From NCBI GenBank assembly GCA_964639945.1, contig CAZXHY010000001.1, forward strand, positions 9,527-73,526: DNA of 64,000 nt. The letters are read 5' to 3'. This DNA comes from an uncultured Gammaproteobacteria bacterium (lineage in GTDB: Bacteria; Patescibacteriota; Microgenomatia; UBA10105; UBA927). Made by a program: the position numbers and the translations under genes. Numbering within the stretch: position 1 is the first letter of the stretch; each line of letters opens with the position of its first letter. Below the pieces are notes generated by a model. The model did not search any database. It had not been told where the DNA came from and was given only the letters and a program-made list of their open reading frames with translations. Below, one piece after another: positions 1-64,000 of the stretch.

Positions 1-325
1 GTTCTGGAAATATACCGACGTGCTTGAACGAGGTTGGTTTTAGCATAAATGCTATAGAGTCATAATGTACAATCCAAGGTTCTGGCGGTGGTCGCTTGAT
101 TTGCCAGTCTCCGGAATCTTTGTTCGCACGTATGTATAGCGCGTCTGCGTTATCCCAAACCTCTTTGGGTGCAGATATCTGCCATATGGCTCGGGGATCT
201 GGGCGAGCGATCGTATAGCTGCCGAAGCGTTCGAGTTTACCCCCATCACCACTATCGATGAGTTCGTAATCCTTCCAGTCGTCTGGTATAAAAAGTGGAA
301 TGGTGGGTTGAGATACTTGGGTCAT
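1..325 (-). CDS. Class I SAM-dependent rRNA methyltransferase, RlmI/YccW-like, N-terminal PUA-like part. Partial: C-terminus lies beyond the window start.
   Basis: Reverse-strand ORF from ATG at 325 runs off the window with no stop. Own translation: MTQVSQPTIPLFIPDDWKDYELIDSGDGGKLERFGSYTIARPDP...FKHVGIFPE. The 'FKH(T/V)G(I/L)FPEQ' signature and 'LIDSGDG.KLERFG' are typical of RlmI-family N-termini. Absent from the ORF track because it is edge-truncated. Confidence 0.6.
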   Translation of the reverse strand, partial: MTQVSQPTIPLFIPDDWKDYELIDSGDGGKLERFGSYTIARPDPRAIWQISAPKEVWDNADALYIRANKDSGDWQIKRPPPEPWIVHYDSIAFMLKPTSFKHVGIFPE

Positions 326-357
326 ATGAGTTATTTACAATCCGAAGTATATCATGA

Positions 358-801
358 TTACACAGTCAGGGACGCTATGGCGTCTACAATATTTTGCTTG
401 TGATCAAATGCTAGGTGTTGCGGGATTTTGTCCAGCGGGAACCATTTGGTTTCTAGCGCATCATCGCCGTGTCGAGCGTTCTTGTCAGAAACTTCTACTA
501 TATAGACAAGGTTTATAACCTGTTTGGGGTGACGTGATGGGCTACTTCGGACACAAACAAGCGTTGTGCGTGTTACATCGAGGCCAGTTTCTTCTTTGAC
601 TTCACGAGTGACACTTTCCTCTGCGGATTCATCCCATGACACGTATCCTCCGGGGGTCGCCCAAAATTCTTTATATGGTTCGACACCTCGTTTGATAAGG
701 AGAATTTCAGAATCTTTTATGATAACAGCGTCTACAGAGACACCGCGGTTAGCAAATCTGCCACACACAGTACATGGGTCATGTTTGGAAAGCGATGTCA
801 T
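358..801 (-). CDS. NUDIX hydrolase with N-terminal zinc-ribbon
   Basis: Nudix box 'GGYVSWDESAEESVTREVKEETGL' (GX5EX7REUXEEXGU). N-terminal CTVCG motif. ATG at 801. Confidence 0.8.
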   Translation of the reverse strand: MTSLSKHDPCTVCGRFANRGVSVDAVIIKDSEILLIKRGVEPYKEFWATPGGYVSWDESAEESVTREVKEETGLDVTRTTLVCVRSSPSRHPKQVINLVYIVEVSDKNARHGDDALETKWFPLDKIPQHLAFDHKQNIVDAIASLTV

Positions 802-821
802 GATATATCAAATATACTCTA

Positions 822-2465
822 TTATTTCTTTTTGATGGTATATATGTGAGCTAGTGCGTCGGATGTTTTTTCGTATACTCGATCATCTGCGATATAGTGC
901 TCAAAGAATGGAGTTTTTGCGAGGGTAAGTTTGTTTTGTTCCGATAATCCGACAAAATATATACTCGTTTCATGACGCTCGAGTAGCTCTATGATTTCTT
1001 CTAGTGTGAGTATACCATCGGGGTCTATGTATGCTACGTTCCGGAAGCGGAGAATAACAGTTTTTGATTGCGGTGCCATGCGGTGTATGCGCAAAAGATG
1101 CGCGTCGCGATTGAGATAGGTGAGATCTGTGTTAAATGAGTATACAAATGGGTCGCCTCCATTTTCTAATGCTTCTAGATTTTCACCTACGATGCGGTTG
1201 GTAAGTTTTTTGTTATTATTTACCAAAATTTCATAATCACCTGCACTTAATCGCTGTACTTGTCGAAGCAGCATGACGATCGACCCTAAGCTTACGGCAA
1301 TGATAGGATCTGCGCTTATGGTTACGATGCCTACAACGAGTGATATGAAAAAAGAGGCTTTGTCATGTCGATACAGAAATACAAAATGTTCTTGTTCGAT
1401 CATGTTTATGGCAACATTTACGAGAATAGCGGCGACTATGGGGAGCGGAAGATATTGAAACATTTGAAAGAATACAACGCAAACAATACCGATGGTAATA
1501 GCAGAAACCAATGCGGAAATTCTACTATTTGCCCCTGATTTAATGTTGAGACTTGTCCGTGCGAGTGCTGCGGTGACAGGGATGCCCCCCATAAATCCTG
1601 AGGTAATATTTGCAAGCGCAAGGGCTAGCATTTCTTTGCGTTCGTTAAACCGAGTTTTGGTCATAAGATTTGCTACTTTTGCTGAAAGCATGGTCTCTAT
1701 GATGGCAATAATTGCAATTACCGAAGCGCTTTGGAATAAATATCCAGTAACAAAAAATTTAGGAAACGCGGTAGGAAAAAGGTGGAGCGTAAGTGTGCCA
1801 TATTTGGAAAATAATGTAGGTATAGAGATAGGAATGATACCGATAGTAGATGTGTACCCGAGGACAATTCCGATAAGAGCGAGAAGTATGGCTCCCGGAA
1901 TAAATGGAAATTTTTTCCTTATAAATATGAGAAATGATAATCCTATGCCAAATACCACGATAGATTCTGTTTGTGCATGGGGTAATATCCGTATGGATTC
2001 AATGATATTTAATATGAGGCTTTCGTGAGCGACTGTTGGTTTGAGGGCAAATGCATTATTAAGTTGACCTAGACCAATGATACATGCGACTCCCAGCGTG
2101 AAGCCATGAATGACTGCTCCTGGGATATATATGAGATATTTATGAAAATTGAATAGCCACGCCACCAGTATGATGAGTCCAACTAGAATAGTGAGCATGG
2201 ATGCGGAAGCAAAACCATGAGCTAAGATGAACGTTAAGATAAGTCCAGACAAAGCTCCCGTTGGGCCGATTATGTTATACGCAGATCCTCCAAAAAGTGC
2301 TGCGATGACTCCTCCCCAAAATGCAGAAAGGACCCCTATGACAGGAGAGGCGCCTGAGGCAAGAGCAAGTGATATAGATAGTGGGATAGATACTAGCCCG
2401 ACTGTGATTCCCGGCTTCAGATTTATTCGAGTTTTTTCTGAGTATTTTTGAAACGTTTTTTTCAT
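822..2465 (-). CDS. SulP family sulfate/inorganic anion permease with C-terminal STAS domain
   Basis: 547 aa polytopic membrane protein. Typical SulP N-terminus (KPGITVGLVSIPLSISLALASGASPVIG) and a C-terminal STAS-like domain (ILVNNNKKL...VILRFRNVAYIDPDG). Confidence 0.85.
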   Translation of the reverse strand: MKKTFQKYSEKTRINLKPGITVGLVSIPLSISLALASGASPVIGVLSAFWGGVIAALFGGSAYNIIGPTGALSGLILTFILAHGFASASMLTILVGLIILVAWLFNFHKYLIYIPGAVIHGFTLGVACIIGLGQLNNAFALKPTVAHESLILNIIESIRILPHAQTESIVVFGIGLSFLIFIRKKFPFIPGAILLALIGIVLGYTSTIGIIPISIPTLFSKYGTLTLHLFPTAFPKFFVTGYLFQSASVIAIIAIIETMLSAKVANLMTKTRFNERKEMLALALANITSGFMGGIPVTAALARTSLNIKSGANSRISALVSAITIGIVCVVFFQMFQYLPLPIVAAILVNVAINMIEQEHFVFLYRHDKASFFISLVVGIVTISADPIIAVSLGSIVMLLRQVQRLSAGDYEILVNNNKKLTNRIVGENLEALENGGDPFVYSFNTDLTYLNRDAHLLRIHRMAPQSKTVILRFRNVAYIDPDGILTLEEIIELLERHETSIYFVGLSEQNKLTLAKTPFFEHYIADDRVYEKTSDALAHIYTIKKK

Positions 2466-2540
2466 ACGTGTTGCTTAGTTTTCAAAATTGACATTTTTTT
2501 AGTATAAAGGTAATGCCAAGAGAGGTAAATATACGGTATC

Positions 2541-3047
2541 TTACAATTTTCGACTATCATAGGCCCAGTGAAGAAGTGCCTGTCGTTGCCTCGATCGACA
2601 ATTCCAATCATACCGATAACAGTGTCGCTTGATCTGTGCTATATGTCTAGTCATCGCTTTCCATCGTTGTATTTGTCGTGCGTCATCTTCGTGACGTCGC
2701 CCCATAAAGTAGCGACAATACCACTGGAACCATCCTCGTGGATCGTCTGGGTGTATCCAATCTTTTTTCCGCCACTCAGCGAGTGGTTGACTCGCATCCA
2801 CACCAAAAAAATTTAATGCAGGGTCGTGTCGCGAGGTGCATAACTTTGCTTTGGTGAACCACGATGTTGGAAATTCATTTGTGCAGTCAGTCATGTATTT
2901 GCCACCAAATATACCAAGAGCGAGCATCTCTTTGGGAGTAAGCTCTGGTTTAAACGACGGGTCAAAGTTTTTGCCGACAGGTTCGGTCAGCAAATAGCGG
3001 TAATTGCTTTGCATGAGGTCGTTTACCACGACAACTTTTGGAATCAT
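2541..3047 (-). CDS. Conserved hypothetical protein with a '[18 protein letters not shown]' motif; possibly the DUF4385 family (uncertain)
   Basis: 168 aa soluble ORF. 4-nt ATGA overlap with the upstream DUF1295 gene indicates operon membership. Family assignment is from memory only. Confidence 0.5.
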
Positions 3048-3808
3048 ATATGCTTAGGGGGCCATGGGAAAAAGACACTTGTTCGTTTTTTATATGCATC
3101 AAATTCTGGGCGTCCTATATATTTTTTTTCTAGTAGTGGCACGCCTGAAACAAAGAGTATCAGCCAAGTAATTGTAAGAGGGCCAATAATTGTCAAAACG
3201 CCATCAGGGAGTCCGAGGGCTATACCATATATACCCCACCACATCGCCACTTCTCCAAAATAATTTGGATGTCTGGTGTACTTCCATAGACCGGTTTGCA
3301 TAATTTTTCCATGATTTGTTGGGTTTTGTACAAATCGAGCAAGCTGGGCATCACCCACTACTTCAAAATAAAACCCGATAATCCATATGGCCAATCCGAT
3401 AAAATCCTGAGTGTGTAGAGGGTAGGCGAGTGTGAGATTTATATACACAGCGGGAAGTGCGATGAGGTAGAGGAATGCTCCTTGGAGCATAAATATTTGC
3501 ACAAAACTTCGGAGATACACATGTTTCCACTCTTTTCGCCAAGTCGCATAGCGTGAATCCTCAGGTTTATCTTTGTTACGGCGATATATGTGTCGTGCAA
3601 GACGATATCCCCATAGGGATATCGCAATATTTACCACAAAAGCTCGAGTCGAATGTTCTCCGAAAAGATAGCTAGTCCAACAAAGTAGCGGAAAACCAAG
3701 TCCCCACGCAATGTCTGCTACATCGTTTCGTTTTTTGATGATTGCGACACGAAACCATATACACATGTAGAGAAACAAGATTATTGCAAAAATTCCGTAT
3801 GGATTCAT
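3044..3808 (-). CDS. DUF1295 family membrane protein (ICMT / steroid 5-alpha-reductase-like methyltransferase fold)
   Basis: 254 aa, multiple TM segments. C-terminal '[16 protein letters not shown]' motif characteristic of DUF1295/ICMT-like proteins. Confidence 0.7.
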
Positions 3809-4203
3809 AACCCTAGGCGACGTGCTATAAAAAAACTAACTGTCGAAACACATGTAGCAAGCACTGTTCCCCAGATGAGATCGACGATCGTTACTAAAAG
3901 CGGCCAATTGGCGACAGTGGCAAGATTGGTCAGGTCGTAGGTAGCGTATGTAATAAGTCCAAAGAGTGCTCCGTAGAGCACGGCGTGGTTCCATGATTGA
4001 AGTTTTAACGCAGGTTCAATCACAAACACAACAAGTCCCACGATAAAAAGGAGATAAAAAATTATCGCAGCAGCCCAGTTTACATTTGGTGTCATGAGGA
4101 ATCCTATTTGTTTTTGATAGAAGTTTTTGGCTATCAAACCAAGCCAGAGCATATCGATAATAAAAAACACAGGTAATGCGATAGCGTAGAGTTTTAGGAA
4201 CAT
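3805..4203 (-). CDS. Small integral membrane protein, DUF2177-like
   Basis: The ORF track gives 3805..4260, but the start was moved to the internal Met ([14 protein letters not shown]...) so it abuts the TspO stop at 4206. Four predicted TM helices. 4-nt overlap with the downstream gene. Confidence 0.5.
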
Positions 4204-4205
4204 AA

Positions 4206-4604
4206 TTAGAGATTTAGCAGCGTAATGTTTATCTGTAAAATTGTAGCAAATGACACCCAAAGTCCATAGGGAATGTTGGCATAGACGATGCGTTTATCGT
4301 ATCGCCAGATTGCGTTTGCTGCCCACACTTGAGTCATCAAAACCAATAAAATATCTGCGCATGCCCATAGGTTATTTCTGAGAGTGAATTGGATGGGAGA
4401 AAAAGCGAAATTGAAAATGAGGTTGAGAATAAATGGTGTGGCGACTGCTCGTGGAAGCTCCCCTTTTGCTACACGATAAAAAACATATCCAAAAGTGATT
4501 GCTATGATTACGTAAAGCAATGACCACACAGGGCCAAATAGCCAATTTGGGGGCGCCCATGAGGGTTTGATAAGGAGTGAGTACCAAGAGTAGGCATTAT
4601 TCAT
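4206..4604 (-). CDS. tspO: TspO/MBR family tryptophan-rich sensory protein
   Basis: 'LIKPSWAPPNWLFGPVWSLLY' is the canonical TspO signature. 132 aa with five TM segments. Confidence 0.85.
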   Translation of the reverse strand: MNNAYSWYSLLIKPSWAPPNWLFGPVWSLLYVIIAITFGYVFYRVAKGELPRAVATPFILNLIFNFAFSPIQFTLRNNLWACADILLVLMTQVWAANAIWRYDKRIVYANIPYGLWVSFATILQINITLLNL

Positions 4605-4681
4605 AATAATTTAACTGTAGTTTATAGCGGGTATGCTGCACAAGCACATAAGTCTTTTATGATAGAAAAACGCGCAATGGG

Positions 4682-5401
4682 TTATTTAAGAAAGCTAAAT
4701 GTGGAAAGTGTAGTTTTTCCGACCTCGAAAGACTTACTTCCGCGGGTTTGATTAAATTGATCAAAAAGGTATATTTTCCCTTTGTGACTGATCACCGAAA
4801 TGGTGCTTTCCCCGCGCTGGGCGGAGTTTACGGTGCCTGAGGCGACTATACCCGCCTCTCCTCCGATGAGAGTAGTAGATAGCGTGAATTTGGGTAAATC
4901 TAAAGACGCTGGCTGCGGTTGTGATGCGTCATAAAAATCTTTCACTAATTGGTTGTATTTTTCGACACCTTCCGTTTTCCACCAATCGGCTGCAGTTTTC
5001 TGTGATGGATATACATAGAGGGTGAATAGTATAGAGTCACTATTTGGGATACCCACGGAATACTCGCGTGTAGTTTTTAGTGCGGTGGTATCTTTTACTG
5101 TGTCAAATACTTCATAGGTGTCTGGTTGGTATTGGAAAGAAAAATCCTCTGTCGCGTAGTACTTCCATCCAGGAATCTGTGCCGTTTGAGCCGTTATCTC
5201 GGCTGGTGTCGGGGTGGGCACTATCGGGCCAGATGAATCGACCATGAGCTTTAGAGAAAGGAGATCGTGGGAGAGTTTGGTGTTTTGATTCAGAAGATAA
5301 GCTACGGTACTTCCAAGTCCAATCGTTATGACAAAAATAATCCAAAAGAGTATTTGAAAGATGTGAGATGAGCTACTGTCACTTTGAAGATCTTCTTCCA
5401 T
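4682..5401 (-). CDS. Hypothetical membrane-anchored/secreted protein
   Basis: 239 aa. N-terminal TM helix (IFQILFWIIFVITIGLGSTVAYLL) followed by a soluble domain. A TACAAT -10 element sits 6 nt upstream of the ATG, suggesting a leaderless transcript. No recognised domain. Confidence 0.5.
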   Translation of the reverse strand: MEEDLQSDSSSSHIFQILFWIIFVITIGLGSTVAYLLNQNTKLSHDLLSLKLMVDSSGPIVPTPTPAEITAQTAQIPGWKYYATEDFSFQYQPDTYEVFDTVKDTTALKTTREYSVGIPNSDSILFTLYVYPSQKTAADWWKTEGVEKYNQLVKDFYDASQPQPASLDLPKFTLSTTLIGGEAGIVASGTVNSAQRGESTISVISHKGKIYLFDQFNQTRGSKSFEVGKTTLSTFSFLK

Positions 5402-5420
5402 GCAACAATTGTAGCATATG

Positions 5421-5444
5421 TTTTTATGAGCGGGATAAGGGAAT
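5421..5444 (-). repeat. 24-nt direct repeat of the tRNA-Gly 3' end (mid T-loop through discriminator plus 9 nt)
   Basis: 'tttttatgagcgggataagggaat' is identical at 5421-5444 and 5622-5645. Degenerate similarity continues a few nt beyond. Confidence 0.8.
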
Positions 5445-5627
5445 AAGAGCTTGCTCGTATTTTTAGAATAACTTCGTTATACATCTAAAAATACTGTGCT
5501 TCCTCCTTATAACTTCCACAATAGTGATCCTTCGTTTTCACTATTGTGGGTTAGCGAACCCAAGAGTGTTGCACCCGCAATTCATTCATATAAAGATAAC
5601 GCGAGCTTCGCTCACATTATTTTTTTA

Positions 5628-5700
5628 TGAGCGGGATAAGGGAATCGAACCCTCTTCTCATCCTTGGGAAGGATGCATACTACCACTGTACTAATCCCGC
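5628..5700 (-). tRNA. tRNA-Gly (anticodon CCC)
   Basis: Reverse complement is GCGGGATTAGTACAGTGGTAGTATGCATCCTTCCCAAGGATGAGAAGAGGGTTCGATTCCCTTATCCCGCTCA. Cloverleaf foldable by hand. Anticodon loop is TTCCCAA and the T-loop is TTCGATT. Confidence 0.85.
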
Positions 5701-5763
5701 AAAAGAACCACATCTCATATTAGCATGAGTGTATGATGTCAGCCAATTTGGGTTTACCAAATA

Positions 5764-6312
5764 CTATGGCAACTGCAACACGTTTCCAGCATGAATAGTG
5801 TTGGGATTCGTCAAATTATTTTTCTTTGCAATCTCCTCCCAACGGAATCCAGTACCGTACACATCTGCTGATATGGTCCACAATGTTTCGCCGTGTTTGA
5901 CAGTGTATTTGCCATCTGTTGGCATTTTCACCTCGACACTGTTGGACAGTGTTTGTCCTTCGGGTCGTTTTGGAACATTTGGAACAGTAAGTTTTTGTCC
6001 AACCTCAATCAGGTTGGCATCAGTCAGAGTATTTGCTGTTGCTATATCTACCCAGTTGTAACCACTGCCAAAATATTTTTGTGCAATGCTCCACAAAGAG
6101 TCTCCTGCCGTAACTGTGTAAGTGGCGGGAAGTGACATATTTGTTTCACTTTTTTGCTGTTCTTTTTTTGTTTCAGATTTAGCGGTGTCTGCTTTCTTTT
6201 CTTGAATATAGTTAAAGATAAGGACACCCGTAACTATAACCACCGCAACGCCTAAAAATAATGACACGAGAGAATCTGGGTTTTTGAGTTGTTTTGTAAC
6301 GTCTTCAATCAT
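5764..6312 (-). CDS. LysM domain-containing protein (two LysM repeats), membrane-anchored
   Basis: Two LysM motifs (YTVTAGDSLWSIAQKY...; YTVKHGETLWTISADVYG...). Start placed at the internal ATG (MIEDV...), which is preceded by GGAGGA 9 nt upstream; the ORF track starts at 6375. Confidence 0.8.
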   Translation of the reverse strand: MIEDVTKQLKNPDSLVSLFLGVAVVIVTGVLIFNYIQEKKADTAKSETKKEQQKSETNMSLPATYTVTAGDSLWSIAQKYFGSGYNWVDIATANTLTDANLIEVGQKLTVPNVPKRPEGQTLSNSVEVKMPTDGKYTVKHGETLWTISADVYGTGFRWEEIAKKNNLTNPNTIHAGNVLQLP

Positions 6313-6414
6313 CTTGTTTGTTTCCTCCGTTCTAGGCAGTGATAGTGGGGCAGGTGTGGCATTCATGCAACGCATGAATACAAGAACTCTTTATTTGATA
6401 TAAAGATTCTAGTG

Positions 6415-6489
6415 CGGGACCGAAGGGACTCGAACCCTCGACCTCCTCCTTGACAGGGAGGCGCTCTAACCAGGCTGAGCTACGATCCC
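6415..6489 (-). tRNA. tRNA-Asp (anticodon GTC)
   Basis: Reverse complement is GGGATCGTAGCTCAGCCTGGTTAGAGCGCCTCCCTGTCAAGGAGGAGGTCGAGGGTTCGAGTCCCTTCGGTCCCGC. Anticodon loop is CTGTCAA. Confidence 0.85.
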
Positions 6490-6577
6490 AAAATGTCGGG
6501 TCAAATACCAAATGATTATAATAGAAAATTGAGCTCATAACAATGGTGTGTTAGCATGGGAGAAGAAAATAACTATT

Positions 6578-8353
6578 ATGACGAATTTAGAAATTGCAGA
6601 ACTTCTTCGAAAAGTTGCGGCAGCGTATCAGATACTGAACGAAAATCGATTTCGAGTCATAGCTTACCAGCGAGCAGCGGATAGTGTGGAACATTTGACG
6701 AGCGAGCTTAAAGACTACTGGGATGACAACAAATTGGATGAGGTGTCTGGGGTGGGATCTACGATAGCTGAACATCTAGATGAGTTATTTAAGACTGGAA
6801 AGTCCACTCATTGGGAAAGTGTGTTTGCAAAAGTCCCACAGGGCGTGTTTCCTTTGCTTTTGGTTCCGGGGATTGGCCCCAAAAAAGCTTATGCACTCGT
6901 TACTGAGTTGAAGCTCGGCGGCGAAAAGACAGTAATATCAGATTTAGAGCAAGCGGCAAAAGCGGGTAAAATAGCCACAATGGAAGGATTTGGGGAGAAA
7001 TCCCAGACCGTGATACTGGAGGCTATAGAGATATATAAACGTGGGCAGATAAAAGAAAATCGCATGCCTCTGCCAGCCGCAGATGCCATAGCACGCGAAA
7101 TTATCGAATATTTGAAGGCAGGGGGTCACGTTGATCGAGCAGATGTGCTAGGAAGCCTACGACGTAGCGTATCAACGATTGGAGATATCGACATAGCGGT
7201 AGCTACAAGTAAACCAGAGCTCGTTTTGGATCACTTCGTCTTGTTCCCTCATCAGAAACTTGTGGATCATGGCGCAAGTGGCGCTACGCTTCTTTTGCAC
7301 AACGGTCGACAGGTGGATTTGCGTGTCCAAAACCTTTCGTCATACGGTGCGATGCTTCAATACTTCACTGGAAGCAAAAATCATAATGTTCGGCTTCGGG
7401 AGTTGGCACTTCGAAAAGGAATTTCGCTTTCTGAGCATGGAATTAAAGATGTAAAGACGGGCAAAATACGTTTGTATGAGACCGAAGAATCATTTTACAA
7501 AGCTGTTGGGTTACCGTGGATACCTCCAGAGCTTCGGGAGGACAAAGGAGAGATAGATGCAGCCAAAGAAGGAGAACTGCCAAAGCTTGTTGAGCTGTCC
7601 GACATAAAAGGCGATTTGCATATGCATACAAATTACGATTTGTCGTCATCTCATGATGTGGGAAAAAATCCGCTTGGGGATCATCTGGATAAGGCAAAAG
7701 AATTAGGCTACGACTACATAGGGATAAGCGATCATAACCCAAGTTTGTCCAATCATACTGAAAAAGACATTGTGTCCATCATGAAGCGCCGTAAGGATGA
7801 TTATGAACAATTATATACCTCGTGGCAGAAACGTGAAAAGGATCGAGTACAATATTTCCTCATGTGTGAGGTAGATATTCTAACAGACGGGAAATTAGCA
7901 TTGCCGGAATCTGCATTTGAATACGTCGACGCAGTCGTAGTTTCTTTGCATTCTGGTTTTACCCAAAGCCGTGCGGTGGTGACTGATCGAATTATCAGGG
8001 CGCTGACGAGCCACCCAAAAGTGCGAATATTCGGTCACCCGACTGGTAGACTACTTGGGAGTCGAGAAGGTGCAGATGCAGATTGGCAAGCTGTGCTTGC
8101 GGTTGCTAAAGAAAAAGATATAGCTATGGAGATAAATTCTTATCCAGATAGGCTAGACTTTCCTGACCCCTTGGTATATGACGCGATTAAACATGGAGTG
8201 CGATTTACTATAGACACAGACGCGCATGCTGTAGAGCACATGGACCTGATGCGATACGGTGTATCCGTGGCGCGACGTGGGTGGGCGACAAAACGTGACA
8301 TTATCAATACACTTGGGTATAATGATTTTAAGTCTTGGTTGATAAAAAAATAA
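6578..8353 (+). CDS. polX: DNA polymerase X family protein (Pol beta-like polymerase with C-terminal PHP phosphoesterase domain)
   Basis: N-terminal HhH region (NLEIAELLRKVAAAYQILNENRFRVIAYQRAADS). Central nucleotidyltransferase region (GSLRRSVSTIGDIDIAV). C-terminal PHP with HMHTNYD...SDHNP...H motifs. ATG at 6578 preferred over the GTG at 6548 in the ORF track. Confidence 0.85.
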   Translation: MTNLEIAELLRKVAAAYQILNENRFRVIAYQRAADSVEHLTSELKDYWDDNKLDEVSGVGSTIAEHLDELFKTGKSTHWESVFAKVPQGVFPLLLVPGIGPKKAYALVTELKLGGEKTVISDLEQAAKAGKIATMEGFGEKSQTVILEAIEIYKRGQIKENRMPLPAADAIAREIIEYLKAGGHVDRADVLGSLRRSVSTIGDIDIAVATSKPELVLDHFVLFPHQKLVDHGASGATLLLHNGRQVDLRVQNLSSYGAMLQYFTGSKNHNVRLRELALRKGISLSEHGIKDVKTGKIRLYETEESFYKAVGLPWIPPELREDKGEIDAAKEGELPKLVELSDIKGDLHMHTNYDLSSSHDVGKNPLGDHLDKAKELGYDYIGISDHNPSLSNHTEKDIVSIMKRRKDDYEQLYTSWQKREKDRVQYFLMCEVDILTDGKLALPESAFEYVDAVVVSLHSGFTQSRAVVTDRIIRALTSHPKVRIFGHPTGRLLGSREGADADWQAVLAVAKEKDIAMEINSYPDRLDFPDPLVYDAIKHGVRFTIDTDAHAVEHMDLMRYGVSVARRGWATKRDIINTLGYNDFKSWLIKK

Positions 8354-8367
8354 GGAGGATTGTGTAT

Positions 8368-8922
8368 ATGAATCTTTACTACATACTTGGAGCCGTTGGA
8401 TTATTTCTTCTCTATGTTTGGTCTCTCTACAATGGCCTAGTTGGCATGAAAGCAGCCATAGAAGAGGCGTGGAGTCAGATAGATGTTCAGCTAAAACGTC
8501 GCGCAGACCTTATCCCAAATCTCGTAGAGACGGTTAAAGGATATGCGAAACATGAAAAGACAGTGTTTACTGATGTCACGAAGGCGCGTAGCGCGCTTAT
8601 GGGTGCCAAGTCTATGGATAGCAAAGCAGAAGCAAGCGATATGCTTACTGGAGCACTTGGAAAGTTGTTTGCTATCGCCGAAGCATACCCACAGCTACAA
8701 GCAAATACTTCTTTTGTGCAGTTGCAAAAAGAGTTATCTGACACAGAGGATAAAGTGGCGTATTCACGTCAATATTACAATTCTACTGTTATGGACTATA
8801 ACGTAAAAATTCAACTGTTCCCAAATTCTTTGATCGCAGGCCAGCTTGGGTTTAAAGCCAAAGAGTTCTTTGGTGCGTCTGAGGCTGAGCGTAAAAGTGT
8901 GAAAGTGGAATTTGACAAATAA
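8368..8922 (+). CDS. lemA: LemA family protein
   Basis: N-terminal TM helix, then the LemA-typical region (WSQIDVQLKRRADLIPNLVETVKGYAKHE...YYNSTVMDYN). AAGGAGG lies 9 nt before the ATG at 8368. Confidence 0.85.
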   Translation: MNLYYILGAVGLFLLYVWSLYNGLVGMKAAIEEAWSQIDVQLKRRADLIPNLVETVKGYAKHEKTVFTDVTKARSALMGAKSMDSKAEASDMLTGALGKLFAIAEAYPQLQANTSFVQLQKELSDTEDKVAYSRQYYNSTVMDYNVKIQLFPNSLIAGQLGFKAKEFFGASEAERKSVKVEFDK

Positions 8923-8989
8923 TCTATATCCCCGAAAATGCGCGGGGATCCTCACGTTGTAGGATTTCTGCTCTGGGATATATACAACC

Positions 8990-9889
8990 ATGAGTATTCA
9001 ATCTTCGATTCGGTCAAATGTAACGAAAACGTATTTTCTCATGACTGGCTTTATTGCTTTCGTCATTTTATTTTCATATGTGTTGGGTCAAGGGCTGGGG
9101 TATGGGAATGGGTTCATGTGGTTTGCTGTCCTTATAAGTATAGGATCTAGCCTTATAAGTTATTATTGGGGCGATTCGCTAGTTTTGGCTATAAGTGGGG
9201 CCAGACCCGCAGATAGAAAGCGAGATTTTGACTTTTTTACTGTAGCAGAAAATCTATCTATAGCCGCAGGAATTCCCAAACCTAGGCTGTATGTGATAGA
9301 AGATACCGCAATGAATGCATTCGCCACAGGTCGAGATCCTGAGCATGCGGTGGTGTGTGCTACCACAGGAATTCTCGATCGACTTGACCGTAGAGAGCTA
9401 GAGGGAGTTATCGCACACGAGCTTTCCCATATCAAAAATTTTGATATACGACTTATGGCAGTGGTCGCGGTGCTAGTAGGCTCCGTGGCATATATGGCGG
9501 ACATATTCCTTCGAACGCTATGGTGGGGCGGGAGAGATCGAGATCGGAATAACGATAATAGCCTAGGGCCAATTCTGCTTGTGGTAGGTATTGTGCTTGC
9601 GATCCTTTCTCCAATTCTTGCTAGTATCATTCAGCTTGCTGTGTCTCGTAATCGAGAATTTTTGGCAGATGTGTCGGGTGCTGAGCTTACTCGATATCCA
9701 GAAGGTCTTGCACGTGCGCTCGAGAAGCTAGATAAAGATAAAGAAGTCCTCGAAGCCGCCACAAACGCAACGGCGCATCTGTATATAACCAATCCATTTA
9801 AAGATAAAAATTTTGGCGCGTGGTTTGCGGGACTGTTTAATACGCACCCACCGATTGAAGAACGTGTTAAAAGATTGCGTGCCATGTAA
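8990..9889 (+). CDS. htpX: M48 family zinc metalloprotease HtpX
   Basis: HEXXH motif 'HELSHIKNFD' with flanking TM helices. Classic LemA-HtpX gene pair. Confidence 0.85.
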   Translation: MSIQSSIRSNVTKTYFLMTGFIAFVILFSYVLGQGLGYGNGFMWFAVLISIGSSLISYYWGDSLVLAISGARPADRKRDFDFFTVAENLSIAAGIPKPRLYVIEDTAMNAFATGRDPEHAVVCATTGILDRLDRRELEGVIAHELSHIKNFDIRLMAVVAVLVGSVAYMADIFLRTLWWGGRDRDRNNDNSLGPILLVVGIVLAILSPILASIIQLAVSRNREFLADVSGAELTRYPEGLARALEKLDKDKEVLEAATNATAHLYITNPFKDKNFGAWFAGLFNTHPPIEERVKRLRAM

Positions 9890-9937
9890 GAGTTTGTGTG
9901 CTATATTCTTTCATAACCTACCCATCAGTATCTGAAT

Positions 9938-10432
9938 ATGATGTCCTTCTTAGAAAGAATTCATGTTGAGACAAATCCTCCTATCAACTCTATAGCCTTT
10001 ATTATTCCCGTTACCGGAACGCTACGAAACCCCGGTATTATAGTAGCTGAACGCTTGGAAGGTTTTAGGAAAGGAAGGCTTACATTTCCTGGTGGTGGTG
10101 TAGAACTTGGAGAGCGTCCAAGTCGTGGGGCAAGACGTGAAGCATGGGAGGAAGCTGGGTTACGTTTTAGAGAATCAGATTTGATTCCTGCACAACGCAA
10201 TCCTAGTCCTGAACGCTGGGATTTTAGTTTTCACAATGTCTACATGTACTGGGCATATGTAGATAGAAGAAAAATGAAGCCACAACGTAAAGAATCGAAA
10301 CTTGGAGAGTGGCAGGTGTTTTCGTTGCCCCAGATAGCCGATGCTGTTCGTGATATGAGACTTCCTCGATTTGTGTTAAACGGTTGGTGGTATGAGACGT
10401 TGCAGGACACTCGGTACGACAAGTTGAGTTAG
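9938..10432 (+). CDS. NUDIX hydrolase
   Basis: Nudix box 'FPGGGVELGERPSRGARREAWEEAGL'. Confidence 0.75.
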   Translation: MMSFLERIHVETNPPINSIAFIIPVTGTLRNPGIIVAERLEGFRKGRLTFPGGGVELGERPSRGARREAWEEAGLRFRESDLIPAQRNPSPERWDFSFHNVYMYWAYVDRRKMKPQRKESKLGEWQVFSLPQIADAVRDMRLPRFVLNGWWYETLQDTRYDKLS

Positions 10433-10468
10433 ATTGTCTTCTCGATGTGATTGCGCGATAATTAGATC

Positions 10469-11752
10469 ATGTCATTCCTCGATCGGGTCGTCATCACCAA
10501 TGCAAAAACTGTTTCTAGAACCAGTACGACATTGAGGTTGGGTGCTGGTGAAACATGGCCCGGAGAACTTGCCCTTTCTATTCGCCCAAAAATAGCCTCG
10601 TATTTCGCAAATCAACTCACCAAAGGTGTGATTTTGGTAGCTGGTACGAACGGGAAGACTACAACGACACTCATGATCAAAAAAATTCTGGAGTCCAAAG
10701 GCGATCGCGTGGTGACGAACGCAAGTGGGGCAAATCTCCTTAATGGCATTGTTTCTTCGTTTATAAAAAGTGCTGATTGGAAAGGTGACCTTCATGCAGA
10801 TGTCGGGCTATTTGAAGTGGACGAAAATTCCCTTCCAGTTGTGCTTCAATACATCACGCCGAAGCACATTGTTATATTAAATCTCTTTCGTGATCAGTTG
10901 GATAGGTACGGCGAAGTAGATATCATTATAGAAAAATGGCAAAAGGTGTTGCGAAACCTACTTTCCGGAACAGAAGTTATTTTAAATAGCGATGATCCGA
11001 GCGTGGCGTATCTGGGTAAACTAGTTTCGGGAAAGGTTACCTACTTCGGACTGAATGATGCGAAGAAATATATAAAAGAGAAAGAACATGCTACGGATTC
11101 TACCTTTTGCCCAAATTGTGGCGAACGCTTGAATTACAGCGGTGTATATTATTCCCATATTGGAATTTGGGAATGTAAAAAATGCGGGACGAAACGGCAA
11201 ACTCCAGATGTACACATCTTTCCACAGGTTCTTTCGGGGTTATATAACCAGTACAACACACTCGCGGCGGTAGCTTGTGCCAAGACGATGGGAATAAGTG
11301 AGGACACAGTTGCTTCTGCATTGCAGAATTTTGAGCCTGCATTTGGACGTCAGGAACTCCTTTCGTATCGAGGAAAAAAGGTGAAGCTTTTTTTGTCAAA
11401 AAATCCAACTGGGTTTAATGCATCGTTGCGCACTGTACAAGGCTTGGGAGCAAAACATCTTTTTCTCGTGCTCAATGATCGTATTCCAGATGGTCGTGAT
11501 GTGAGTTGGATATGGGATGTAGATTTTGAGATGCTAAAAAAAACTAGCACGTATGTGGCTGGTGACCGTGTATACGATTTGGCACTTCGATTGGCATATT
11601 CAGACGTAACACCTATTGTCGCTCGCGACCTTCAGGTTGGGTTACATGAGGCAGTTTCGGGGATGCCAAAAGGTGAGGTGTTGTATGTATTGGCTACATA
11701 TTCGGCGATGCTGGATGTGCGAAAAATATTGACAGGGAAAAAAATATTATGA
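10469..11752 (+). CDS. murT: Lipid II isoglutaminyl synthase subunit MurT (Mur ligase family with Cys4 zinc ribbon and DUF1727 C-terminus)
   Basis: Mur ligase P-loop (VAGTNGKTTTT). Cys4 ribbon (CPNCGERL...CKKCG). Immediately followed by gatD with a 4-nt overlap. Confidence 0.85.
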   Translation: MSFLDRVVITNAKTVSRTSTTLRLGAGETWPGELALSIRPKIASYFANQLTKGVILVAGTNGKTTTTLMIKKILESKGDRVVTNASGANLLNGIVSSFIKSADWKGDLHADVGLFEVDENSLPVVLQYITPKHIVILNLFRDQLDRYGEVDIIIEKWQKVLRNLLSGTEVILNSDDPSVAYLGKLVSGKVTYFGLNDAKKYIKEKEHATDSTFCPNCGERLNYSGVYYSHIGIWECKKCGTKRQTPDVHIFPQVLSGLYNQYNTLAAVACAKTMGISEDTVASALQNFEPAFGRQELLSYRGKKVKLFLSKNPTGFNASLRTVQGLGAKHLFLVLNDRIPDGRDVSWIWDVDFEMLKKTSTYVAGDRVYDLALRLAYSDVTPIVARDLQVGLHEAVSGMPKGEVLYVLATYSAMLDVRKILTGKKIL

Positions 11753-12510
11753 AACAAGTATTACGCATAGCGTGGCTCTATCCTGATCTTATGAGTACCT
11801 ACGGAGATCGTGGAAATGTTATCGTGCTCCAAAAAAGGTGTCAGTGGCGTGGGATAGAAGCCGAAATTGTTCCCGTGACGCTTGAGACTGATACAAAAAA
11901 ACTGAAAGAAAGCGATATAGTGTTTATGGGGGGTGCTCAAGATAGGCAACAAAAACTCGCTGGATCTGATTTCCTGAATCGCAAAGGACCTGTCGTGAAA
12001 ATCATGGTGGAGGGCGGCGTACCAGCGTTGTTTGTATGTGCAGCGTATCAGTTTGTTGGGAATTATTATAAACCGTATCAAGGCGAAAACATCGTTGGTG
12101 CTGGGATTTTTGATCTCTACACAGAACACTTAGGTGATCACGCAAAGCGCCTAATTGGGAATGTGGTTGCAGAAATTATCGATCCATACGAATTACGTGG
12201 ACAGAAGATCGTAGGTTTTGAAAATCATGGAGGATACACTCATTTAGGCACCAAAATGAAGCCATTTGCAAAAGTTGTAATAGGTGGCGGAAACAATGGT
12301 AGCGATGGATACGAGGGTGCCACATATAAGAATGCTATCGGTAGTTATTTTCATGGCCCACTGTTACCAAAAAATCCACATATAGCAGATTGGCTCATCC
12401 AAAAAGCTATAGAAAAAAAATATGGGAAGAGCGATATGCTCAAGCCTATTGATGATGCGCTGGCGCAAAACGCCCAACAGGCTGTAGCTAAGCGACTTGG
12501 GATTATATGA
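11749..12510 (+). CDS. gatD: Lipid II isoglutaminyl synthase glutaminase subunit GatD (CobB/CobQ-like glutamine amidotransferase)
   Basis: Type-1 GATase-like sequence (MKQVLRIAWLYPDLMSTYGDRGN...FVCAAYQF...). Translationally coupled to murT. Confidence 0.8.
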   Translation: MKQVLRIAWLYPDLMSTYGDRGNVIVLQKRCQWRGIEAEIVPVTLETDTKKLKESDIVFMGGAQDRQQKLAGSDFLNRKGPVVKIMVEGGVPALFVCAAYQFVGNYYKPYQGENIVGAGIFDLYTEHLGDHAKRLIGNVVAEIIDPYELRGQKIVGFENHGGYTHLGTKMKPFAKVVIGGGNNGSDGYEGATYKNAIGSYFHGPLLPKNPHIADWLIQKAIEKKYGKSDMLKPIDDALAQNAQQAVAKRLGII

Positions 12511-13112
12511 TCAAATTTATATATTTTGATTTGGGTGGAGTGGTTATAGATAACCATAAAGCACATAAAGAAATCGCAAAAATGGCTGGCTCGACGCCTG
12601 AGCAAATTTCTGACTTTTTTTCCGTAAATTGGAAAAAGGCGTGTGAAGGGGCCATGGATAGCGTGGCGTATATGAAATTGCTCAAAGATCAATTTAATGC
12701 TCCTCATCTGTCCAATGATTTTGTGAGCGTGCTGACTGACGCACAGGGCTTTTACGAAGAGACGCATCTTCTCATAGAAGAGTTGGCAGTAGATTACAAA
12801 CTTGGCATTCTTTCGAATGCAGAGTTTGGGGTCATAGACGCTTTATTTGCTAAAAAGAAAATCCCCAATGTAGCGTGGCACACTATAGTAGAATCCGCTC
12901 AGTACAATGTGGTGAAGCCTGATCCTAAGATATACGAAATCGCAGAAAAACTGGCAGGCGTATCTGCAGATGAATTGTTTTTTATCGATGATTTAGAGCA
13001 CAACGTAGATGCAGCTCGTGCCCGAGGTTGGCATGGAGAAGTGTTTGATCCGCATAAACCCACAGAATCAGTAAAAAAAATTAAGTCTGCATTGCGCGCT
13101 CATCAGAAGTAG
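12507..13112 (+). CDS. HAD-IA family hydrolase (phosphatase)
   Basis: Motif I 'IYFDLGGVVI' and motif IV 'FFIDDLEHNVDAA'. 4-nt overlap with gatD. Confidence 0.75.
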   Translation: MIKFIYFDLGGVVIDNHKAHKEIAKMAGSTPEQISDFFSVNWKKACEGAMDSVAYMKLLKDQFNAPHLSNDFVSVLTDAQGFYEETHLLIEELAVDYKLGILSNAEFGVIDALFAKKKIPNVAWHTIVESAQYNVVKPDPKIYEIAEKLAGVSADELFFIDDLEHNVDAARARGWHGEVFDPHKPTESVKKIKSALRAHQK

Positions 13113-13122
13113 AGACCCCGCC

Positions 13123-13494
13123 TCACCCCAGTTTGCGTCGGATGTTTTCGAGGCGCTCAAGTAATGTATCTACAGTTCTCATCTCTAGTGGGAGATGTGC
13201 CAAGACCTCCATAGCAAGTTGATCTGGCTGTAGTCCGCGACGATTTTTGCGAGAGCGAATTTCACCGCTTTTAATTTGGTAGGTTACTTTGCCTCCGGCA
13301 GCACTTTCGTCGATGAGAAAATGCACCTCACGGCCTCGACGTTTTTTTCTCCCTTTTCCATTGGAATGAGATTCGAATGAGACAATTCGAAGTTTGCGAA
13401 TAGCATCGTGTTGGGTGGATGCTTCCGCTCGTACCTCATCTAGCACGGATCGCTCGTAATCTTCTACGGCTTCTGGTTTACGACCTTTTCTCAT
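13123..13494 (-). CDS. Small basic protein, possibly the SUI1/YciH translation factor family
   Basis: 123 aa. 'GKGRKKRRGREVHFLI...AAGGKVTYQIKSGEIRSR' has the same order and spacing as the YciH 'GRKGKGV...CGCGGAVKDGVIEIQGD' segment. Weak match. Confidence 0.35.
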   Translation of the reverse strand: MRKGRKPEAVEDYERSVLDEVRAEASTQHDAIRKLRIVSFESHSNGKGRKKRRGREVHFLIDESAAGGKVTYQIKSGEIRSRKNRRGLQPDQLAMEVLAHLPLEMRTVDTLLERLENIRRKLG

Positions 13495-13550
13495 AGGACG
13501 AGCAGTTTACGATACTGTACAAGAGGTGCGTGCCAGAGAGCAAGAGGAAA

Positions 13551-13838
13551 TTATTCAATGCCAATAAACATGATTTTTGAGAAGATTTTTTGAATTTCCT
13601 CCATAAATTTTTCTGAGAGATTCATGGAGAATTTGCTGTATTGGCCTGCACCCATTTTCGCACAAAGTTTGCGTTCATAGTCACGGATGATATCCATGAC
13701 TTCGCTTCCTATAGCGTTAAATTTTTGTTTATTCATTTCAGGATTTAACACGTAGGCATCGTGTACCAAGGTGAATGAGTCAAATAGCTCTTTGTTATCG
13801 TCGAGCATTTCTTGTACGGCTAATCGATACTTTGTCAT
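13551..13838 (-). CDS. Hypothetical protein (95 aa)
   Basis: Protein-like composition. 4-nt overlap with the stop of the upstream large membrane protein gene. No recognised motif. Confidence 0.4.
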   Translation of the reverse strand: MTKYRLAVQEMLDDNKELFDSFTLVHDAYVLNPEMNKQKFNAIGSEVMDIIRDYERKLCAKMGAGQYSKFSMNLSEKFMEEIQKIFSKIMFIGIE

Positions 13839-16756
13839 ATATTACTACGATATCGATTTTTTTTGATTCGATCAAGAAGAAGATGTATATACCCAAGTTG
13901 CCATGGTAAAAATACGACAGATATTCCGCTTACCATGATGCCGATTATCGTGAGATTTTGTGGCCAATATATGATGCGGATAGACCGAGCAGGTCCACTT
14001 GGCACTATCCAACCGTTTGCATAGCCGTTTACTTGTATATGGCGCGTTGTGGTATTCGGGGTTGTCTCTATTGTCCATCCTTCGTCGAACGCATCACCAA
14101 AAGTGATTATATACGGTTCACTTGATGCTGAGACCTCTCCTTCAATTGAAGTAGGCGATGTACGGTGGTATACGATGCGCGGCGCTGTATGCGTCTCTAT
14201 ATTTTTTGATGAAATGCTATACAGTCTCGGTGGTTCCTCTTGAATTGTGTTATCAGATAAAATAAGCGTTACCTTTTGGACTCCCGCGCTGAGTAAAATT
14301 GGATATGTTGTGTCATGCTCATGACCATTTATAAGAAGTGTAGAATCAGCAGGTCTGTATTCCAAGTGAAGCATATATGAATCGGTACGAGGCAATGCGA
14401 ACGTGTATCGTAGCGTATTCGGTTCGGCTGTATATCGAAAAGCGTCGAGCGTAGCATACGTTTGTTTAAGCTTATTTTGTATGGGTTCGCTTATAGATTG
14501 AGATAAAGCAAGCGACGCTAACTGATTTTGGTAAAATGTCAGAAAATCCCAAGCACGGTTTGCATAATTGATTTGTGTTTGTCCTGACAACTCTGTGACA
14601 AGATCAGCTATCGCGCCAACATTATCGAGTAAACGGCTTGTGGTGTCTTCTATATGTGCGTAATTTTTTGACGATGAGCTTGTTAAATATGCGAGCTCTG
14701 CAATACGTTTTCCCATAAAGCCAATATGAAGATCTACCATACTTGCTCTGTTTTGTCGCATGGCTTGACTTGTTCTATTTTCTTTTGCAATTACGAGCTG
14801 GTATAGAGGAAAATCTGGAAATATTTTTAGATTTGGCAGAGACAAGTTTTTTATAGATTCACGTTCATATGGATCGCATCCGTGACATGTGGCTTCTATA
14901 ATTTCTCTTGTGATTGGTAGAGGGGGTTGATCGTGCGAAATAATTACGCTATTTTGTGGATTTTGTCCGATGTCGGCAATACTTGGTTGAAGTGAAGTAA
15001 ATATATCAACAGTTGAAAAAGTCTGCACTTGATGCGCAGTTGATTGTGCCACCTTGTAGAGTCGCCACGCACCATGTGTTGCTACATGTTGTGTGTCCGG
15101 AAGGGATAACAGTGTGTTTAGGTATGGAGCAAAATGCATTGATGTCGTAACCCCGTCTGTGTAGCGGATATCGTCTTGCCATAGTACATGTGTGATGCCA
15201 GTGATGCGTGCGAGTGCAGTGATTTTTTGTGTATCGCCAGTCTCAAAGGCACGATATATGTCTGATATAAGCATCGGTGCGTTTTTTTCATTGGCTACTA
15301 TGCTTCTAGCTGCGCCAAAATTAGGAAGCAGCGCGATGCTCCAATATCCCCATGTGTATGAATTAGAGAGAAATTTGTTATCGAGCGGTGGCAACAGTAG
15401 TATGCGATCTGTTTGTGCTGTTTTTGATTTTATGCTGGCAAGCATCTGGGGCACATATTCTGGGACAATGACTTTGGTGCTAAACTGAGGCGCGAACGCG
15501 AAAAATTTTGAGTCAAAATATTTGGAGTGATACGGGAAAATACCAATGAGTAGTATGCATGCAAGGAATAATCGAAGTTTCTTATTTTGTATTCGAAAAA
15601 GTAAATGCTGAAAAGAAATCCCAGAAAGTACAATGATAGGAAACCAAAGAGCTGGTGCAAATTTGAAAAATGAAGATCGAAATATTGCAAATCCGGGGAT
15701 ATGCTCGATCATAAAACGATAGATAAATCCGAGTGGGGGATGTGTGCCTGCTGCAAAAATAAGCCCAATAGGAATTAGGAGTAAAAGAGGTAAAACAATC
15801 TCTGACTTTTTGTGGTTTTTAGAAACATGCTTCCAGTCAAGCAACAAGAGTGCGATGAGTGTTATCGGAATAAAACTTGCGAGTTTCCCCAAGAAGTTGG
15901 TTTCGCCGAGTAAGCCCGGAACACCTTGTAGCCTGAGAAGGTTGAAATAACTTGTGCTAGTCGAGACTGTCGCTTCCCACGCAAGTATCCCCGCGGTCCC
16001 TCCGTGAGCACTAAGTTGTGCGGTATACCCAGTTATGGTTGTATGCGCCAGTGGAAGTATCCACCACGCGTTGGTAAGTACCGAAAGGATAAGGGTTGTA
16101 AAAACAAAGAGAATTAGTTGACCTCGAATACGCGTGTTTTTCTGTATCCAGAATAGTGTAACAATTGTTGTGCCCAGTGTAATGATGAGTGCGCCAAAAA
16201 GTGGCACAGAGCCACCGCCATTAAAAAAGAAAAGTATCAATGCTGCCAGCATGGCCGCTCGTATACCAGAAATGTTGCCCTGCGAGACGCGGGTGACAAG
16301 GGAAAACAATAGTGGGAGTGCGCAAAAGAGTGAAAATTTTGAGCGGTCTATATTTATCCATCCCTGAAGGATGTAAAAATTGTACATCCAAAGGAGACTG
16401 CACCAGAGACGGAGTGCCCAGAATTTGGATGAGGGATAAAGCGAACGTAAAGCAAAAAACATACTCGCGCCTATTAGGAAAAACCAAAAGACGAACATGA
16501 GTTGTTGTCCACTGTGTAGCGATCCGGTAAGAGTGTGAAAAAGAATTTCTGGCATTTTGACCATAAGAAGGCCCTTGTTTACAGACCAGTTATATCCGAA
16601 TGAAAGCGTGGGATTCCAAGAGTAAAAAAGATTCACTATGTGTTGGATTGCATCAATACGTCCGCCCGAGTCATTTCCCAAAATCACCTCCTGTGCATTC
16701 AACCACAAAAGAGGGGTAAAGCTTGATAGTGCGATGACGATGAGTTCCCAAATCAT
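13835..16756 (-). CDS. Large polytopic membrane protein, GT-C-like glycosyltransferase (DUF3367/AftD-like arabinofuranosyltransferase family?)
   Basis: 973 aa. The N-terminal ~430 aa carry many TM helices, followed by a large extracytoplasmic domain and a C-terminal TM anchor. This architecture is typical of GT-C enzymes. Family call is tentative. Confidence 0.6.
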   Translation of the reverse strand: MIWELIVIALSSFTPLLWLNAQEVILGNDSGGRIDAIQHIVNLFYSWNPTLSFGYNWSVNKGLLMVKMPEILFHTLTGSLHSGQQLMFVFWFFLIGASMFFALRSLYPSSKFWALRLWCSLLWMYNFYILQGWINIDRSKFSLFCALPLLFSLVTRVSQGNISGIRAAMLAALILFFFNGGGSVPLFGALIITLGTTIVTLFWIQKNTRIRGQLILFVFTTLILSVLTNAWWILPLAHTTITGYTAQLSAHGGTAGILAWEATVSTSTSYFNLLRLQGVPGLLGETNFLGKLASFIPITLIALLLLDWKHVSKNHKKSEIVLPLLLLIPIGLIFAAGTHPPLGFIYRFMIEHIPGFAIFRSSFFKFAPALWFPIIVLSGISFQHLLFRIQNKKLRLFLACILLIGIFPYHSKYFDSKFFAFAPQFSTKVIVPEYVPQMLASIKSKTAQTDRILLLPPLDNKFLSNSYTWGYWSIALLPNFGAARSIVANEKNAPMLISDIYRAFETGDTQKITALARITGITHVLWQDDIRYTDGVTTSMHFAPYLNTLLSLPDTQHVATHGAWRLYKVAQSTAHQVQTFSTVDIFTSLQPSIADIGQNPQNSVIISHDQPPLPITREIIEATCHGCDPYERESIKNLSLPNLKIFPDFPLYQLVIAKENRTSQAMRQNRASMVDLHIGFMGKRIAELAYLTSSSSKNYAHIEDTTSRLLDNVGAIADLVTELSGQTQINYANRAWDFLTFYQNQLASLALSQSISEPIQNKLKQTYATLDAFRYTAEPNTLRYTFALPRTDSYMLHLEYRPADSTLLINGHEHDTTYPILLSAGVQKVTLILSDNTIQEEPPRLYSISSKNIETHTAPRIVYHRTSPTSIEGEVSASSEPYIITFGDAFDEGWTIETTPNTTTRHIQVNGYANGWIVPSGPARSIRIIYWPQNLTIIGIMVSGISVVFLPWQLGYIHLLLDRIKKNRYRSNI

Positions 16757-16802
16757 GTGCTATAGTATACACGACGCTTCACACATTGGTCGTGTCATTA
16801 TC

Positions 16803-17807
16803 ATGATACAGTTTTTTATTAATATAATATTGTCAGTGTTACTGATCCCGTTGGGTGTTTGGTACTTCATACACGATCTACAGGTGAAGCCAGATCGTCG
16901 TATGCCAGAGCTGCATATGCCAATCACCAAACCCGCTGGTACATGGAAGCGTCTTCCTCGACTTCCTACGGATCGTTATGAGTTTGGTGCCGATAGAATT
17001 GGAGATAATATTTATGTAGTGGGCGGACAGTTTCTCCCCACAGTGTACGCACCATCAAGGAGAGTTGATGTGTATAGTATATCCAAAAAAACATGGACGA
17101 CTGCTGCAGATATTCCGCAGCCGGTACATCACCCCGGAGTCGTAACACTTGGAGACGAGTTGTATGTCGTAGGGGGCAATAGTTTTTACACAAACGCTAC
17201 TCGCGCGGTTTTTTCTTACTCACCCAAGACAAATACGTGGACGCAAAAAAAAGACTTACCCAGCAGGAGGGCGGCGTTGGGAGTCGTGAGTTTGGATGGG
17301 AAGCTTTATGTGTTTGGTGGATCTGAGCACGCAACAGGATACAAAGATGCATATGTATATGATCCTCAGAAAGATATGTGGTCAGAGATAGCATCGCTTC
17401 CTACTCCTCGTGAGCATTTGGCGAGTGCTGTGGTAGGTGGAACTATATATGCCATCGGAGGACTGACTGAACATTGGCTCAAACCATTGAGTACGGTGTA
17501 TGCATATGATCCTAAAAAAAATAGTTGGTCAGAAAAAGCCTCTCTTCCTATACCACTTAGTGGCATGGATGCTGTCGAATATGCCGGACAATTGTACGTG
17601 GTGGGTGGTCAGCAAAAGTGGGCGGTATCAAAATATACATTTGCATATGATCCGATGTCTAACACATGGACGAGAAGAGCAGATGTGCCTACTGGTAGAT
17701 ATGCGGGAGCAGTCGTGTCTTCGTCACTCGGCGTACATCTGATAGGAGGCGACGATGTAGTGTACGATACAAAATTTTTTCCTGAACATGATTTGTATCA
17801 TCCATAA
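16803..17807 (+). CDS. Kelch-repeat beta-propeller protein with N-terminal TM anchor
   Basis: About six repeats of '...LYVVGG...Y(D/S)P..N.W...' (DNIYVVGG, DELYVVGG, GKLYVFGG, GTIYAIGG, GQLYVVGG, LGVHLIGG). Start placed at ATG 16803 (MIQFFINIILS...) beyond the end of the divergent gene. A TATAGTAT -10-like element lies in the 46-bp divergent region. Confidence 0.75.
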   Translation: MIQFFINIILSVLLIPLGVWYFIHDLQVKPDRRMPELHMPITKPAGTWKRLPRLPTDRYEFGADRIGDNIYVVGGQFLPTVYAPSRRVDVYSISKKTWTTAADIPQPVHHPGVVTLGDELYVVGGNSFYTNATRAVFSYSPKTNTWTQKKDLPSRRAALGVVSLDGKLYVFGGSEHATGYKDAYVYDPQKDMWSEIASLPTPREHLASAVVGGTIYAIGGLTEHWLKPLSTVYAYDPKKNSWSEKASLPIPLSGMDAVEYAGQLYVVGGQQKWAVSKYTFAYDPMSNTWTRRADVPTGRYAGAVVSSSLGVHLIGGDDVVYDTKFFPEHDLYHP

Positions 17808-17865
17808 ACATACGACGGGTGACTAATGTATGTTCAATGCCTTCTGTCCGCGTTATAATCATCTC

Positions 17866-18207
17866 ATGAGTGGTATAAAAAAAATAATTAACACATCTTC
17901 GTCTACAGCGACTCTTTCTGTTTTAGACATTGATCGTATTGCTCGCTTAGCGCATATACCACTATCCGAAGACCAAGCAAAGGAGTTGGTGGGGGAGGTT
18001 GGTGTGACGGTTACATATGTATCGCAGCTTTCTGCAGTTTCTACAGAAGGGGTTGTGGAAACATCGCAAGTCACTGGGCTTGAAAATGTATTACGTGAAG
18101 ATGAGATAGACACCACGCGAATGTTTACCCAAGAAGAAGCATTGGCAAATGCCAAGCGCACGTATAACGGATTTTTTGTCGTGGATGCAGTGCTAGATGA
18201 AAAATAA
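17866..18207 (+). CDS. gatC: Asp-tRNA(Asn)/Glu-tRNA(Gln) amidotransferase subunit C
   Basis: 'LSVLDIDRIARLAHIPLSEDQAKEL' is a GatC N-terminus. ATG at 17866 lies 6 nt after a perfect TATAAT (17854-17859), suggesting a leaderless transcript. 2-nt gap to gatA. Confidence 0.75.
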   Translation: MSGIKKIINTSSSTATLSVLDIDRIARLAHIPLSEDQAKELVGEVGVTVTYVSQLSAVSTEGVVETSQVTGLENVLREDEIDTTRMFTQEEALANAKRTYNGFFVVDAVLDEK

Positions 18208-18209
18208 TT

Positions 18210-19628
18210 ATGTATATAGATTTACCAATTAGCGAACTTGCCAAAAAAATTAGATCGAAAGAACTTTCTATCGCAGAACTTGTATCTGAGTGTTACGATC
18301 GCATCGAACAGTTTGATCACTCGGTTCGTGCGTTTATAACACTCGTAGACAGATCAGAAGCGCTCAAACGTGCCTATGCATTAGAAGCGCGTTTAGACTC
18401 CGCTGCGTCGCCACTTTTGGGAATTCCTTATGTTATGAAGGATGCATACCTGACGCGAGGAGTCAGGACTACCGCAGCAAGCAAGATGTTGAGCGACTTT
18501 ATCCCGACATATAGTTCTACCGTGCATTCTCGTTTAGAAAGCGCTGGTGCAATTTTGATCGGGAAGATGAATATGGATGCATGGGGACATGGAGCAAGTA
18601 CTGAAAATACCGATTTTCCAATCACGCAAAATCCATGGGATAGCACGCGATCTGCAGGGGGAAGCGGCGGAGGGCCTGCAGCTGCTATCGCATCGCGATT
18701 TTGTGTGTTTGGTATGGGGGAAGACACAGGTGGCTCTATAAGGAATCCCGCAGCATGGAACAACATCACCGCACTCAAGGTGACATATGGTCGCGTATCT
18801 CGCTATGGCGCTATTGCATATGCGTCATCTTTGGACACCATGGGTCCGACAGCCAAGACTGCAGAAGACTGTGCACACATTTTGCAAGCTGTAGCTGGTC
18901 TTGATCCCTACGACGCAACTACTTCACCTCACATCGTGCCAGAGTACGCTAAAGCATTAGCTGGTGGTGTAAAAGGTAAAAAAATTGCATTTCCAAAAGA
19001 ATTTTATGGCGAAGCGCTTGATCCAGAGATACGCGATGCCATACTGAAGGCTCGTGATGAATTTATCAGTCTGGGTGCAATTGTTGAGGAAGTATCATTG
19101 CCTCTCTTAGAATATGGTGTACCTGTGTATTACATTCTCGCTCCTTCTGAAACCAGTTCGAATTTGAGCAGATATGATGGAGTACGATTTGGCGGGAGTA
19201 GAGAGTTGTTTACCAAAGAATCCAAACGTCGCATTATGACGGGCACATATGCGTTATCGAGTGGATACTATGACGCGTATTACAAAAAGGCTCAAAAAGT
19301 TCGGTCACTATTTATCAAAGAATATACAGCGATGCTTACCAAATACGATGCAATTCTATCTCCAGTGACCCCCATGATGCCGACCAAATTTGGAGAGCTC
19401 GTTAATGACCCGCTCAAAAACATGATGGCGGATTTGTATACCGTTACTGTAAGTATCGTCGGACTTCCATCGTTGTCATTGCCTTGCGGGTTTAGTGCAT
19501 CAGGGCTCCCTATCGGCATGCAGTTGGTTGGCAAGATGTTTAGTGAAGATGTACTACTTGGGATGGGCGCTGCATATCAGGGAAAAACCGGTTGGCATGC
19601 AATGCAGCCGTTGTTGCTGTCTAAATAA
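18210..19628 (+). CDS. gatA: Glutamyl-tRNA(Gln) amidotransferase subunit A (amidase signature family)
   Basis: Amidase signature 'GGSGGGPAAAIAS' and an overall GatA-like sequence (YVMKDAYLTRGVRTTAASKML). Confidence 0.9.
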   Translation: MYIDLPISELAKKIRSKELSIAELVSECYDRIEQFDHSVRAFITLVDRSEALKRAYALEARLDSAASPLLGIPYVMKDAYLTRGVRTTAASKMLSDFIPTYSSTVHSRLESAGAILIGKMNMDAWGHGASTENTDFPITQNPWDSTRSAGGSGGGPAAAIASRFCVFGMGEDTGGSIRNPAAWNNITALKVTYGRVSRYGAIAYASSLDTMGPTAKTAEDCAHILQAVAGLDPYDATTSPHIVPEYAKALAGGVKGKKIAFPKEFYGEALDPEIRDAILKARDEFISLGAIVEEVSLPLLEYGVPVYYILAPSETSSNLSRYDGVRFGGSRELFTKESKRRIMTGTYALSSGYYDAYYKKAQKVRSLFIKEYTAMLTKYDAILSPVTPMMPTKFGELVNDPLKNMMADLYTVTVSIVGLPSLSLPCGFSASGLPIGMQLVGKMFSEDVLLGMGAAYQGKTGWHAMQPLLLSK

Positions 19629-19630
19629 TT

Positions 19631-20953
19631 ATGAATACCTACGAACCAGTTATCGGGATGGAGATACATGTAGAGCTCGCAACCCGAAGCGGCATGTTTT
19701 GTGGTTGTCCTGCGGACCATTTTGGCAAAAAGCCAAACACAGGAACATGTCCTGTGTGTTTAGGACTTCCTGGAGCGCTCCCTATCCCGAATAAAAAAGC
19801 GATTGAGTGGACGATTATGCTGGGATTGGCGATAGGATCTGACATAGCGGAGTTTTCTAAATTTGATCGAAAGCATTATTTCTATCCTGATTTGCCTAAA
19901 GGGTATCAGATATCTCAATATGACCAACCATTCTGTACCGGAGGAAAAATCTCTACGTCATTTGGCGACGTCCGTATTCGTCGCGTGCATCTGGAGGAAG
20001 ATACAGGCAAGCTGCAGCATGCTACGGTCGATGGCAAACGGGTGACCCTTGTAGACTTCAACCGCTCAGGTGTTCCGTTGGTTGAGATTGTTACAGAACC
20101 CGACATCCATAGTAGCGAGCAAGCCAAAGAATTTTTGAAAAAATTGCATCAAATCGTGCGATATCTAGGGATTTCCGACGCCGATATGGAAAAAGGTTCT
20201 ATGAGACTTGAGCCAAATATCTCTATACGAAAATCTGGTGAGAAAAAATTACCAGAATACAAAGTGGAAGTAAAAAATATTAATTCATTTCGATTTGCCG
20301 CTGCAGCTATAGATTTTGAAGTGGCACGTCATCAAGTGATTTTGGAAAGTGGAAAAATTCCTGTCCAAGAAACACGTGGATGGGATGAAGGGAAAAATGG
20401 TACGGTTTCGCAACGCATAAAAGAAGAAGCTGCCGATTATCGATATTTTCCTGAGCCAGATATTCCTCCATTGCGGTTTACTAAAGAGCAAATTACAACG
20501 ATCGGTAGGGCGATCCCAGAATTGCCCGAGGTAAAGCGAAAGCGTTTTATAAAAGAATTTTTACTACCAGAAGTAGACGCAGCGATTTTGACTGAGAGTC
20601 GAGCATTGGCTGAGTATTACGAGGAGGGACTTCGAGTGCTTATCGCAACCAAAGAGCCGCTCACCGCAAAAGACCTTGCAAATTGGTTGATAAATAAAAA
20701 AGTAAATATAGATGAGATAGTGCCCGCACAACTTGTAGAGTCTCTTGTTATCGCAAAAAAAGTAGTTGCTATATCCGACGAGGATGTATACAAGGTCATA
20801 GATGCAGTGCTTCTAGATAATCCTAAAGCTGTAGCAGACTACAAAGCAGGGAAAGAACCAGTTATTATGTTTCTTATGGGTAAGTGTCGAGGTCTTCTGC
20901 CAAAAGTCGACACTGCTATTATTATCAAGCTATTGCGATCACGATTAGTATAA
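19631..20953 (+). CDS. gatB: Asp-tRNA(Asn)/Glu-tRNA(Gln) amidotransferase subunit B
   Basis: 'YEPVIGMEIHVELATRSGMFCGC' canonical GatB N-terminus. 440 aa. Confidence 0.9.
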   Translation: MNTYEPVIGMEIHVELATRSGMFCGCPADHFGKKPNTGTCPVCLGLPGALPIPNKKAIEWTIMLGLAIGSDIAEFSKFDRKHYFYPDLPKGYQISQYDQPFCTGGKISTSFGDVRIRRVHLEEDTGKLQHATVDGKRVTLVDFNRSGVPLVEIVTEPDIHSSEQAKEFLKKLHQIVRYLGISDADMEKGSMRLEPNISIRKSGEKKLPEYKVEVKNINSFRFAAAAIDFEVARHQVILESGKIPVQETRGWDEGKNGTVSQRIKEEAADYRYFPEPDIPPLRFTKEQITTIGRAIPELPEVKRKRFIKEFLLPEVDAAILTESRALAEYYEEGLRVLIATKEPLTAKDLANWLINKKVNIDEIVPAQLVESLVIAKKVVAISDEDVYKVIDAVLLDNPKAVADYKAGKEPVIMFLMGKCRGLLPKVDTAIIIKLLRSRLV

Positions 20954-20958
20954 AATTT

Positions 20959-23900
20959 ATGGCAGATTTCGTACACCTTCATGTTCATAGCGAGTTTTCT
21001 CTCCTTGATGGTCTGGGAAAGTTAGATTTTTTGATTAATCGTGCCAAAGCACTTGGCATGAAAAGCCTCGCCCTCACCGATCATGGCGCGATGTATGGCA
21101 GTTTCAAGTATTATCTTAAAGCCAAAGCTGCAGGCATAAAACCAATTATTGGCGTTGAGACCTACATGGCCAAACGTAGTCGTCACGACAAGGAAGGCAA
21201 GATTGATACTGATCCATATCATTTGGTGCTTTTGGCAGAAAACAATACGGGGTATAGAAATTTGATGAAGCTTGTGACATTTGCGCATTTAGACGGGTTT
21301 TATTACAAACCGCGTATAGATTGGGACCTCCTTAAAGAACATCACGAAGGTATTATTTGTCTTTCGGCATGTATTCAGGGGCAAATTGCGCAGCTTTTGT
21401 TGGCTAACCTTGATAGCGAAGCAGAAAGAGTCGCGAAAGAATATTCCGAGGTGTTTGGAAAAGATCATTATTATTTAGAAATTCAAAAACATGTAAAAAT
21501 TCCACAGGTCGAAGCACTCAATGAAAAAATCGTAGCACTTTCCAGAAAGTGTGGTATTCCATTGGTCGCGACCAATGACGTGCATTATGTAAACCCTGAC
21601 GATGCTGAGGCTCAAGAGATATTGTTATGCGTGCAGACTCAACGCACAATCGTGGAAAAGAATCGACCGCTATCCATGATGGATTCGCCAGATTTTTATA
21701 TGCGAAGTAGCGAAGAGATGACAGAGCTTTTTGCTCAGTATCCTGAAGCGATATCCAACACGGTGAAAATCGCCGATATGTGTAATTTAGATCTTTCCGT
21801 CGGAAAATGGGTATTGCCTCATTTCCCAATTCCAGAAGGCGAAAAACCAGCAACCTTTCTAGAAAAAATGGTATATGAGCGAGTTTCGAAGCGATACCCC
21901 ACTGTGACGTCAGAAATCAAAGAGCGTATAGAGTATGAGCTGGGGATTATAAATAAAAAAGGATATCCTACGTATTTTTTGATCGTGCAGGATTTTATAA
22001 ACTGGGCCAAAGACAACGGTATAGGAGTCGGTCCTGGGCGCGGATCGGCTGCTGGGTCGATTATTTCTTATATCCTAAACATCACTGGTATTGATCCCTT
22101 ATATTTCAAACTTCCGTTTGAGCGGTTTCTCAATCCAGAACGCCCTAGCCCTCCTGATATAGACCTAGATTTTGCGGACGATCGTCGTGATGAAGTGATC
22201 GCCTATGTTACCAAGCGATATGGTGATGATAAAGTGGCTCAGATTATCACATTTGGTACCATGGAGGCTCGGGGTGCTGTGCGTGATGCAGGGCGGGCAT
22301 TGGGGATGCCGTATTCGGGTCCAGATCGAATATCAAAATTGATTCCCCCAGGGCAACAAGGCGCTTCTATGTCGATAGACAAAGCGCTTGATATATCTCC
22401 CGATTTGGCTACTGCGTATCGGACAGAAGTAGAGACCAAAAGGCTTCTGGACGTAGCGAGAAAACTTGAAGGCGTAGCGCGCCACGCATCTGTGCATGCG
22501 GCTGGAGTCGTCATTGCAGATAAACCACTCGTTGAATACACACCTCTTCAGAGAGAATCAAAGGGTGATCGTGTGATTACCCAATATGATATGTACACCG
22601 TGGGAGAAGATGGAGTGGGATTATTGAAAATGGACTTTTTAGGCTTGCGGAACTTAACCATCATGTCTCAGGCTTTGGCGTTTATCAAAAAGACGCAAAA
22701 CAAAGTTATAGATCTCTATGCGATTGCCTATACAGATAAAAAAACATACCAAATGCTTTCCGATGGGGAGACCACAGGCGTGTTTCAGTTAGAGTCTGCA
22801 GGGATGCGTCGATACATCAAAGATCTGAAGCCTACAACAATTTTTGATCTTATGGCCATGGTTGCGCTATTTCGTCCGGGACCTATGCAAGTGATCCCTG
22901 AGTTTATTCGCCACAAAAACGATCCAAAGAGTATCACCTATCCTGACCCCCGTTTAAAAGATGTATTGAAAGAATCCTACGGACTTATCTGTTACCAAGA
23001 TGACGTGCTGCTTACTGCGATAACGCTCGCTGGGTATTCTTGGGGAGACGCAGATAAGCTGCGAAAGGCAGTAGGAAAAAAGATCGCCTCGGAGATGAAA
23101 AAACAGCAGGAAAAATTTACCGATGGATGCGTGAAGAACGGTTTATCACGGGCCAAAGCAGAAGAAATCTTTCACCTTATTGAGCCATTTGCTGGCTACG
23201 GATTTAACAAAGCACACGCAGCGTGTTATGCCGTGATAGCCTATCAAACTGCGTATCTCAAAGCGAATTACCCTGTCGAATATATGACTGCAGTGCTTAC
23301 TGCTGAATCACGAGCAAACACAGGAGACACGAGAAATGAAAAAATAGCCATGATTGTGGCAGAGTGCAAACGTACAGGATTGACACTGCTACCTCCCGAT
23401 ATAAATAAATCAGATATAGAATTTTCTATAGAGAGTGGCAATATTCGATTTGGACTCTCTGCTATCAAAAACGTGGGTGAGGCGGCTATACAAAGTATAC
23501 TCGCCGCGCGCATCTCAGATGGTATATATCACGGATTATCGGACTTTTTAGCGCGAGTCGATGTGTCTAAGGTAAACAAAAAAACATTGGAAAGTCTTAT
23601 AAAAGCAGGTGCTATGGATGCATTTGGATCGCGGTCTGCGCTTTTGGCTGCTATCGAAGCATTTTTGGAAAATGCTCATCGCGTGCGTAAAGCACACGCA
23701 GCTGGGCAAACTGGATTATTTGATGTAGGAAAAACAGAAGATAAACCGAAAGAAACACTCCCTGCTGTTACGGAACTGAGTGAACAAGAATTGTTGTCTT
23801 TCGAAAAAGAGCTTCTTGGGTTTTATCTGACTGCACATCCGCTTGAGCGAGTTATGGCTACATTTACCGATACAGCCGGAAAGATCGTGCCTGTGGTCGA

Positions 23901-24180
23901 AGTTACCCGTGAGCGAGTGGGCGATCATGTTTCGATTCTGGGAACCGTGACACAAGTAAAAAAAATAGTGACCAAAAGCTCAGGCGCTGAGATGGCGTTT
24001 ATCCGTTTGGAAGATTTGACGGGGTCTATGGAAGTCGTAATTTTCCCGAAAATGTACGCCAAATCGGCGCATATGTGGGTACGGGATAGTGTTGTTATGA
24101 TAGGCGGGAAGGTAGACGAGAAAGAAGATCGAGTTACCATGCTTGCCGATGAAGCTCGAATTCTTTCATCTGCTGCCTGA
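20959..24180 (+). CDS. dnaE: DNA polymerase III alpha subunit (DnaE-type) with N-terminal PHP domain
   Basis: Begins MADFVHLHVHSEFSLLDG at ATG 20959, 5 nt after the gatB stop. The ORF track's upstream extension overlaps gatB and was rejected. ~1073 aa with a C-terminal OB fold. Confidence 0.9.
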   Translation: MADFVHLHVHSEFSLLDGLGKLDFLINRAKALGMKSLALTDHGAMYGSFKYYLKAKAAGIKPIIGVETYMAKRSRHDKEGKIDTDPYHLVLLAENNTGYRNLMKLVTFAHLDGFYYKPRIDWDLLKEHHEGIICLSACIQGQIAQLLLANLDSEAERVAKEYSEVFGKDHYYLEIQKHVKIPQVEALNEKIVALSRKCGIPLVATNDVHYVNPDDAEAQEILLCVQTQRTIVEKNRPLSMMDSPDFYMRSSEEMTELFAQYPEAISNTVKIADMCNLDLSVGKWVLPHFPIPEGEKPATFLEKMVYERVSKRYPTVTSEIKERIEYELGIINKKGYPTYFLIVQDFINWAKDNGIGVGPGRGSAAGSIISYILNITGIDPLYFKLPFERFLNPERPSPPDIDLDFADDRRDEVIAYVTKRYGDDKVAQIITFGTMEARGAVRDAGRALGMPYSGPDRISKLIPPGQQGASMSIDKALDISPDLATAYRTEVETKRLLDVARKLEGVARHASVHAAGVVIADKPLVEYTPLQRESKGDRVITQYDMYTVGEDGVGLLKMDFLGLRNLTIMSQALAFIKKTQNKVIDLYAIAYTDKKTYQMLSDGETTGVFQLESAGMRRYIKDLKPTTIFDLMAMVALFRPGPMQVIPEFIRHKNDPKSITYPDPRLKDVLKESYGLICYQDDVLLTAITLAGYSWGDADKLRKAVGKKIASEMKKQQEKFTDGCVKNGLSRAKAEEIFHLIEPFAGYGFNKAHAACYAVIAYQTAYLKANYPVEYMTAVLTAESRANTGDTRNEKIAMIVAECKRTGLTLLPPDINKSDIEFSIESGNIRFGLSAIKNVGEAAIQSILAARISDGIYHGLSDFLARVDVSKVNKKTLESLIKAGAMDAFGSRSALLAAIEAFLENAHRVRKAHAAGQTGLFDVGKTEDKPKETLPAVTELSEQELLSFEKELLGFYLTAHPLERVMATFTDTAGKIVPVVEVTRERVGDHVSILGTVTQVKKIVTKSSGAEMAFIRLEDLTGSMEVVIFPKMYAKSAHMWVRDSVVMIGGKVDEKEDRVTMLADEARILSSAA

Positions 24181-24202
24181 TAGAGACAACCAGAGTTTGT
24201 CG

Positions 24203-24232
24203 TTGACGAAGAGATAAAAGGCGAGATACAAT
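24203..24232 (+). promoter_or_regulatory. Candidate sigma-70-type promoter of the atp operon
   Basis: TTGACG (24203-24208), 18-nt spacer, TACAAT (24227-24232), about 25 nt upstream of the atpZ ATG. Confidence 0.45.
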
Positions 24233-24257
24233 TACGATAATTATTTAAAGGAAACAC

Positions 24258-24545
24258 ATGGGGGAACGGTACGATTTAGTGTTTGATAAAACAAAAACTC
24301 GTATAACCCCACGCACATTACCAGCGAAAAAGACTCGACGAGTACCGATACTTATGTATTTGGGAGGAGCAGGGGATATAGGATTTAGTTTTGCTATTCC
24401 ACTGTTGATTTCCTTATATATTGGATCAAAACTGGATGCATATCTAGGGACAAGACCATGGGCTGCCCTAGTATTTTTATTTCTTGGGCTTGTCGTTTCT
24501 GTCATAACCGTAGGCAAAAGAATACGGGATTTGATTCGCGCATAA
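24258..24545 (+). CDS. atpZ: AtpZ/AtpI-like small membrane protein of the ATP synthase operon
   Basis: 95 aa with two TM helices, located immediately upstream of atpB. Confidence 0.6.
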   Translation: MGERYDLVFDKTKTRITPRTLPAKKTRRVPILMYLGGAGDIGFSFAIPLLISLYIGSKLDAYLGTRPWAALVFLFLGLVVSVITVGKRIRDLIRA

Positions 24546-24564
24546 TGTCAGAAAGAATTTATTC

Positions 24565-25317
24565 ATGTTAGAAATATCATTAGCAGCTGAAAAGATTGGG
24601 TCTATTGGCCCGCTTCCTGTTACCAATTCATTACTGACTACATGGGTAGTTATGGCAATATTGGTAATTTTTTCCGTGCTAGCCACCAGAAAATTATCCA
24701 AAGTTCCGGGGAATCTTCAATCTATCGCAGAGGTAGCCGTTGGTGGATTGTATGAATTCTTTACCTCGGTGGTTGGTAAGAATGTAGCCCAATTTTTTCC
24801 TCTCATCGCTTCGTTGTTTATTTTTATTTTGATTTCCAACTGGATTGGGCTTCTTCCGGGAGTTGGTACCATAGGTTTCCATCATGAGCACGCATTTTTG
24901 CCATTATTCCGCGGTCCTATGGCAGACTTGAATGCAACCATAGCTTTGGCACTTGTGTCTGTTATTGCCATGCAATACTACGGGTTTAAAAATGTCGGCG
25001 CACATTACTCCACTCGATTTTTGAACTTCAAAGATCCAATTATGTTTAGCGTTGGTATTCTTGAGATTGCTTCTGATGTGTCGAAAATTGTTTCTTTTGC
25101 TTTTCGTTTGTTTGGAAACATTTTTGCAGGAGAAGTGTTGCTTGCCGTCATGGCGTTTTTGATGCCATTTTTGGTTCCATTACCCTTCCTTCTCATGGAG
25201 CTTTTTGTAGGACTTATACAAGCACTCGTGTTTTCTATGTTGACTGCAGCATTTTTCAAGCTCGCCGTAGAACACGGCGAAGAAGAGCATGGAGGGGGGG
25301 TGAGTTCGCATGGATGA
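24565..25317 (+). CDS. atpB: F0F1 ATP synthase subunit a
   Basis: Conserved 'FRLFGNIFAGEVLL' arginine-containing helix. Polytopic membrane protein. Confidence 0.9.
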   Translation: MLEISLAAEKIGSIGPLPVTNSLLTTWVVMAILVIFSVLATRKLSKVPGNLQSIAEVAVGGLYEFFTSVVGKNVAQFFPLIASLFIFILISNWIGLLPGVGTIGFHHEHAFLPLFRGPMADLNATIALALVSVIAMQYYGFKNVGAHYSTRFLNFKDPIMFSVGILEIASDVSKIVSFAFRLFGNIFAGEVLLAVMAFLMPFLVPLPFLLMELFVGLIQALVFSMLTAAFFKLAVEHGEEEHGGGVSSHG

Positions 25318-25537
25318 AGCATCAGTACGTTTAGTTATGACCGGTTTAACAGTGTCAATTGGTGGTGGTATGCCAGCATTGGCAATAGGTTTACTCGTGG
25401 GTAAAGCATTGGAAGCTATAGGGAGAAATCCTGAAGCAGCAAACGAAATCCGAACAAGTATGATTTTGGGAGTCGCGTTTGCAGAGGCAATCGCTATTTA
25501 CTCGCTCGTTATCGGTTTGATGATAAAATTTGTTTAA
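25310..25537 (+). CDS. atpE: F0F1 ATP synthase subunit c
   Basis: 75 aa hairpin proteolipid ('GLLVGKALEAIGRNPEA...FAEAIAIYSLVIGL'). GGAGGGGGGG RBS upstream. Confidence 0.9.
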   Translation: MDEASVRLVMTGLTVSIGGGMPALAIGLLVGKALEAIGRNPEAANEIRTSMILGVAFAEAIAIYSLVIGLMIKFV

Positions 25538-25543
25538 TATTAT

Positions 25544-25591
25544 TCACACGTGATTGCAGGCAAACAAATATTGTACCTGTATCACGTGTGA
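25544..25591 (+). other. Inter-cistronic stem-loop between atpE and atpF
   Basis: Perfect 11-bp inverted repeat tcacacgtgat (26 nt) atcacgtgtga, just upstream of the atpF RBS. No T-tract follows. Confidence 0.5.
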
Positions 25592-25603
25592 GGAAAGATA
25601 GTC

Positions 25604-26119
25604 ATGGAAAAATTAGGTATAGAACCAACATTATTAGTAGCACAAGCCGTAAATTTTTTTATCGTTCTCGTGCTTCTCAATAAGCTTTTGTACAAGCCAA
25701 TTCTTGCCATGCTTGCCAAGCGAAAAAAAGAGATCGAAGAAGGTCTCGCTCTGACGACCAAAATGAAAGAAGAGGAAGAGAAAATGAAGGTACGGGAAGA
25801 GAAGGCTATGGCCAAAGCGCGTGAAGAGGCGCTTGCCATCATTGAGACGGCCAAAAAACAAGCAAAAGAGGTCGAAAAAGAGTTAGTCGCAAAGGCGCAT
25901 GAACAAGCCGCAGCGGTTGTGGCTCGGGGCAAAGAAGAGGTAACAGAGCTAAAAAAAGAAGCGCAGGAGTCCTTACAAAAACAATCAGTTGAGCTTGCCG
26001 TTATTATGGCAAAGCGACTGCTTGCATCTGTGTTGACCGCTAAAGAACAGCATGCGGTGATTACAACCAGAGTAAAGGATTTGGAGAAATGGGCAGCCGA
26101 TCATAAAAATCGGGTATAA
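25604..26119 (+). CDS. atpF: F0F1 ATP synthase subunit b
   Basis: N-terminal TM helix plus a long charged coiled coil. Confidence 0.85.
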   Translation: MEKLGIEPTLLVAQAVNFFIVLVLLNKLLYKPILAMLAKRKKEIEEGLALTTKMKEEEEKMKVREEKAMAKAREEALAIIETAKKQAKEVEKELVAKAHEQAAAVVARGKEEVTELKKEAQESLQKQSVELAVIMAKRLLASVLTAKEQHAVITTRVKDLEKWAADHKNRV

Positions 26120-26137
26120 AATTTACAACGAAGTGTT

Positions 26138-26488
26138 ATGAAAACAACGACAAAAGATGCAAAAGGCTTTGTGACAGGAATCATGGATTATTTGCGCCGT
26201 GACGGCAAGGAGGTCCATGGGGTTCCTCGCGTGCAGACGTTGCTCAATAAAATGAGTTCGAATGCACGCAAAGAGCGACAAGCTACCGTCGAAAGTCCAG
26301 TGAGACTAACTGCGGGAGAAGAGCTTGCTATCGCTCGATTGTTGTCACGAGTTGTCGGACATGATGTCGCAGTAGATTCACGGCTCAATACTGATTTGGT
26401 TGCGGGTATCCGTATCCAAATGGCGGATTGGGTTGTCGATACGAGTTTTCGCGGTCAGCTTGAACAAATGGCCGCCATTTTGTCATAA
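26138..26488 (+). CDS. atpH: F0F1 ATP synthase subunit delta (OSCP), truncated form
   Basis: 116 aa, corresponding only to the C-terminal half of canonical delta ('[26 protein letters not shown]'). Correct operon position between atpF and atpA. Confidence 0.7.
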
Positions 26489-26502
26489 CAGAAGGAACAG
26501 AT

Positions 26503-28011
26503 ATGAAATCAGATGTCTCATCACTCATAGCAAAAGAATTAATAAAAAAATTAGAAAATTTCGAGCCAAATGTATCTGCTCGTCGCGTAGGCTATGTGGT
26601 TTCTATCGCTGATGGAGTGGCGAAAGTGTCAGGGCTGCCGCATGTAGCATATTTGGAGCTTGTAGAGTTTCCAAATGGTTCAGCGGGCGTAGCTATTAAC
26701 CTCGAAGAAGAATCTGTGGGTATCATCGTACTCGGTGATTATCTATCGATAAAAGAAGGTGATGAAGTAAAAGGAACAGGCGAGCTACTTTCTATCCCAG
26801 TCGGCGAGGGGTTTTTAGGGCGTGTAGTAAACCCTTTGGGTCAACCAATTGACGGAAAAGCAGCAATTTCTACCAAAAAAAGATATCCGCTCGAAAAAAT
26901 TGCTTCTGGTGTTGTGCATCGTCAGGCAGTAAATACACCACTTCAAACAGGAATAAAAGCTGTGGATGCCATGATTCCGATTGGACGTGGACAACGCGAA
27001 CTTATTATTGGAGACAGAAATACTGGTAAAACAGCTATCGCAGTCGATACCATCATAAACCAAAAAGATCAAGATGTTATCTGTATATACGTAGCTATTG
27101 GGCAAAAAACAGCTCGTATTGCACAAGTGATTGCCGATCTTGAGAAACATGGCGCGATGGAGCATACGATCGTCGTTTCTGCCAGCGCTAGTGACCCTGT
27201 CACATTCCAATATTTGGCCCCGTATGCGGGGAGTGCAATCGGTGAGTACTTTATGGATAAAGGAAAAGACGTATTGGTTATCTTTGATGATTTATCCAAG
27301 CATGCGTGGAGTTATCGACAAATTTCATTGACCTTGCGTCGCCCATCTGGTCGAGAGGCGTATCCGGGAGATGTGTTTTATCTCCACAGTAGACTGCTTG
27401 AACGAGCGTGTCGATTATCAGCGGCTAAGGGTGGTGGCTCTATGACTGCGCTTCCGATTATCGAGACCCAAGCGTCAGACATGTCAGCATATATTCCTAC
27501 AAATGTTATCTCTATCACTGATGGACAGTTATATTTGGAATCAGATTTGTTTAATGCAGGGCAACGCCCCGCTATAAACGTAGGACTTTCTGTGTCTCGT
27601 GTAGGAGGATCCGCACAAATTAAAGCTATGAAAAAAGTGGCTGGAAATCTCCGCTTGGATTTGGCTCAATATCGAGATTTGGCTGCTTTTGCGCAGTTTG
27701 CAGCAGATGTAGATGAAACAACCAAGAAACAAATCGAGCGCGGTAGTCGCATGATGGAGCTTCTGAAGCAAGGTCAGTATCAGCCACTTTCTGTGTCTGA
27801 ACAAGTCGCGATCATGTGGGCAGGAGCAAACGGGTATCTCGATGATGTGCCAGTAACCAAAGTTATGGAATTTGAAAAACAATTCTTATCACTCCTTGGA
27901 AACAGGCACAAAAAAGCGCTTGCTGCTATAGCCAAAGAAAAAGTACTTTCTCCAGAAGTAGAAAAAGAATTAGAAAACGCTGTGAAAGATTTCAAAAAGT
28001 CGTTCAAATAA
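26503..28011 (+). CDS. atpA: F0F1 ATP synthase subunit alpha
   Basis: Walker A 'GDRNTGKT'. Full-length alpha. Confidence 0.95.
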
Positions 28012-28021
28012 GAAAATTGTT

Positions 28022-28882
28022 ATGGCAAACATCCGGCTCATCAAAGGTCGCATTAAAACATCGAAAAACATCGCACAAATTACAAAAGCGATGGAACTTG
28101 TCGCAGCCGCAAAGATGAAAAAAGCCCAAGTGGCAGCGCTTGCGGGTAAACTATACGCAGGTAAAATTTATGAAATGGTTATGCGGTTAAGTCGTCGTAC
28201 GGATTACCGTAGTCATCCGCTACTTATGACTCCAGCACCTGCTGGCAAACGACTTGTGCTGCTTATTTCCACGAACAAAGGACTGTGCGGAGGCCTCAAC
28301 ACGAATCTTTTTCGATATGTGCTACAGCAATATCCAGACTTTAAATCTCATGATGTGATTACACTTGGGAAAAAAGGCGCTGATTTTGTCACAAGACTCG
28401 GAAAAACCGTGAAAGCTGATTTTTCGGAAGCGCTGGTATGGGAAAACACCGTGCCTGCAATTGTCGATGTATTGACTCGAGAATTTATATCGGGTCAGTA
28501 CGATGGTGTAGATGTGGTGTCTAATGAATTTTTATCAGTAGTGAAGCAGAATCCGCGAAAAAAAGCCGTGCTTCCTTTATCACTCGAACCTCAAGCCGTC
28601 GAGGTTTCTGAAGAAAAAGCGTATGATTTTGTCATAGAACCATCTGTAGAAGAAGTGTTTGACGCACTGCTCCCACACTATATAGAAAATCAAATTCGAG
28701 ATGCAGTGCTTCAAGCACGAGCAAGCGAATATTCTGCACAAATGATCGCGATGCATAATGCTACCGATAACGCAAAAAATTTGCAGCAAGAACTTACATT
28801 GGTATACAACAAGGCGCGTCAAGAAAAAATCACCTACGAAATAACCGATATGGTGACGGCGCGACTTGCCGTTGAAGTTTAA
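28022..28882 (+). CDS. atpG: F0F1 ATP synthase subunit gamma
   Basis: 286 aa. Typical gamma N-terminus (IKGRIKTSKNIAQITKAMELVAAAKM) and C-terminus. Confidence 0.9.
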   Translation: MANIRLIKGRIKTSKNIAQITKAMELVAAAKMKKAQVAALAGKLYAGKIYEMVMRLSRRTDYRSHPLLMTPAPAGKRLVLLISTNKGLCGGLNTNLFRYVLQQYPDFKSHDVITLGKKGADFVTRLGKTVKADFSEALVWENTVPAIVDVLTREFISGQYDGVDVVSNEFLSVVKQNPRKKAVLPLSLEPQAVEVSEEKAYDFVIEPSVEEVFDALLPHYIENQIRDAVLQARASEYSAQMIAMHNATDNAKNLQQELTLVYNKARQEKITYEITDMVTARLAVEV

Positions 28883-30304
<1,422 letters not shown>

Positions 30305-30313
30305 GGGTGACTT

Positions 30314-30742
30314 ATGAAATTTCACTTGGATATCATCACGCCCGAACGAAAAGCATTCTCAGAAGATGTGGATCAGATTTCTGTCGCTACACCAGACGGT
30401 ATGATTGGAGTATTGGCTCAGCATGAGCCACTTTTTACCTCTCTTTCTGACGGAGAGGTGAAAATCACGCAGGATGGTAAAGAGTTTTTCTTGGCGATTG
30501 GCGGGGGTTTTATGGAGGTGCGCCAAGACGGAACTGCTACTATTCTTGTATCTCGCGCGGTGCATGCCACAGAGCTAAATGAAGCCGAAATCAAAAAAGC
30601 CATGGAGTCTGCCAAGTCATTGGTAGCTCGAAAAGTGACTGGTGAGGAGCTCACCACGGCTCTTTCCACTCTTCGTCGTTCGTTGCTTGAACTAAAAGTC
30701 GCTCGACGACGCAAATCTACTCCATTCCCCGGACAGCACTGA
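30314..30742 (+). CDS. atpC: F0F1 ATP synthase subunit epsilon
   Basis: 142 aa in operon position. Beta-sandwich plus helical hairpin. Confidence 0.85.
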   Translation: MKFHLDIITPERKAFSEDVDQISVATPDGMIGVLAQHEPLFTSLSDGEVKITQDGKEFFLAIGGGFMEVRQDGTATILVSRAVHATELNEAEIKKAMESAKSLVARKVTGEELTTALSTLRRSLLELKVARRRKSTPFPGQH

Positions 30743-30756
30743 TATTTTCTAGGGCA

Positions 30757-30786
30757 TTGACAAGAAATTTAGATCGCGCGTATACT
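30757..30786 (+). promoter_or_regulatory. Candidate promoter for the CBS-domain gene
   Basis: TTGACA (30757-30762), 18 nt, TATACT (30781-30786), then AAAGGA and the ATG at 30811. Confidence 0.4.
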
Positions 30787-30810
30787 CTCTCAAAGGACCA
30801 AAATTTCCAT

Positions 30811-31302
30811 ATGCTAGTCGCAGAAATCATGTCCAAGACCATAGTAACCGTAAGCCGCGACACCCCTTTTAAAGACATCTGGAAGAAAATTTTCGTAAAA
30901 CGCATACATTCTATCCCTGTGGTTGATAACAAAAGTAAGCTTGTGGGACTGATTAGTCGAGAGGATTTGCTGAAATCTCTGTACCCTAAGTATCAGGATG
31001 TCATGGAAAATTTAGAAACCGCAGGGGATTTTGAGGCCATGGAAGCTCGAATGGAGGATATGAAGGGCTTAAAAGCTGGTGATTTGATGAGTAAAACTGT
31101 CATCTTCACTCGGGATTCTACACTCATTATGCGGGCACTCTCTCGTATGATAGTGAGGAATTTAGCCCAGCTTCCCGTTCTAGATGATCATGATACCGTG
31201 GTAGGTATCATCACCAAAGGAGATATTTTTTATTCACTCTTCCAAAATCATTTCGAGAAAAAGAAAAAGATAAAACGCACACCCGTAAAGAGAAAAGCCT
31301 AA
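30811..31302 (+). CDS. CBS domain pair protein
   Basis: Two CBS motifs (IMSKTIVTVSRDTPF...IHSIPVVDNKSKLVGLISREDLL; LMSKTVIFTRDSTL...LPVLDDHDTVVGIITKGDIF). Start moved to the ATG downstream of the candidate promoter; the ORF track's 30757 start would include the promoter. Confidence 0.75.
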   Translation: MLVAEIMSKTIVTVSRDTPFKDIWKKIFVKRIHSIPVVDNKSKLVGLISREDLLKSLYPKYQDVMENLETAGDFEAMEARMEDMKGLKAGDLMSKTVIFTRDSTLIMRALSRMIVRNLAQLPVLDDHDTVVGIITKGDIFYSLFQNHFEKKKKIKRTPVKRKA

Positions 31303-31341
31303 CGTGTTGACGCCAGACGCAGTTATGCGTTATCATAAACC

Positions 31342-32997
31342 ATGCCGAAGTACATCTTCGTTTCTGGTGGAGTTTTGTCAGGTTTAGGAAAAGGCGTCAC
31401 AGCAGCCTCGATCGGTTATCTCCTCCAAGCCCGCGGATATAAAGTTACCCCCGTAAAATGTGAAAATTATCTCAATATTGATTCAGGTCTTATAAACCCA
31501 ATTGAACACGGGGATCCATATTTGTGCGATGACGGTACCGAAGCAGATATGGACATGGGTACATACGAAAAGATTTTGGGCAAAAATGTACATCGCCATA
31601 ATTTCATCACCATGGGGCAGATCTATTCGGAAGTTATCCGTCGTGAGCGAAATTTTGAATATAACGGAGAAGATGTCGAAGCAATCCCTCATGTAACCGA
31701 CGAGATCATCCGACGCATTGATGAGGCGGCGCAAAAAGATAAAGCAGACATTGTAGTAGTGGAACTGGGTGGAACAGCCGGTGAATATCAAAATATTCTC
31801 TATTATGAAGCCTCTCGCGTGCTCAAAATTAGTCGTAATGCACAGGTTGTCCATGTGCACGTAAGTTATCTACCTACCCCAGAGCATTTGGGTGAGCCAA
31901 AGACCAAACCGACACAGTTATCCGTGAAGTTTTTGCAATCTATGGGAATACAGCCAGATTACATCGTATGTCGTGGTATGAAACCTATAGATAAGCGTAG
32001 ACGCGAGCGATTGGCCATGTTTTGTAATGTGCATGGGGATCACGTGATAAATAATCCCGATGAATCGACTCCGTATGCCGTACCTGTAACGTTCGAAGAG
32101 CAAGGATTTGCACAAAAATTACTTGCCAGTCTTGGACTTCCAGATCACCCAGCAGATTTATCCGAATGGAAAAACTTTTTGTCAGGGGTTGTTGAAAGCA
32201 AAAAAAAGACTGTCGAGATCGCTATCGTGGGTAAATACTTTGCTACAGGTGACTATGAGTTGAGAGATTCGTATGCAGCGCTTATGGACGCTCTGGATCA
32301 TGCAGGCTGGAGTCAAGGGGTGCAGATCAAAACCAGATGGGTGAATTCGGAAAAAATTGAAAAAGGTGAATCTGTAGAAAAGTTGCTCAAAGGGACAGCG
32401 GGGGTAATTGTACCCATCGGTTGGGGAGCACGAGGAGTGGAAGGCATGATCACTGCTATACAATATGCACGCGAAAATAAGGTTCCATATCTCGGCCTTT
32501 GCTATGGTATGCAATTGGCTGTCGTGGAGTTTGCCAGACACGTAGGGGGAATAGCCGATGCTAACAGTGTGGAGGTAAATCCGGAATCCAAAAATCATGT
32601 CATCCACCTCATCCCTTCGCAGAAAGATCAAATGGAACGACGTGCGTATGGAGGTACCATGAGGCTTGGGAGATGGGAATGTTTGGTCACCCCAAATACC
32701 CTCGCAGATGAAAGTTATATTAAACATAATGGGTACGATGACCCAAAGAAGCACATGGTTGGAGAGCGTCACCGTCATCGCTACGAATTTAACGATGAAT
32801 ACGCCAAACAGCTAGAGGACAAAGGGTTGGTTATTTCGGGACGATCTGCTGTGGAGAATTTAGCAGAAATTGTAGAGCTTCCAAAGAGTGCCCACCCGTT
32901 CTTTTTAGGCACGCAATTTCACCCTGAATACCGTTCTACCCCCCTTCATCCACACCCGTTGTTCGTAGAATATGTTGCAGCTTGTCTGCGAGGCTAA
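31342..32997 (+). CDS. pyrG: CTP synthase
   Basis: '[17 protein letters not shown]' N-terminus. C-terminal GATase domain carries the catalytic 'GLCYGMQ'. Confidence 0.95.
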
Positions 32998-33023
32998 ACG
33001 ATGGTAAAATAGACCTCTTACCT

Positions 33024-33431
33024 ATGGCAAACTCAATTGTCTGGACCGGAAAAGACGGAGAAAATGAAACAAAAGTCGAACTTCATGTCGGCGATACGGT
33101 CCGCGTACACTACAAACTTATCGAAAAAGAAAAAGTCTCAGGCAAAGCCAAGCGTGAGGTAAAAGAAGAGACACATGAGCGCATTCAGGTCTTTGAAGGA
33201 ATAATCATCGCAATCAAAGGGGTAGCAGAAAACACCATGTTTACGGTGCGAAAGATTGGAGCAGGTGCCGTAGGAATCGAAAGAATTTTCCCACTTATCT
33301 CACCATGGATTCGAAAAATGGAAGTAAAACGACGAGGTGTGGCAAGACGCGCAAAGTTGTATTACCTCCGAGCAAAAATTGGAAAAGGTGCCACACGTGT
33401 CACCGAATATAAAGAGCAGCCAGCTAAGTAA
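33024..33431 (+). CDS. rplS: 50S ribosomal protein L19
   Basis: '[14 protein letters not shown]...[45 protein letters not shown]' aligns along its length with the E. coli L19 sequence. Start placed at the internal ATG after the pyrG stop. Confidence 0.85.
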
Positions 33432-33446
33432 TTTATTGCCTACCTC

Positions 33447-33956
33447 ATGAACTTCGAAGTTGCGAAATCTCGATATCCTATTGTGTCATCGCACTTCGGT
33501 GCATATATAAATCGTGCTATGCTTCCGATTTTAGATATAAATAAACTTGATGCATTGTGTGTTGTAGGGACTGATCGCAAAAGTTTGAAAACTACGACTA
33601 CAGGTGTCATGAGTTTGATATTACGGTATAAACAAAAAGAAGGCGCTGTCTCAAGTTTTGATAATGTAAAGGATGATTTAGTTTTGCTACAGCTTCAAGG
33701 TGCACGCTCTAGTGTTTCTTTCCGTGTTTCTCGAGGGTTTTATTGGACTGATTTTATGGCTGATGAAGCCATTGCCATCGCGTCGCATCGAGATAGCGGA
33801 ATTCGTCGCTTGGCTATGCCAAAAATCGAAAGCATTGAGGGAATCGACCATGGTCAGTCCGAACAATTGATAAATAGATATAGAGATTTTGCTACACGAG
33901 CACAGTTACGTTGGTCACGTACAGATGACGCATATGTTCGTGATGTCCGCAGATAG
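33447..33956 (+). CDS. Hypothetical protein (169 aa)
   Basis: No recognised motif. Convergent with Cys-rich paralog A. Confidence 0.45.
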   Translation: MNFEVAKSRYPIVSSHFGAYINRAMLPILDINKLDALCVVGTDRKSLKTTTTGVMSLILRYKQKEGAVSSFDNVKDDLVLLQLQGARSSVSFRVSRGFYWTDFMADEAIAIASHRDSGIRRLAMPKIESIEGIDHGQSEQLINRYRDFATRAQLRWSRTDDAYVRDVRR

Positions 33957-33989
33957 TTCATGTGTGATATGTGAAGTTTGGTCGTGTAT

Positions 33990-34385
33990 TTATCTTCGTA
34001 GCCTCTGACCAGTTGGATAAAAAGTCCCATGTTCTTGATCCCGTGAATATACTTTTCCTGTTTTGGTAATGCCACGTAACTGCAAGATATGTGTTGGTTT
34101 ATCTTTTGATCCAAATATAGCTAACTGAAGCGACACAGAAGGAGCCCCCCAAGGCTTCAGTCTTGCACGTACGTAGATAAACGTGTTTTTTTGAAGTGCC
34201 GTCTCCGCTGCTTCTTCACCATCTCGTTCGCACATAAAATGGCGACAAAAGTAATCAGACGGATACGTAGATGAGTGAGGGATTGGTTTTATGGCACCGT
34301 GCTCATTTACTATTTCAGGTTGTAGTGCTTCTGGACAGAGCTTGCGTATGCGGCACTTGCCGCATAGTTTTGATTCTTTATTCAT
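33990..34385 (-). CDS. Cys/His-rich small protein, paralog A of an unrecognised family
   Basis: 131 aa. Homologous to 52703..53092 by self-comparison: shared C-x2/3-C-R-I-R-x2-C...L-x-PE-x2-N...FCRHxxC...G-x2-YS-x3-G-x-F-x-TGQ. Confidence 0.6.
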   Translation of the reverse strand: MNKESKLCGKCRIRKLCPEALQPEIVNEHGAIKPIPHSSTYPSDYFCRHFMCERDGEEAAETALQKNTFIYVRARLKPWGAPSVSLQLAIFGSKDKPTHILQLRGITKTGKVYSRDQEHGTFYPTGQRLRR

Positions 34386-34411
34386 TTGGATTTGCTCAAT
34401 ACGGTGCAGGG

Positions 34412-36076
34412 TTATTGAGGTTTCTGAGTTGTGAGTATTTTATACGCACTTGTGCCATCGTGTCTATTTATCGCGTCGAGGCCTATGAGTCCATCTCTTC
34501 CGCCACACGTAGCATTGTCTATGACTAGCAATTTTTTATTTAATGCCTCTTGAGGAATCATGGATGATGCGCAGTTGTGGTCCACAAATGTGACATTATC
34601 GACTGTTTTTATAGAAAATCCTGCCTCAAATTGCTCGGTGAGTTTAGTGTCAAAATTGTCTGCATAAAAAAGATAGTAGAGTGGTATGCGATCAAATTTG
34701 GTTAGATACACGTGGTCGTATTCGGTGCGATGCATAATTACATATTTAACCACTTCTGGATCCCCATCGTTTCGCAATGTGGACTGGAATGAAGTGGCAA
34801 TTTCTGCGTATTGATGCCAGAAATAAATCGTTTCTACAGCCATAAGAGCAAGCAAAGCATACACAAATAATTTTTTATATCGGTTCGTATCCCAAAGCAC
34901 ATGAAACCCACCGCTCGCTAGGAGAATGATCGGCAAGATCATAAATATAGATCTGTGTGCATGCGGAACAAAATCCGTGGTGATAGCAGAGGAAAGTGGA
35001 GAGACGGCGAGTATAAAAAGCGTGTATATGATAAATCGGGAAAGTAGCCGCGTTTGAGTGAGTAGTAAAACTGCAGCGATAAAAGGAATGACTGCCAAAA
35101 AGAATAGCCCTTGATCGGGGACATTATAGTATCGGAATTGTCCACCAGATTCAAAGAATAAGTATTTTGGAGAAAAATAACTCAGGTATTGGCTTACAAA
35201 TTCTCTACTATAGAGCACATATTTGTTATGAAATACACGAGCCTTTGTCACTTGATTGGCTCCTAACATGTTGCTGAGCGACTCGCTTCTACTTTTTATC
35301 GTTTGACGCATGATGGGATCACCAAGTAGGGATGTCTGTTTAAATCTCGCTTGCCCCCACGTGGTACTACTTATGTATGCAGTGAGCACAAAAGAGCCGA
35401 CTATACCGTAGATCAGTGCTTTTTTTACCAGTGGCTTTACAGCGGTAAAGATAAATGGCAAGGGAAGCAAAGTGAGAGGGGTAAGCACACGAAGTCCGGG
35501 GTAGAGAAAATAGGTCAAGAAAAATAATCCAAAACTTTTGTATATGTGTTTCGTATCCCCGTTTTGTATTCCTTGAAGTATCCAGAGAATGGCGTATGCA
35601 TAGACAGTGAGACCCACGACGCCTTCTGCGGTGGTTCGAGATAGCACGATATGCCATGGGGTAATGGCACACAGGAGTGCGGCAAAAAGCGCAGTAGCGC
35701 GTTTTTGAAAAAATAGGAAAGTGAGCTGGTAGACGGGAAACACAAGGAGCGCGCCTATGAGTGCTAAGGGGAATCTCCCTGCAAACTCTGAGGTGCCCAA
35801 AATAAGCGCTCCCAGACCCGAAAGGTATAGCGGGAGAACTGGTGGATAGTCTCCAAATTTATCGAAGTATACGAGTGGTACCCAATGATTGAATATGTCT
35901 TTGCCATGCATGAGGATAAATTTGCCTACATATGTATTTGTCATTTCCTCTACATAAAACGACGCAGGAACAATGCCTAGTTTATAGACGCGGAAAAATA
36001 GCGCTACCACAAAAATAAGAAGTAGTAGTATGTTGCGTGGTTGGACTACAGAATTTATGCGTGATGCTTTTGGCAT
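34412..36076 (-). CDS. GT-C family glycosyltransferase, GT39/ArnT/PMT-like
   Basis: 555 aa polytopic protein. N-terminal region (LLIFVVALFFRVYKLGIVPASFYVEE...FDKFGDYPPVLP) resembles PMT/ArnT family enzymes. Start trimmed to ATG 36076 (MPKASRI...) to avoid overlapping the divergent YraN gene. Confidence 0.65.
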   Translation of the reverse strand: MPKASRINSVVQPRNILLLLIFVVALFFRVYKLGIVPASFYVEEMTNTYVGKFILMHGKDIFNHWVPLVYFDKFGDYPPVLPLYLSGLGALILGTSEFAGRFPLALIGALLVFPVYQLTFLFFQKRATALFAALLCAITPWHIVLSRTTAEGVVGLTVYAYAILWILQGIQNGDTKHIYKSFGLFFLTYFLYPGLRVLTPLTLLPLPFIFTAVKPLVKKALIYGIVGSFVLTAYISSTTWGQARFKQTSLLGDPIMRQTIKSRSESLSNMLGANQVTKARVFHNKYVLYSREFVSQYLSYFSPKYLFFESGGQFRYYNVPDQGLFFLAVIPFIAAVLLLTQTRLLSRFIIYTLFILAVSPLSSAITTDFVPHAHRSIFMILPIILLASGGFHVLWDTNRYKKLFVYALLALMAVETIYFWHQYAEIATSFQSTLRNDGDPEVVKYVIMHRTEYDHVYLTKFDRIPLYYLFYADNFDTKLTEQFEAGFSIKTVDNVTFVDHNCASSMIPQEALNKKLLVIDNATCGGRDGLIGLDAINRHDGTSAYKILTTQKPQ

Positions 36077-36144
36077 ATATGCTACATAATGTACTATAAA
36101 AGTGTATGAAGAGCGAGATAGGAGATGCGTCTTCAGCGCATAAG

Positions 36145-36498
36145 ATGCACATAGGAAAAATAGGCGAAGATGTGGCAGAGAAGTATCTTCGAAAAAAAGG
36201 TTGGAAAATTCTTCAGAGAAATTATAAAGCACGATACGGAGAAATAGATATAGTGGCACAGGATGACGAAACACTTGTGTTTGTCGAGGTGAAGACCCGA
36301 ATGGGTACTTCGTTTGGTACTCCAGAGGAGTCAGTTACTACGAGAAAATTACGAGAGGTCGTAGAGACAGCTCAATACTACAAAACGCTTCATCCTATGC
36401 TACCTGAGGCTATGCGGGTAGATGTGATCGGGATAGTGTTGGATGTGTCACATAATTCAGTAATTTCATTGAATCATGTAATAAGTGTAACCTCTTGA
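36145..36498 (+). CDS. yraN: YraN family (UPF0102) endonuclease-like protein
   Basis: 'GEDVAEKYLRKKGWKILQRNYKARYGEIDIVAQDDETLVFVEVKTR' matches the YraN signature. Confidence 0.75.
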   Translation: MHIGKIGEDVAEKYLRKKGWKILQRNYKARYGEIDIVAQDDETLVFVEVKTRMGTSFGTPEESVTTRKLREVVETAQYYKTLHPMLPEAMRVDVIGIVLDVSHNSVISLNHVISVTS

Positions 36499-36520
36499 TA
36501 AGTATGATATTATAGGCTTT

Positions 36521-37000
36521 ATGAGTGGTGAAGTAGTTATCGCCGGATTGTATATAAGCCCTGATGCGAGAGAGCCTATGATTTCAGTTTCGGAAGTCGA
36601 GGCTATTGCTGGCGTTGGCCTTCGGGGAGATCGATATTCATTGGATATTCGAAAGGGTGAATTTCAACAGCACGGTAAGGCAAAAACTCGCGTGCGGCAA
36701 GTAACTTTTTTTTCAATGGATGCGCTACGAAACACTGGTTTTGAAGGCATAGATACACGTCGCAATGTTGGAATTTCTGGACCATTTGAAGCGTACAAAT
36801 ATTTGGGGAGACGATTTCGAGTTGGTGAGGCAATTTTTGAGGGGGATTGGGAATGTGCACCATGTAAAGTACCATCAATTGTTTCTGGAAAGGTGGGATT
36901 TGAAAAATTACCTCCAGAAATCGGTGGTATACGCGCCAAAATATTGGAGGGTGATATACTTCGGATCGGTCAACCTCTCGTGTTAATACCAATCAAATAA
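36521..37000 (+). CDS. MOSC domain-containing protein
   Basis: 'GLRGDRYS...RQVTFFSMDAL' is MOSC-typical. A conserved Cys is present near the C-terminus. Confidence 0.65.
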   Translation: MSGEVVIAGLYISPDAREPMISVSEVEAIAGVGLRGDRYSLDIRKGEFQQHGKAKTRVRQVTFFSMDALRNTGFEGIDTRRNVGISGPFEAYKYLGRRFRVGEAIFEGDWECAPCKVPSIVSGKVGFEKLPPEIGGIRAKILEGDILRIGQPLVLIPIK

Positions 37001-37064
37001 TGAACGTTCTCTAGTTCAAGTCTCCATATTTTGCTATAATTAGCTTTAGGCTTGTCAAAAGTAA

Positions 37065-37080
37065 ATATAGGGTCGGTAGC
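37065..37080 (+). repeat. Near-copy of the tRNA-Lys 5' end (gggtcggtagc plus 4 upstream nt)
   Basis: 'atatagggtcggtagc' at 37065-37080 versus 'atattgggtcggtagc' at 37167-37182 (15/16 identical). The latter includes the first 11 nt of tRNA-Lys. Confidence 0.7.
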
Positions 37081-37171
37081 CGCTATCACGAGCAGTGCGA
37101 GTGAGAAGCACTCTCGGGGTGTCAATGTGGGGAAAACTCTGTTATAGAAAGTCTGCAGAAAATTTAATATT

Positions 37172-37243
37172 GGGTCGGTAGCTCAATGGTAGAGCAGTAG
37201 CCTTTTAAGCTATTGGTTCAGGGTTCGAGCCCCTGCCGACTCA
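37172..37243 (+). tRNA. tRNA-Lys (anticodon TTT)
   Basis: GGGTCGGTAGCTCAATGGTAGAGCAGTAGCCTTTTAAGCTATTGGTTCAGGGTTCGAGCCCCTGCCGACTCA. Anticodon loop is CTTTTAA. Confidence 0.85.
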
Positions 37244-37247
37244 CTAG

Positions 37248-37284
37248 ATAAAATATGCCACCTTGTGTGGCATATTTTATATAT
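37248..37284 (+). terminator. AT-rich hairpin just downstream of tRNA-Lys
   Basis: Perfect 14-bp inverted repeat ataaaatatgccac (cttgt) gtggcatattttat. Confidence 0.5.
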
Positions 37285-37338
37285 TGAATTTGAGGGGCGA
37301 GAAGCGACGGTATGAAGATACCTAGTCCTCTTGTAGGA

Positions 37339-37355
37339 AGCCCCTGCCGACTCAC
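37339..37355 (+). repeat. 17-nt direct repeat of the tRNA-Lys 3' end
   Basis: 'agcccctgccgactcac' at 37228-37244 (T-loop 3' part to discriminator plus 1) is repeated exactly at 37339-37355. Confidence 0.8.
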
Positions 37356-37376
37356 AAAGTTAGTTACTTTAAACAT

Positions 37377-37826
37377 CTATTGTTTAAACTTTATCTTAGA
37401 AGACACCGGAGTGAAGAAAGGTCTATGTTCCAGTGTGTATACAGCCTCTTTCCACACTGGAGTAGGTTTGACCGTTAAACGCTCATCTTCGATGTCTACA
37501 CCTTGACAATGAAGTCCCCATGCTAAATTTTTGGCATTTTCTTTTAACATATGCTCACCGGTATACCCGTCAAGTTTATTTAATGGTATTGTGACTCTTT
37601 CAGCGCCCGCTCTTAGGCATTTTTTGACGGCTCGAGCTACGCAAAGGCTGGCTATCGATCCCACTACGGTGACTGATGCACGAGGCATATGTGAAGGGAT
37701 GAGTGTGTCGACATCGTCATTTGTTCGACAGACAATTTGACCTCTACTTCTTAATTTATTCGCAAGAGGTAAGTGAACTGAAAACTCCCCCTCACCAACC
37801 ATAATTACTTTATGTTCTTGTTTCAT
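37377..37826 (-). CDS. Hypothetical protein (149 aa), alpha/beta-like, family not recognised
   Basis: ORF with protein-like composition. No SD at either candidate start. Located immediately downstream of the tRNA-Lys 3' repeat. Confidence 0.45.
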   Translation of the reverse strand: MKQEHKVIMVGEGEFSVHLPLANKLRSRGQIVCRTNDDVDTLIPSHMPRASVTVVGSIASLCVARAVKKCLRAGAERVTIPLNKLDGYTGEHMLKENAKNLAWGLHCQGVDIEDERLTVKPTPVWKEAVYTLEHRPFFTPVSSKIKFKQ

Positions 37827-37966
37827 AAAGATCGAGTTTCAAGGTAAGAGCATGAAAGCGATATTTTTTTTGTTTTGTTGAGCGAGAGTCTTTCATGGGG
37901 ATATCATATCATGCTTATAAATTGCCTCGCAGTATGTGGAGATTTTGGCAAAAAAATAAACACCCT

Positions 37967-38018
37967 CACTTATAATTCCTTTCGGAATAACCTGAAAACA
38001 GGCGGAGGGTGTGTGAAT
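37967..38018 (-). terminator. Rho-independent terminator of the 38831->38032 operon
   Basis: On the minus strand: CACCCTC...(nested ATTCC-GAAA-GGAAT)...GAGGGTG followed by TTTATTTTTTT. Confidence 0.6.
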
Positions 38019-38031
38019 TTCATTGAAGCAT

Positions 38032-38394
38032 TTATGGCCCGTTAATCACCTCGTATGAGAAGATATCGGGCTGCATGAGACGCCAGCCGAAAAAGTTGAT
38101 GTTTCGCCCGCGAGCGACAAATTGAATTTTCATGCCTTCGATCATGCGGTCCCATTGAGGTTTCCAAAAGACGCCGTAGATGGAGCCGTCTTCGAATTGC
38201 ACGATATACTTGGTTGAACAAGTGGTTTCGCCATCGCTGGTGGAGCATGAGGTCTCGGGCCATTTGCCAGAGATAGTGCCTGTGCCCTCAAATTTCACAG
38301 CATAGAACCAGAGATAGAATATCAATCCCAGCACTAGCAGAAAAACGTTCGCCCAGAATTTGGCGCTTTCATCGGAACTACTTGAGCTAGTCAT
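38032..38394 (-). CDS. Hypothetical membrane-anchored protein (120 aa)
   Basis: Start chosen at the internal ATG (MTSSSSSDESAKFWANVFLLVLGLIFYLWFY...), which overlaps the stop of the upstream gene in an ATGA-type junction. One TM helix plus a soluble domain. Confidence 0.5.
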   Translation of the reverse strand: MTSSSSSDESAKFWANVFLLVLGLIFYLWFYAVKFEGTGTISGKWPETSCSTSDGETTCSTKYIVQFEDGSIYGVFWKPQWDRMIEGMKIQFVARGRNINFFGWRLMQPDIFSYEVINGP

Positions 38395-38396
38395 GG

Positions 38397-38831
38397 CTAC
38401 TTCCCTCGCTTCTTGTTCGGTATAGAACGCCACGCGACTGCGTATCCTGCCGCGGAAGTTGCAAATCCGTAGGCGAAAAATACGATTTTCGGATTGACCA
38501 GCGCGTACAAAGTGGGTGAGAATGGGACGAGAGCCGACCCGATAATACCCACTATGATGCCCGCGGCAATGGATAATGCGAATCCATAGATGAAATGGTA
38601 ACGCCATGGGATTTCCACAGCATACTCATCGCTATCATCCAGCCAGTCAATGAGCTTGGCGACATCATGGGAAAAATTTCCCGCCGAAAATCCGATGGCA
38701 AGAAATGCCACGATTTTCCCAATCGACGGAATGAACGTAATTGCCATCAAAATTCCAATGGCGAACAACACGGTGTTGATTAACTGGTTGTTGTTCATAT
38801 TTCTGAGACGTTGTAACAAAAGCTTTTTCAT
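38397..38831 (-). CDS. Integral membrane protein (144 aa, four TM helices)
   Basis: Hydrophobic segments throughout. First gene of a two-gene operon. Confidence 0.55.
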   Translation of the reverse strand: MKKLLLQRLRNMNNNQLINTVLFAIGILMAITFIPSIGKIVAFLAIGFSAGNFSHDVAKLIDWLDDSDEYAVEIPWRYHFIYGFALSIAAGIIVGIIGSALVPFSPTLYALVNPKIVFFAYGFATSAAGYAVAWRSIPNKKRGK

Positions 38832-39179
38832 AATCCTTTTACTCCTTACGTTGGTGAGATATGGTCTCTAAACTAAGCAGGCCCACAAAACGAGTAGATT
38901 GTGCTCGGCTTGTGCGCCTGCTCAGCGCGTAGGAGTGAGGATAAATGCTTCAAATGTAAATGTGCGAAATTGTACGTAAATTACAAAAAAAAGCGCAGCA
39001 ATGAGCGCTATCTGGTAACTTATGTAGGCTCAAAATATACCACAAAATGAGTGCTAAGTCAATGTTATAGGCTATAATTTTGAGGCTAAAAATGACGTTT
39101 AAGTAGCTTCTTGTTGCCTCAGGTAATCACGAGCGTGTATAGTATGAAAAAGCGCGTCTTCTGCCCATCTAGATGACGT

Positions 39180-39701
39180 ATGAGGCAAAGTAAAGAATTT
39201 TACCGTTCTATTCCACTCGACAGGGTGAATCAGCCCAATTCTACCGACCCTGTATTGTTTTATCCCAAAGAATTTAATGTATTTGATAACTTTACGGCGT
39301 ACCAAGTACTATACGATCACTACCTGTGGCCCACATCAGAGCACGCGTTTCAGGCTGCTGGGTTTAAAGGAATGTCAGAGGCTGTGGTCGAGCAGATAAA
39401 ACAGGCAAGGTCAGCGCATGATGCACAAAAGGTTATGCAGGCAAATAGCGCAAAACTGCGGCCCTATTGGGATGAAGAGCAGCGTGATACCATGAAGGAT
39501 ATTTTGCGCTGTAAGATAGAGCAGCATCCGTACGTACTCAAAAAGCTTTTGCAATCAGGAGATCGGGAGATCATCGAGGATTCATGGCGAGATACGGTGT
39601 GGGGATGGGGAGAGAACAAGGATGGTAAAAATCGATTGGGTGAGATCTGGATGGAGTTGCGTGAGGAGTATATAAAAAGGGAGGAGTTGCGTTTGTCTTA
39701 G
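39180..39701 (+). CDS. NADAR (YbiA/DUF1768) family protein
   Basis: 'FSNF..YQV.YDHYLWPTSEHAFQAAGFK' and 'RPYWDEEQRDTMKDILRCKIEQHP' match the NADAR/YbiA N-glycosidase fold signature. Confidence 0.75.
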   Translation: MRQSKEFYRSIPLDRVNQPNSTDPVLFYPKEFNVFDNFTAYQVLYDHYLWPTSEHAFQAAGFKGMSEAVVEQIKQARSAHDAQKVMQANSAKLRPYWDEEQRDTMKDILRCKIEQHPYVLKKLLQSGDREIIEDSWRDTVWGWGENKDGKNRLGEIWMELREEYIKREELRLS

Positions 39702-40117
39702 CGCACTGCCCGAAAATGTCTGGTGGATCGAGCAGCTTCCTCTGCAGCCTCAAGCGAAAGTATACGTACACGTCCTCCCAAATACGTTTGTCTTCCGCCC
39801 AAGGATTCGATTTGATACGCACCTATGTTTAATCCTCCCATTTTTCCAATGAGTTCTTCGTTTATTTGCCTATGGTCTTGGTAGTCGTACACACATATTT
39901 GTAGCGTATGTAAGTACGGTAACGTTGCCTGTAGAAAGCTCTCGCCAGCAACTTCCAAAAATCGTACAGAGATATTTTTGCGTATAACCCCTAGTCGTGC
40001 AGGGTATACACCGACATCATTCACTCGTTTGAGGTTTGATGTATCTGGCCCCACGAATAATGCGCCAAATATATTTTTTCCAAGTATTTCTCGTTCTACT
40101 CGTATGATTCCTGCCAT
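39698..40117 (-). CDS. Hypothetical protein (139 aa)
   Basis: Protein-like ORF. 4-nt convergent overlap with the NADAR gene. No family recognised. Confidence 0.45.
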   Translation of the reverse strand: MAGIIRVEREILGKNIFGALFVGPDTSNLKRVNDVGVYPARLGVIRKNISVRFLEVAGESFLQATLPYLHTLQICVYDYQDHRQINEELIGKMGGLNIGAYQIESLGGRQTYLGGRVRILSLEAAEEAARSTRHFRAVR

Positions 40118-40451
40118 AGTTCGGGATTATCTCATAGTATACAGAAGATTTCTATATTGACCGCACCGTCTTGCAGTTGGTATATATGATCCATATGAAT
40201 TTAGTCGGCGGATCGTATAGAAAATGCATTGGAAAAGATTGTGCAGTGCTGCCCACTATAGTGTTTGACATCAAAGGCGAGACACGTCAAAGTCGATACA
40301 CCATCATGATTCTTTCCTGTAGCCAGCATGAAACAGAAGCGCAGACGCTGCGAACAGAAAAATACGCCTCGTTTCCATATCAACGGTTAGAAAATCCTAA
40401 ATGGTTAAAAGGGGCGCAAGAGTCAGAGTTGGCACGAAAAAAAGAAACGCT

Positions 40452-41372
40452 CTAAAATAACACTTCGACTGTGTACACATGATAATCCTTGCCGCCGAGT
40501 TCATATTTGTATCGTTCTGCACCTTGGAGAAAATTAAATTCAGAAAATCCCTGCTCTATGGCCCATTGCATGGACTTGGCTTTGAGATAGAAACCAGCCC
40601 CTGCGTATTCTCGTAAAAAACCAGAGTTGTACAGGAGAAACATGTGACCTAGTTTAAAACCGACCATACTCGCGAGTGTAGTTTCTTGATGTGACAAGCT
40701 TAGTTGCACCAGCGAGTTTTCTGTGGTTTGTGGCAAGCGAAGGAAAAACTGCTCCATGGGAGGAGTGAGAAATTCTTGTTTGCTTTTGTCTGATTTCATA
40801 AGAGCAACCAATTCATTCATGCGCACGTCTGCGCCATTTCGCGTGGAGATAGTGGGGTTGGGAAAATCCTCTTCAAATTTACGTATTTTCCGTTTAAACT
40901 CGTGGCGTTCTTTTTTGTCTAGAGATTCTAGGTATGCGTCGAGTGTAGCAGGAAGGACTGCAATTGGCGTTGTGTCCTCTTGGGCGATGGTGGCGGAAGC
41001 GAGCGTACCGAAGTAATGAATGGATTCCGAATCCTGAGGAATGTTTCGTAGTACAAGTTTTTTGACTCCATGGGTGGTAAGGATGGATAACGCTTCTTGC
41101 CATGCGTGCACCTTGGCTCGTTCTGGTCCTATAGCATCGAGATAGTCCGCTATTTCCTCGCCTCCTGCGAAGTGCGCTGTTTCTCCGTCAATTTCTAGTG
41201 GGATAAGTATGGAATGTTCGCGGTCCACAAGGATTATAGGATGGGTGTCAAAGGCTTCCATATACCCTAGGTGCCACTCATAGGTGAGAAATGGCCATCT
41301 ATCGCGTACATGGGTCAGACAGTTCCTCCAAAGAAGATCGAGATCAGAGCTAAATTGCACTTCTTCCAACAT
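40452..41372 (-). CDS. FemAB/BioF2-like GNAT-fold acyltransferase
   Basis: C-terminal 'ASMVGFKLGHMFLLYNSGFLREYAGAGFYLKAKSMQWAIEQGFSEFNFLQG...YKYELGG' resembles the FemAB/CelD-like acetyltransferase family. Start trimmed to ATG 41372 (MLEEVQF...). Confidence 0.55.
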   Translation of the reverse strand: MLEEVQFSSDLDLLWRNCLTHVRDRWPFLTYEWHLGYMEAFDTHPIILVDREHSILIPLEIDGETAHFAGGEEIADYLDAIGPERAKVHAWQEALSILTTHGVKKLVLRNIPQDSESIHYFGTLASATIAQEDTTPIAVLPATLDAYLESLDKKERHEFKRKIRKFEEDFPNPTISTRNGADVRMNELVALMKSDKSKQEFLTPPMEQFFLRLPQTTENSLVQLSLSHQETTLASMVGFKLGHMFLLYNSGFLREYAGAGFYLKAKSMQWAIEQGFSEFNFLQGAERYKYELGGKDYHVYTVEVLF

Positions 41373-41392
41373 ACCGTTATTATACCCTAAGC

Positions 41393-42097
41393 ATGAAGAA
41401 AAACTCGCTCGTTTGTGTCGTGGCTCACCCAGACGATGAAGCATTTGGCCCATCAGGAACACTGGTAAAATTGTCACAGTTTTATGATGTGCATATCGCG
41501 TGTGTGACCGATGGGCAGTCCGACCCTAGGTTTCACGCAAGCTCTGGCGAGTCTCTGGCCAAACTACGAGCAGAAGAGTTGCAGCAGTCGGCTACCCTTT
41601 TGGGCGCCAAGGAAATTCATTTTCTTCACTTCCAAGACGGAACGCTCAACAACAATCAATATCATGAGATAGCAGCTAAGCTCACTGCGCTTTGCGACGC
41701 TATCCAGCCGACAGTATTTATGACCAATGATTTGAAAGGCAATTCTGGGCATTTAGATCATGTGGCGGTCGCCATGGTAACCAGTTTTGTGTACGAAAAG
41801 CGTGCTGAGGTGCAAGGAATTTTATATAACTGCGTGCCGCGCGCGGTAAGTGATGCGATGCGAGAATATTTTGTATTTTTCCCACATGGGTACGATGTCG
41901 CTGATGTAGATCTAGTGGTTGATGTATCTGATGTGTTTGAAAAAAAGTTGGCCGCTGCCCGCTGTCACGCATCACAGGCTGCTGATGTGGAGCGAGTGAC
42001 AAAAAGATGGCTCGCACAAGAGAAGCAGGAAGAATTGTTTCTTATCGAGTCGCGAAGCGATGCGTTTGTGATAGAGATGAAAAAACTGTTGGGTTAG
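41393..42097 (+). CDS. PIG-L family (LmbE-like) deacetylase
   Basis: 'CVVAHPDDEAFGPSGTL' and the downstream 'HLDH' zinc-ligand motif. Confidence 0.8.
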   Translation: MKKNSLVCVVAHPDDEAFGPSGTLVKLSQFYDVHIACVTDGQSDPRFHASSGESLAKLRAEELQQSATLLGAKEIHFLHFQDGTLNNNQYHEIAAKLTALCDAIQPTVFMTNDLKGNSGHLDHVAVAMVTSFVYEKRAEVQGILYNCVPRAVSDAMREYFVFFPHGYDVADVDLVVDVSDVFEKKLAAARCHASQAADVERVTKRWLAQEKQEELFLIESRSDAFVIEMKKLLG

Positions 42098-42267
42098 TGA
42101 TCTGCTTTTTGTAACGACTGTACCTCGGTAGTGAGTATTTTTATCAGTTCCTGTTGTTCAGTTTTGGTCATGTCTGGGTAGATAGTTTGCCAAAACGCCA
42201 ATTCTTCGCGATCTTCTCCGAGGTTTACAAGTTCGCTGATAAGTCTCTCTAGTTCTTGCTGCATAGA

Positions 42268-42777
42268 TTAGGGTTTGAAAAATAATTTTTTGGGCGACTC
42301 AACAATTTTCGAAAGTGTGGTCAGCACACGTGCTGTTGATGCATGCTTTCCCTCTATTTTGCTTGCGGTGTTTCGTAGTGCGGGAGCCAGCAAATCTGGT
42401 CCATACATCAGCCCGTATGCGCCCCATGACGCACCATACGATATAGCAGCGAGATCTACTCTACCAGATACCCCGAGTGCGTATGCTCCCAAACCCGTGG
42501 TGACAATAAATGCATGGACAATTCTTCCAAGAGGAGTGAGGTTCTGGTTATCAATAGTTTTGCCAGCGTATGCCTCAATGCTGAGTTTGGCATACGACCC
42601 GACTGTGGCATTTACTGCAGCAGAAAGAAACTTTGCGATATCGGGATGTTGCTTGATCTTTTCCGACATTCCTCTCCAAAGCGCGAGGCGTTTTTCTTGA
42701 AAAGATTGAATAATAGTTTCTTTTTGGGAAACCGCTTTTTGTTCCTGAGGTGCTGGTTGTTCGCTTTGGGCATCCAT
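42268..42777 (-). CDS. Hypothetical protein (169 aa), Gly/Ala-rich
   Basis: ORF only. No motif recognised. Confidence 0.4.
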   Translation of the reverse strand: MDAQSEQPAPQEQKAVSQKETIIQSFQEKRLALWRGMSEKIKQHPDIAKFLSAAVNATVGSYAKLSIEAYAGKTIDNQNLTPLGRIVHAFIVTTGLGAYALGVSGRVDLAAISYGASWGAYGLMYGPDLLAPALRNTASKIEGKHASTARVLTTLSKIVESPKKLFFKP

Positions 42778-42802
42778 GGATGCGTTTTGTTTGGCAGATG
42801 GA

Positions 42803-43300
42803 CTACTGTCTTCGAGATTTCTTGATGAGTTTGGCGATATAAATTATTTCTCGTACATCACCATCTTCGCCTTCTATCTCACTTGCGCCACTTAGGCGTT
42901 GATACTCACGAAGGTATTCAGAGAGACCAGTGTTGAGTTCTTTGATTTCTTGCGTCAAATCCTTTATTTTCTCGTTGATGCTACGTGTCGCGGGGTTTGC
43001 CAAGACATTTAGTTTTGCCTTACCCTTTACTTTTGCTGCTTCTTTGGCTTTTTCGCTCGCTTCTTTATATGTGTCGTCATTACCGAGCGCACTTTCGAGC
43101 ATTTCCTTTAGTTTTTTGAGTTCAGTTTTGTTTCGATCTGTTGTGGCCATGCTGTTTTTGATCATGGACTCTAGTTCCAAGATCATGGTGGCATCTTGTG
43201 AATTGTTTGCAGTGTCTTGCGGGGAAGTAGGTGAATCTTGGGTAGGTTCTACTACTTCAGCTTCTTGTACTGGAACAGAATCATCTGATGTGTCATTCAT
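42803..43300 (-). CDS. Hypothetical coiled-coil protein (165 aa)
   Basis: Acidic N-terminus, K/E-rich heptad-like middle section. Confidence 0.45.
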   Translation of the reverse strand: MNDTSDDSVPVQEAEVVEPTQDSPTSPQDTANNSQDATMILELESMIKNSMATTDRNKTELKKLKEMLESALGNDDTYKEASEKAKEAAKVKGKAKLNVLANPATRSINEKIKDLTQEIKELNTGLSEYLREYQRLSGASEIEGEDGDVREIIYIAKLIKKSRRQ

Positions 43301-43417
43301 ATCTAGATATTAAACGTCAAATGAGCAGTCAATATCAAGTGGGAAAATGAACTATTTGCAAACGTGTGTGCAGTTGCTATAGTGATTGCAAGTATTTATT
43401 TTTCCAAAGGAGGCCAT

Positions 43418-43993
43418 ATGGCAACCAAAGCCGCAGAAAAAAAGTCCTCGAACTCTAAACCTATTATTGGGATCGCTATTGGGTGTTTTGTGTTCCTTTT
43501 ACTCATAGGCATAGGAATATCTTTCGCAGTCAAATATTTCGCCCAAAAAATTGGATCAAGCGTGGTGTCTGGAGTTATAGAAAGTAAAACGGGTATCAAA
43601 ACCAACCTATCTGATATAGATAATGGAAAAATGACATTCACTGATAATAAAACAGGTCAAACTGTGACAGTGGGCACGCAGAAGCTTCCCGAGGATTTTC
43701 CCAAGGATTTTCCTGTGTATAGCGATGCAAAAGTAGCGGGATCGGTTTCGGGAATGCAAGAAAGCAATAGCGGATTTTTGGTGACATTCACAACGAGCGA
43801 CAGTATAGAAAAGGTCATAAGTTTTTATAAAAACGCATTGGCAGCAAATGGATACACTACGTCTGCTTCGTTTAATACAGACAAAATGCAAACGTGGGCA
43901 GTAAAAAAGGGATCCATGGAGGGAAGCGTGAGTATAACGGCAGACGATTCGCAAACGACCATACTTGTTACACTCGGGTCAAAATCTGAATAA
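43418..43993 (+). CDS. Hypothetical membrane-anchored protein
   Basis: Strong SD (AAAGGAGG) 6 nt before ATG 43418. TM helix followed by a soluble domain. The ORF track's 43364 start lacks an RBS. Confidence 0.55.
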   Translation: MATKAAEKKSSNSKPIIGIAIGCFVFLLLIGIGISFAVKYFAQKIGSSVVSGVIESKTGIKTNLSDIDNGKMTFTDNKTGQTVTVGTQKLPEDFPKDFPVYSDAKVAGSVSGMQESNSGFLVTFTTSDSIEKVISFYKNALAANGYTTSASFNTDKMQTWAVKKGSMEGSVSITADDSQTTILVTLGSKSE

Positions 43994-44001
43994 TTGCCAC
44001 T

Positions 44002-44535
44002 ATGGGATTTGTATATAAAAGTGCGCTGTTTTGTATCGGAATACTTGCTGTTATAGGCGGGTATTTCCTGTACAAAGATCGCGTAAGCTTACCAAAAGGT
44101 GCCAGTGTGCACGGAAAAATTGTTTCTGGCTCGTTTGACCGTACACAAGTACGGACAGATAGCGAATGGCGAAAGTTGCTGACTCCAGAGCAGTATCGTA
44201 TCGTGCGTGAGCAGGGCACGGAGAATCCGTTTACCGGTGAACTCAATGATGAGAAACGATCGGGGACATACTACTCAGCAGGATGCAATCAGGCTGTGTT
44301 TCGCTCCGACCAAAAGTTTGACTCGGGTACTGGGTGGCCATCGTTTTGGGCGCCTATACACCCAGATGCATTGGTATTGCGAGAAGATACATCACTTGGT
44401 GGAGTGCGTATAGAAGTATTAGATAAATGTGGAGGTCATCTAGGACACGTGTTCGACGACGGGCCAGATCCTACCGGAAAGCGTTATTGTATAAACTCAC
44501 TGGCCTTGAAGTTTGTCCCTGATCCAAATCAGTAG
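44002..44535 (+). CDS. msrB: Peptide-methionine (R)-S-oxide reductase MsrB with N-terminal TM anchor
   Basis: 'YRIVREQGTENPFTGE...GTGWPSFW...RIEVLDKCGGHLGHVFDDGP' is the canonical MsrB (SelR) sequence with a catalytic CGGHLGH. Confidence 0.9.
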   Translation: MGFVYKSALFCIGILAVIGGYFLYKDRVSLPKGASVHGKIVSGSFDRTQVRTDSEWRKLLTPEQYRIVREQGTENPFTGELNDEKRSGTYYSAGCNQAVFRSDQKFDSGTGWPSFWAPIHPDALVLREDTSLGGVRIEVLDKCGGHLGHVFDDGPDPTGKRYCINSLALKFVPDPNQ

Positions 44536-44537
44536 AA

Positions 44538-45122
44538 TTATGGACAGGTAAGAGTGAATTCTGCTTGATTGCTGAGTGCATCATTTGGCGCGGTCACTTT
44601 TATTCGCTGCCAACCAGTCCTCGTTCCGCTCCCGTTTGCAAAAAGCGTCCATGTGGTCGATACGGATTGCATACCTGCACCTGTAAATGTGATAGATTGT
44701 TCTGCACTGACCGCGTTATCGCTTCGTAGCCAAGTGTATTTCACTGTGGTTGCGGCGTTGGTATATATCTTTGCGGTAAAAGTAAATTGTTGATCGCTAC
44801 AAGTGTTTGTCGTTCCACTGGGGGTAACGGAGGTTTCTATGTTTACAACCGATGGCGCAGGCGTGGGGCTTGGCGTAGATGTTGGTGCAGATGTGGGCTT
44901 TATGGTTGTTGTTGGTGTGGGCTTGAGTGTAGCAGTTGGTGTCGGGGTTTCAGATGGAGTAGGTGAGACCTCCAGTGTCGGCTCTGGGGTTGCGCGTGGC
45001 GAGACCAGAGTTGGCTCAGGATTTCCAGAACTTTGTCTGCCAAAATAAAATGCAGCGCCTATGATAAGGAGAAGTAAAATAACACCACCCGCGATCATAA
45101 GTGCTTTTTTGTGTTTGAGCAT
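44538..45122 (-). CDS. Membrane-anchored protein with Pro/Thr-rich linker and C-terminal Cys-Pro
   Basis: Start at the internal ATG (MLKHKKALMIAGGVILLLLII...). (TPTP)-rich linker. C-terminal domain ends ...TLTCP. Architecture matches 59110..59673. Confidence 0.55.
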   Translation of the reverse strand: MLKHKKALMIAGGVILLLLIIGAAFYFGRQSSGNPEPTLVSPRATPEPTLEVSPTPSETPTPTATLKPTPTTTIKPTSAPTSTPSPTPAPSVVNIETSVTPSGTTNTCSDQQFTFTAKIYTNAATTVKYTWLRSDNAVSAEQSITFTGAGMQSVSTTWTLFANGSGTRTGWQRIKVTAPNDALSNQAEFTLTCP

Positions 45123-45329
45123 AGCAATGTTTATACACTGTAAGGGCAAAAAGTGCAACCAAGGTGGAGTATACGATTGACATGTACGCTCTTGTGTTTT
45201 AGGATACTGGGTATGAACGCAAAGCTTCACATTGTTATTTGTCTCACCCCCGCATAACGGGAGGACGATGGCGATGTGAATGGCCAGAAATCCCCCAAAT
45301 ATGAGGGGATTTTTTTGTAGAATTTTCGT

Positions 45330-46076
45330 ATGCATTCACAAGAAGTAAAAAAATTTGTACCTGATCCACGTTGGAAAGAACACAGCGGAGCATTGCTTGT
45401 GGTTCCACATGCTGATGATGAAGTGCTTATCGGATGGGGACTTATCCAAACGCTAGTGGATAGTGGAGTTCCAGTCACTGTCCTTTTATTATCATTGGGT
45501 GAAAAAGGAAAAGTGTATGGAAACGAGACGCCAGAAAAAGAGATAAAAGCGATACGTCGTGATGAGTTCTATAATGCTACAGAAGCACTGGGAGTGCGTG
45601 GGGTTATCTATGAGCCGACGTTTCCTGACTCAGAATTAGCTCAACATCAAGAGGAGTTAAACAAAGCCCTTACCCGCTATGTGCGAGAGCAAAGATTTGA
45701 TGTGTTGGTCTCGTTTGCTCCGAGCGAGCGGACATATGGATTTGATCATACTGATCATCATGCAGTAGCTGCGGCAGCAGTGATAGCTTCAGAGAAGGCT
45801 GATATGCCATCCATGTTTCCTGATAGCGGTAAAGCATTGTCGTATCGGCCTAGTCTACTTGGGTGGACTACGAATTTACATATCGGAGCAATTCACCAAC
45901 TATCAGAAATAGCTCTTACTGAGGAGTCAAAGATGAAAATGGGTGAATTCCTATCTCAGCATTATCCATCTCAGTTTTCCCGAGAGGCAAAAAATTTATG
46001 GGGTCCTATATTTGATCGAATTACCCAATCCTCAGATGCCTCTGGTCATCGTCAATTGTATTTTCAGATACGATAG
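45330..46076 (+). CDS. PIG-L family (LmbE-like) deacetylase, second copy
   Basis: 'LVVPHADDEVLIGWG' and '...FDHTDHHA...'. Confidence 0.8.
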   Translation: MHSQEVKKFVPDPRWKEHSGALLVVPHADDEVLIGWGLIQTLVDSGVPVTVLLLSLGEKGKVYGNETPEKEIKAIRRDEFYNATEALGVRGVIYEPTFPDSELAQHQEELNKALTRYVREQRFDVLVSFAPSERTYGFDHTDHHAVAAAAVIASEKADMPSMFPDSGKALSYRPSLLGWTTNLHIGAIHQLSEIALTEESKMKMGEFLSQHYPSQFSREAKNLWGPIFDRITQSSDASGHRQLYFQIR

Positions 46077-46102
46077 GTGTATAAGTTCGTTGTTAAAAAC
46101 GA

Positions 46103-46130
46103 AAAACCCCGTGGGTTACACGGGGTTTTT
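46103..46130. terminator. Bidirectional rho-independent terminator between convergent genes
   Basis: aaaaaCCCCGTGggttaCACGGGGttttt: A-tract, 7-bp GC-rich stem, T-tract. Confidence 0.8.
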
Positions 46131-46157
46131 GTAGATAATGCGTATCTTGCGATACTA

Positions 46158-46355
46158 TTACGCTAATTTTACATTTTTGGCACTTGGGCCTTTTGGTCCG
46201 TCTACCACTTCAAAGGTAACGGTTGCACCTACTTGTAGTGCATCAAAGGTTACTCCAACCAAATCTTTCGAATGAAAGAAAAGGTCTTTTGATTCGCCTT
46301 CGCGGGTTATGAACCCAAATCCTCTATCGGTTTTCGTTTTAACTGTACCTGTCAT
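46158..46355 (-). CDS. Cold-shock domain protein (CspA family)
   Basis: 'RGFGFITREGESKDLFFHSKDL' RNP motifs. 65 aa. Long 5' UTR upstream. Confidence 0.8.
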   Translation of the reverse strand: MTGTVKTKTDRGFGFITREGESKDLFFHSKDLVGVTFDALQVGATVTFEVVDGPKGPSAKNVKLA

Positions 46356-46468
46356 AGAATTTTTTACGTAAATTGGTTAATTAATCTACGCCTGTCTCCT
46401 TTCTGTAACCCTAAGTATATCATACGAGAGCGATACAAGGACAGAGAGCACTGGATTTTTGTGCCTGT

Positions 46469-46750
46469 TTACGGGGATTCGGAGGTGCGTTTCCACTCGA
46501 CAATTCGCGCGATAGATCTATTGAGTTTTCGCAGATGTTGTTCGATTGCGATCGTGAGTATCGAGGGGGGATCACGTCTATCTGGTATCAAGCCTAGTAT
46601 TGGGTCATATAGGCCACGAGTGCGCATATACATGATTTTTTTTCGAGCGCGTGTAGCTTTGTTTATAACAGACGCCCGTTTAGCAGAAACCGATCGTTCG
46701 ATAGCATGAATAAGGCTCATAAAATGTGCGTCCGCAGGCTTGTACACCAT
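46469..46750 (-). CDS. Hypothetical basic protein (93 aa); coding status uncertain
   Basis: Only a weak RBS. Basic, R/K-rich. Confidence 0.25.
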   Translation of the reverse strand: MVYKPADAHFMSLIHAIERSVSAKRASVINKATRARKKIMYMRTRGLYDPILGLIPDRRDPPSILTIAIEQHLRKLNRSIARIVEWKRTSESP

Positions 46751-46819
46751 ACATCCGATGAGCTGCTTTTTGCAATAGGTTTATTATGTTGAAGAGTCGT
46801 GATGTTCTTGATATAGTGC

Positions 46820-47554
46820 TTGTTCATGAACATACCCAAAAAATACGATGAAGAAGAAGCAAAAGCGTATACTGCCACGCGCTCCACATGGCCAGAGGTT
46901 ATTGAATTTTTTCTGAAATATATACAAACACCTGCGTTTCTCGACGCTGGGTGTGGCACTGGAAATGATTTGAATCATATCTATGAAAAAACAGGCTGGG
47001 TAGGATCTGGATGTGATGGCTCACTCGCCATGATCGCTGAGGCGAAGAAAAAATTACCAAACGCGGACGTGCGACAGGCGAATTTTGACCGCGACTTTCC
47101 ATTTACAGAGATATTTGACACTATTTACACACACGATGTGATTCATCACCTGAACTCACCTGAGGTATTTTTCAAAAATATATACGAGCATCTGGCGCCA
47201 AACGGGACCCTGTGTATCGGGAGTGAGTTTTCGGAAGGCTTGGACAAAAAATTCACATCGCTGTATTTTCCTACTGCACTAGATATAGATAAAGCACGAT
47301 ATCCGTCGTATGGAAAAATTCATTCCATTCTCACAACTCTTTGTTTTGTCGATCTCGAAGTAGTACATATACATGATGAGGAGCCCTTTACCGAAGAAAT
47401 ATTTGCTCAAGCAAAAACAAAATCTCATTCAATTCTTCGATTGTTATCCGAAAGGAATTTTGGCGCGGGGATAACCGCACTTACTCAGGCTTTCGAGTCT
47501 GGCAAACTAAAAACTGCGACTCGTAACTATACGCTCCTTGCTGTTCGAAAGTAA
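46820..47554 (+). CDS. Class I SAM-dependent methyltransferase
   Basis: Motif I 'FLDAGCGTGNDL' and motif II-like 'FDTIYTHDVIHHL'. Confidence 0.8.
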   Translation: MFMNIPKKYDEEEAKAYTATRSTWPEVIEFFLKYIQTPAFLDAGCGTGNDLNHIYEKTGWVGSGCDGSLAMIAEAKKKLPNADVRQANFDRDFPFTEIFDTIYTHDVIHHLNSPEVFFKNIYEHLAPNGTLCIGSEFSEGLDKKFTSLYFPTALDIDKARYPSYGKIHSILTTLCFVDLEVVHIHDEEPFTEEIFAQAKTKSHSILRLLSERNFGAGITALTQAFESGKLKTATRNYTLLAVRK

Positions 47555-47704
47555 TCATTCGCTCACTATCTATCACATTTCCTTTGTTTATATTACGGAT
47601 ATCATCAATAATTGTATATATTGTAGTTATACAACATTTACAACATATTGTTCATTGACAACGCATTGTAATAAGAACAAGATGAGATAAGAGAGAACAT
47701 ATCT

Positions 47705-48004
47705 ATGGTTGATACCGCGTCAAAACATCCCACACTCCTCAAACAACGACTCACAGCATTCGTGGATCCAATACTGGTAAAACGAGCCAAAGTGCGTGGC
47801 GCGCTTGAAAACTTGACCATCTCAGAAGTAGTCGAAAAAGCACTTGATGCATATGCTCCTATTATAGATTTCGATGAGGGGAAAAGAGTAAAGGTTACTT
47901 TTTCTCAAAAAAATATGACAAAGGCAGCCTTGTCTCGATCAATATTGCAAGTAAGTAGTGCAAAAATAAAACATACTCGAGATCTCTCTGTAGACAGACC
48001 ATAA
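47705..48004 (+). CDS. Small ribbon-helix-helix-like (CopG/Arc-type) DNA-binding protein, putative
   Basis: 'RLTAFVDPILVKRAKVRGALENLTISEVVEKALDAY' fits the RHH beta-strand plus two-helix pattern. The upstream region carries several short palindromes. Confidence 0.4.
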   Translation: MVDTASKHPTLLKQRLTAFVDPILVKRAKVRGALENLTISEVVEKALDAYAPIIDFDEGKRVKVTFSQKNMTKAALSRSILQVSSAKIKHTRDLSVDRP

Positions 48005-48152
48005 TCCTCTATTGTGCACGAGCGCCGAGTCAAGCGTAACCGTGTGCCCCGAAGCTAGATACCTATTTCCCAAATATACGCGATGGATTTTCTACATTGG
48101 TAGGGAAACTACGGTAAAAAATATAAATTTTTTTAAAGAAAGCGAGATATAT

Positions 48153-48596
48153 ATGACACAAATTGAAGAAACACAGGTGACAGACACTACACAAGTAATT
48201 CGAGAAATACCATTTGGGCAAAGACGTACGACGACGGTAAAAGTAGTGTCACCCAAGGACTATGAGACCAAGAAGGCGATATTTCGCACGTATCAGGTGA
48301 TTTGGTATGTGCTCGGAGTCATAGAAGTATTGCTAGCTTTTCGAATACTTTTGAAGTTATTGGGTGCAAATACCTATAGTAGCTTTACTGTGTTCATATA
48401 TGCGTTAAGTAGGCCATTCTCTCAGCCATTTGCTGGGATTTTGGGAATAAGCAGTAGTTCCGAAATGGTATTTGAGTGGTCGACACTTATCGCTATGGCA
48501 GTGTATGCAGTGCTTGCGTATGGTTTGGTAGCGCTGTTTCAGCTGGTGAAACCTACAAACCCACAAGAAGTAGATGAGTCGATAGCAAATCAATAA
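48153..48596 (+). CDS. YggT family membrane protein
   Basis: 'FRILLKLLGANTYSSFTVFIYALSRPFSQPFAGILGI' resembles the YggT core. Start at ATG 48153; the ORF track's TTG-initiated extension was rejected. Confidence 0.55.
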   Translation: MTQIEETQVTDTTQVIREIPFGQRRTTTVKVVSPKDYETKKAIFRTYQVIWYVLGVIEVLLAFRILLKLLGANTYSSFTVFIYALSRPFSQPFAGILGISSSSEMVFEWSTLIAMAVYAVLAYGLVALFQLVKPTNPQEVDESIANQ

Positions 48597-48600
48597 ATAT

Positions 48601-48804
48601 ATGAAATTAAAAAAACAATTGATTGCGAAGAAAAAGTTAGGAAGGGTTTTGGTGGGGATGTTTGTGGTGCTTATGTGCATGCAGCTTCTTGTAAACCTAG
48701 GTGTGCCGCTTTTGCAAAAATATGTAGCATCACATGCACCAAATCCACCATCACAAGCAAGTATGGTGAGCGAGAAGGTTGAGACAGGTAAACAGTTGAA
48801 ATGA
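48601..48804 (+). CDS. Small membrane protein (67 aa)
   Basis: One TM helix. Follows yggT by 4 nt. Confidence 0.4.
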   Translation: MKLKKQLIAKKKLGRVLVGMFVVLMCMQLLVNLGVPLLQKYVASHAPNPPSQASMVSEKVETGKQLK

Positions 48805-48844
48805 CTGAAAAGATTTTTGTAATACGGGAGGAGGTGAAAAATAT

Positions 48845-49096
48845 ATGGATATACTTTTATGGATTATTTTTGGGGCAATAGCAGGGTGGATAGCATCCAT
48901 GCTTATGCATACTGATGGAGGACAGGGTACGGTGATGGACATTGTGTTGGGTATTGTCGGGTCTGTGGTGGGAAATTATCTCTTTGGATTAGCTGGACAG
49001 TCTGGCGTTTCTGGATTTAATTTGTACAGCATGGGAGTGGCAATAGTTGGCGCGGTCGTTGTCATTTATGTCGGGAGATTGTTACGAGGAAGATAA
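48845..49096 (+). CDS. GlsB/YeaQ/YmgE family stress-response membrane protein (transglycosylase-associated protein)
   Basis: 'ILLWIIFGAIAGWIASMLM...VLGIVGSVVGNYLFGLAG' is the family signature. SD GGAGGAGGTGA 8 nt upstream. Confidence 0.75.
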   Translation: MDILLWIIFGAIAGWIASMLMHTDGGQGTVMDIVLGIVGSVVGNYLFGLAGQSGVSGFNLYSMGVAIVGAVVVIYVGRLLRGR

Positions 49097-49125
49097 TCAT
49101 AAAAATTTGAGAGGAGGTGAAACAT

Positions 49126-49407
49126 ATGACAAATACACAAATCGATAAAAAGAAGCTTGATGGAGGAGTGAATCCGATTATAGCGGGAGTAGCAGGCGTT
49201 ATAGCTGGTGGAATGGCAGTAGCTGCAGCAGTTGCGATAAGCAACAAAGATAATCAAAAGAAAGTTGCAGATGCCGTCATTGGTGCAAAGGACAAAATAG
49301 TCGGATACGTCGACGAAATGACCGATAAACCAGCATTAGAAAAAGCTGCACGCGCAGTGACCGACAAGGTCACAGAGGTGAAAAAGAAGATTGAAGCAAA
49401 AATATAA
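49126..49407 (+). CDS. Small membrane-anchored protein with K/E-rich coiled coil (YtxH-like?)
   Basis: SD GAGGAGGTGA before ATG 49126. TM helix (IIAGVAGVIAGGMAVAAAVAI) followed by a charged helix. Confidence 0.5.
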   Translation: MTNTQIDKKKLDGGVNPIIAGVAGVIAGGMAVAAAVAISNKDNQKKVADAVIGAKDKIVGYVDEMTDKPALEKAARAVTDKVTEVKKKIEAKI

Positions 49408-49445
49408 TAGGTTTTTATAGACCTACGTAGGGAGGTGAATAATTT

Positions 49446-49643
49446 ATGACAACAATAGTTCAAAACCCAGCGCCTCAAGAATCCGGAAATGGCGTGGGGA
49501 TGATGGTTGGAATACTTTTGGTGGTGCTTGTTGCTATCCTATTTTTTGTGTATGGCATTCCCGCCATGCGAGGCGCAGCATCTGTAGTACCGCAAGTAAA
49601 TATTCCAGATACGATAAATGTAAATGTTCAACCTGCGAAATAA
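49446..49643 (+). CDS. Small membrane protein (65 aa)
   Basis: SD GGGAGGTGA. A single TM helix. Confidence 0.45.
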   Translation: MTTIVQNPAPQESGNGVGMMVGILLVVLVAILFFVYGIPAMRGAASVVPQVNIPDTINVNVQPAK

Positions 49644-49656
49644 GTAATTGTGATAT

Positions 49657-49689
49657 GCCTGCTGGGAGTAATCCGAGCAGGCTAGGTTT
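49657..49689 (+). terminator. Terminator-like hairpin after the small-protein array
   Basis: gcctgctgg...ccgagcaggc followed by 'taggtttt'. Confidence 0.45.
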
Positions 49690-49758
49690 TCAGCTGAAGG
49701 AGAGTTATCGCACAGCGCAAATTATTTTGGAGTGATAGTATTTTAGACAGGAGGCCAT

Positions 49759-50157
49759 ATGAAAGGTTTTGCCAAAAATATAGAGAAATTGACCGAAGAA
49801 AATATTAATTTCCGAAATGTCTTATATACAGGAAAACATAGTCAGCTAGTGCTCATGAGTTTGTTGCCAAACGAGGAGATTGGATTGGAAACACATCCGG
49901 ACAATGATCAATTTTTCCGTTTCGAAAAAGGAACAGGAATGTGTGTCATAGATGGAAATGAATATCAAGTGAGCGCAGGTGACGCGGTGGTAGTACCAGC
50001 GGGTGCTGCGCATAACATTATCAATACGTCAAAATCTGAAAGTCTAAAAATCTACACCCTCTACAGTCCTCCCCACCACAAAGATGGTATTGAGCGAAAG
50101 ACCAAGATAGAAGCCCAGCGGGATAGTCCAGATTATGATGGGGTAAACACGGAGTGA
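49759..50157 (+). CDS. Cupin domain protein
   Basis: Cupin motifs 'G(X)5HXH'-like 'ETHPDNDQFF' and 'GDAVVVPAGAAHNIINT'. SD AGGAGG. Confidence 0.7.
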   Translation: MKGFAKNIEKLTEENINFRNVLYTGKHSQLVLMSLLPNEEIGLETHPDNDQFFRFEKGTGMCVIDGNEYQVSAGDAVVVPAGAAHNIINTSKSESLKIYTLYSPPHHKDGIERKTKIEAQRDSPDYDGVNTE

Positions 50158-50206
50158 CTTGTGTAAATATTTGACCCGAACCTAATAAAGACATATAGTA
50201 GCCCCG

Positions 50207-50548
50207 ATGGCACCATACAAGAATCCAGAGCACGGTACGTATGCGTCGCATTATATTTTTCTTGATGGGAGGCTTTATTCCACCCTTCCAACAGAGAGTG
50301 TTCGAGAAATCACCCATGTGATGTTGGCCAAGCGGGATAACATATTGCGTAAATTTCGCCAAGCAGCACGAAAAGATGAGGATTCAGTCTATGCTGCGTC
50401 ATTTATGGTCGTTGGCGACCGTATCACAGTATATAAATCGCTAAAAAGATATCGAACTCTAGAGTTTCCTGCAACCAAACAAGCGTTTGACAATACACTG
50501 AAGGCGTTCCGTACGTTAAGTCCAGCGTTCACTGTCGAATCTGGCTAA
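50207..50548 (+). CDS. Hypothetical protein (113 aa)
   Basis: Protein-like ORF, no motif. Confidence 0.4.
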   Translation: MAPYKNPEHGTYASHYIFLDGRLYSTLPTESVREITHVMLAKRDNILRKFRQAARKDEDSVYAASFMVVGDRITVYKSLKRYRTLEFPATKQAFDNTLKAFRTLSPAFTVESG

Positions 50549-50564
50549 ATATATCTGTAGATGT

Positions 50565-50942
50565 ATGAGAAGATTCGAACGAAAAGCACATCACGAAGCT
50601 ATCGGTCACGAATACGATTGGTATCGTGCGCATGGTGGAAAATTGACTGAGTCGGGATACAAATCCGTGTTTGCGGAAGTTAATAGAGAAGAAATGTCTT
50701 CCTCTACTCGATCGCAGGCGATACACATGATGGATACTATTCCGAGAACCGCCTCTGGTCGTGTGCGACGGTATATACATAGCGAAGTCGCTACACGTGT
50801 ATATGGCGCGTTGCGAGAACCGATGAAGCATGAGTGCGCGAGTTGGTCCGATCAACAAATATTTGCAGAAGTACTGCTGATTTTGCATTATGTGGCAGGG
50901 AATGCTGCATTTGAAAGAAAATATCCAAACATTTTTCATTAA
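50565..50942 (+). CDS. Hypothetical protein (125 aa)
   Basis: Balanced composition. The antisense ORFs covering it look non-coding. Confidence 0.4.
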   Translation: MRRFERKAHHEAIGHEYDWYRAHGGKLTESGYKSVFAEVNREEMSSSTRSQAIHMMDTIPRTASGRVRRYIHSEVATRVYGALREPMKHECASWSDQQIFAEVLLILHYVAGNAAFERKYPNIFH

Positions 50943-51007
50943 GAAAATTTTTATAATGATGTATAGTAGTAGAGAGGGAAAATAATTGTAAACGACTAAG
51001 GAGGTAT

Positions 51008-51361
51008 ATGAAAAAAAAGTATGCATTGGACTGGTGGATGGTGACAGGGGTAATTGAGATGGTCGTCGGTATAGTAGGAGTGCTTTCTCGTGTAAACACC
51101 GATGCATTGGCTGGAGCGCTTGTACTTGGTGCAGTACAGATGGTGTTTGGAGTAGCGCTTATGCAAAAAAGCAAACTAGTCTTTTGGCTAGGGCTGATTA
51201 TGGCGGGTATGAATTTACTATCTGTTCTCAACAATCTTGCCAAAGGATCAATCGATACATCTTTGGCATACATGATTGCGATCATGTTTGTCGGAGTTCG
51301 GTTTGCTGCATATGTGATGCTATATCAGCAAATTCGCGCAGTAAAGATAAAGAAGGTCTAA
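51008..51361 (+). CDS. Integral membrane protein (117 aa)
   Basis: SD AAGGAGG 6 nt before the ATG. Three or four TM helices. Confidence 0.55.
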   Translation: MKKKYALDWWMVTGVIEMVVGIVGVLSRVNTDALAGALVLGAVQMVFGVALMQKSKLVFWLGLIMAGMNLLSVLNNLAKGSIDTSLAYMIAIMFVGVRFAAYVMLYQQIRAVKIKKV

Positions 51362-51365
51362 GTGT

Positions 51366-51926
51366 ATGATGTCGCCTGCCACTCATCATCCAAATCTTTA
51401 TGTGGTAGCGGGGGCTGAGTTATCCCGATCGGAGATTGATCAAATGATGGCCTCTTTGAAGCGAGAATTTGGGCTTACACCCACCCTAGAGTCCTTATAT
51501 GAGAAAATATTTTTTCTACTCAAAGACGGTGAGGAAATTCTTGCTATGGCAGGGATATGGAGTGTTCCGCCATTTGTTTTTGAGGGGAAGACATTCCCAG
51601 TGCACGCACTCGTCGAGGTCATAGCAAATATAAAAGGCGAGGGGTATGGCAAACGAGTGGTATGTGCGATTCACGACTACCTGCAGGCAAAAAATCTAAC
51701 AGGATTTGGTTTTTGTGCTCCAAAGACCAGTGAGTTTTACAAAAAATGCGGATTTGCGGTGGTAGAGGGTGTGACTGATCGGTTTATCTACAGAGAGAAA
51801 GGGAAAGATATCACCAATCAAGATGGTCAAATAATTTTTTATCTCGATAACTCTGATGAGTTTATCAAAAGGGTGTTAGCAGATCCCAGTCACGATATTT
51901 TTATTTCTACGCCCGAGCTTTGGTGA
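51366..51926 (+). CDS. GNAT family N-acetyltransferase
   Basis: 'GEGYGKRVVCAIHDYL...GFGFCAPKTSEFYKKCGF' GNAT motifs A and B. Confidence 0.6.
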   Translation: MMSPATHHPNLYVVAGAELSRSEIDQMMASLKREFGLTPTLESLYEKIFFLLKDGEEILAMAGIWSVPPFVFEGKTFPVHALVEVIANIKGEGYGKRVVCAIHDYLQAKNLTGFGFCAPKTSEFYKKCGFAVVEGVTDRFIYREKGKDITNQDGQIIFYLDNSDEFIKRVLADPSHDIFISTPELW

Positions 51927-51972
51927 GTGGCGCAGACTATCTGATTTTCTACAAAAGTGATATACTCTGATC

Positions 51973-52359
51973 ATGAAAGAGACAGTTAATCCAAATATCG
52001 AAGTGCTTAAGCAGCAGCCAATCTCAGTGCGTGATTGGGAGCATATGAATGGTCGCGAAAAGCGATCATATCTGGCACCTCTATCTTGGAAAGATCGGGC
52101 CACATTCATGCTCACAGCAGCACAGGACTTTGAGTCTCTCCCATGGGAGGAACGTAGGGAAATACGTTTAGAGTCTATCGAAAAACTTGAGAGTCAGCCT
52201 AAAGCATCTCTGGGAGATAAGGTAAATCTAGCGTTTTTGAAAGGGTCGGTGAAAATTGGCGATTGGGTAAACGTACGATTGCCTGCGCAATTGTCCCGCG
52301 GCAAAGAACTCATGCGACGTCGTAGTCCCTATATAGTGCCTGAAGTAAAAACCGTGTAA
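51973..52359 (+). CDS. Hypothetical protein (128 aa)
   Basis: ORF only. Confidence 0.4.
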   Translation: MKETVNPNIEVLKQQPISVRDWEHMNGREKRSYLAPLSWKDRATFMLTAAQDFESLPWEERREIRLESIEKLESQPKASLGDKVNLAFLKGSVKIGDWVNVRLPAQLSRGKELMRRRSPYIVPEVKTV

Positions 52360-52369
52360 CCATACATAT

Positions 52370-52600
52370 ATGGCAGATGGATTCAAAGAGGTGTGTGTAG
52401 ATTGCCGATTTCATCAAGCCGTAAAAAAAGAATTGGTAAGGTTTAAAAATGGACAAATGTATATGGTGACAGGAGTATGTACAAATGAACGAAGTATTTT
52501 AAACAAAATTCAGGTTGCAGGAAATTTAACTCCAAAGTCAAATATCATATATAGAAAGCTTCAATTAGCGGATTTCAAAGAGTGTTTTGTTCAGAAGTGA
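52370..52600 (+). CDS. Small Cys-containing protein (76 aa)
   Basis: 'CVDC...C...C' arrangement suggests a zinc-ribbon-like fold. Confidence 0.35.
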   Translation: MADGFKEVCVDCRFHQAVKKELVRFKNGQMYMVTGVCTNERSILNKIQVAGNLTPKSNIIYRKLQLADFKECFVQK

Positions 52601-52702
52601 TTATTCGGTGGATACGACAATTCACATTTTTTATATAGTATCCTACCCTCAAGCCATAAAAGATGGATATAGGGGTGTTGTGAACGGTATTTATAGATAA
52701 GA

Positions 52703-53092
52703 TTATCCCTCATTTATTGATTGGCCGGTGGCGAAATAAGCGCCATCTTGAAACGAATATATATACCCACGAGTAGACACGATACGCAATTTTTCTTTTT
52801 CTGTAGGTTTTTCAAATGTGCCAAATGCCCAACCTCTGATTGTATGTCCTCTACCATTTCTTTCTATGACCATAAAAGATTCTGCGCTACCAGATTTGGC
52901 TTTTTTGGCCGCATTTTCTCCTCCGCCAGACCAACATGTGTAGTGTCTGCAAAACGTTCCTGCGACATGGAGGTGCTTGTCTGTGATAACACCAGTACCA
53001 CCTGCTATATTTATAGTTTCTGGACGAAGCTCGGGGTGGCAAATATCGCGAATTCTGCATGTATTTTTGCAGGCATGAATATCAGGCTTCAT
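52703..53092 (-). CDS. Cys/His-rich small protein, paralog B of the unrecognised family
   Basis: 129 aa. Alignable along its full length with 33990..34385: CKNTCRIRDICHPELRPETIN / CGKCRIRKLCPEALQPEIVN; FCRHYTC / FCRHFMC; GYIYSFQDGAYFATGQ / GKVYSRDQEHGTFYPTGQ. Confidence 0.6.
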   Translation of the reverse strand: MKPDIHACKNTCRIRDICHPELRPETINIAGGTGVITDKHLHVAGTFCRHYTCWSGGGENAAKKAKSGSAESFMVIERNGRGHTIRGWAFGTFEKPTEKEKLRIVSTRGYIYSFQDGAYFATGQSINEG

Positions 53093-53150
53093 AACACGTG
53101 ATTATATCAAACTATAGGGTATTTATACAGAAATAGAGTATAATCCGCGA

Positions 53151-53606
53151 ATGCCTGCTTTAAACGAACATTTAATCTGTAGAACAAAAAATGTTTCTGT
53201 AGCCGTCCCAGCTGAGTGGTATCCCGATCAGGCCGTCGTAGTGGCCATGGCATATATCTCACAAGAGGTTTTAAACAAGCTACATCTCAACTTTGGGCGT
53301 GCAAGAATACGATTTATCGCAGATGCAACTCTCGGTGCTGACCATATTTTACTTCGTACATCAGATACGATTTGGAATACTGAGGCAAAAATTTTGGTTC
53401 ACCCAAGAATGAAGAATATGGTAGTAAGTTCTCGCTCAAGTGATGCTATAGCAGGTTTGGTGGCATCTGCTGCTGCAGTTTCTCGACATATAATTTTTCA
53501 CCCATTTACCAAAGAGCCTGCTATTCAAGTAGTGCAAGATCGGGCAAATACATTAGCATTGGATTTTATAAAGAATGCGAGGAGAAAGCAGGGATCTGTA
53601 GGGTAG
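53151..53606 (+). CDS. Hypothetical protein (151 aa)
   Basis: ORF only. Confidence 0.4.
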   Translation: MPALNEHLICRTKNVSVAVPAEWYPDQAVVVAMAYISQEVLNKLHLNFGRARIRFIADATLGADHILLRTSDTIWNTEAKILVHPRMKNMVVSSRSSDAIAGLVASAAAVSRHIIFHPFTKEPAIQVVQDRANTLALDFIKNARRKQGSVG

Positions 53607-53610
53607 CACT

Positions 53611-53841
53611 ATGACCGATATTGAATCACGATTAGAAGCGCTCGCGAGCCAGTTTGATCCAGCCAAATCCAAAAATAAACCTGTGCGTGCGCAATGTATA
53701 TCTACGTATTTATCCATGGCGGACGACGGGCTAATTGTACTAGAGCATGGAGAGTATGAGTTTTACAAGCTTCGTTTGATGCGACTCGCAAATCGTATGG
53801 AAAAGCATAAACTCCAAACACACCGCTCTCTTCAAAAATAA
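53611..53841 (+). CDS. Hypothetical protein (76 aa)
   Basis: 5 nt after the previous gene. Helical. Confidence 0.35.
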   Translation: MTDIESRLEALASQFDPAKSKNKPVRAQCISTYLSMADDGLIVLEHGEYEFYKLRLMRLANRMEKHKLQTHRSLQK

Positions 53842-53907
53842 CCAGTGTTGCTTGACGAAAGTGCGTATTGCGTATGGTTCATGTAAATTTTGATATAATC
53901 ATCTCCC

Positions 53908-54570
53908 ATGATTAAGCTCGTTCTTCTAGATTTTGACGATACGCTGTGTCTCACAGAAGAGACGGCGTTTGTGGTGGAAAACGAGGTCGCTAAAGCTATG
54001 GGTCATGCTCCTATGACACGTGCTGCACACCAGAAAAACTGGGGTGATTTGCTGGAGATAGCTATCACAGAACGAATTCCGGGGATTGATGCCAAGGAGT
54101 TTATGAGTAAGCTTGGTGGATATATAAAGCGATTTATAGAAAATGGGACATTGGATGCTATACGCACTGAGAATATTCGCACGCTACAGACACTGAGGGC
54201 GAAAGGAAAAAGAGTTGCCATACTGACGTCTAGATCGTTGCCAGAAATCACGCATCTGATGCTTCCATCGCATCCGTTGAGTGCTCATATAGAGCAGTTT
54301 TATCACAAAGATAATTCTCGACATCTCAAGCCTGATCCTCGTACGTTTGAGCAGGCGTTGATAGACTTTGCAGTTCTCCCTGACGAAGCAGTATATGTAG
54401 GAGACGCTGTCACCGATGCGGTAGCCGCCAAAGGCGCCGGACTCCACTTTATAGCAGTGTTGGAAAGTGGATTGAGGAAACGTGCGGAATTTGAAGATGA
54501 AAAAGTAGATTTTTTTGCACCGAAATTTACTGATATTGCGACCTATATTCTGCACAAAGGTGCAAAATAG
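53908..54570 (+). CDS. HAD family hydrolase (phosphatase), second copy
   Basis: Motif I 'LVLLDFDDTL' and motif IV 'VYVGDAVTDAVAAKGAG'. Confidence 0.75.
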   Translation: MIKLVLLDFDDTLCLTEETAFVVENEVAKAMGHAPMTRAAHQKNWGDLLEIAITERIPGIDAKEFMSKLGGYIKRFIENGTLDAIRTENIRTLQTLRAKGKRVAILTSRSLPEITHLMLPSHPLSAHIEQFYHKDNSRHLKPDPRTFEQALIDFAVLPDEAVYVGDAVTDAVAAKGAGLHFIAVLESGLRKRAEFEDEKVDFFAPKFTDIATYILHKGAK

Positions 54571-54576
54571 ATGGGG

Positions 54577-55113
54577 TTATTTTGTGCTTTCCAGTACCTG
54601 CTTTTCCAAAATTTTTTCTATCCTATCAACATTTGTGGGCTTGATCATAGACTGAAGGTCTTTATCGCTCTGTATATCTATCCCATTTTTTTCCATGAGA
54701 ATGCTTGTCATGTGGATCAATTTGGTAAGTTCTTGTTCTGTGATGATGTCTACCTGTAGGTCGATTTCTTCGCGTAGGTCGTCTATTTTGGACGCGCGAT
54801 TTTGAGAGATAAGCACAAAGATTGCAAGGATGATCGCTTCAAGCGATACGATCATGGTGAGAAGTCCAAACGGATATGGGTCAAATGGAGTGATAGTTGG
54901 GATAGCTCCAACATTTATAAGAATCCATGTCGTAAACCATACGACGTTTATGGAAAGAAACGGTATGCTTCCAAGCGAGGCTGTCATCCAATCTGCGATA
55001 ATTTCGGGTAGCGTGCGTCGTGCGTTTGCTTTGGCTTTTAAGCTTTTGAATATTCTTCGGCCAGTATAAAGTTGGGATTGTAGGATTGGATCTGGAGGTG
55101 TATTTAGGCTCAT
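54577..55113 (-). CDS. DUF1003 family membrane protein
   Basis: 'FLSINVVWFTTWILINV...FDPYPFGLLTMIVSLEAIILAIFVLISQNR' is the characteristic DUF1003 core. Confidence 0.55.
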   Translation of the reverse strand: MSLNTPPDPILQSQLYTGRRIFKSLKAKANARRTLPEIIADWMTASLGSIPFLSINVVWFTTWILINVGAIPTITPFDPYPFGLLTMIVSLEAIILAIFVLISQNRASKIDDLREEIDLQVDIITEQELTKLIHMTSILMEKNGIDIQSDKDLQSMIKPTNVDRIEKILEKQVLESTK

Positions 55114-55118
55114 GCCAT

Positions 55119-56051
55119 CTATTTTACACTATACAATCGAAAGAATTCATGGAGGATTGCCGTAGCACGTTTTCTGGTAGCCGGGTCTTGAAGAGCTGCG
55201 GTGACTTCCTCGTGACTCGTAGCATTTGTCCCGTCTTGGGCGATAACGTTGGAAACGAGTGATATCCCCAACGTATCCATGCCAATGTTTGATGCTGTAA
55301 TAATTTCTGGGACTGTGGACATACCCACAGCATCAGCGCCTTCTACTCGCAATGCTTGCGAGTCTGCGGCGGATTCAAATGTTGGACCGGTGAGTGCAGC
55401 ATATACACCATCATGCAGATGAGAATTTTCCCCTACATTTGATGCCGCTTGATGGAGCAAATCTCGTAATGATTTTTTATATTGATCTTGTTGTGGTTGA
55501 AACCTCTGGGGATCCATAAATGATACTTGGGGACCGAGTAATACATTTGGGAAATGGATATCCAAATGAGAAGAGATTGCCATAAGATCTCCGGGGTTTT
55601 GCGCGCTATTTAATCCTCCTGCTGCGTTTGTGGCGATATACAATTCTGCGCCAAGGGCGCGGGCTACATAGACAGGGAATACTACGTTTTTCAGCGCGAT
55701 GACTTGATTTGGTTGCCCACCATCTTCGTAATAATGTCGTCGTCCTTGGTAGCCGATGACTGGTACGCCTTCGATATATCCTGCAATCAGTTTACCCGCG
55801 TGTCCTACCACCGTGGGCTTGAAAAACCCCGGAATATCTTCGTACGGGATGGTGGCCACTTTATCTATACTCTCTGCTATGTCACCCAAACCTCCAGATC
55901 CCAAGGTAAGCACAACTTTGGGCGTAAAGTTAGCAGGAAGTTTGTCTTTGATATAGGCGGCAGCCGTATCTATATTTTTTCGATACGCTTCTGGATCAAA
56001 GCGAGAAGGTGCTTCTTGGTATTTAGCGCGTATACGCTCTATGTGTAGCAT
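55119..56051 (-). CDS. Purine nucleoside phosphorylase / MTAP family (PNP family 1, trimeric PunA-like)
   Basis: 'LTLGSGGLGDIAESID...VVGHAGKLIAGYIEGVPVIGYQGRRHYYE' resembles PunA/MTAP. Confidence 0.75.
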   Translation of the reverse strand: MLHIERIRAKYQEAPSRFDPEAYRKNIDTAAAYIKDKLPANFTPKVVLTLGSGGLGDIAESIDKVATIPYEDIPGFFKPTVVGHAGKLIAGYIEGVPVIGYQGRRHYYEDGGQPNQVIALKNVVFPVYVARALGAELYIATNAAGGLNSAQNPGDLMAISSHLDIHFPNVLLGPQVSFMDPQRFQPQQDQYKKSLRDLLHQAASNVGENSHLHDGVYAALTGPTFESAADSQALRVEGADAVGMSTVPEIITASNIGMDTLGISLVSNVIAQDGTNATSHEEVTAALQDPATRKRATAILHEFFRLYSVK

Positions 56052-56106
56052 TGGCCCTGAGTATACTGCGACATTTGGATAAATACAATAAACCCACAGA
56101 TAGAGC

Positions 56107-56778
56107 TTAGTCTGTGACGATTGCGATGCGTGATTGTACGAGGTTTGCCACGACGTTTAGCTGAGACTTCATCTGCACGTGATAGAGTTTGGGTCCTGAG
56201 TCGTAGGTCACTACAGGGGAAATAAAATGATACGTATTTGCAGTTCCTTCGCCTGTGATTTCAGAGTTCCATACGGGATGATTGTCTGTTTTGTTGTAGA
56301 GCCGAACTGAGACGGTGCCATTGGAAGTCGGAACATTTATAAATGCTTCGAAACGAACTTCTTTTATGCGAGCGTATTCACCTATATCTGCAGTGGTTGC
56401 AGCGCCAAATACATCTGTCCACTCAGTGGATTGGTTCGTCCCAAATCCTGTATTGATATAGGCATTTTTTGCTACAGTATTTTTTATAACTTTTTGCGTT
56501 TGCTGGGTGGGGAGTGGGGTTACGGTTGTAGCAGGTTGCGAAACGCTCGGCGCGATCGATACTGAAGGGGCTATGGTGTTTGCTTTTTGCAATTTCGTTT
56601 CTTCTCGGTTTAATGCGCCAATTTCTCGGACAAAATACAATGTCACACCGGTAAATATCACAACAAAACCAACCAGAAGCAGTGTCAAAATGTTTACACG
56701 CCTTTCCTCCGTATGAAGAAGTTCTTCATCGTGATGAAGCTCTTCGAGTAAACTAGAGTTGGTTGGTTCTGTTATCAC
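56107..56778 (-). CDS. Hypothetical membrane-anchored protein (223 aa)
   Basis: TM helix (ILTLLLVGFVVIFTGVTLYFV) followed by a beta-rich domain. Confidence 0.45.
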   Translation of the reverse strand: MITEPTNSSLLEELHHDEELLHTEERRVNILTLLLVGFVVIFTGVTLYFVREIGALNREETKLQKANTIAPSVSIAPSVSQPATTVTPLPTQQTQKVIKNTVAKNAYINTGFGTNQSTEWTDVFGAATTADIGEYARIKEVRFEAFINVPTSNGTVSVRLYNKTDNHPVWNSEITGEGTANTYHFISPVVTYDSGPKLYHVQMKSQLNVVANLVQSRIAIVTD

Positions 56779-56897
56779 TATGATTTACTGTACAAAAGAA
56801 TGTGAGACAAGTAAAGATTTGTTCAGGCATACAATTATTGCACACATTGTCATGTGTCTCACAATACGCTAAGCTTTTCTCGAAAGGAATTTGCACT

Positions 56898-57329
56898 ATG
56901 AGTACAACCACAAAAAAAGTCACGGGATTTACCGAAGAGGAACGAGCCGCCATGAGAGAGCATATCCTTGAGCAGAAAGCAGAAGCCATGGGGCAAGATG
57001 GGGAAAAGGCAATTCTTACAAAGCTTTCGCAAATGCCAGAGCCAGAATGTACTATAGGGAAGAGGCTACATGCTATCGTCCGTGCCAATGCGCCGAAACT
57101 TATGCCAAAGCTTTGGTATGGGATGCCAGCGTATGCAAACAAAGAAGGGAAAGTTGTGTGTTTTTTCCAAGCAGCCAGTAAGTTTAAAGCTCGATATTCG
57201 ACGTTTGGATTTAATGACTCCGCAAATTTAGATAGTGGTGCTATCTGGCCGACTGCTTTTGCGATCCAGAAATGGACTCCTGAGGTAGAGGTAAAGATTG
57301 TAAGTTTAGTAAAGCAAGCGGCTAGCTGA
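56898..57329 (+). CDS. DUF1801 (YdhG-like) domain protein
   Basis: Start at [10 protein letters not shown]. '[33 protein letters not shown]' is the DUF1801 core. Confidence 0.55.
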
Positions 57330-57354
57330 ACAACATGTCTATTCTATTTTACCT

Positions 57355-57753
57355 ATGATTAGCACTGATACTCTCGCCTACAACGCAAAACTTTCCGAAA
57401 CAGATAAAGCGATTTGTGATGCATTGGCCCGAGAGATACATACACACCTTGCCGAAGCAGAAAATAAAGTGTGGCACGCACATCCTGTGTGGTTTCTCGA
57501 AGGAAATCCAGTGGTGGGGTATAGCAAACAGAAAGACGGAATACGTCTCATGTTTTGGAGTGGTGCTGATTTTGACGAAGAATCGCTCACGCAAGGCACG
57601 GGGAAGTTTAAAGACGCCTCGATGTGGTATACAGAAGTTGCGCAAATACAGACTGGAGAACTTGTGCGATGGCTCGGTAAATCTAGGGATATTCAGTGGG
57701 ACTACAAAAATATTGTGAAGCGAAAAGGAAAGTTAGTGAAGATAAAATACTGA
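57355..57753 (+). CDS. DUF1801 (YdhG-like) domain protein, second tandem copy
   Basis: 'WHAHPVWFLEGNPVVGYSKQKDGIRLMFWSGADF' has the same fold signature. Confidence 0.55.
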   Translation: MISTDTLAYNAKLSETDKAICDALAREIHTHLAEAENKVWHAHPVWFLEGNPVVGYSKQKDGIRLMFWSGADFDEESLTQGTGKFKDASMWYTEVAQIQTGELVRWLGKSRDIQWDYKNIVKRKGKLVKIKY

Positions 57754-57814
57754 TAGGAAAGTGTTACTCCCTCAATATAGCTTCTTCTTTTACCCTATAG
57801 TATAATCTTCTCTT

Positions 57815-58462
57815 ATGCTTTCAGAAGGTATCCATCGTCTCGATCTTGCTGTCGCTCCACGAAATGGTTTTCGTGTGCTGGATTGGAAAGTGATCACACC
57901 TCGTGCAAATGAGTTATACATAGGTTTCGGAAGAGTAGGAATGAAACATGCATTGGCGGCTTTAGATGATGGTATAGAGCGCCAGATAACTGGAAAGGCT
58001 GAAAGTGGGGTAAAGGCACGTGTTGTCGCGTGGAATGGGGTAAATGGGTGGGTAGCTGGATATTCTCGAGATGGTAGGCAGGTGGGATATGGACACATCA
58101 CCTATCAGCCAAAAATTTCTGTGGCTGACCTTTTGGGGTACCAGAGTGAATATGTCGTAGGTAGCGCATATCAGCGAAAAGGTATCGCTCGCGCCATGAA
58201 AGATTTGTTGGAGATGTATGCAGCGTCAACCGTGATGGATCCGCATCGTGGTATAGGTATACTAAGCACTGTACGTGCCAGTGATGCGGAACATGCAGAC
58301 GCATCGCGCAGATTGCTACGGCGCGTAGGAGCAGTGTCGATCTCTTCGCAGGATGATATGTATCGCCGAATTATCATACGACCTGATTATGCCAAGCGTG
58401 AGCGTATTGCTGGGGTTATGTATCTGAAAACAAGTGAAGTGGAACCTAGAGTGAACTACTGA
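57815..58462 (+). CDS. GNAT-like acetyltransferase (putative)
   Basis: 'VVGSAYQRKGIARAMKDLL' resembles GNAT motif A (Q/R-x-x-G-x-A). Confidence 0.4.
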   Translation: MLSEGIHRLDLAVAPRNGFRVLDWKVITPRANELYIGFGRVGMKHALAALDDGIERQITGKAESGVKARVVAWNGVNGWVAGYSRDGRQVGYGHITYQPKISVADLLGYQSEYVVGSAYQRKGIARAMKDLLEMYAASTVMDPHRGIGILSTVRASDAEHADASRRLLRRVGAVSISSQDDMYRRIIIRPDYAKRERIAGVMYLKTSEVEPRVNY

Positions 58463-58474
58463 TAGGTTCGAATG

Positions 58475-59011
58475 TTACTTGAACTGCACAAATACTCCAT
58501 ACTCCTCGAAAGTATTTTTTCGTGCAAAGTGTTTTATGGTAAGAACCTCTGAGGTTGGCATTCTTTCATTATCCGCATTTAATATGAGGTCAATATCAGA
58601 TGGTAGATTTCTGGTTCCATGACCTTTTGTGACATTTCGATGTGCATCTTCCAAGGTGTATTCCATGGGGTAGATGCCCAATCGTGGACCTTTTGCTCTG
58701 TTTAATAAAAGTGATTTTAAGATAGGTAATCTGAGCACAGATGCCGTACTTCCAAACAAGTTCCACTCTCTGATGCGTAGACCTGATGAGATGAGACGCT
58801 TACGCAAAAACCTCAATGATTCTTGATAGTTTTGTAAGCAAAGTTCTTTTGCGTGCATATCTTGTGCCACTCCAAATTCATTAAGTGATCCCGAGAGCTG
58901 CGTCAATAGTCGTTCGCGGTGAGTTCTAGTGTGCTGTTCACCTTCGTGACGAAATAAGTCCATATGCCTAATACTAACAAAACATACTGTAGCTGTACAC
59001 GCGATAAACAT
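58475..59011 (-). CDS. Hypothetical protein with a nucleotidyltransferase-like 'GS...SDIDL' motif (atypical spacing)
   Basis: 'LFGSTAS' ...52 aa... 'LPSDIDLIL'. Spacing is much longer than in canonical minimal NTases, so the call is tentative. Confidence 0.3.
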   Translation of the reverse strand: MFIACTATVCFVSIRHMDLFRHEGEQHTRTHRERLLTQLSGSLNEFGVAQDMHAKELCLQNYQESLRFLRKRLISSGLRIREWNLFGSTASVLRLPILKSLLLNRAKGPRLGIYPMEYTLEDAHRNVTKGHGTRNLPSDIDLILNADNERMPTSEVLTIKHFARKNTFEEYGVFVQFK

Positions 59012-59109
59012 TGGTTATAGATAATGATATCCACACGATGTGAAATATCTCACAATGTATCCCATAGTATATTGACTTTACTTGTCATTGCTCGTAAAAT
59101 ACACCTCTT

Positions 59110-59673
59110 ATGTTAAAGACTGCCCTTGTTGCGACAATATTGTTTATCGGCTCCCTCACACAACCGATCGTCTCACGGACAACGGATACACTCCGAACCA
59201 TGACGACCTCTCAAGGGAAAGTTCGACCGACACCTAAACCACCACGTAAGCCTACTCTTACTCCAACTCCAACACAGATACCTACGCCTACCGTGACACC
59301 GACTCCTACGCCACAGTCCACAGCCACTCCAACACCCACACAGACACCTACACCTACCGCGACACCTACACCAACGCCATCTGTCGGCATCACTTCCGTC
59401 ACAGTACGTTTTTGTAGTGAGAATTCAAGTTGCAATGGTTGGCTCACGATAGTTGATGTAAACGGGTACGGGTTCGCTACAGATTCCCGAGTAACTCTAA
59501 AGATAAGCGGGGTAGAGTCCTACTATAGCGGATCTTATACGGGAGGGAATGGCAGCACACGAATACTTACAGATTTTTATTTTCTTCCTCACTGCACTTA
59601 TTTTGATGTGAAAGTGGCGGGATCTTCAGGGATTGTGACTTCGGCCGCTCAGATCGCCTCAGTTTGTCCGTAA
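59110..59673 (+). CDS. Secreted/anchored protein with Pro/Thr-rich linker and C-terminal Cys-Pro
   Basis: N-terminal signal/TM. (TPTP)n linker of about 60 aa. C-terminal domain ends ...SVCP. Same architecture as 44538..45122. Confidence 0.55.
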   Translation: MLKTALVATILFIGSLTQPIVSRTTDTLRTMTTSQGKVRPTPKPPRKPTLTPTPTQIPTPTVTPTPTPQSTATPTPTQTPTPTATPTPTPSVGITSVTVRFCSENSSCNGWLTIVDVNGYGFATDSRVTLKISGVESYYSGSYTGGNGSTRILTDFYFLPHCTYFDVKVAGSSGIVTSAAQIASVCP

Positions 59674-59674
59674 C

Positions 59675-59699
59675 CGCCATTAAGGCGGATTCTTTTGCT
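59675..59699 (+). terminator. Rho-independent terminator
   Basis: ccgcc-attaa-ggcgg followed by 'attcttttgc', starting 2 nt after the stop codon. Confidence 0.65.
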
Positions 59700-59838
59700 T
59701 GTATAGGTGTTGGGATGAGATTGGAAAGAAATTAAACAAAAATCTTTGAATTCAATCCAATTGAAATATCATTATAAGATTTTTGAAACCATCTACAGAG
59801 CAAAACCTATTTTTTGCAAATTACATTTAAATGTTCAT

Positions 59839-60090
59839 TTAGCGAACCGAAGAGTAAAGTATGATCAATCCAATTATAAGAATTAATGCACCGAACATAT
59901 GAATAAAACTTGCTATAACAGGAGTGATTGGTTTATTTCTAGATAACAAATTTCCGATTGATGGATACGATCTAGACCATATTCTGTATCGCTCCATCAT
60001 ATCGCGGGGAATAAAAATAAAGAAAGTGCCAATAGCAATATATATTATCGAAAATACTGTATTGTCCATGAATGAATTATACTCCTTCAC
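59839..60090 (-). CDS. Small integral membrane protein (83 aa)
   Basis: GGTGAAGGAG lies 12 nt upstream of the ATG. Two TM helices. Confidence 0.45.
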   Translation of the reverse strand: MKEYNSFMDNTVFSIIYIAIGTFFIFIPRDMMERYRIWSRSYPSIGNLLSRNKPITPVIASFIHMFGALILIIGLIILYSSVR

Positions 60091-60118
60091 CTTGAGGGTG
60101 TCATAGGATCTTTTCGTT

Positions 60119-60136
60119 TGTACCCCCAGTCGGATT
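60119..60136 (-). repeat. 18-nt direct repeat of the tRNA-Glu 3' end
   Basis: 'tgtacccccagtcggatt' at 60119-60136 equals 60363-60380 (tRNA-Glu T-loop 3' part through discriminator plus 'AC'). Flanks show a further ~17 nt of degenerate similarity. Confidence 0.8.
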
Positions 60137-60330
60137 TGGTTGGATTACCAACCACTCACCAGCAGTATAACTCTCCTTCGACAAGCTCAGGATCGTTAAC
60201 TGCTGGATTGTCTCCTTCGGATTTCCCCTACGGGGACTGATGGTTCGTAAACTCGCAAATCAGAATTTACTTGTAAACGAACCAGTCAGCGGACCGGCAA
60301 GCCGGTTTAAACCCCGATGAGATAGACACA

Positions 60331-60359
60331 AAAAATCCGCCGTTAAGGCGGACTTTTTT
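60331..60359. terminator. Bidirectional terminator hairpin adjacent to the tRNA-Glu 3' end
   Basis: aaaaaa-TCCGCC-gttaa-GGCGGA-cttttttg. Nearly the same hairpin as at 59675. Confidence 0.7.
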
Positions 60360-60363
60360 GCGT

Positions 60364-60438
60364 GTACCCCCAGTCGGATTCGAACCGGCGATTCTCTGGC
60401 TGAAAACCAGATGTCCTAGGCCGCTAGACGATGGGGGC
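60364..60438 (-). tRNA. tRNA-Glu (anticodon TTC)
   Basis: Reverse complement is GCCCCCATCGTCTAGCGGCCTAGGACATCTGGTTTTCAGCCAGAGAATCGCCGGTTCGAATCCGACTGGGGGTA. Anticodon loop is TTTTCAG. Closely resembles bacterial tRNA-Glu. It has a G1-U72 pair and one T-stem mismatch. Confidence 0.7.
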
Positions 60439-60564
60439 GGTATGTGAATTGTACCAAAAATCAGGCTACTCGTCATGATACCTAAAAAATAACGCCCAAA
60501 TCGGTATAAAACCATGCATATCATGCATAGTCTATACAGACGGGCGTTGTGATACATACTTCAT

Positions 60565-60981
60565 TCATGTGCGGTTTATGCGAATAATAAATTTTAGCAC
60601 TATGCCTAACGTTCCAGACAGTATCATAGTCAGGCAGAAATTCATAAAAAAATACCAAACAAGGCCTTCGCCGTATTCTGCGTTTTGTAAATTCGCGAGG
60701 CCGTAAAACGGGACACCGATAAGCATCACGTGCCAAAACGCTGTGTAAAAGCAGATGATCAACCACCATGAGGGGCTTTCCTCAAGTCCAAACACAGTGG
60801 CCGCAGTGAGTATGAGTATCCATGAAAGGAAATTCATGAAATCGTCATCTGCCATTTTCGTGGGTGATATCATGTATGTGGCAATCGGTGCTGCGATACT
60901 GATAATCAGTGCAGTAATTTTTAGTAATTTTTGTATAGTTTTTTCTCTTTTGTTCTGTTGTTGTTTTTTTAGAAGTTGCAT
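60565..60981 (-). CDS. Hypothetical integral membrane protein (138 aa)
   Basis: Four hydrophobic segments. Confidence 0.45.
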   Translation of the reverse strand: MQLLKKQQQNKREKTIQKLLKITALIISIAAPIATYMISPTKMADDDFMNFLSWILILTAATVFGLEESPSWWLIICFYTAFWHVMLIGVPFYGLANLQNAEYGEGLVWYFFMNFCLTMILSGTLGIVLKFIIRINRT

Positions 60982-61238
60982 AATAATCCTCTCTTTTCCG
61001 AAAATAGTGGGTGGGTTAAATAAAGCGCTTCAGCGTGTAGTAGTTTCTACACACCAAGGCGCTTTATTTACCCCAAGAGAGGTACACAATGTAGAAATAT
61101 GTAAATGTGCGATTGATTGCAGCGCTTTTCGGTTCAGCTGTAGACCCGCAGCGGTGTAATCGGTGAAAATTATACCGTAGAGAGCGGGATAAGTCGAATT
61201 TGGCTTAAGCCCTTCACAGCGTGCTGTATAATATATTC

Positions 61239-61538
61239 ATGTCAGAGAAATTAACCGCAGCTCATGCAGCTGCAAAACTTGCTAGAGAATTGGTAGACGC
61301 GGGGAAGATGTCCCGTGAGGAAGCTATTCTTTTTTCAAACTGGATAGATCTAAAGGTGAAATTAGGACAGCTTCCAGATGATGCGGTTATGCTTGGGCTT
61401 GTAGAATCAGGTGAATGGAAGACCGCCTCTTCTAGTGGTGCTTTTCGTCGAGCAGGGAGAGTAATGAGTGTTGGCCCTTGGGGAATTTCTTTAGATGTAT
61501 TTAAACCGTCTAGGTACTATCGCAGACGTAAGTCCTAA
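61239..61538 (+). CDS. Hypothetical protein (~100 aa)
   Basis: ORF only (MSEKLTAAHAAAKLARELVDAGKMSREEAI...). Confidence 0.35.
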   Translation: MSEKLTAAHAAAKLARELVDAGKMSREEAILFSNWIDLKVKLGQLPDDAVMLGLVESGEWKTASSSGAFRRAGRVMSVGPWGISLDVFKPSRYYRRRKS

Positions 61539-61621
61539 TTATCTCAGTTTCGGGTATTTTATAGTATTTGATCTATTTCATCCTAGTTGACCGCCTATCC
61601 TTTCGGGTTTATTATGGTTTT

Positions 61622-61876
61622 ATGGCAGAAGTGATAAATGAATCCGTGTCAGTAGCCCTCTGGAGCAATCAGGCAACCAAAACGATTTTACCCTACAGCG
61701 TGTATTGGCATGGGAGGCGATATCCCATCACAAAAGTCGGCTTTCACCACACTGTTCGGTTAGGACGAGTGCTCACCCATATCTTTTCGGTTACCGATGG
61801 GAGTACGTTTTTCAAACTTATTTTCGACACCGAGACACTTATGTGGACATTGGCCGAAGTTGAGACACAAAATTAA
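61622..61876 (+). CDS. Small hypothetical protein immediately upstream of the Y-family polymerase
   Basis: ~84 aa starting MAEVINESV. In the position occupied by YolD/UmuD-like accessory genes in other genomes, but no sequence evidence. Confidence 0.3.
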   Translation: MAEVINESVSVALWSNQATKTILPYSVYWHGRRYPITKVGFHHTVRLGRVLTHIFSVTDGSTFFKLIFDTETLMWTLAEVETQN

Positions 61877-61911
61877 CAAATTGACCAAGTAACAAATTAA
61901 CAAAACAACGT

Positions 61912-63216
61912 ATGGAATTTAATTCTGCGCCCCCAGTTATCATGCACGTGGATATAAATTCCTGTTTTGCGACGATAGAGCAGCAAGCCAATCCAGCACT
62001 TCGCGGCAAGCCTGTGGTGGTTGCAGCGTATGTCACTGGCAACGGGTGCATCCTGACAGCATCAGTCGAAGCCAAGCGCATAGGAATAAAGACAGGTATG
62101 CCAGTGCGGGAGGCTCGATACATCTATCCGCGGCTTGTTGTGCTCCCCCCAGACCCAGACAAATACCGCGCGGTGAACAAACAGCTTACCGCATTGCTTT
62201 CGTCTTACACGTCGCACCTGAGTGTCGAATCTATCGATGAGATGGTATTGTCGCTTGCAGATACACCAGCGCTTACTAAACTGTTGCTACAGGGATCTAC
62301 GCATTTAGATGCGATGAAAATGATAGCATCTGAGATAAAAGCCAGAGTTCGGGCAGAGATAGGGGAGTGGATTACGGTTTCGGTAGGTATCGCCCCCAAT
62401 CGGTATCTAGCCAAAGTTGCTTCGGGATTACAAAAGCCCGATGGATTACGGTGGATCACGCGAGAAAACATTGTAGAAGTTTTATCTGTCATGCAGCTTA
62501 CGGATTTGTGTGGCATCAAAGAGGGGAATGCAAATCGTTTGCATAGTGTCGGTATCTACTCTCCACTTGCTCTCTACCAATCTCCTTCTGATCTACTCGC
62601 GCGGGGACTGCGCTCTATCGTGGGACATCATTGGTATTTACGACTTCATGGATGGGAAGATGGCGCACGGTACACATCATTTGGCAATTCAGAAAGTTTT
62701 GGTGATTCGGATAACGTACATTACGAAGAGCCCAAACAAAAAAGTTTTGGGCAATCCTATGCATTGCCTGTGGCATACGTGCCGACTGATCCTAAGCTTT
62801 GGCAAATACTTGCACAATTGGTTATGAAAATGGCTAGACGGTTGCGGCAAGATGGTTGTTCGGCGCGGGGAATATCGGTGTCGCTTTTATATGCCGATCA
62901 CACGCATTGGCACTCTCAGGAATTGCTTAGCACTTCCCTATTTGCGGATAGCGATTTTTTTCAGCACATGCAGCGAGCGCTTATGGGGGCGCCAGATCGC
63001 ATGGTACGAATACTTGCCATCACGTGTTACCGATTAGAAAAGGATTTGTATAACCAGCAGTCGCTTCTCGTCGAAGACAATCGGAAACAAAATCTCACGG
63101 TAGCGTTGGATGCAGTGCATGACCGATTTGGTGCATTTGTGGTGACCACCGCTCGCATGCTTGCTATGGAACGCAAAGTTTTGGATCGCATAGCTTTTGG
63201 AAAAGCATCACTGTGA
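61912..63216 (+). CDS. dinB: Y-family DNA polymerase (DinB/Pol IV-like translesion polymerase)
   Basis: 'IMHVDINSCFATIEQ' (motif I), 'SVESIDEM' (catalytic SIDE) and 'SVGIAPNRYLAKVASGLQKPDGL' (motif III/HhH) are canonical DinB motifs. Confidence 0.8.
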   Translation: MEFNSAPPVIMHVDINSCFATIEQQANPALRGKPVVVAAYVTGNGCILTASVEAKRIGIKTGMPVREARYIYPRLVVLPPDPDKYRAVNKQLTALLSSYTSHLSVESIDEMVLSLADTPALTKLLLQGSTHLDAMKMIASEIKARVRAEIGEWITVSVGIAPNRYLAKVASGLQKPDGLRWITRENIVEVLSVMQLTDLCGIKEGNANRLHSVGIYSPLALYQSPSDLLARGLRSIVGHHWYLRLHGWEDGARYTSFGNSESFGDSDNVHYEEPKQKSFGQSYALPVAYVPTDPKLWQILAQLVMKMARRLRQDGCSARGISVSLLYADHTHWHSQELLSTSLFADSDFFQHMQRALMGAPDRMVRILAITCYRLEKDLYNQQSLLVEDNRKQNLTVALDAVHDRFGAFVVTTARMLAMERKVLDRIAFGKASL

Positions 63217-63254
63217 GCTATATTGCTTGACAAACATTTGCTAGACGGCGTATC

Positions 63255-63445
63255 GTATCTTTTGAGAGTCTAAATCAAGAGTGACGGTGAGAGATCTCGC
63301 TCAATGATCCGTCCGGCAACCGAGGAAATGTGCCCACGGTGCCCCAACGAGTCCTGACTTATGTCGGGGGAGATTTGCCAGAATAAGGAAAAATTCTATC
63401 TGGCTTCCCGTGAGGAAGCTTATTTTTCTTCTTAGGGCGAGAAAG
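63255..63445 (+). promoter_or_regulatory. SAM-I (S-box) riboswitch with terminator expression platform, in the metK leader
   Basis: 'ATCAAGAGTGACGGTGAGAGATCTCGCTCAATGATCCGTCCGGCAACCGAGGAAATGTGCCCACGGTGCC' matches the S-box core consensus (AUCAAGAG.GG.GGAGGGA.UGGCCC.AUGA..CCCGGCAACC...GGUGCC). Followed by the terminator gcttcc-cgtga-ggaagc plus 'ttatttttctt' (63403-63430). Confidence 0.75.
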
Positions 63446-63452
63446 GATCTAT

Positions 63453-64000
63453 ATGATCAAAACCAGTTTTACTTCCGAGTCGGTCGCCAGTGGGCATCCA
63501 GATAAAATTTGCGATCAAGTGTCAGATGCGATTGTGGACGCAGCACTAGCTGCTGATCCGATGGCGCGAGTTGCGGTAGAGACACTTGTCACGACAAATC
63601 GTATTGTACTTGCGGGTGAAGTGACGTGTAAGAAAAAATTAGATTACGAAAAAATAGCACGGAAAACCATTAAATCGCTTGGGTACACAAAAAGCGCATA
63701 TAATTTTTCTGATAAATCACCCATCTCTATCTATATCCACCAGCAGTCGAGAGACATTGCTCAGGGTGTCGATGACGGCGGTGCTGGAGATCAAGGGATG
63801 ATGTTTGGCTATGCGACCAACGAAACGCCAGAATATATGCCTATGCCGCTTATTATCGCGCATCGCCTCGTAGAGCGCATGGACAGCTTGCGAGAAAGTA
63901 AAGCGATGCCCTATTTGCGACCAGACGGCAAAAGTGAAGTAAAAGTAAATTACGAAAACGGAAAGCCAGTAAGTATAGAGCGTATCGTTTTGGCGGTGCC
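63453..64000 (+). CDS. metK: S-adenosylmethionine synthetase. Partial: C-terminus lies beyond the window end.
   Basis: Own translation from ATG 63453: MIKTSFTSESVASGHPDKICDQVSDAIVDAAL...GGAGDQGMMFGYATNETPEYMPMP, a canonical MetK N-terminus. Runs off the window. Confidence 0.9.
   Translation, partial: MIKTSFTSESVASGHPDKICDQVSDAIVDAALAADPMARVAVETLVTTNRIVLAGEVTCKKKLDYEKIARKTIKSLGYTKSAYNFSDKSPISIYIHQQSRDIAQGVDDGGAGDQGMMFGYATNETPEYMPMPLIIAHRLVERMDSLRESKAMPYLRPDGKSEVKVNYENGKPVSIERIVLAV

What the first reader, a model, noticed from the sequence alone, without database searches (positions are those of the whole stretch)
5402..5700. tRNA-Gly carries a 24-nt direct repeat of its own 3' end 177 bp downstream: an att-like mini-insert
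The last 24 nt ending at the tRNA-Gly 3' terminus and its trailer (from the final 3 nt of the T-loop through the discriminator plus 9 nt) are repeated exactly at 5421-5444. The enclosed 177-bp segment is non-coding and carries a perfect 11-bp hairpin (5517-5548) and a smaller GC hairpin. The repeat begins at the same tRNA position as in two other loci in this window. That geometry is what tyrosine-integrase recombination at tRNA genes produces (attL/attR), yet no element and no integrase are present. This suggests a deletion scar, or a recurrent small insertion class targeting tRNA T-loops. The distal repeat also places a TACAAT box 6 nt before the ATG of the downstream gene.
Basis: seen in the sequence. 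Interest (0 to 1): 0.6.

Follow-up and report, generated by a model that had tools for sequence, protein, structure and literature searches.

The report
tRNA-linked structured insert, RtT-like
The repeat is real: it is the tail of a second, broken copy of the tRNA-Gly gene, split in its T-loop by a 110-base folded non-coding element that recurs in over 100 environmental contigs, is in no RNA catalogue, and is laid out like the RtT repeats behind E. coli's tyrosine tRNA genes.

Summary
A 24-nt exact repeat (5421-5444 = 5622-5645) flanks a 177-bp segment just downstream of tRNA-Gly(CCC). tRNA-Lys and tRNA-Glu in the same window carry the same geometry, and all three repeats start at A58 of the T-loop.

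The insert is not an anonymous scar. Its distal 110 nt (5445-5554, minus strand) is one copy of a conserved module. A strict pattern for this module matched more than 120 metagenome contigs and three Gottesmanbacteria genomes. Its hairpins covary, and it matches no Rfam family.

In every tRNA-linked copy the module sits exactly between a vestigial "GGTTCG" and A58. The repeat is therefore the 3' piece of a T-loop-split partial second tRNA copy.

The same unit lies at the same locus in four other species. There the stems show compensatory changes, and the distal tRNA piece tracks the tRNA's own T-stem. Most relatives lack the unit. No integrase was found.

The layout matches the E. coli RtT units behind tyrT/tyrV. 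A shorter CPR insert type shares a 14-mer with RtT.

Best reading: a small, protein-less class of inserts associated with tRNA T-loops. How it moves and whether it has a function remain inferred.

The parts
5630..5700 (-). Intact tRNA-Gly(CCC); CCA is not encoded.
   Evidence: ARAGORN; Rfam tRNA at 64.9 bits.
5622..5645 (-). Proximal copy of the 24-nt repeat: tRNA positions 58-73 plus 8 trailer nt.
5596..5620 (-). Terminator-like hairpin ATAATGTGAGCGAAGCTCGCGTTAT followed by CTTTAT, directly after the tRNA.
   Evidence: Terminator scan: 1 site found against 0.2 expected. Relatives carry a clearer hairpin plus T-run at the same place.
5555..5595 (-). Left arm or remnant. It holds GCGGG (5574-5578), which looks like the acceptor 5' strand, and CTCTTGGGTTCG (5555-5566), a vestigial T-stem 5' strand plus T-loop T54-G57.
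   Evidence: Sequence. In the MFE fold GCGGG pairs with the distal CCCGC. '..GTTCG' abuts the module in all T-loop-type copies.
5445..5554 (-). Conserved structured module, 110 nt. It comprises the P1 hairpin (arms 5516-5527 and 5538-5549), the motif GAGGAAGCACAG (5494-5505), the P3 hairpin (5458-5493) and the motif CGAGCAAGCTCTT (5445-5457).
   Evidence: Pattern scan; alignments A2 and A3; covariation counts; model R1 scores 65.8 bits, E=2e-15, and this is the only copy in the window; no Rfam match.
5421..5444 (-). Distal copy of the 24-nt repeat. It is the 3' piece (A58 onward) of the T-loop-split partial second tRNA-Gly copy.
   Evidence: junction analysis.
4682..5413 (-). Native downstream flank: the TACAAT box (5408-5413) and a 239-aa gene with no Pfam match (4682-5401).
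37172..37355 (+). tRNA-Lys(TTT) unit with the same layout. It comprises the tRNA (37172-37244), a terminator hairpin, a vestigial GAGGGGCGA (37292-37300), a 38-nt insert (37301-37338) and the distal repeat 37339-37355 (= 37228-37244).
37057..37080 (+). Copy of the tRNA-Lys 5' end (13 upstream nt plus tRNA nt 1-11; 21/24 identical). It lies 78 nt upstream of the intact gene and is the mirror-image arrangement.
60119..60438 (-). tRNA-Glu(TTC) unit with the same layout. It comprises the tRNA (60365-60438), a terminator hairpin (about 60331-60357), a vestigial CTGGTTCG (60278-60285), a 141-nt hairpin-rich insert (60137-60277) and the distal repeat 60119-60136 (= 60363-60380).
   Evidence: There is no Rfam match and no homolog among the fetched loci.

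Best explanation
The repeat belongs to a small tRNA-linked unit. The unit has no protein gene and is laid out like an E. coli RtT unit.

Shown:
- Directly behind the intact tRNA-Gly come a terminator hairpin and then a degenerate partial second tRNA copy.
- The T-loop of that copy is split exactly between G57 and A58 by a 110-nt member of a conserved, hairpin-rich, non-coding element family.
- The distal 24-mer is the 3' piece of the split copy.

Inferred:
- The unit arose and spreads at the DNA level, by insertion or recombination at tRNA loop sequences. The T-loop is the target here; the D-loop is used in mirror-image cases elsewhere.
- No enzyme is encoded within the unit, so a trans-acting recombinase or host recombination must act within the shared 58-76 plus trailer segment.
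- Because the unit brings or keeps a duplicate of tRNA 58-76 and a terminator, the essential single-copy tRNA stays intact.
- Recombination between the two direct repeats would delete the unit cleanly. This would explain its patchy distribution among species.
For: Repeat and architecture:
- The repeat is exact.
- Three of the four tRNAs in the window carry the same A58-anchored repeat.
- All T-loop-type copies, at Gly-CCC, Gly-TCC, Trp, Arg and Lys, read '..GTTCG | module | A(T/A)TC.. + T-stem 3' strand + acceptor 3' strand'.
- Mirror-image D-loop cases exist in both orientations: L098, L115, L125, L132, L136 and L129.

The module as a family:
- More than 120 metagenome contigs match a strict pattern.
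- In the proposed structure 89.7% of cells are paired, against 81.1% after shuffling. There are 142 double-change cells against 47.6, and slid controls give 25-42%.
- The P1 and P3 regions fold far better than shuffles in 87-96% of 104 copies.
- It matches no Rfam family.

Signs of a mobile or selfish element:
- Orientation relative to flanking genes is random: 34 same-strand against 49 opposite-strand upstream.
- Neighbouring genes are diverse housekeeping genes.
- 25 of 82 copies lie within 300 nt of a tRNA.
- Flanking direct repeats occur only at tRNA-linked copies.
- At the orthologous tRNA-Gly locus only 3 of the 80 GTDB loci carry the module. L109 from the metagenome scan and the window itself also carry it. 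Other species carry other inserts or none.

Other support:
- The distal piece is identical to the tRNA 3' end in each lineage even where the T-stem differs: CCCTT in the window and L072, CTCGT in L109.
- No integrase was found.
- E. coli RtT units have the same GGTTCGA | insert | A58-CCA layout.
Against: - No recombinase, circular form or empty site was seen in the same population. All near-identical strains carry the insert.
- Copies away from tRNAs show no target duplication, no conserved target motif and no terminal inverted repeats. The insertion chemistry is therefore unknown.
- The module count is low: one in the 64-kb window and three in 1.27 Mb of related loci.
- Compensatory changes at orthologous sites fit selection for a host function as well as selection for mobility.
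- The three inserts in this window are unrelated in sequence. 'One class' therefore rests on shared geometry, not on homology.
Confidence: 0.5

Rival explanations
1. It is a functional RtT-like RNA. Read-through from tRNA-Gly, or a promoter of its own, yields a structured RNA whose 3' end copies the tRNA 3' end. It folds as a mimic of the tRNA top half (acceptor plus T-arm) with the module growing out of the T-loop. It is kept by selection for a role in RNA processing or regulation. Mobility is not needed.
For: - The unit is conserved at the same locus in five lineages, with compensatory changes in the P3 outer stem.
- The distal 58-76 piece is perfectly kept and tracks the tRNA's T-stem, while the 5' remnant has decayed.
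- In the fold of 5421-5629(-), GCGGG pairs with CCCGC. The energy is -63.9 kcal/mol with z = -6.0.
- Rfam holds the matching E. coli unit as family RF00391, RtT RNA. E. coli also annotates a small RNA, rttR, at that locus.
- In L072, L005, L047 and L053 the distal piece carries an encoded CCA.
Against: - A terminator hairpin separates the tRNA from the unit.
- The GCGGG/CCCGC pairing is not conserved in L072 or L109.
- About 70% of module copies are not next to tRNAs, and their orientation relative to genes is random.
- G-U and A-C counts in the stems are equal (22 against 23), so there is no sign of a transcribed strand.
- Most related species lack the unit.
Confidence: 0.25
2. It results from local tandem duplication followed by decay. 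The tRNA gene, or its 3' part, was duplicated in place. The redundant copy decayed, and the module, which prefers tRNA loop sequences, was tolerated only there. The repeat has no role in movement.
For: - Uninterrupted 5'-truncated copies exist next to intact tRNAs in L001, L047, L053 copy A and L071.
- The window's filler retains GCGGG..GGGTTCG and an upstream stretch resembling the tRNA's own 5' flank.
- Flanking direct repeats are seen only at tRNA-linked copies, as a survivorship effect would give.
Against: - The distal 58-76 piece is 100% identical to the tRNA, while the adjoining remnant is roughly 30% diverged by eye (sequences).
- In L053 and L047 the remnant derives from a different tRNA-Gly allele than the functional gene.
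- About half of all 3' fragments in relatives are split at positions 56-58 by inserts of unrelated sequence.
Confidence: 0.15
3. It is the scar of a conventional integrase-borne element such as a prophage or genomic island. The two repeats are attL and attR, and the interior of the element was deleted.
For: - The repeat of the tRNA 3' end starting in the T-loop is the classical T-loop-class att geometry (general knowledge; see also PMC9897764).
- The region between tRNA-Gly and tRNA-Thr varies from 1 bp to 7.7 kb among relatives and holds cargo-like genes.
Against: - None of the 27 window ORFs tested is an integrase. No integrase family recurs among 131 ORFs in the variable region of relatives.
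- In an attR the core GGTTCG would be contiguous with A58. Here 110 nt intervene.
- The same short unit is conserved in five lineages rather than being deleted to different extents.
- No viral contig carries these tRNA ends as an attP. Hits were phage tRNA arrays or chance matches.
Confidence: 0.08

Closest known systems
RtT RNA / the 178-bp repeats behind E. coli tyrT-tyrV (Rfam RF00391)
   Same: - Both lie immediately downstream of the cognate tRNA.
- Each E. coli unit ends with the tRNA's last 19 nt, starting at A58.
- In both, that piece is preceded by a vestigial 'AAGGTTCGA' and then a structured insert. I checked this on MG1655.
- A shorter CPR insert type, in L005, L032 and L053 copy C, shares GGTTCGAC and the 14-mer CCCGAAGGGCGAAG with RtT.
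- L053 carries three successive units, as tyrT does.
   Different: - The window's unit does not match the RF00391 model, even at E<=10.
- The inserted module is a different and longer sequence, and it also occurs away from tRNAs.
- The window has a single unit, not a tandem array.
- CCA is not encoded in the window's copy.
- The host is a CPR bacterium, not an enterobacterium.
Integrative elements at tRNA genes: att sites and tRNA gene fragments (e.g. PMC9897764), and non-autonomous derivatives such as CIMEs or Xer-dependent IMEXs (from my own knowledge)
   Same: - A direct repeat of the tRNA 3' part flanks the inserted DNA.
- The functional tRNA is restored by a duplicate 3' end plus a terminator.
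- The distribution among relatives is patchy.
   Different: - The unit is only 177 bp, with no integrase and no cargo.
- The T-loop core is interrupted by the module.
- 5'-end mirror-image versions exist.
Bacterial MITE / REP-type intergenic repeats (reviews PMC10969869 and PMC3184786, seen)
   Same: - Short, non-coding, hairpin-forming and intergenic.
- Several copies per genome.
- Random orientation relative to genes.
   Different: - No terminal inverted repeats and no target-site duplication.
- Low copy number.
- The conserved parts are single-stranded motifs while the stems covary. That pattern is typical of structured RNAs.
Group I introns in Patescibacteria tRNA genes and in tmRNA T-loops (PMC13011429)
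   Same: - The host phylum is the same.
- Structured RNA sequences interrupt tRNA or tmRNA loop positions.
   Different: - There is no Rfam group I match.
- The module is 110 nt, too short for a group I core.
- The interrupted copy is truncated, and an intact copy sits beside it. Splicing is therefore neither needed nor possible.
Archaeal tRNA gene disruption (PMC3293823, listed) and non-canonical tRNA introns (from my own knowledge)
   Same: tRNA genes are disrupted. That introns sit in D- and T-loop positions and that this is linked to mobile sequences is from my own knowledge; I did not read the paper.
   Different: - The archaeal introns are BHB introns removed by the splicing endonuclease from complete genes.
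- Here only partial copies are interrupted, and the organism is a bacterium.

Membership tests
Integrase-mediated tRNA integration (attL/attR) | A direct repeat of the tRNA 3' segment flanks the inserted DNA. | tested here: met
   24/24 identical, starting at A58.
Integrase-mediated tRNA integration (attL/attR) | An integrase gene lies inside or next to the insert. | tested here: not met
   Pfam scans of 27 window ORFs, including all neighbours of the three loci, found none. No integrase family recurs among 131 ORFs in the variable region of relatives.
Integrase-mediated tRNA integration (attL/attR) | attR has a contiguous core: the element half-site directly joined to the overlap and the tRNA 3' half. 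| tested here: not met
   GGGTTCG (5555-5561) and A58 (5444) are separated by the 110-nt module.
Integrase-mediated tRNA integration (attL/attR) | Empty and occupied sites are both found among relatives. | tested here: inconclusive
   There is no polymorphism among strains at 99.8-100% identity. Presence and absence do vary between species.
RtT RNA (RF00391) | The unit lies directly behind the cognate tRNA and ends with the tRNA 3' end from A58. | tested here: met
   Window. E. coli control.
RtT RNA (RF00391) | A vestigial GGTTCG(A) is followed by a structured insert before the tRNA 3' piece. | tested here: met
RtT RNA (RF00391) | The sequence and structure match the Rfam covariance model. | tested here: not met
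   There is no RtT hit at E<=10 on 5380-5720, and none at E<=1 on L005, L032 or L053. The E. coli units score 133-137 bits.
RtT RNA (RF00391) | A stable RNA is released by processing of the tRNA operon transcript. | not testable with these tools
   No expression data are available.
MITE / REP-like repeat | Terminal inverted repeats and a target-site duplication. | tested here: not met
   There is no repeat of 11 nt or more at non-tRNA copies and no flank complementarity. The ends are not inverted repeats.
IS200/IS605-derived element (PATE) or TnpB/IscB guide-RNA scaffold | A conserved 4-5-nt target abuts the left end, and TnpA, TnpB or IscB is nearby in some copies. | tested here: not met
   The 5' flanks are not conserved. 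No transposase family recurs among the 150 neighbouring ORFs scanned; the scan lists only the 25 most frequent families.
Group I / group II intron | The sequence matches an intron covariance model, and the interrupted gene is otherwise complete. | tested here: not met
   There is no Rfam intron hit. The interrupted tRNA copies are truncated and an intact copy lies beside each.

The most novel reading that the evidence does not exclude
The module, the other unrelated T-loop inserts in this clade and E. coli RtT may all belong to one ancient, protein-less class of structured nucleic-acid elements. On this reading they home to the universally conserved GGTTCGA T-loop sequence, and to the D-loop, of tRNA genes across bacteria. 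Each leaves a split tRNA half that may work as a tRNA top-half mimic.
Probability: 0.2. Interest if true: 0.85.

Novelty: new variant of a known kind. Interest (0 to 1): 0.65.

Why it matters
- It would give the long-unexplained E. coli RtT/tyrT repeats a counterpart in a very distant phylum. This suggests a general process acting at the T-loop of tRNA genes, not an enterobacterial oddity.
- It adds an uncatalogued, covariation-supported structured element to the streamlined genomes of CPR bacteria. No such repeat or element turned up in the papers I searched.
- It has a practical consequence. Partial tRNA copies flank roughly 15% of the 190 tRNAs in the related loci examined (my tally). They can mislead tRNA annotation and att-site-based prediction of genomic islands.

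Tried and rejected
- **SRP RNA.** The motif AGGAAGCNCAG suggested it. Rejected because the module is multi-copy and has no Rfam match.
- **Known self-cleaving ribozymes.** Hammerhead and the others give no Rfam hit at E<=10.
- **Group I or group II intron.** No model match, and the interrupted copies are truncated.
- **IS200/IS605 derivative or guide-RNA scaffold.** No conserved left-flank target, and no transposase family recurring among the neighbours.
- **Long target-site duplication.** Rejected because the partial copy extends 6-13 nt past the insertion point on the inner side.
- **Insertion into hairpin loops in general.** Flank duplex energy equals that of permuted controls, -2.21 against -2.37 kcal/mol.
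- **Strand call from G-U against A-C counts.** 22 against 23, so uninformative.
- **Phage attP carrying these tRNA ends.** Only phage tRNA arrays or chance 17-mers were found. There is no blastn match in the phage or plasmid collections.
- **Small ORF in the insert.** The 52-aa ORF at 5326-5484 has a start codon that is not conserved in other copies.
- **Resemblance to a loxP arm.** The P3 inner hairpin ATAACGAAGTTAT looks like one, but the hairpin covaries across copies, so this is coincidence.
- **Recurrent neighbouring recombinase.** One large serine recombinase at L091 was confirmed directly. At most two of the 150 neighbours carry that domain.
- **Apparent empty-site variant in contig L090.** It is a de Bruijn chimera with another species' tRNA-Gly and tRNA-Thr.
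- **Homologs of the Lys and Glu inserts.** None among the fetched loci.
- **Literature search.** Searching the motif strings and CPR repeat elements gave nothing relevant.

Full report
**1. Observation**

tRNA-Gly(CCC) lies on the minus strand at 5630-5700. The 24-mer at 5622-5645 recurs exactly at 5421-5444. No match is expected by chance, and the similarity extends to 27/28.

In tRNA sense the repeat runs from A58 of the T-loop through the discriminator plus 8 trailer nt. The enclosed 177 bp contains a perfect 12-bp hairpin with arms at 5516-5527 and 5538-5549.

tRNA-Lys carries a 17-nt repeat (37228-37244 = 37339-37355). tRNA-Glu carries an 18-nt repeat (60363-60380 = 60119-60136). Both start at A58. 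tRNA-Asp has no such repeat. The three inserts are unrelated in sequence.

**2. Organism and relatives**

The PolX gene next to the locus finds Candidatus Gottesmanbacteria (CPR/Microgenomates) genomes. The best match is 72% amino-acid identity. The order tRNA-Thr, tRNA-Gly, LysM gene, tRNA-Asp, PolX is conserved across about 80 species.

Contigs of the same strain, at 99.8-100% identity and from several assemblies, all carry the insert. One apparent variant, L090, is an assembly chimera.

Partial tRNA copies next to intact tRNAs are common among the related species. About 20 tRNAs have 3' fragments downstream and about 10 have 5' fragments upstream, out of 190 (my tally). Roughly half of the 3' fragments begin at positions 55-59.

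**3. The insert contains a conserved element**

L072 (UBA5942) has an alignable insert at the same place. It shares conserved blocks, and its hairpin has a different sequence. A profile built from the two sequences also found L053 and L015.

The pattern GAGGAAGCRCAG-N30-45-GAGCAAGCTC matched no viral contig. Some contigs carry two copies.

The consensus is about 110 nt. It reads (C/T)TATAT.AAGC, the P1 hairpin, GCT.ATATAAGAGGAAGCGCAG, the P3 hairpin, then CGAGCAAGCTCTT.

For the 3' domain (82 distinct sequences) I counted pairs in the proposed structure:
- 89.7% of cells pair, against 81.1% after shuffling.
- 142 cells show a change on both sides, against 47.6.
- Registers slid by 1-3 columns give 25-42% pairing.
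- The closing stem covaries between ATAAGAG/CTCTTAT and ATATGAG/CTCATAT.

P1 and P3 fold much better than shuffled sequence in 87% and 96% of 104 copies. A covariance model built from this alignment finds exactly one copy in the window, at 5442-5513(-), with 65.8 bits. It finds only L015, L053 and L072 in 1.27 Mb of related loci.

No Rfam family matches the window copy or 12 further copies. Literature searches on the motif strings and on CPR repeats found nothing relevant.

**4. Anatomy at tRNAs**

Every copy downstream of a same-strand tRNA has the same order of parts. This holds for Gly-CCC (window, L072, L109, L053, L015), Gly-TCC (L170), Trp (L154), Arg (L152) and Lys (L207):
- the intact tRNA;
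- a terminator hairpin;
- a short left arm ending in '..GTTCG';
- the module;
- 'A(T/A)T', the T-stem 3' strand and the acceptor 3' strand, sometimes with CCA.

The module therefore sits exactly between G57 and A58 of a 5'-degenerate second tRNA copy. The window's 24-mer is the 3' piece of that copy.

The window's Glu and Lys units have the same layout with other inserted sequences: CTGGTTCG | 141 nt | AATCC.. and GAGGGGCGA | 38 nt | AGCCC... So do the Thr, Asp and Gly loci of relatives.

Mirror-image cases also exist. A 3'-truncated copy upstream of the intact tRNA is split in its D-loop by the module, in either orientation.

**5. Behaviour of the family**

- Orientation relative to flanking genes is random: 34 against 49 upstream and 39 against 45 downstream.
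- Neighbouring genes are diverse housekeeping genes. One serine recombinase, at L091, is the only recombinase confirmed directly.
- 25 of 82 copies lie within 300 nt of a tRNA.
- Flanking direct repeats of 11 nt or more occur essentially only at tRNA-linked copies.
- The flanks are not complementary in general.
- There is no conserved 5'-flank target and there are no inverted ends.
- G-U and A-C counts in the stems are equal, so no transcribed strand can be called.

**6. Conservation in place**

The units of the window, L072, L109, L053 and L015 align along their whole length. The P3 outer stem changes in a compensatory way:
- window: TATTTTTAGA / TCTAAAAATA
- L109: TGTTTTAAGA / TCTTAAAACA
- L053: TTTTTTCAGA / TCTGAAAAAG

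The distal 58-76 piece is identical to the tRNA's own 3' end in each lineage, even where the T-stem differs. It reads CCCTT in the window and L072, and CTCGT in L109.

In L072, L005, L047 and L053 the distal piece keeps an encoded CCA that the functional gene lacks. In L053 and L047 the remnant comes from a different tRNA-Gly allele than the functional gene.

Most relatives lack the unit.

**7. No conventional mobile element**

No integrase is present among the 27 window ORFs scanned, which include all neighbours of the three loci. No integrase family recurs among 131 ORFs in the variable region between tRNA-Gly and tRNA-Thr in relatives.

No viral contig carries these tRNA ends as an attP. 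There is no similarity in the phage or plasmid collections.

**8. Closest known case**

I recalled the 178-bp repeats behind E. coli tyrT and checked them on MG1655. Four units match Rfam RtT (RF00391) at 133-137 bits.

Each unit reads '..CCAAGGTTCGA | 61-nt structured insert | AATCCTTCCCCCACCACCA'. That is a T-loop split at A58, followed by the last 19 nt of tRNA-Tyr. This is the same architecture as in the window.

The short CPR insert type, in L005, L032 and L053 copy C, shares GGTTCGAC and the 14-mer CCCGAAGGGCGAAG with RtT. L005 also has the RtT-like outer helix, GGGAAGGG pairing with CCCTTTACCC.

Neither the window's unit nor these loci reach the RtT model.

**9. Interpretation**

The architecture, the module family, its structure and its conservation are shown. 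How the unit forms and what it does are inferred.

I favour a small, protein-less insertion or integration class that acts at tRNA loop sequences. On this view the intact tRNA survives because a duplicate of 58-76 plus a terminator accompanies the unit. Loss by recombination between the two repeats would explain the patchy distribution.

A functional RtT-like RNA is the main rival. The fold of 5421-5629(-) has z = -6.0, and GCGGG pairs with CCCGC as in a tRNA top half. That pairing is not conserved in the other lineages, however.

Simple duplication with decay is less likely. An integrase scar is less likely still.

Noticed in passing
window 37057-37080 vs 37159-37182: The 5' end of tRNA-Lys (13 upstream nt plus tRNA nt 1-11; 21/24 identical) is repeated 78 nt upstream of the intact gene. 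This tRNA therefore carries partial copies on both sides.
   Followed up: partly
window 59674-59705 vs 60337-60366: There is a third copy of the last nt of tRNA-Glu plus its trailer and terminator hairpin (26/30 identical). It lies beyond an 83-aa ORF with no Pfam match (59839-60090), which suggests nested or successive insertions at this tRNA.
   Followed up: no
L001 485-680: A run of 196 N lies exactly between two partial tRNA-Gly 3' copies. This is where a terminator, left arm and module would be expected. The length is not a standard scaffold gap, so a sixth orthologous unit may be masked there.
   Followed up: partly
L001, L047, L053 (e.g. L053 8432-8490, minus strand): Within 2-12 nt of tRNA-Gly lies a 5'-truncated copy that starts in the D-loop. 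Its anticodon arm is replaced by the same GC hairpin, CCCGCCAACGGCGGG, in three species.
   Followed up: no
L001-L080, region between tRNA-Gly and tRNA-Thr: tRNA-Thr(CGT) follows tRNA-Gly within 1-11 nt in many species but is 1-7.7 kb away or absent in others, including the window. The intervening genes vary: heavy-metal ATPase, SNase, methyltransferases and Bro-N. This is a hotspot of gene-content change.
   Followed up: partly
L055 and L058 tRNA-Asp inserts; window ~60170-60186: The Asp inserts begin with ACTTCGACAAGCTCAG. Its reverse complement, CTGAGCTTGTCGAAG, occurs inside the window's tRNA-Glu insert. The L058 insert ends with an inverted copy of the motif. The motif also resembles the module's CGAGCAAGCTC.
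   Followed up: no
L053 8108-8440 (minus strand): Three successive partial tRNA-Gly 3' copies follow one tRNA. The first is uninterrupted, the second is split by the 110-nt module and the third by the 34-nt RtT-like insert. The outermost is the most decayed.
   Followed up: partly
window 5399-5413: TACAAT lies 6 nt before the ATG of the 239-aa gene. If this is a -10 box, the mRNA would be leaderless or nearly so.
   Followed up: no
L091 1611-3239: A large serine recombinase gene (Resolvase, Recombinase and Zn-ribbon domains) lies next to tRNA-Asn and a module copy. It is the only recombinase confirmed directly next to a module; at most two of the 150 neighbours scanned carry that domain.
   Followed up: partly

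What the first reader, a model, noticed from the sequence alone, without database searches (positions are those of the whole stretch)
33990..34385. Paralogous Cys/His-rich small proteins of an unrecognised family (copy A; copy B at 52703..53092)
The two ~130-aa proteins align over their full length. Shared pattern: C-x2/3-C-R-I-R-x2-C-x3-L-x-PE-x2-N ... F-C-R-H-x2-C ... G-x2-Y-S-x3-G-x-F-x-T-G-Q. Five conserved Cys plus one His suggest a Zn- or Fe-S-binding module followed by a conserved C-terminal beta-region. I cannot place the family: it is not HNH, a deaminase, a ferredoxin or a radical-SAM protein by motif spacing. Two diverged copies 18 kb apart, both among small hypothetical genes, suggest a lineage-expanded family, possibly a nucleic-acid-binding or enzymatic domain of unknown function.
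Basis: seen in the sequence. Interest (0 to 1): 0.65.

Follow-up and report, generated by a model that had tools for sequence, protein, structure and literature searches.

The report
New five-cysteine small protein family
Two diverged copies of a small, basic, five-cysteine protein are real, conserved genes of an undescribed family, so far named only in Patescibacteria (candidate-phyla) genomes; its confident predicted structure matches nothing solved and its function is unknown.

Summary
Window 33990..34385 (-) encodes 131 aa and 52703..53092 (-) encodes 129 aa. They are paralogs (BLASTP E=6e-16, 30% identity). Both are under strong purifying selection: copy A has dN/dS 0.09, and 0.04 for its Cys-rich first 50 codons.

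An exhaustive profile search of 1.84 billion representative proteins found only about 46 related clusters. All are small, and every organism name attached to them is Patescibacteria/CPR (Woesebacteria, Gottesmanbacteria).

Nearly invariant in the family are C8-x2-C11-x5-C17, P23, C47-x4-C52, G56, A60, F91, K96, R104, G110, S114 and G126. His49 is present in 32 of 38 members.

Gene neighbourhoods vary, except that one clade always follows a PseH-like GNAT acetyltransferase.

Best reading: a cytoplasmic metal-binding protein (Zn or [4Fe-4S]) with a C-terminal alpha+beta domain that binds RNA or a nucleotide. The function is inferred, not shown.

The public record truncates copy A to 81 aa.

The parts
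33990..34385 (-). Copy A gene, 131 aa including stop. Full-length member of the family.
   Evidence: ORF listed. Orthologs of 131-132 aa at 75-80% identity. dN/dS 0.088 against the L001 ortholog. Family HMM E=2e-46.
34230..34364 (-). Copy A N-terminal Cys5 module (residues 8-52): C8-x2-C11-x5-C17...C47-R-H-x2-C52, with L21-x-P23-E24.
   Evidence: Invariant or near-invariant columns. Spacing statistics. Codons 1-50 have dN/dS 0.041. Model pLDDT 90-95 over this stretch.
34002..34223 (-). Copy A C-terminal alpha+beta domain (residues 55-128). Helix 55-66 and strands 70-74, 84-90, 104-106, 111-115, 122-128. Carries F91, K96, R104, G110, S114, Y123, T125-G126-Q127.
34233..34235 (-). Internal Met51 codon. 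The public annotation of the source record starts copy A here (81-aa product, P0004).
   Evidence: P0004 is 100% identical to residues 51-131. The upstream 50 codons are the most constrained part of the gene.
52703..53092 (-). Copy B gene, 129 aa including stop. Paralog of copy A.
   Evidence: ORF listed. Identical protein P0005 called on 9 contigs. Ortholog P0006 at 70% identity with pN 0.20 and pS 0.79. Family HMM E=2e-49.
52934..53071 (-). Copy B N-terminal Cys5 module (residues 8-53): C8-x3-C12-x5-C18...C48-R-H-x2-C53.
   Evidence: Alignments A1 and A2. The x3 first spacing is shared with P0006 and P0009.
52718..52927 (-). Copy B C-terminal alpha+beta domain (residues 56-125), with FGT-x-EKPT, LRIVS, G-x-IYS and YFATGQ.
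   Evidence: Aligned with copy A and the family. Boundaries are set by homology to the copy A model. No model of copy B itself was made.

Best explanation
Copies A and B are two anciently diverged paralogs of a previously undescribed protein family. Members are small (about 117-148 aa), mostly basic and cytoplasmic. Every organism name attached to a member so far is Patescibacteria/CPR (Woesebacteria, Gottesmanbacteria).

Each protein has two parts.

1. An N-terminal, loop-rich module held together by a metal bound to the conserved cysteines (C-x2-C-x5-C ... C-x4-C). The metal is most simply one Zn on the four invariant Cys (C8, C11, C47, C52), with C17 as a fifth near-invariant thiol. Alternatively it is a [4Fe-4S] cluster on C8/C11/C17 plus C47 or C52.

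2. A C-terminal helix plus five-stranded antiparallel sheet carrying near-invariant K96, R104, S114 and G126, together with the less strictly conserved Y123, T125 and Q127.

I infer that the metal module positions R48, H49 and E24 against this sheet, forming a binding site for a phosphate-bearing ligand. That ligand is most likely RNA or a nucleotide. I infer that the protein acts alone as a binder or regulator rather than as a T1-type nuclease.

Shown: paralogy, selection, family limits, conservation pattern, lack of known relatives, and a confident predicted fold.

Inferred: metal binding (about 0.85), RNA or nucleotide binding (about 0.35), and a non-catalytic role (about 0.5 given binding).
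For: Real genes and paralogs:
- BLASTP E=6e-16 between the copies.
- dN/dS 0.088 for copy A overall and 0.041 for its codons 1-50. Copy B has pN 0.20 with saturated pS.

Family definition:
- 48 hits at E<=1e-3 among 1.84e9 representatives. Two of them are spurious repeat proteins.
- Named members are Woesebacteria, Gottesmanbacteria or 'Patescibacteria group'.

Metal module:
- C11, C47 and C52 are in 38/38 members; C8 and C17 are in 37/38.
- Spacings are nearly fixed: x2 in 34/37, x5 in 34/37, x4 in 37/37.
- 26 of 35 short members contain exactly five Cys.
- There is no signal peptide or hydrophobic N-terminus, so disulfides are unlikely.

Ligand site:
- Non-Cys near-invariant polar residues are K96 (37/38), R104 (37/38) and S114 (35/38). 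Also T125 (32/38), H49 (32/38) and R48 (30/38).
- pI is 9.5 for A and 9.1 for B; the family median is 8.8.

Fold:
- Model pLDDT 94.1, pTM 0.88.

Stand-alone action:
- No partner gene is conserved across 12 distinct contexts.
Against: - No metal and no ligand has been observed. Model coordinates could not be inspected, so the geometry of the Cys cluster is unverified.
- Profile-sequence hhalign comparison (family alignment A2 against single, recalled sequences) gives 0.4% probability for both RNase Sa and barnase.
- Some members are acidic (minimum pI 5.4).
- A fifth near-invariant Cys is not needed for a structural Zn site, which leaves room for Fe-S or thiol chemistry.
- In one clade the gene is translationally coupled to a GNAT. 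That hints at a partner-dependent role, which this explanation does not account for.
Confidence: 0.4

Rival explanations
1. The Cys module binds a [4Fe-4S] cluster, and the protein is a small redox-, O2- or NO-responsive regulator or electron carrier. This is the working logic of WhiB-like proteins, arrived at independently.
For: - The C-x2-C-x5-C spacing, often as C-x2-C-P-[IV]-x3-C, is the spacing of three of the four cluster ligands in WhiB1 (C37, C40, C46; PMC6282962).
- hhalign aligns exactly this motif locally (17 columns).
- Five rather than four conserved Cys.
- The long forms P0035 and P0044 add a second cluster of the type C...C-x2-C-x10-C.
- From my own knowledge, endonuclease III and MutY also use C-x6-C-x2-C-x5-C. 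I did not check this here.
Against: - hhalign probability is only 6.3% and the match is confined to the motif.
- No G[VI]WGG motif in any member.
- No member matches any Pfam family with consistency at E<=10, so none matches the WhiB family.
- The predicted N-module is loops plus a beta-hairpin, not a helical bundle.
- The four strictly invariant Cys (C8, C11, C47, C52) fit a Cys4 Zn site equally well.
- Nothing in the neighbourhoods points to redox functions.
Confidence: 0.25
2. It is an enzyme. Either it is a divergent RNase or toxin built on a barnase/T1-like scaffold, or it is a thiol-dependent enzyme using C17 with H18 or H49.
For: - Many conserved polar residues for so small a protein (E24, R48, H49, K96, R104, S114, Q127).
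- R104 and Y123 lie on strands that would correspond to those carrying the Arg and the aromatic residue of the T1/barnase site. This is my own mapping from the secondary structure.
Against: - No residue equivalent to the general-base Glu or the general-acid His of T1, Sa or barnase is conserved on the corresponding strands.
- H49 (32/38) and E24 (25/38) are too variable for catalytic residues.
- hhalign gives 0.4% probability for RNase Sa and for barnase.
- No conserved adjacent immunity or antitoxin gene.
- No PADLOC hit.
Confidence: 0.15
3. It is an accessory subunit or substrate of an acetyltransferase or cell-envelope glycan pathway. It would not be a free-standing binder.
For: - Three diverged members (P0009, P0015 and the upstream copy in L016, 29-37% identical to A and B) directly follow orthologous PseH-like GNATs (40-49% identical to each other). 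In L013 and L024 the genes overlap by 4 nt, and a sortase gene follows.
- Copy A and its orthologs lie 24-26 nt downstream of a PMT_2 glycosyltransferase.
Against: - Most contexts have no GNAT or glycosyltransferase. Upstream genes include Mfd, LeuRS and an Rsm22-like methyltransferase, and some members are isolated genes.
- The copy A synteny is seen only among close relatives (75-80% identity), so it carries little weight.
- The GNAT near copy B is unrelated (24% identity) and lies on the other strand.
Confidence: 0.1
4. The ORFs are chance ORFs or decaying pseudogenes.
For: - The source record calls only an 81-aa product for copy A.
- No Shine-Dalgarno-like sequence is evident in the 20 nt before either ATG.
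Against: - dN/dS 0.09 for A, with 0.04 in the unannotated first 50 codons. B has pN 0.20 against saturated pS.
- Full-length orthologs are called in several assemblies.
- 38 full-length relatives have invariant Cys.
- AlphaFold pLDDT is 94.
Confidence: 0.01

Closest known systems
WhiB-like (Wbl) [4Fe-4S] proteins of Actinobacteria
   Same: - Small size (about 80-140 aa).
- Paralogs within one genome.
- Often basic.
- A C-x2-C-(P-V/I)-x3-C motif identical in spacing to WhiB1 C37/C40/C46 (PMC6282962; local hhalign match).
   Different: - The remaining Cys lie about 30 residues downstream as C-x4-C, not as one Cys about 27 residues upstream.
- No G[VI]WGG turn.
- Predicted beta-rich two-domain fold instead of a four-helix bundle.
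- No consistent Pfam match for any of 35 members.
- Found in Patescibacteria, not Actinobacteria.

The resemblance concerns how the module might bind a cluster. It is not membership.
Microbial RNase fold (RNase T1, Sa, barnase) and its non-catalytic RNase-like effectors (Blumeria AVRA22, BEC1054)
   Same: - C-terminal topology: one helix packed on a five-stranded antiparallel sheet.
- A conserved Arg (R104) sits on the central strand and an aromatic residue (Y123) on the last strand.
   Different: - hhalign probability is 0.4%.
- The catalytic Glu and His are not conserved.
- The extra N-terminal metal module has no counterpart.
- The proteins are cytoplasmic rather than secreted.
Generic Cys4 zinc-ribbon or treble-clef modules of small bacterial proteins
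   Same: - Four invariant Cys in two pairs (C8/C11 and C47/C52), separated by a beta-hairpin.
- The second pair lies just before a helix.
   Different: - The second pair is C-x4-C.
- The first pair sits in a helical turn rather than a beta-knuckle.
- A fifth Cys is near-invariant.
- No zinc-ribbon Pfam model matches any of 35 members at E<=10.
UPF0179 (PF03684), an uncharacterised family
   Same: - Similar overall size (profile length 140).
- A weak local match of the CxxCx5C stretch: P0029 residues 4-22 to profile positions 21-38.
   Different: - Only 2 of 35 members match.
- E=0.28 and 11.5 bits, against a cut-off of 25.
- No match outside the motif.

This is a lead only.

Membership tests
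WhiB-like (Wbl) | Four invariant Cys arranged as C-x(n)-C-x2-C-x5-C, with the lone Cys upstream | tested here: not met
   C-x2-C-x5-C is present in 34/37 members. The other conserved Cys are two, and they lie 18-34 residues downstream as C-x4-C. WhiB1 ligands are C9, C37, C40 and C46 (PMC6282962).
WhiB-like (Wbl) | G[V/I]WGG motif after the last Cys | tested here: not met
   A regular-expression search of 38 members found none.
WhiB-like (Wbl) | Sequence-profile similarity to the family | tested here: not met
   None of the 35 members matched any Pfam family consistently at E<=10. hhalign against WhiB1 gave 6.3% probability over 17 columns only.
WhiB-like (Wbl) | Binds a [4Fe-4S] cluster | not testable with these tools
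   This needs spectroscopy and metal analysis of purified protein.
Microbial ribonucleases (T1, Sa, barnase) | Helix plus antiparallel-sheet fold, superposable with significant score | tested here: inconclusive
   [not shown]
Microbial ribonucleases (T1, Sa, barnase) | Conserved catalytic Glu, Arg and His | tested here: not met
   Only an Arg (R104, 37/38) is conserved in the C-terminal domain. No conserved Glu or His lies on the corresponding strands or loop.
Microbial ribonucleases (T1, Sa, barnase) | Sequence-profile similarity | tested here: not met
No Pfam hit.
Classical zinc ribbon | Two CxxC-type knuckles on beta-hairpins binding one Zn | tested here: inconclusive
   Four invariant Cys in two pairs. 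However, the second pair is Cx4C and the first pair is modelled in a helical turn. No zinc-ribbon Pfam model matches. The metal itself is not testable here.
   None of these spacings occurs in the alignment. No Pfam hit.
Known anti-phage defence or phage protein families | Match to a PADLOC or PHROG model | tested here: not met
   No hit for A, B or their small neighbours. The A/B patterns found no relative in IMG/VR.
GNAT-toxin type II toxin-antitoxin pair | Conserved two-gene module of a GNAT and a small partner | tested here: not met
   The pairing is seen in 3 of about 12 contexts and in one clade only. The GNATs are closest to PseH (below cut-off), not to known toxin GNATs. Neither copy in the window has such a partner.

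The most novel reading that the evidence does not exclude
The family is a new fold. A five-cysteine [4Fe-4S] (or redox-active Zn-thiolate) module is fused to an RNase-like but non-catalytic RNA-binding sheet, giving these bacteria a redox-switched RNA- or nucleotide-binding regulator. It would be a functional analogue of WhiB-type sensors, invented independently in ultra-small symbiotic bacteria. The two paralogs would act on different targets or as a heterodimer.
Probability: 0.12. Interest if true: 0.7.

Novelty: categorically new. Interest (0 to 1): 0.42.

Why it matters
Patescibacteria/CPR bacteria make up a large share of bacterial diversity. Their genomes are full of lineage-specific families of unknown function (PMC6744442, abstract seen).

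This family is a well-defined, tractable example:
- It is about 130 aa long.
- It is under strong selection.
- It has an almost fixed five-Cys signature.
- Its predicted structure is confident and has no solved neighbour.

It is therefore a good target for structure determination and metal analysis.

If it proves to be an Fe-S or Zn-thiolate switch coupled to RNA or nucleotide binding, it would add a new small-regulator architecture.

If it is only a structural Zn protein, it is still a new family and fold. It also corrects an annotation: copy A is 131 aa, not 81 aa.

It does not mean that a new biological mechanism has been demonstrated.

Tried and rejected
1. Direct family assignment. Pfam, NCBIfam, PHROGs, PADLOC and PDB sequences gave nothing, both by single sequence and by profile.

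2. Structure matches.
- Foldseek against PDB with the first, poor model (pLDDT 72) gave nothing.
- Foldseek against BFVD gave a best E of 0.087.
- AFDB50 was not available.

3. The large hits P0019 (3142 aa) and P0043 (666 aa) in the exhaustive search were rejected. They are VCBS/cadherin-like repeat proteins whose 'GTNDKPT' repeats add up against the 'FGSxDKPT' motif.

4. Wider locus harvesting largely failed.
- Alignments A2 and A3 were too divergent for pattern scans.
- A1 found only 2 loci in GTDB species representatives.
- It found none in JGI metagenomes and none in IMG/VR.
- P0018 found only a locus already held.
- The third word-indexed homolog search added nothing.

5. The toxin-antitoxin, prophage and defence-island ideas for copy B's neighbourhood have no support.

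6. Promoter and terminator scans found no more sites than shuffled sequence gives. No RNA element lies nearby; Rfam found only tRNAs.

7. WhiB, barnase and RNase Sa homology was tested by hhalign and rejected.

8. The UPF0179 lead turned out to be a 19-residue motif match at E=0.28.

9. The 'Gammaproteobacteria' label of L020 was rejected as evidence for a wider host range. It is a 2-kb contig in a MAG, with a 273-aa neighbouring ORF that I did not annotate.

Full report
OBSERVATION

The window holds a 131-aa ORF at 33990..34385 (-) and a 129-aa ORF at 52703..53092 (-), both starting with ATG. BLASTP aligns them over about 120 residues at 30% identity, E=6e-16 for the single comparison. Each protein has exactly five cysteines, and all five are at aligned positions. 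Both proteins are basic, with pI 9.5 and 9.1.

ARE THEY REAL GENES?

- Copy A has orthologs of 131-132 aa at 75-80% identity. Copy B has an identical protein called on nine contigs and orthologs at 67-70% identity.
- Nei-Gojobori estimates against orthologous DNA give dN/dS 0.088 for copy A (dS 1.8). For copy B, pN is 0.20 with synonymous sites saturated at pS 0.79.
- The public record of the source genome calls only an 81-aa product for copy A, starting at Met51 (P0004). Yet codons 1-50, which hold four of the five Cys, are the most constrained part of the gene (dN/dS 0.041). They are also conserved in paralog B and in the whole family. The 131-aa reading is therefore the correct one.

GENOMIC SETTING

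The window looks like a Patescibacteria (CPR) chromosome. It has four tRNAs and no other Rfam hit, GC of 41-48%, and housekeeping genes nearby: ATP synthase, CTP synthase and rplS. The closest named ortholog is from Candidatus Woesebacteria.

Copy A lies 26 nt downstream of a 620-aa PMT_2-type glycosyltransferase on the same strand, and faces rplS. This arrangement is kept in four related contigs. Those relatives are close, so the synteny says little.

Copy B is a lone minus-strand gene among plus-strand small ORFs that have no Pfam, PHROG or PADLOC match.

THE FAMILY

A profile of seven sequences was run with HMMER over 1.84 billion representative proteins. It gave 48 hits at E<=1e-3 and 23 at E<=1e-10.

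Two long hits are repeat proteins that match through a recurring 'GTNDKPT' motif, and I discard them. The remaining hits are 61-148 aa, the shorter ones being partial matches. Two are exceptions, at 245 and 249 aa, and carry a C-terminal extension with a second Cys cluster.

All organism names attached to members are Woesebacteria, Gottesmanbacteria or 'Patescibacteria group'. A 2-kb contig binned with a gammaproteobacterial MAG is most likely a binning artefact.

The family is rare. Pattern scans based on A and B found only two loci among 185,579 species-representative genomes. The A/B patterns found none in IMG/VR.

Conservation in 38 full-length members:
- 38/38: C11, C47, C52, P23.
- 37/38: C8, C17, G56, A60, K96, R104.
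- 35-36/38: F91, G110, L21, S114, G126.
- 32/38: H49, T125.
- 30/38: R48.
- 26/38: Q127.
- 25/38: E24.

Spacings are almost fixed:
- C8-x2-C11 in 34/37, and x3 in the copy B clade.
- C11-x5-C17 in 34/37.
- C47-x4-C52 in 37/37.

A neighbour-joining tree is star-like, and A and B fall in different clades. The duplication is therefore old, or one copy was acquired from another lineage.

Paralog pairs recur. In locus L016, an uncalled second member sits in tandem directly upstream of P0010.

COMPARISON WITH KNOWN FAMILIES

Sequence:
- No match in Pfam, NCBIfam, PHROGs, PADLOC or PDB sequences for A or B.
- Scanning all 35 aligned members against Pfam at E<=10 gives only scattered single hits.
- The one family hit twice, UPF0179, matches over 19 residues of the CxxCx5C motif at E=0.28.
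- A family profile against all PDB sequences gives one chance hit at E=0.44.

Structure:
- With a 7-sequence alignment, AlphaFold gave a poor model (pLDDT 72.5).
- With the 35-sequence alignment it gave a confident one (pLDDT 94.1, pTM 0.88; all five models at 91 or above).
- The N-terminal 54 residues form a loop-rich module. It has a helical turn at C8-C11 and a beta-hairpin at 24-26 and 32-34.
- The rest is a helix (55-66) followed by five strands (70-74, 84-90, 104-106, 111-115, 122-128).
- Foldseek against PDB (with the first, poor model) and against BFVD (with the good model) found nothing significant.
- AFDB could not be searched.

hhalign gives 0.4% probability for RNase Sa and for barnase. 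No Glu or His equivalent to their catalytic pair is conserved. This is at most a shared topology.

THE CYS MODULE

Four strictly invariant Cys in two pairs fit a Cys4 Zn site. The second pair lies just before the helix, as in treble-clef sites. That comparison is my own reading of the secondary structure.

There is also a fifth near-invariant Cys. The C-x2-C-x5-C spacing, often C-x2-C-P-[IV]-x3-C, equals that of three [4Fe-4S] ligands of WhiB1 (C37, C40, C46; PMC6282962). hhalign aligns exactly this stretch, but only this stretch, at 6.3% probability.

The family lacks the Wbl G[VI]WGG motif. It is predicted to be beta-rich, and it occurs outside Actinobacteria. It is therefore not a Wbl protein. 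An Fe-S cluster remains a live alternative to Zn.

The proteins have no signal peptide or hydrophobic N-terminus. A cytoplasmic metal site is thus more likely than disulfides.

NEIGHBOURHOODS

Across about twelve independent contexts, the upstream or downstream genes include PMT_2, an Rsm22-like methyltransferase, EamA, Mfd, LeuRS, Fic, an MFS transporter and a GTPase. No partner is conserved across the family.

There is one exception. Three diverged members of one clade (P0009, P0015 and the upstream copy in L016) directly follow orthologous GNAT acetyltransferases that are closest to PseH, below that model's cut-off. In L013 and L024 the genes overlap by 4 nt, and a sortase gene follows. The GNAT near copy B is unrelated to these.

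MECHANISM (INFERENCE)

The most economical reading has three steps.
1. A metal-stabilised N-module packs against the C-terminal sheet.
2. This creates a site lined by K96, R104, S114, Y123, T125 and Q127 from the sheet, and by R48, H49 and E24 from the module.
3. The site is suited to a phosphate-bearing ligand such as RNA or a nucleotide.

Three things fit a nucleic-acid or nucleotide binder acting alone: the basic charge of most members, the weak RNA-binding-fold neighbours, and the lack of a fixed partner gene.

My probabilities are:
- about 0.85 for metal binding;
- about 0.6 for Zn and 0.3 for Fe-S, given a metal;
- about 0.35 for RNA or nucleotide binding.

The rivals are an Fe-S redox sensor, an enzyme or toxin, and a GNAT or envelope-pathway accessory. 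They are listed with their tests. The pseudogene reading is refuted.

VERDICT

This is a genuine, previously undescribed small-protein family with a confident predicted fold that matches nothing solved. It is confined, as far as the data show, to Patescibacteria.

It is new as a family and probably as a fold. Its function is not established, and orphan families are common in these genomes. Interest is therefore moderate (0.42).

Noticed in passing
window 33447..33956 (+): A 169-aa ORF lies between rplS and copy A. In the related contigs L001-L004, rplS and the copy A ortholog are 1 nt apart, so this is an insertion specific to this genome. It has no Pfam, PHROG or PADLOC match.
   Followed up: partly
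window 34233..34385 (-): The public annotation of the source record starts copy A at Met51 (81-aa product, P0004). This drops four of the five conserved Cys. The omitted 50 codons have dN/dS 0.04.
   Followed up: yes
L016 5569..5976 (+): An uncalled second family member (about 135 aa) lies in tandem directly upstream of P0010 (6001..6405) and directly downstream of a PseH-like GNAT (5013..5552). It is 31% identical to its neighbour.
   Followed up: yes
L013 408..1411; L024 4489..5396; L016 5013..5976: Orthologous GNAT acetyltransferases (40-49% identical, closest to PseH but below its cut-off) directly precede three diverged family members. The genes overlap by 4 nt in L013 and L024, and a sortase gene follows there.
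   Followed up: partly
P0035 (L014 3602..4339) and P0044: Two 245-249-aa members carry a C-terminal extension of about 110 aa ending in a second Cys cluster (C...C-x2-C-x10-C). The extension has no detectable similarity to the N-terminal module or to any library.
   Followed up: partly
window 52370..52600 (+): A 76-aa ORF with a C-x2-C pair and two further Cys converges on copy B. It is called as a gene in all four contigs that carry copy B. It has no family match.
   Followed up: partly
window 53093..53120 (-): A perfect TATAAT lies about 9 nt upstream of the copy B ATG, and neither copy has an obvious Shine-Dalgarno sequence. Copy B may therefore be translated from a leaderless or very short-leader mRNA. 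The consensus scan did not score this site.
   Followed up: no
window 49759..50157 (+): A 132-aa ORF matches phrog_13536 (unknown function, E=7e-26). The same gene is marked Cupin_2 in L007. It is the only phage-family hit among copy B's neighbours.
   Followed up: no
window 36106..36498 (+) / 34412..36274 (-): The listed 620-aa GTG start of the PMT_2 gene overlaps the YraN/UPF0102 gene on the other strand by about 170 nt. Relatives-574 aa for the PMT_2 gene, so its true start is probably further downstream.
   Followed up: no

Follow-up and report, generated by a model that had tools for sequence, protein, structure and literature searches.

How does a functional tRNA gene come to lie between copies of its own two ends? 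The question is raised by the tRNA-Lys(UUU) gene in a 64-kb stretch of DNA from a member of the Patescibacteria, the whole of which will be referred to as the window. A preliminary description of this stretch proposed that the gene sits inside the fragments of another, disrupted tRNA-Lys copy, and suggested either replacement of a resident tRNA by an incoming tRNA-bearing segment, or nested integration sites, as the origin of the arrangement. The reading that we favor, with a probability of roughly 0.55, is that the locus is a nuclease-less derivative of a GIY-YIG cassette targeting tRNA-Lys, the footprint of a type of cassette that is common in Patescibacteria. The more general statement, that the flanks are displaced pieces of tRNA-Lys copies created by mobile or incoming DNA and not a conserved feature of the precursor, is supported by the comparisons presented below.

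Organization of the tRNA-Lys locus

ARAGORN and Rfam (RF00005, 72.1 bits) agree in placing the functional gene at 37172−37244, and its sequence shows no differences from that of the nearest relative, L029. Its 3′ end, AGCCCCTGCCGACTCAC (37228−37244), recurs with 17/17 identity on the same strand at 37339−37355, leaving 94 nt between the copies, and these two are the only matches with up to three mismatches in the 64 kb, where 0.07 are expected. At the other end of the gene, GGGTCGGTAGC is present in two exact copies on the same strand (37070−37080 and 37172−37182), which belong to a wider repeat of 24 nt with 88% identity (37057−37080 versus 37159−37182); the 16-nt duplication first reported at 37065−37080 is 15/16 identical. 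Both repeats far exceed what chance would give. These repeats, and the perfect 14-bp hairpin next to the gene, are as the preliminary description gave them, and the features of the locus are collected in Table 1. The arrangement is reproduced in three independent assemblies from different samples (L001, L002, and L007), which are identical across the region, and therefore an assembly artefact is excluded.

Table 1. Coordinates of the features of the tRNA-Lys locus in the window
Feature	Position	Strand	Description
Extended −10 promoter-like box TGCTATAAT	37032..37040	+	Presumed native tRNA-Lys promoter; 131 nt upstream of the functional gene
Outer 5′ fragment	37070..37080	+	Exact copy of tRNA-Lys positions 1−11
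X module	37081..37171	+	Insertion after tRNA position 11
Functional tRNA-Lys(UUU)	37172..37244	+	CCA not encoded; ARAGORN, Rfam RF00005
Y module	37245..37338	+	TAGA, terminator-like hairpin, U-rich tract, GGGGCGAGAAG, two small hairpins
Terminator-like hairpin	37248−37280	+	Perfect 14-bp arms (37248−37261 and 37267−37280), then U-rich tract
GGGGCGAGAAG in Y	37294−37304	+	3′ of the U-rich tract
Two small Y hairpins	37309−37322, 37326−37338	+	Abut the 3′ fragment
Outer 3′ fragment	37339..37355	+	Exact copy of tRNA-Lys positions 57−73, then AAAG
Segment missing from nearest relative L029	37258..39169		Remainder of Y, 3′ fragment, ORFs, 340 nt of non-coding DNA

Pseudo-tRNAs, envisaged in the flanks by the same description, were called neither by ARAGORN, which reported the intact gene alone, nor by Rfam at E ≤ 10. 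Within X and Y, the modules that separate the gene from its outer fragments, Rfam returned nothing at E ≤ 10 locally, or at E ≤ 1 window-wide, apart from chance matches of the miRNA type, and a known RNA family or ribozyme is ruled out on these grounds.

In simple tRNA-Lys loci, a TTTGCTATAAT box lies 8−18 nt upstream of the gene, and in loci with a 5′ insertion it lies 106−370 nt upstream, always outside the outer fragment. Since a generic promoter scan did not call the TGCTATAAT box of the window, its role as a promoter is presumed. The outer 5′ fragment is interpreted as the displaced native 5′ end of the tRNA. The same 1−11 fragment with an identical junction, GTAGC/CGCC, occurs in L006 and L056, and in L029 the match covers positions 1−10, position 11 being T instead of C; in each of these three genomes the fragment matches the genome's own acceptor sequence. 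The module that follows it, X, consists of a conserved part (37081−37133), containing GAGAAG (37103−37108), a 6-bp hairpin (37108−37122) with two compensatory pairs among four sequences, and the D-loop-like TCAATGTGG (37122−37130), and of a poorly conserved tail that reaches the tRNA start and holds a 13-nt match to the 3′ end of a nuclease gene in L036 (z = 5). By nhmmer, X was found solely in the window species, L006, L029, and L056, at the same D-stem junction, and a scan of 241 million JGI metagenome records for the X motif gave no homologue, its seven matches all being chance ones in GC-rich coding DNA. Identity over the 64 nt of 37070−37133, i.e., the 5′ fragment and the start of X, is 92% to L029 and 83% to L006, compared with 74−79% for flanking coding DNA and 39−50% for the spacer. 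This stretch is more conserved than the neighboring genes, a hint that it may serve some function today, for which a pure scar model offers no account.

On the 3′ side, the first 58 nt of Y are identical to Y of L030 at 53 of 58 positions (z = 35), and the motif GAGAAG(TTTAYCC) plus hairpin is common to the window Y and to L009, L017, L030, and L084. Y is absent from L029 and L005. The AAAG that follows the outer 3′ fragment is the trailer found directly 3′ of the tRNA in Y-less relatives (L005 and L075). The center of Y bears a weak resemblance to tRNA positions 31−59 (p of about 0.03), which makes a decayed copy of that part of the gene a doubtful origin for it.

Segments of this kind are not restricted to tRNA-Lys: the Gly and Glu genes of the window also have 3′-end copies of the same type, bringing the count to three of the four window tRNAs, and for Lys, Gly, and Glu alike the Y junction always falls in the T-loop, at positions 54−58. 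In 10 of 10 Y-type cases, the segment measures 63−227 nt and common motifs are found; being uniformly small and sharing motifs, these segments are not independent random deletions. X and the Lys, Gly, and Glu segments of the window have no overall similarity; only short blocks link the Glu and Gly segments to the Lys Y family (z of about 4.5). Strain polymorphism of the Gly segment was considered and rejected, as its 363-nt spacing is constant in every same-species contig. Neither X nor Y has a further identical copy within the 64 kb, and a repeat search returned no inverted repeats pairing the two ends of either module.

Further downstream, the window differs from L029 by the segment 37258−39169. 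The order in L029 is tRNA, TAGATAACATATG, 22 nt, and a NADAR gene, and TAGATAACATATG has two counterparts in the window, TAGATAAAATATG at 37245−37257 and TAGATGACGTATG at 39170−39182; the DNA between them is possibly a single island. The segment includes the 149-aa ORF already reported (ORF149; 37377−37826, minus strand), as well as overlapping ORFs of 144 and 191 aa. Pfam and PHROG gave no match for any ORF between 37245 and 39170, integrases included, and AlphaFold, run on the single sequence of ORF149, gave a low-confidence model (pLDDT 55). A second, decayed tRNA-Lys locus at 39040−39182, suggested by MAFFT, was dismissed because its local alignment score is below the shuffle mean.

Distribution of the flanking modules among relatives

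Across 107 tRNAs from 84 sources, 3′-end copies are found downstream only (9 versus 0), and 5′-end copies upstream only (6 versus 0). The earlier view of the 5′ copy as unusual was half right: such copies recur, in 6 of the 107 tRNAs, and are tied to the GIY-YIG cassettes described in the next section.

The two flanks come and go separately. L005 has neither, L029 and L056 have the 5′ side (X) only, L030, L009, L017, and L084 have the 3′ side (Y) only, and L006 combines X with an extra nuclease cassette; both fragments are lacking at most of the other loci examined. The repeats are not, then, conserved without indels in all relatives (L005, L029, L030, and L006 each differ), and a conserved processing signal is excluded because close relatives do without one or both modules. 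The same pattern bears on the idea that the repeats belong to a functional precursor RNA, in which leader and trailer copies would pair or compete with the tRNA strands and in this way control maturation. Three observations speak for it: RNAfold pairs the outer fragments in the full 303-nt transcript, a trivial consequence of their sequences; changes in the tRNA ends of a host are matched in its outer fragments; and 37070−37133 is more conserved than the flanking genes. However, the 5′ and 3′ fragments are independent of each other, as listed above, a strong terminator-like hairpin stands between the tRNA and the 3′ fragment, and in the consensus fold the partner of the 5′ fragment is the adjoining start of X, not distant sequence. 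We consider this explanation highly improbable, and the presence/absence pattern largely refutes it; a single outer RNA spanning both fragments is ruled out by the independence of X and Y.

The relatives also provide indications of exchange at the tRNA gene. The window tRNA and the first 58 nt of Y are 94% identical to L030, versus 64−69% for the other longer shared stretches, and these values would fit an incoming tRNA-bearing segment. To this extent the proposed replacement gains ground; the two flanks need not come from one disrupted resident gene, because X and Y also occur separately. In L074, the 3′ pseudo-copy has the window-type tRNA 3′ half and not that of L074 itself, and in the same-species contigs L003 and L004 the sequence switches from tRNA position 50 onward. 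The number of pseudo-tRNA copies varies as well, a single 84-nt unit distinguishing L107 from L106 and L108. In every genome the inner and outer 3′ copies agree with each other, also where hosts with homologous Y modules differ in T-stem or acceptor, an agreement that would fit a target-duplicating insertion better than simple co-conversion. In L017, the two copies differ by one base, with a G-U pair in the inner copy where the outer one is Watson-Crick.

Another proposal casts X and Y as mobile elements of small size and without autonomy that would insert at tRNA gene ends, copy 11 or 17 nt of host sequence much as a target-site duplication does, and perhaps be mobilized by the tRNA-linked GIY-YIG nucleases or by an unknown enzyme. 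It accounts for homologous modules in unrelated flanking contexts (Y in L009/L084, L017/L030, and window/L030; X in window/L056), for flanking repeats that always equal the host's own tRNA end despite host-to-host differences in acceptor and T-stem, for the Y-type segments at three of the four window tRNAs, and for the short blocks that these have in common. Nevertheless, terminal inverted repeats are absent, no transposase mechanism is known that yields 11- or 17-bp duplications with a tRNA boundary as their exact end, the 64-kb window holds no second identical X or Y, and the scan of the JGI records gave no X homologue. We regard the proposal as quite improbable.

The main rival, which we hold to be unlikely, is that Y and the 3′ fragment are the attL and attR of a tyrosine-integrase element inserted in the tRNA-Lys T-loop. 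Such an element would have carried the last 17 nt of the gene and have been reduced to 94 nt, or would have been an integrase-less, CIME-like unit mobilized in trans, and the 5′ fragment would be due to an unrelated second event. The repeat spans the T-loop to the tRNA 3′ end, as identity blocks typically do where integration into tRNA genes is of the T-loop type, and in line with this the 3′ copies lie downstream only, and the junctions cluster at positions 54−58 in every Y case, Gly and Glu included. Moreover, in L042 a PF00589 integrase lies 133 nt downstream of tRNA-Lys, the inner G-U pair of L017 is as expected if the element supplied the inner 3′ end, L003 and L004 attest to replacement of the tRNA 3′ part at the strain level, and L029 and L005, devoid of Y and the 3′ fragment, offer an empty site. 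Against this, the integrase is absent from 37245−39170 and the repeats enclose 94 nt only, Y-type segments are small in all 10 cases and share motifs, a hairpin, and not an intact T-stem and T-loop core, stands directly left of the outer repeat, inner and outer copies follow host-specific changes together, and the 5′ fragment and the X family are left unexplained. The nested att sites of the preliminary description fare no better, given that the 94-nt segment neither contains nor adjoins an integrase, and that the Y family is small in all genomes examined.

Association with GIY-YIG nuclease genes

A GIY-YIG ORF (PF01541) lies within 600 nt of tRNA-Lys at 12 of 81 loci fetched by a tRNA-Lys pattern, and also in L006; the loci with this gene beside the tRNA are L006, L021, L024, L031, L036, L045, L059, L063, L068, L074, L076, L079, and L084, with L106−L113 as further examples. 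Family members chosen regardless of tRNAs abut tRNA-Lys (UUU or CUU) in four cases out of four. The gene encodes about 85 aa and is usually accompanied by pseudo-tRNA copies bearing a covarying hairpin. In complete cassettes, it is a stand-alone gene fused to the 5′ end of an intact tRNA, within which its stop codon lies. The full bracket of 5′ pseudo-copy, nuclease, intact tRNA, and 3′ pseudo-copy is found in L074 and L113, and this organization bears out the suggestion that the window gene lies inside the fragments of a displaced tRNA-Lys copy. L036 and L031 have the same 11/12 junction as the window, a hairpin insertion, and then the nuclease gene. Public data contain at least 6,900 homologues of the nuclease, and the wider tRNA-Lys-linked family appears to be undescribed.

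No GIY-YIG sequence was detected in the 64-kb window by tblastn, and the translations of X and Y score no better against the nuclease profile than shuffled sequence or the reverse strand. A decayed nuclease ORF in X or Y was rejected because of these shuffle-level scores, the 13-nt match between the X tail and L036 being the sole link. The viral contigs of IMG/VR gave no match for the tRNA-Lys core or the pseudo-tRNA hairpin pattern, and a phage origin was rejected for this reason.

A model for the origin of the locus

We infer that X and Y descend from GIY-YIG cassettes, and that these may spread in a homing-type fashion, by nuclease cleavage and recombinational repair; both the activity and the target site of the nuclease are putative. 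According to this cassette model, the cassette, carrying its own tRNA sequence, would enter the tRNA gene via the highly conserved tRNA body. Because it supplies this sequence, an intact tRNA would be regenerated on the inner side, and the displaced native ends would stay outside, the 5′ end beside the native promoter and the 3′ end beside the native trailer. The window copy would have lost, or never had, the nuclease, and what remains would be the native 1−11 fragment, X, the intact tRNA, Y, and the native last 17 nt. X would correspond to a D-arm insertion with a short decayed tail, and Y to the remnant of a pseudo-copy, whose hairpin would now serve as the tRNA terminator. Transcription is predicted to start past TGCTATAAT, which would give the precursor about 125 nt of leader; RNase P would cut at 37171/37172, and termination would take place at the hairpin at 37248−37280, so that the 3′ fragment, placed past the terminator, is probably inert.

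The sequences themselves show the anatomy of the locus, its recurrence and polarity, the presence/absence variation, and the linkage to the nuclease in relatives, and all of these speak for the cassette model, as do the occurrence of X and Y in unrelated contexts, the signs of exchange, the promoter-like box outside the outer 5′ fragment, and the native-type AAAG after the outer 3′ fragment. Several observations run against it: the window has no GIY-YIG sequence, X and Y do not match the nuclease profile better than shuffled sequence, X and Y are separate in other genomes, so that the two flanks need not stem from one cassette, the T-loop junction at positions 54−58 is also the product of a T-loop-specific integrase, and the concordance of the inner and outer 3′ copies and the conservation of 37070−37133 are poorly accounted for.

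A broader proposal, which is tentative and somewhat doubtful, is that Patescibacteria host a large, undescribed class of selfish cassettes specific for tRNA-Lys. At their center would be a minimal GIY-YIG nuclease of 85 aa, transcribed together with its tRNA and translationally running into it, accompanied by pseudo-tRNA modules in which a conserved hairpin takes the place of the 5′ strand of the anticodon stem. Nuclease-less X and Y derivatives would still move, duplicating the host tRNA ends (11 nt at the 5′ side and 17 nt at the 3′ side), and would also be found at tRNA-Gly and tRNA-Glu, so that the window would contain three of them.

Comparison with known systems

Among characterized GIY-YIG nucleases, SegB sits in phage tRNA clusters, cleaves a tRNA gene region, and drives segmental amplification of tRNAs; it is inherited with flanking tRNA DNA and is statistically enriched beside tRNAs (PMC2330249, PMC13096335). 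The relatives of the window locus have the same kind of linkage between nuclease gene and tRNA that SegB has in the clusters of T-even phages, and the copy-number polymorphism of their pseudo-tRNA units parallels the segmental duplication of tRNAs, whereas the window itself retains the flanking partial duplication with one intact copy, and the presence/absence polymorphism, and has no GIY-YIG ORF beside the tRNA. Seg proteins also carry a separate DNA-binding domain. The family found in the relatives, unlike SegB, is reduced to a catalytic domain of about 85 aa, is tied to tRNA-Lys, has an ORF that runs into the tRNA and pseudo-copies with a conserved, covarying hairpin, and belongs to the chromosomes of cellular Patescibacteria instead of phages.

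Islands inserted at tRNA genes by tyrosine integrases use, among other sites, the T-loop sublocation, and include integrase-less derivatives (CIME) and cases of att accretion. They resemble the window in the 3′ repeat starting from the T-loop, with the intact gene proximal and the fragment distal, and in the empty-site variation, but the window differs in its 94-nt integrase-less interval, in the extra 5′ fragment, and in the hairpin, instead of a T-arm core, that precedes the outer repeat. Some free-standing homing endonuclease genes of fungal mitochondria bring along a substitute for part of the gene that they enter, whose displaced end persists as a pseudogene, as in Allomyces atp6. There too the gene is restored by the copy of the element and the displaced end is left behind, and some of these elements carry GIY-YIG ORFs; their targets, however, are protein-coding and organellar, and usually the 3′ end alone is duplicated. 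Finally, the tyrT operon of E. coli contains 178-bp repeats, each ending with the 3′-terminal 19 nt of tRNA-Tyr. As in the window, a tRNA gene is closely followed by copies of its own 3′ end in the same orientation, but the tyrT repeats are in tandem and include CCA, and have neither a 5′ fragment nor linkage to a nuclease.

Implications

Genes for tRNAs are classic landing sites of integrase-borne islands. The locus described here and its relatives would represent a second way to exploit tRNA genes in ultra-small bacteria, through minimal GIY-YIG cassettes that invade the body of the gene, supply a substitute tRNA, and can be recognized by the 5′ and 3′ stubs that stay behind. For genome annotation, this means that short exact copies of tRNA ends near tRNA genes in Patescibacteria are unreliable as markers of integrase islands. 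The conserved tRNA core may act as portable homology through which DNA passes between lineages with only 64−69% identity over their other longer shared stretches. Should the nuclease home on tRNA-Lys, it would rank as a natural endonuclease of very small size that is specific for a tRNA gene, and as a cellular counterpart of phage SegB.

The tRNA-Lys locus

The tRNA-Lys(UUU) gene of the window lies intact between copies of its own two ends, from which it is separated by the segments X, on the 5' side, and Y, on the 3' side. Both copies had been pointed out in a preliminary description made from the sequence alone, and both are real: the 17-nt copy, whose first base is the first of the last three T-loop bases, has no further match with up to three mismatches in the whole 64 kb (0.07 expected), and the 5' repeat extends weakly into the leader, for a total of 24 nt at 88%. 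The adjacent hairpin and 149-aa ORF are also as first described. ARAGORN and Rfam recognise no pseudo-tRNA, nor any Rfam family, in either flank. Because three further samples gave contigs (L001, L002, and L007; L-numbers denote the compared contigs and loci) with no difference from the window in this region, the arrangement is not an assembly artefact.

Features of the tRNA-Lys locus and of other elements in the window
Feature	Position	Strand	Remark
Promoter-like box TGCTATAAT	37032-37040	+
Outer 5' fragment GGGTCGGTAGC	37070-37080	+	tRNA positions 1-11
X, 91 nt	37081-37171	+
tRNA-Lys(UUU)	37172-37244	+	ARAGORN; Rfam 72.1 bits
Y, 94 nt	37245-37338	+
Perfect 14-bp hairpin	37248-37280
Outer 3' fragment AGCCCCTGCCGACTCAC, then AAAG	37339-37355	+	final 17 nt of the tRNA call
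149-aa ORF	37377-37826	-
tRNA-Gly(CCC)	5629-5700	-
tRNA-Gly 3'-end copy, 24 nt exact	5421-5444	-	184 nt downstream of gene
tRNA-Glu(UUC)	60364-60438	-	Rfam 52 bits
tRNA-Glu 3'-end copy, 18 nt exact	60119-60136	-	227 nt downstream of gene
Near-threshold SAM riboswitch match (RF00162)	63269-63379	+	full model length; 39.1 bits vs gathering score 44.4, E = 2.6e-5

By gene content and relatives the window belongs to Patescibacteria (CPR), and the genes adjoining the locus are UPF0102, PMT_2, MOSC, and NADAR. The 149-aa ORF gave no match in Pfam and PHROG searches, and has exact matches in same-species contigs only; AlphaFold, run on the single sequence, models it with low confidence as an alpha/beta fold (pLDDT 55).

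Variation among relatives

In L005, a syntenic and more distant relative, the same TTTGCTATAAT box lies 9 nt upstream of a plain tRNA-Lys with AAAG behind it and no tRNA fragments on either side, a simple state that is presumably ancestral. L029, a Candidatus Woesebacteria MAG and the nearest named relative (flanking genes 74-79% identical), has the 5' fragment, X, and an identical tRNA and lacks Y and the 3' fragment. After its tRNA come TAGATAACATATG and, 22 nt further on, the NADAR gene, so that nothing in L029 corresponds to window positions 37258-39169. Conversely, L030 has Y and the 3' fragment without X, with 8 nt from promoter to tRNA, and its tRNA and first 58 nt of Y are 94% identical to the window, while the other longer shared stretches reach just 64-69%. 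In L006, whose MOSC protein is 82% identical to that of the window, the order is 5' fragment, X, a second partial tRNA copy, a GIY-YIG ORF, and the intact tRNA. A leader/trailer pair conserved in all relatives without indels, which the preliminary description had set against its own reading, is clearly not what these four loci present. Since the repeats vary among relatives and a terminator-like hairpin stands between the tRNA and the 3' fragment, a processing role is unlikely, and with the two sides occurring independently a functional pair is largely excluded.

X is also found at the identical junction, GTAGC/CGCC, in the distant Gottesmanbacteria MAG L056, where the outer fragment, GGGCCTGTAGC, matches that genome's own tRNA. 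Two contigs of the window's species, L003 (1799-1937) and L004, carry a strain-level variant: they match the window exactly through tRNA-Lys position 49, past which they have another T-stem pair, another acceptor 3'-strand base, and unrelated downstream sequence. L042, in which an integrase gene comes after the tRNA, has the very same variant tRNA. Regarding the 3' side of the window locus, TAGATAAAATATG, directly after the tRNA (37245-37257), and TAGATGACGTATG, immediately ahead of the NADAR start (39170-39182), both resemble the L029 trailer; because the 1.9 kb between them is missing from L029, it may be an insertion with this trailer-like repeat at its borders.

GIY-YIG nuclease cassettes and pseudo-tRNAs at tRNA-Lys

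A pattern scan with a 32-nt tRNA core, nearly invariant across these lineages, gave 81 tRNA-Lys loci from one genome per species, mostly Patescibacteria. Twelve of them, and also L006, carry an ORF of 78-105 aa with the GIY-YIG catalytic domain (PF01541, E about 1e-15) within 600 nt of tRNA-Lys, and within these 8-kb loci the ORF is confined to that position. In the common order, a partial copy of the tRNA stands between a conserved promoter and the nuclease ORF, which runs on into the intact tRNA and stops there at a TAG (positions 8-10 or 19-21). A profile search of the nuclease proteins retrieved at least 6,910 homologues, annotated with nothing more specific than "GIY-YIG nuclease family protein" or "putative endonuclease"; those named come from Microgenomates-type Patescibacteria; all four family members taken for inspection, selected for long contigs only, lie directly upstream of tRNA-Lys (UUU or CUU). 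The full bracket of 5' pseudo-copy, nuclease, intact tRNA, and 3' pseudo-copy is present in L074 and L113. The 3' pseudo-copy of L074 (about 76-150 nt past tRNA-Lys) ends with CAGGGTTCGAGCCCCTGCCGACTCAC, the window-type tRNA-Lys 3' half, which differs from that of its functional gene, and this foreign half implies that tRNA-Lys cassettes have been exchanged between lineages.

Many pseudo-copies have a common design of tRNA positions 1-22, a 6-bp GC hairpin, and the anticodon loop CTTTTAAG, in which the hairpin, TCCGNC(3-4 nt)GNCGGA, stands in for the 3' strand of the D-stem together with the 5' strand of the anticodon stem (L006, L021, L024, L042, L074, L076, L079, L106, and L109, with L110 and L113 by eye). 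Its stem positions covary with compensatory changes over ten distinct versions, one of which adjoins, in identical form, both tRNA-Lys(UUU) and tRNA-Lys(CUU). In one species an 84-nt pseudo-unit, made of positions 1-22, the hairpin TCCGCCAACTGGCGGA, the anticodon loop to T-stem, and a 20-nt leader, occurs upstream of the nuclease gene and again, in two copies or one, between nuclease and tRNA (L106 and L108 versus L107, about 1471-1640), and is thus polymorphic in copy number.

X begins after tRNA position 11, as do the insertions in L036 and L031, and like them it has an inserted hairpin whose end reads ...GGGGCA; in those two loci the nuclease gene comes next. The tail of X matches the L036 nuclease gene over 13 nt at the gene's 3' end (z = 5); no protein-level nuclease trace is left in X. 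Further elements of X are GAGAAG, a D-loop-like TCAAYG, and a 6-bp hairpin for which four compared sequences give two compensatory pairs. Over the 64 nt from the 5' fragment into the beginning of X (37070-37133), identity is 92% with L029 and 83% with L006, compared with 74-79% for adjacent coding DNA and 39-50% for spacer.

Y starts with TAGA, a terminator-like hairpin, and a U-rich tract, followed by GGGGCGAGAAG and small hairpins abutting the last three T-loop bases; its relatives have NGAGAAGTTTAYCC and a hairpin at the equivalent place (z = 8-22). In L030 an A-to-G change at one stem position of the terminator-like hairpin keeps a G-U pair on the + strand. As the downstream pseudo-copies of L079, L074, L113, and L088 are progressively less complete, Y may plausibly be read as the remnant of such a copy, the direct similarity of its centre to tRNA positions 31-59 being weak (p about 0.03).

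Polarity of the copies and other tRNA genes

In a set of 107 tRNAs (84 sources), the last 15 nt were copied within 600 nt downstream in nine cases and upstream in none, and the first 11 nt upstream in six and downstream in none. Such polarity would follow from DNA entering the gene, with survival limited to events that restore an intact gene on the inner side. A reduced or miniature integrase-type element would likewise give a T-loop junction and 3'-end copies downstream only; a single discordant base in L017 and the integrase islands that exist at tRNA-Lys in this group (L042) point the same way. However, the Y segments are uniformly tiny and share motifs, no integrase is present at the window locus, and a 5' fragment exists, which makes such an element unlikely; the nested att sites of the preliminary description are not supported. 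It is less probable still that X and Y are autonomous-looking small elements duplicating host tRNA ends. In their favour, inner and outer copies are always concordant with the host, even for homologous modules in hosts with different stems, but no enzymology is known for such elements.

In the window, exact 3'-end copies starting in the T-loop also accompany tRNA-Gly(CCC) and tRNA-Glu(UUC), with none for tRNA-Asp. The Gly copy comprises 17 nt from the T-loop and 7 nt of trailer, at a spacing fixed across all same-species contigs; its intervening segment opens with a GAGCGAAGCTC hairpin and includes TTGCGGG, which matches the tRNA 5' start. The Glu copy is preceded by a classical terminator and then a highly structured segment containing ATCCTGAGC..GTCGAAGGA, which L009 and L084 have in their Lys Y modules too (z about 4.5), and the tRNA-Glu of L076 has a similar 3' copy. 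The window tRNA-Glu is lowest in Rfam score among the window's four tRNAs. Read by eye, its T-stem (GCCGG/CCGAC) has a C-A mismatch and its G1 pairs with U72, and its downstream copy has the same CCGAC. A further insertion type, with a 7-nt 5' duplication that falls below the 11-mer threshold of the survey, occurs in L084 and L059 (~70 nt upstream of tRNA-Lys) and in L042, in the order GGGCCTG or GGGTCGG (the tRNA start), a 37-39-nt CCCGC...GCGGG hairpin, and an intact or pseudo tRNA.

Origin of the window locus

No GIY-YIG sequence was found anywhere in the window, and the best-supported reading is that its tRNA-Lys locus is a nuclease-less derivative of the tRNA-Lys cassettes and itself a scar, although a pure scar leaves the elevated conservation of X unexplained. 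The outer 5' fragment would be the native tRNA start, remaining beside the native promoter, and the outer 3' fragment the native end, behind which comes the same AAAG trailer as in L005 and L075. The ends of the inner gene, if not all of it, would have arrived with the inserted DNA. We infer that the nuclease breaks the DNA at the tRNA-Lys gene and that repair or recombination anchored in the tRNA core would then co-transfer flanking DNA. The architecture and spirit of the preliminary description, a gene set within fragments of a disrupted copy through an incoming tRNA-bearing segment, are upheld; the two flanks may stem from one event or from separate ones. The closest established precedent is SegB, a phage GIY-YIG endonuclease of tRNA clusters, enriched next to tRNAs, that cuts inside the tRNA gene region and brings about segmental tRNA gene amplification (PMC2330249; PMC13096335). 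Our literature search found no publication on a tRNA-Lys/GIY-YIG association in Patescibacteria, and a study of CPR homing endonucleases covers rRNA insertions only and never mentions tRNA. More novel than the scar in the window are the minimal GIY-YIG genes riding on tRNA-Lys and the hairpin-bearing pseudo-tRNAs.
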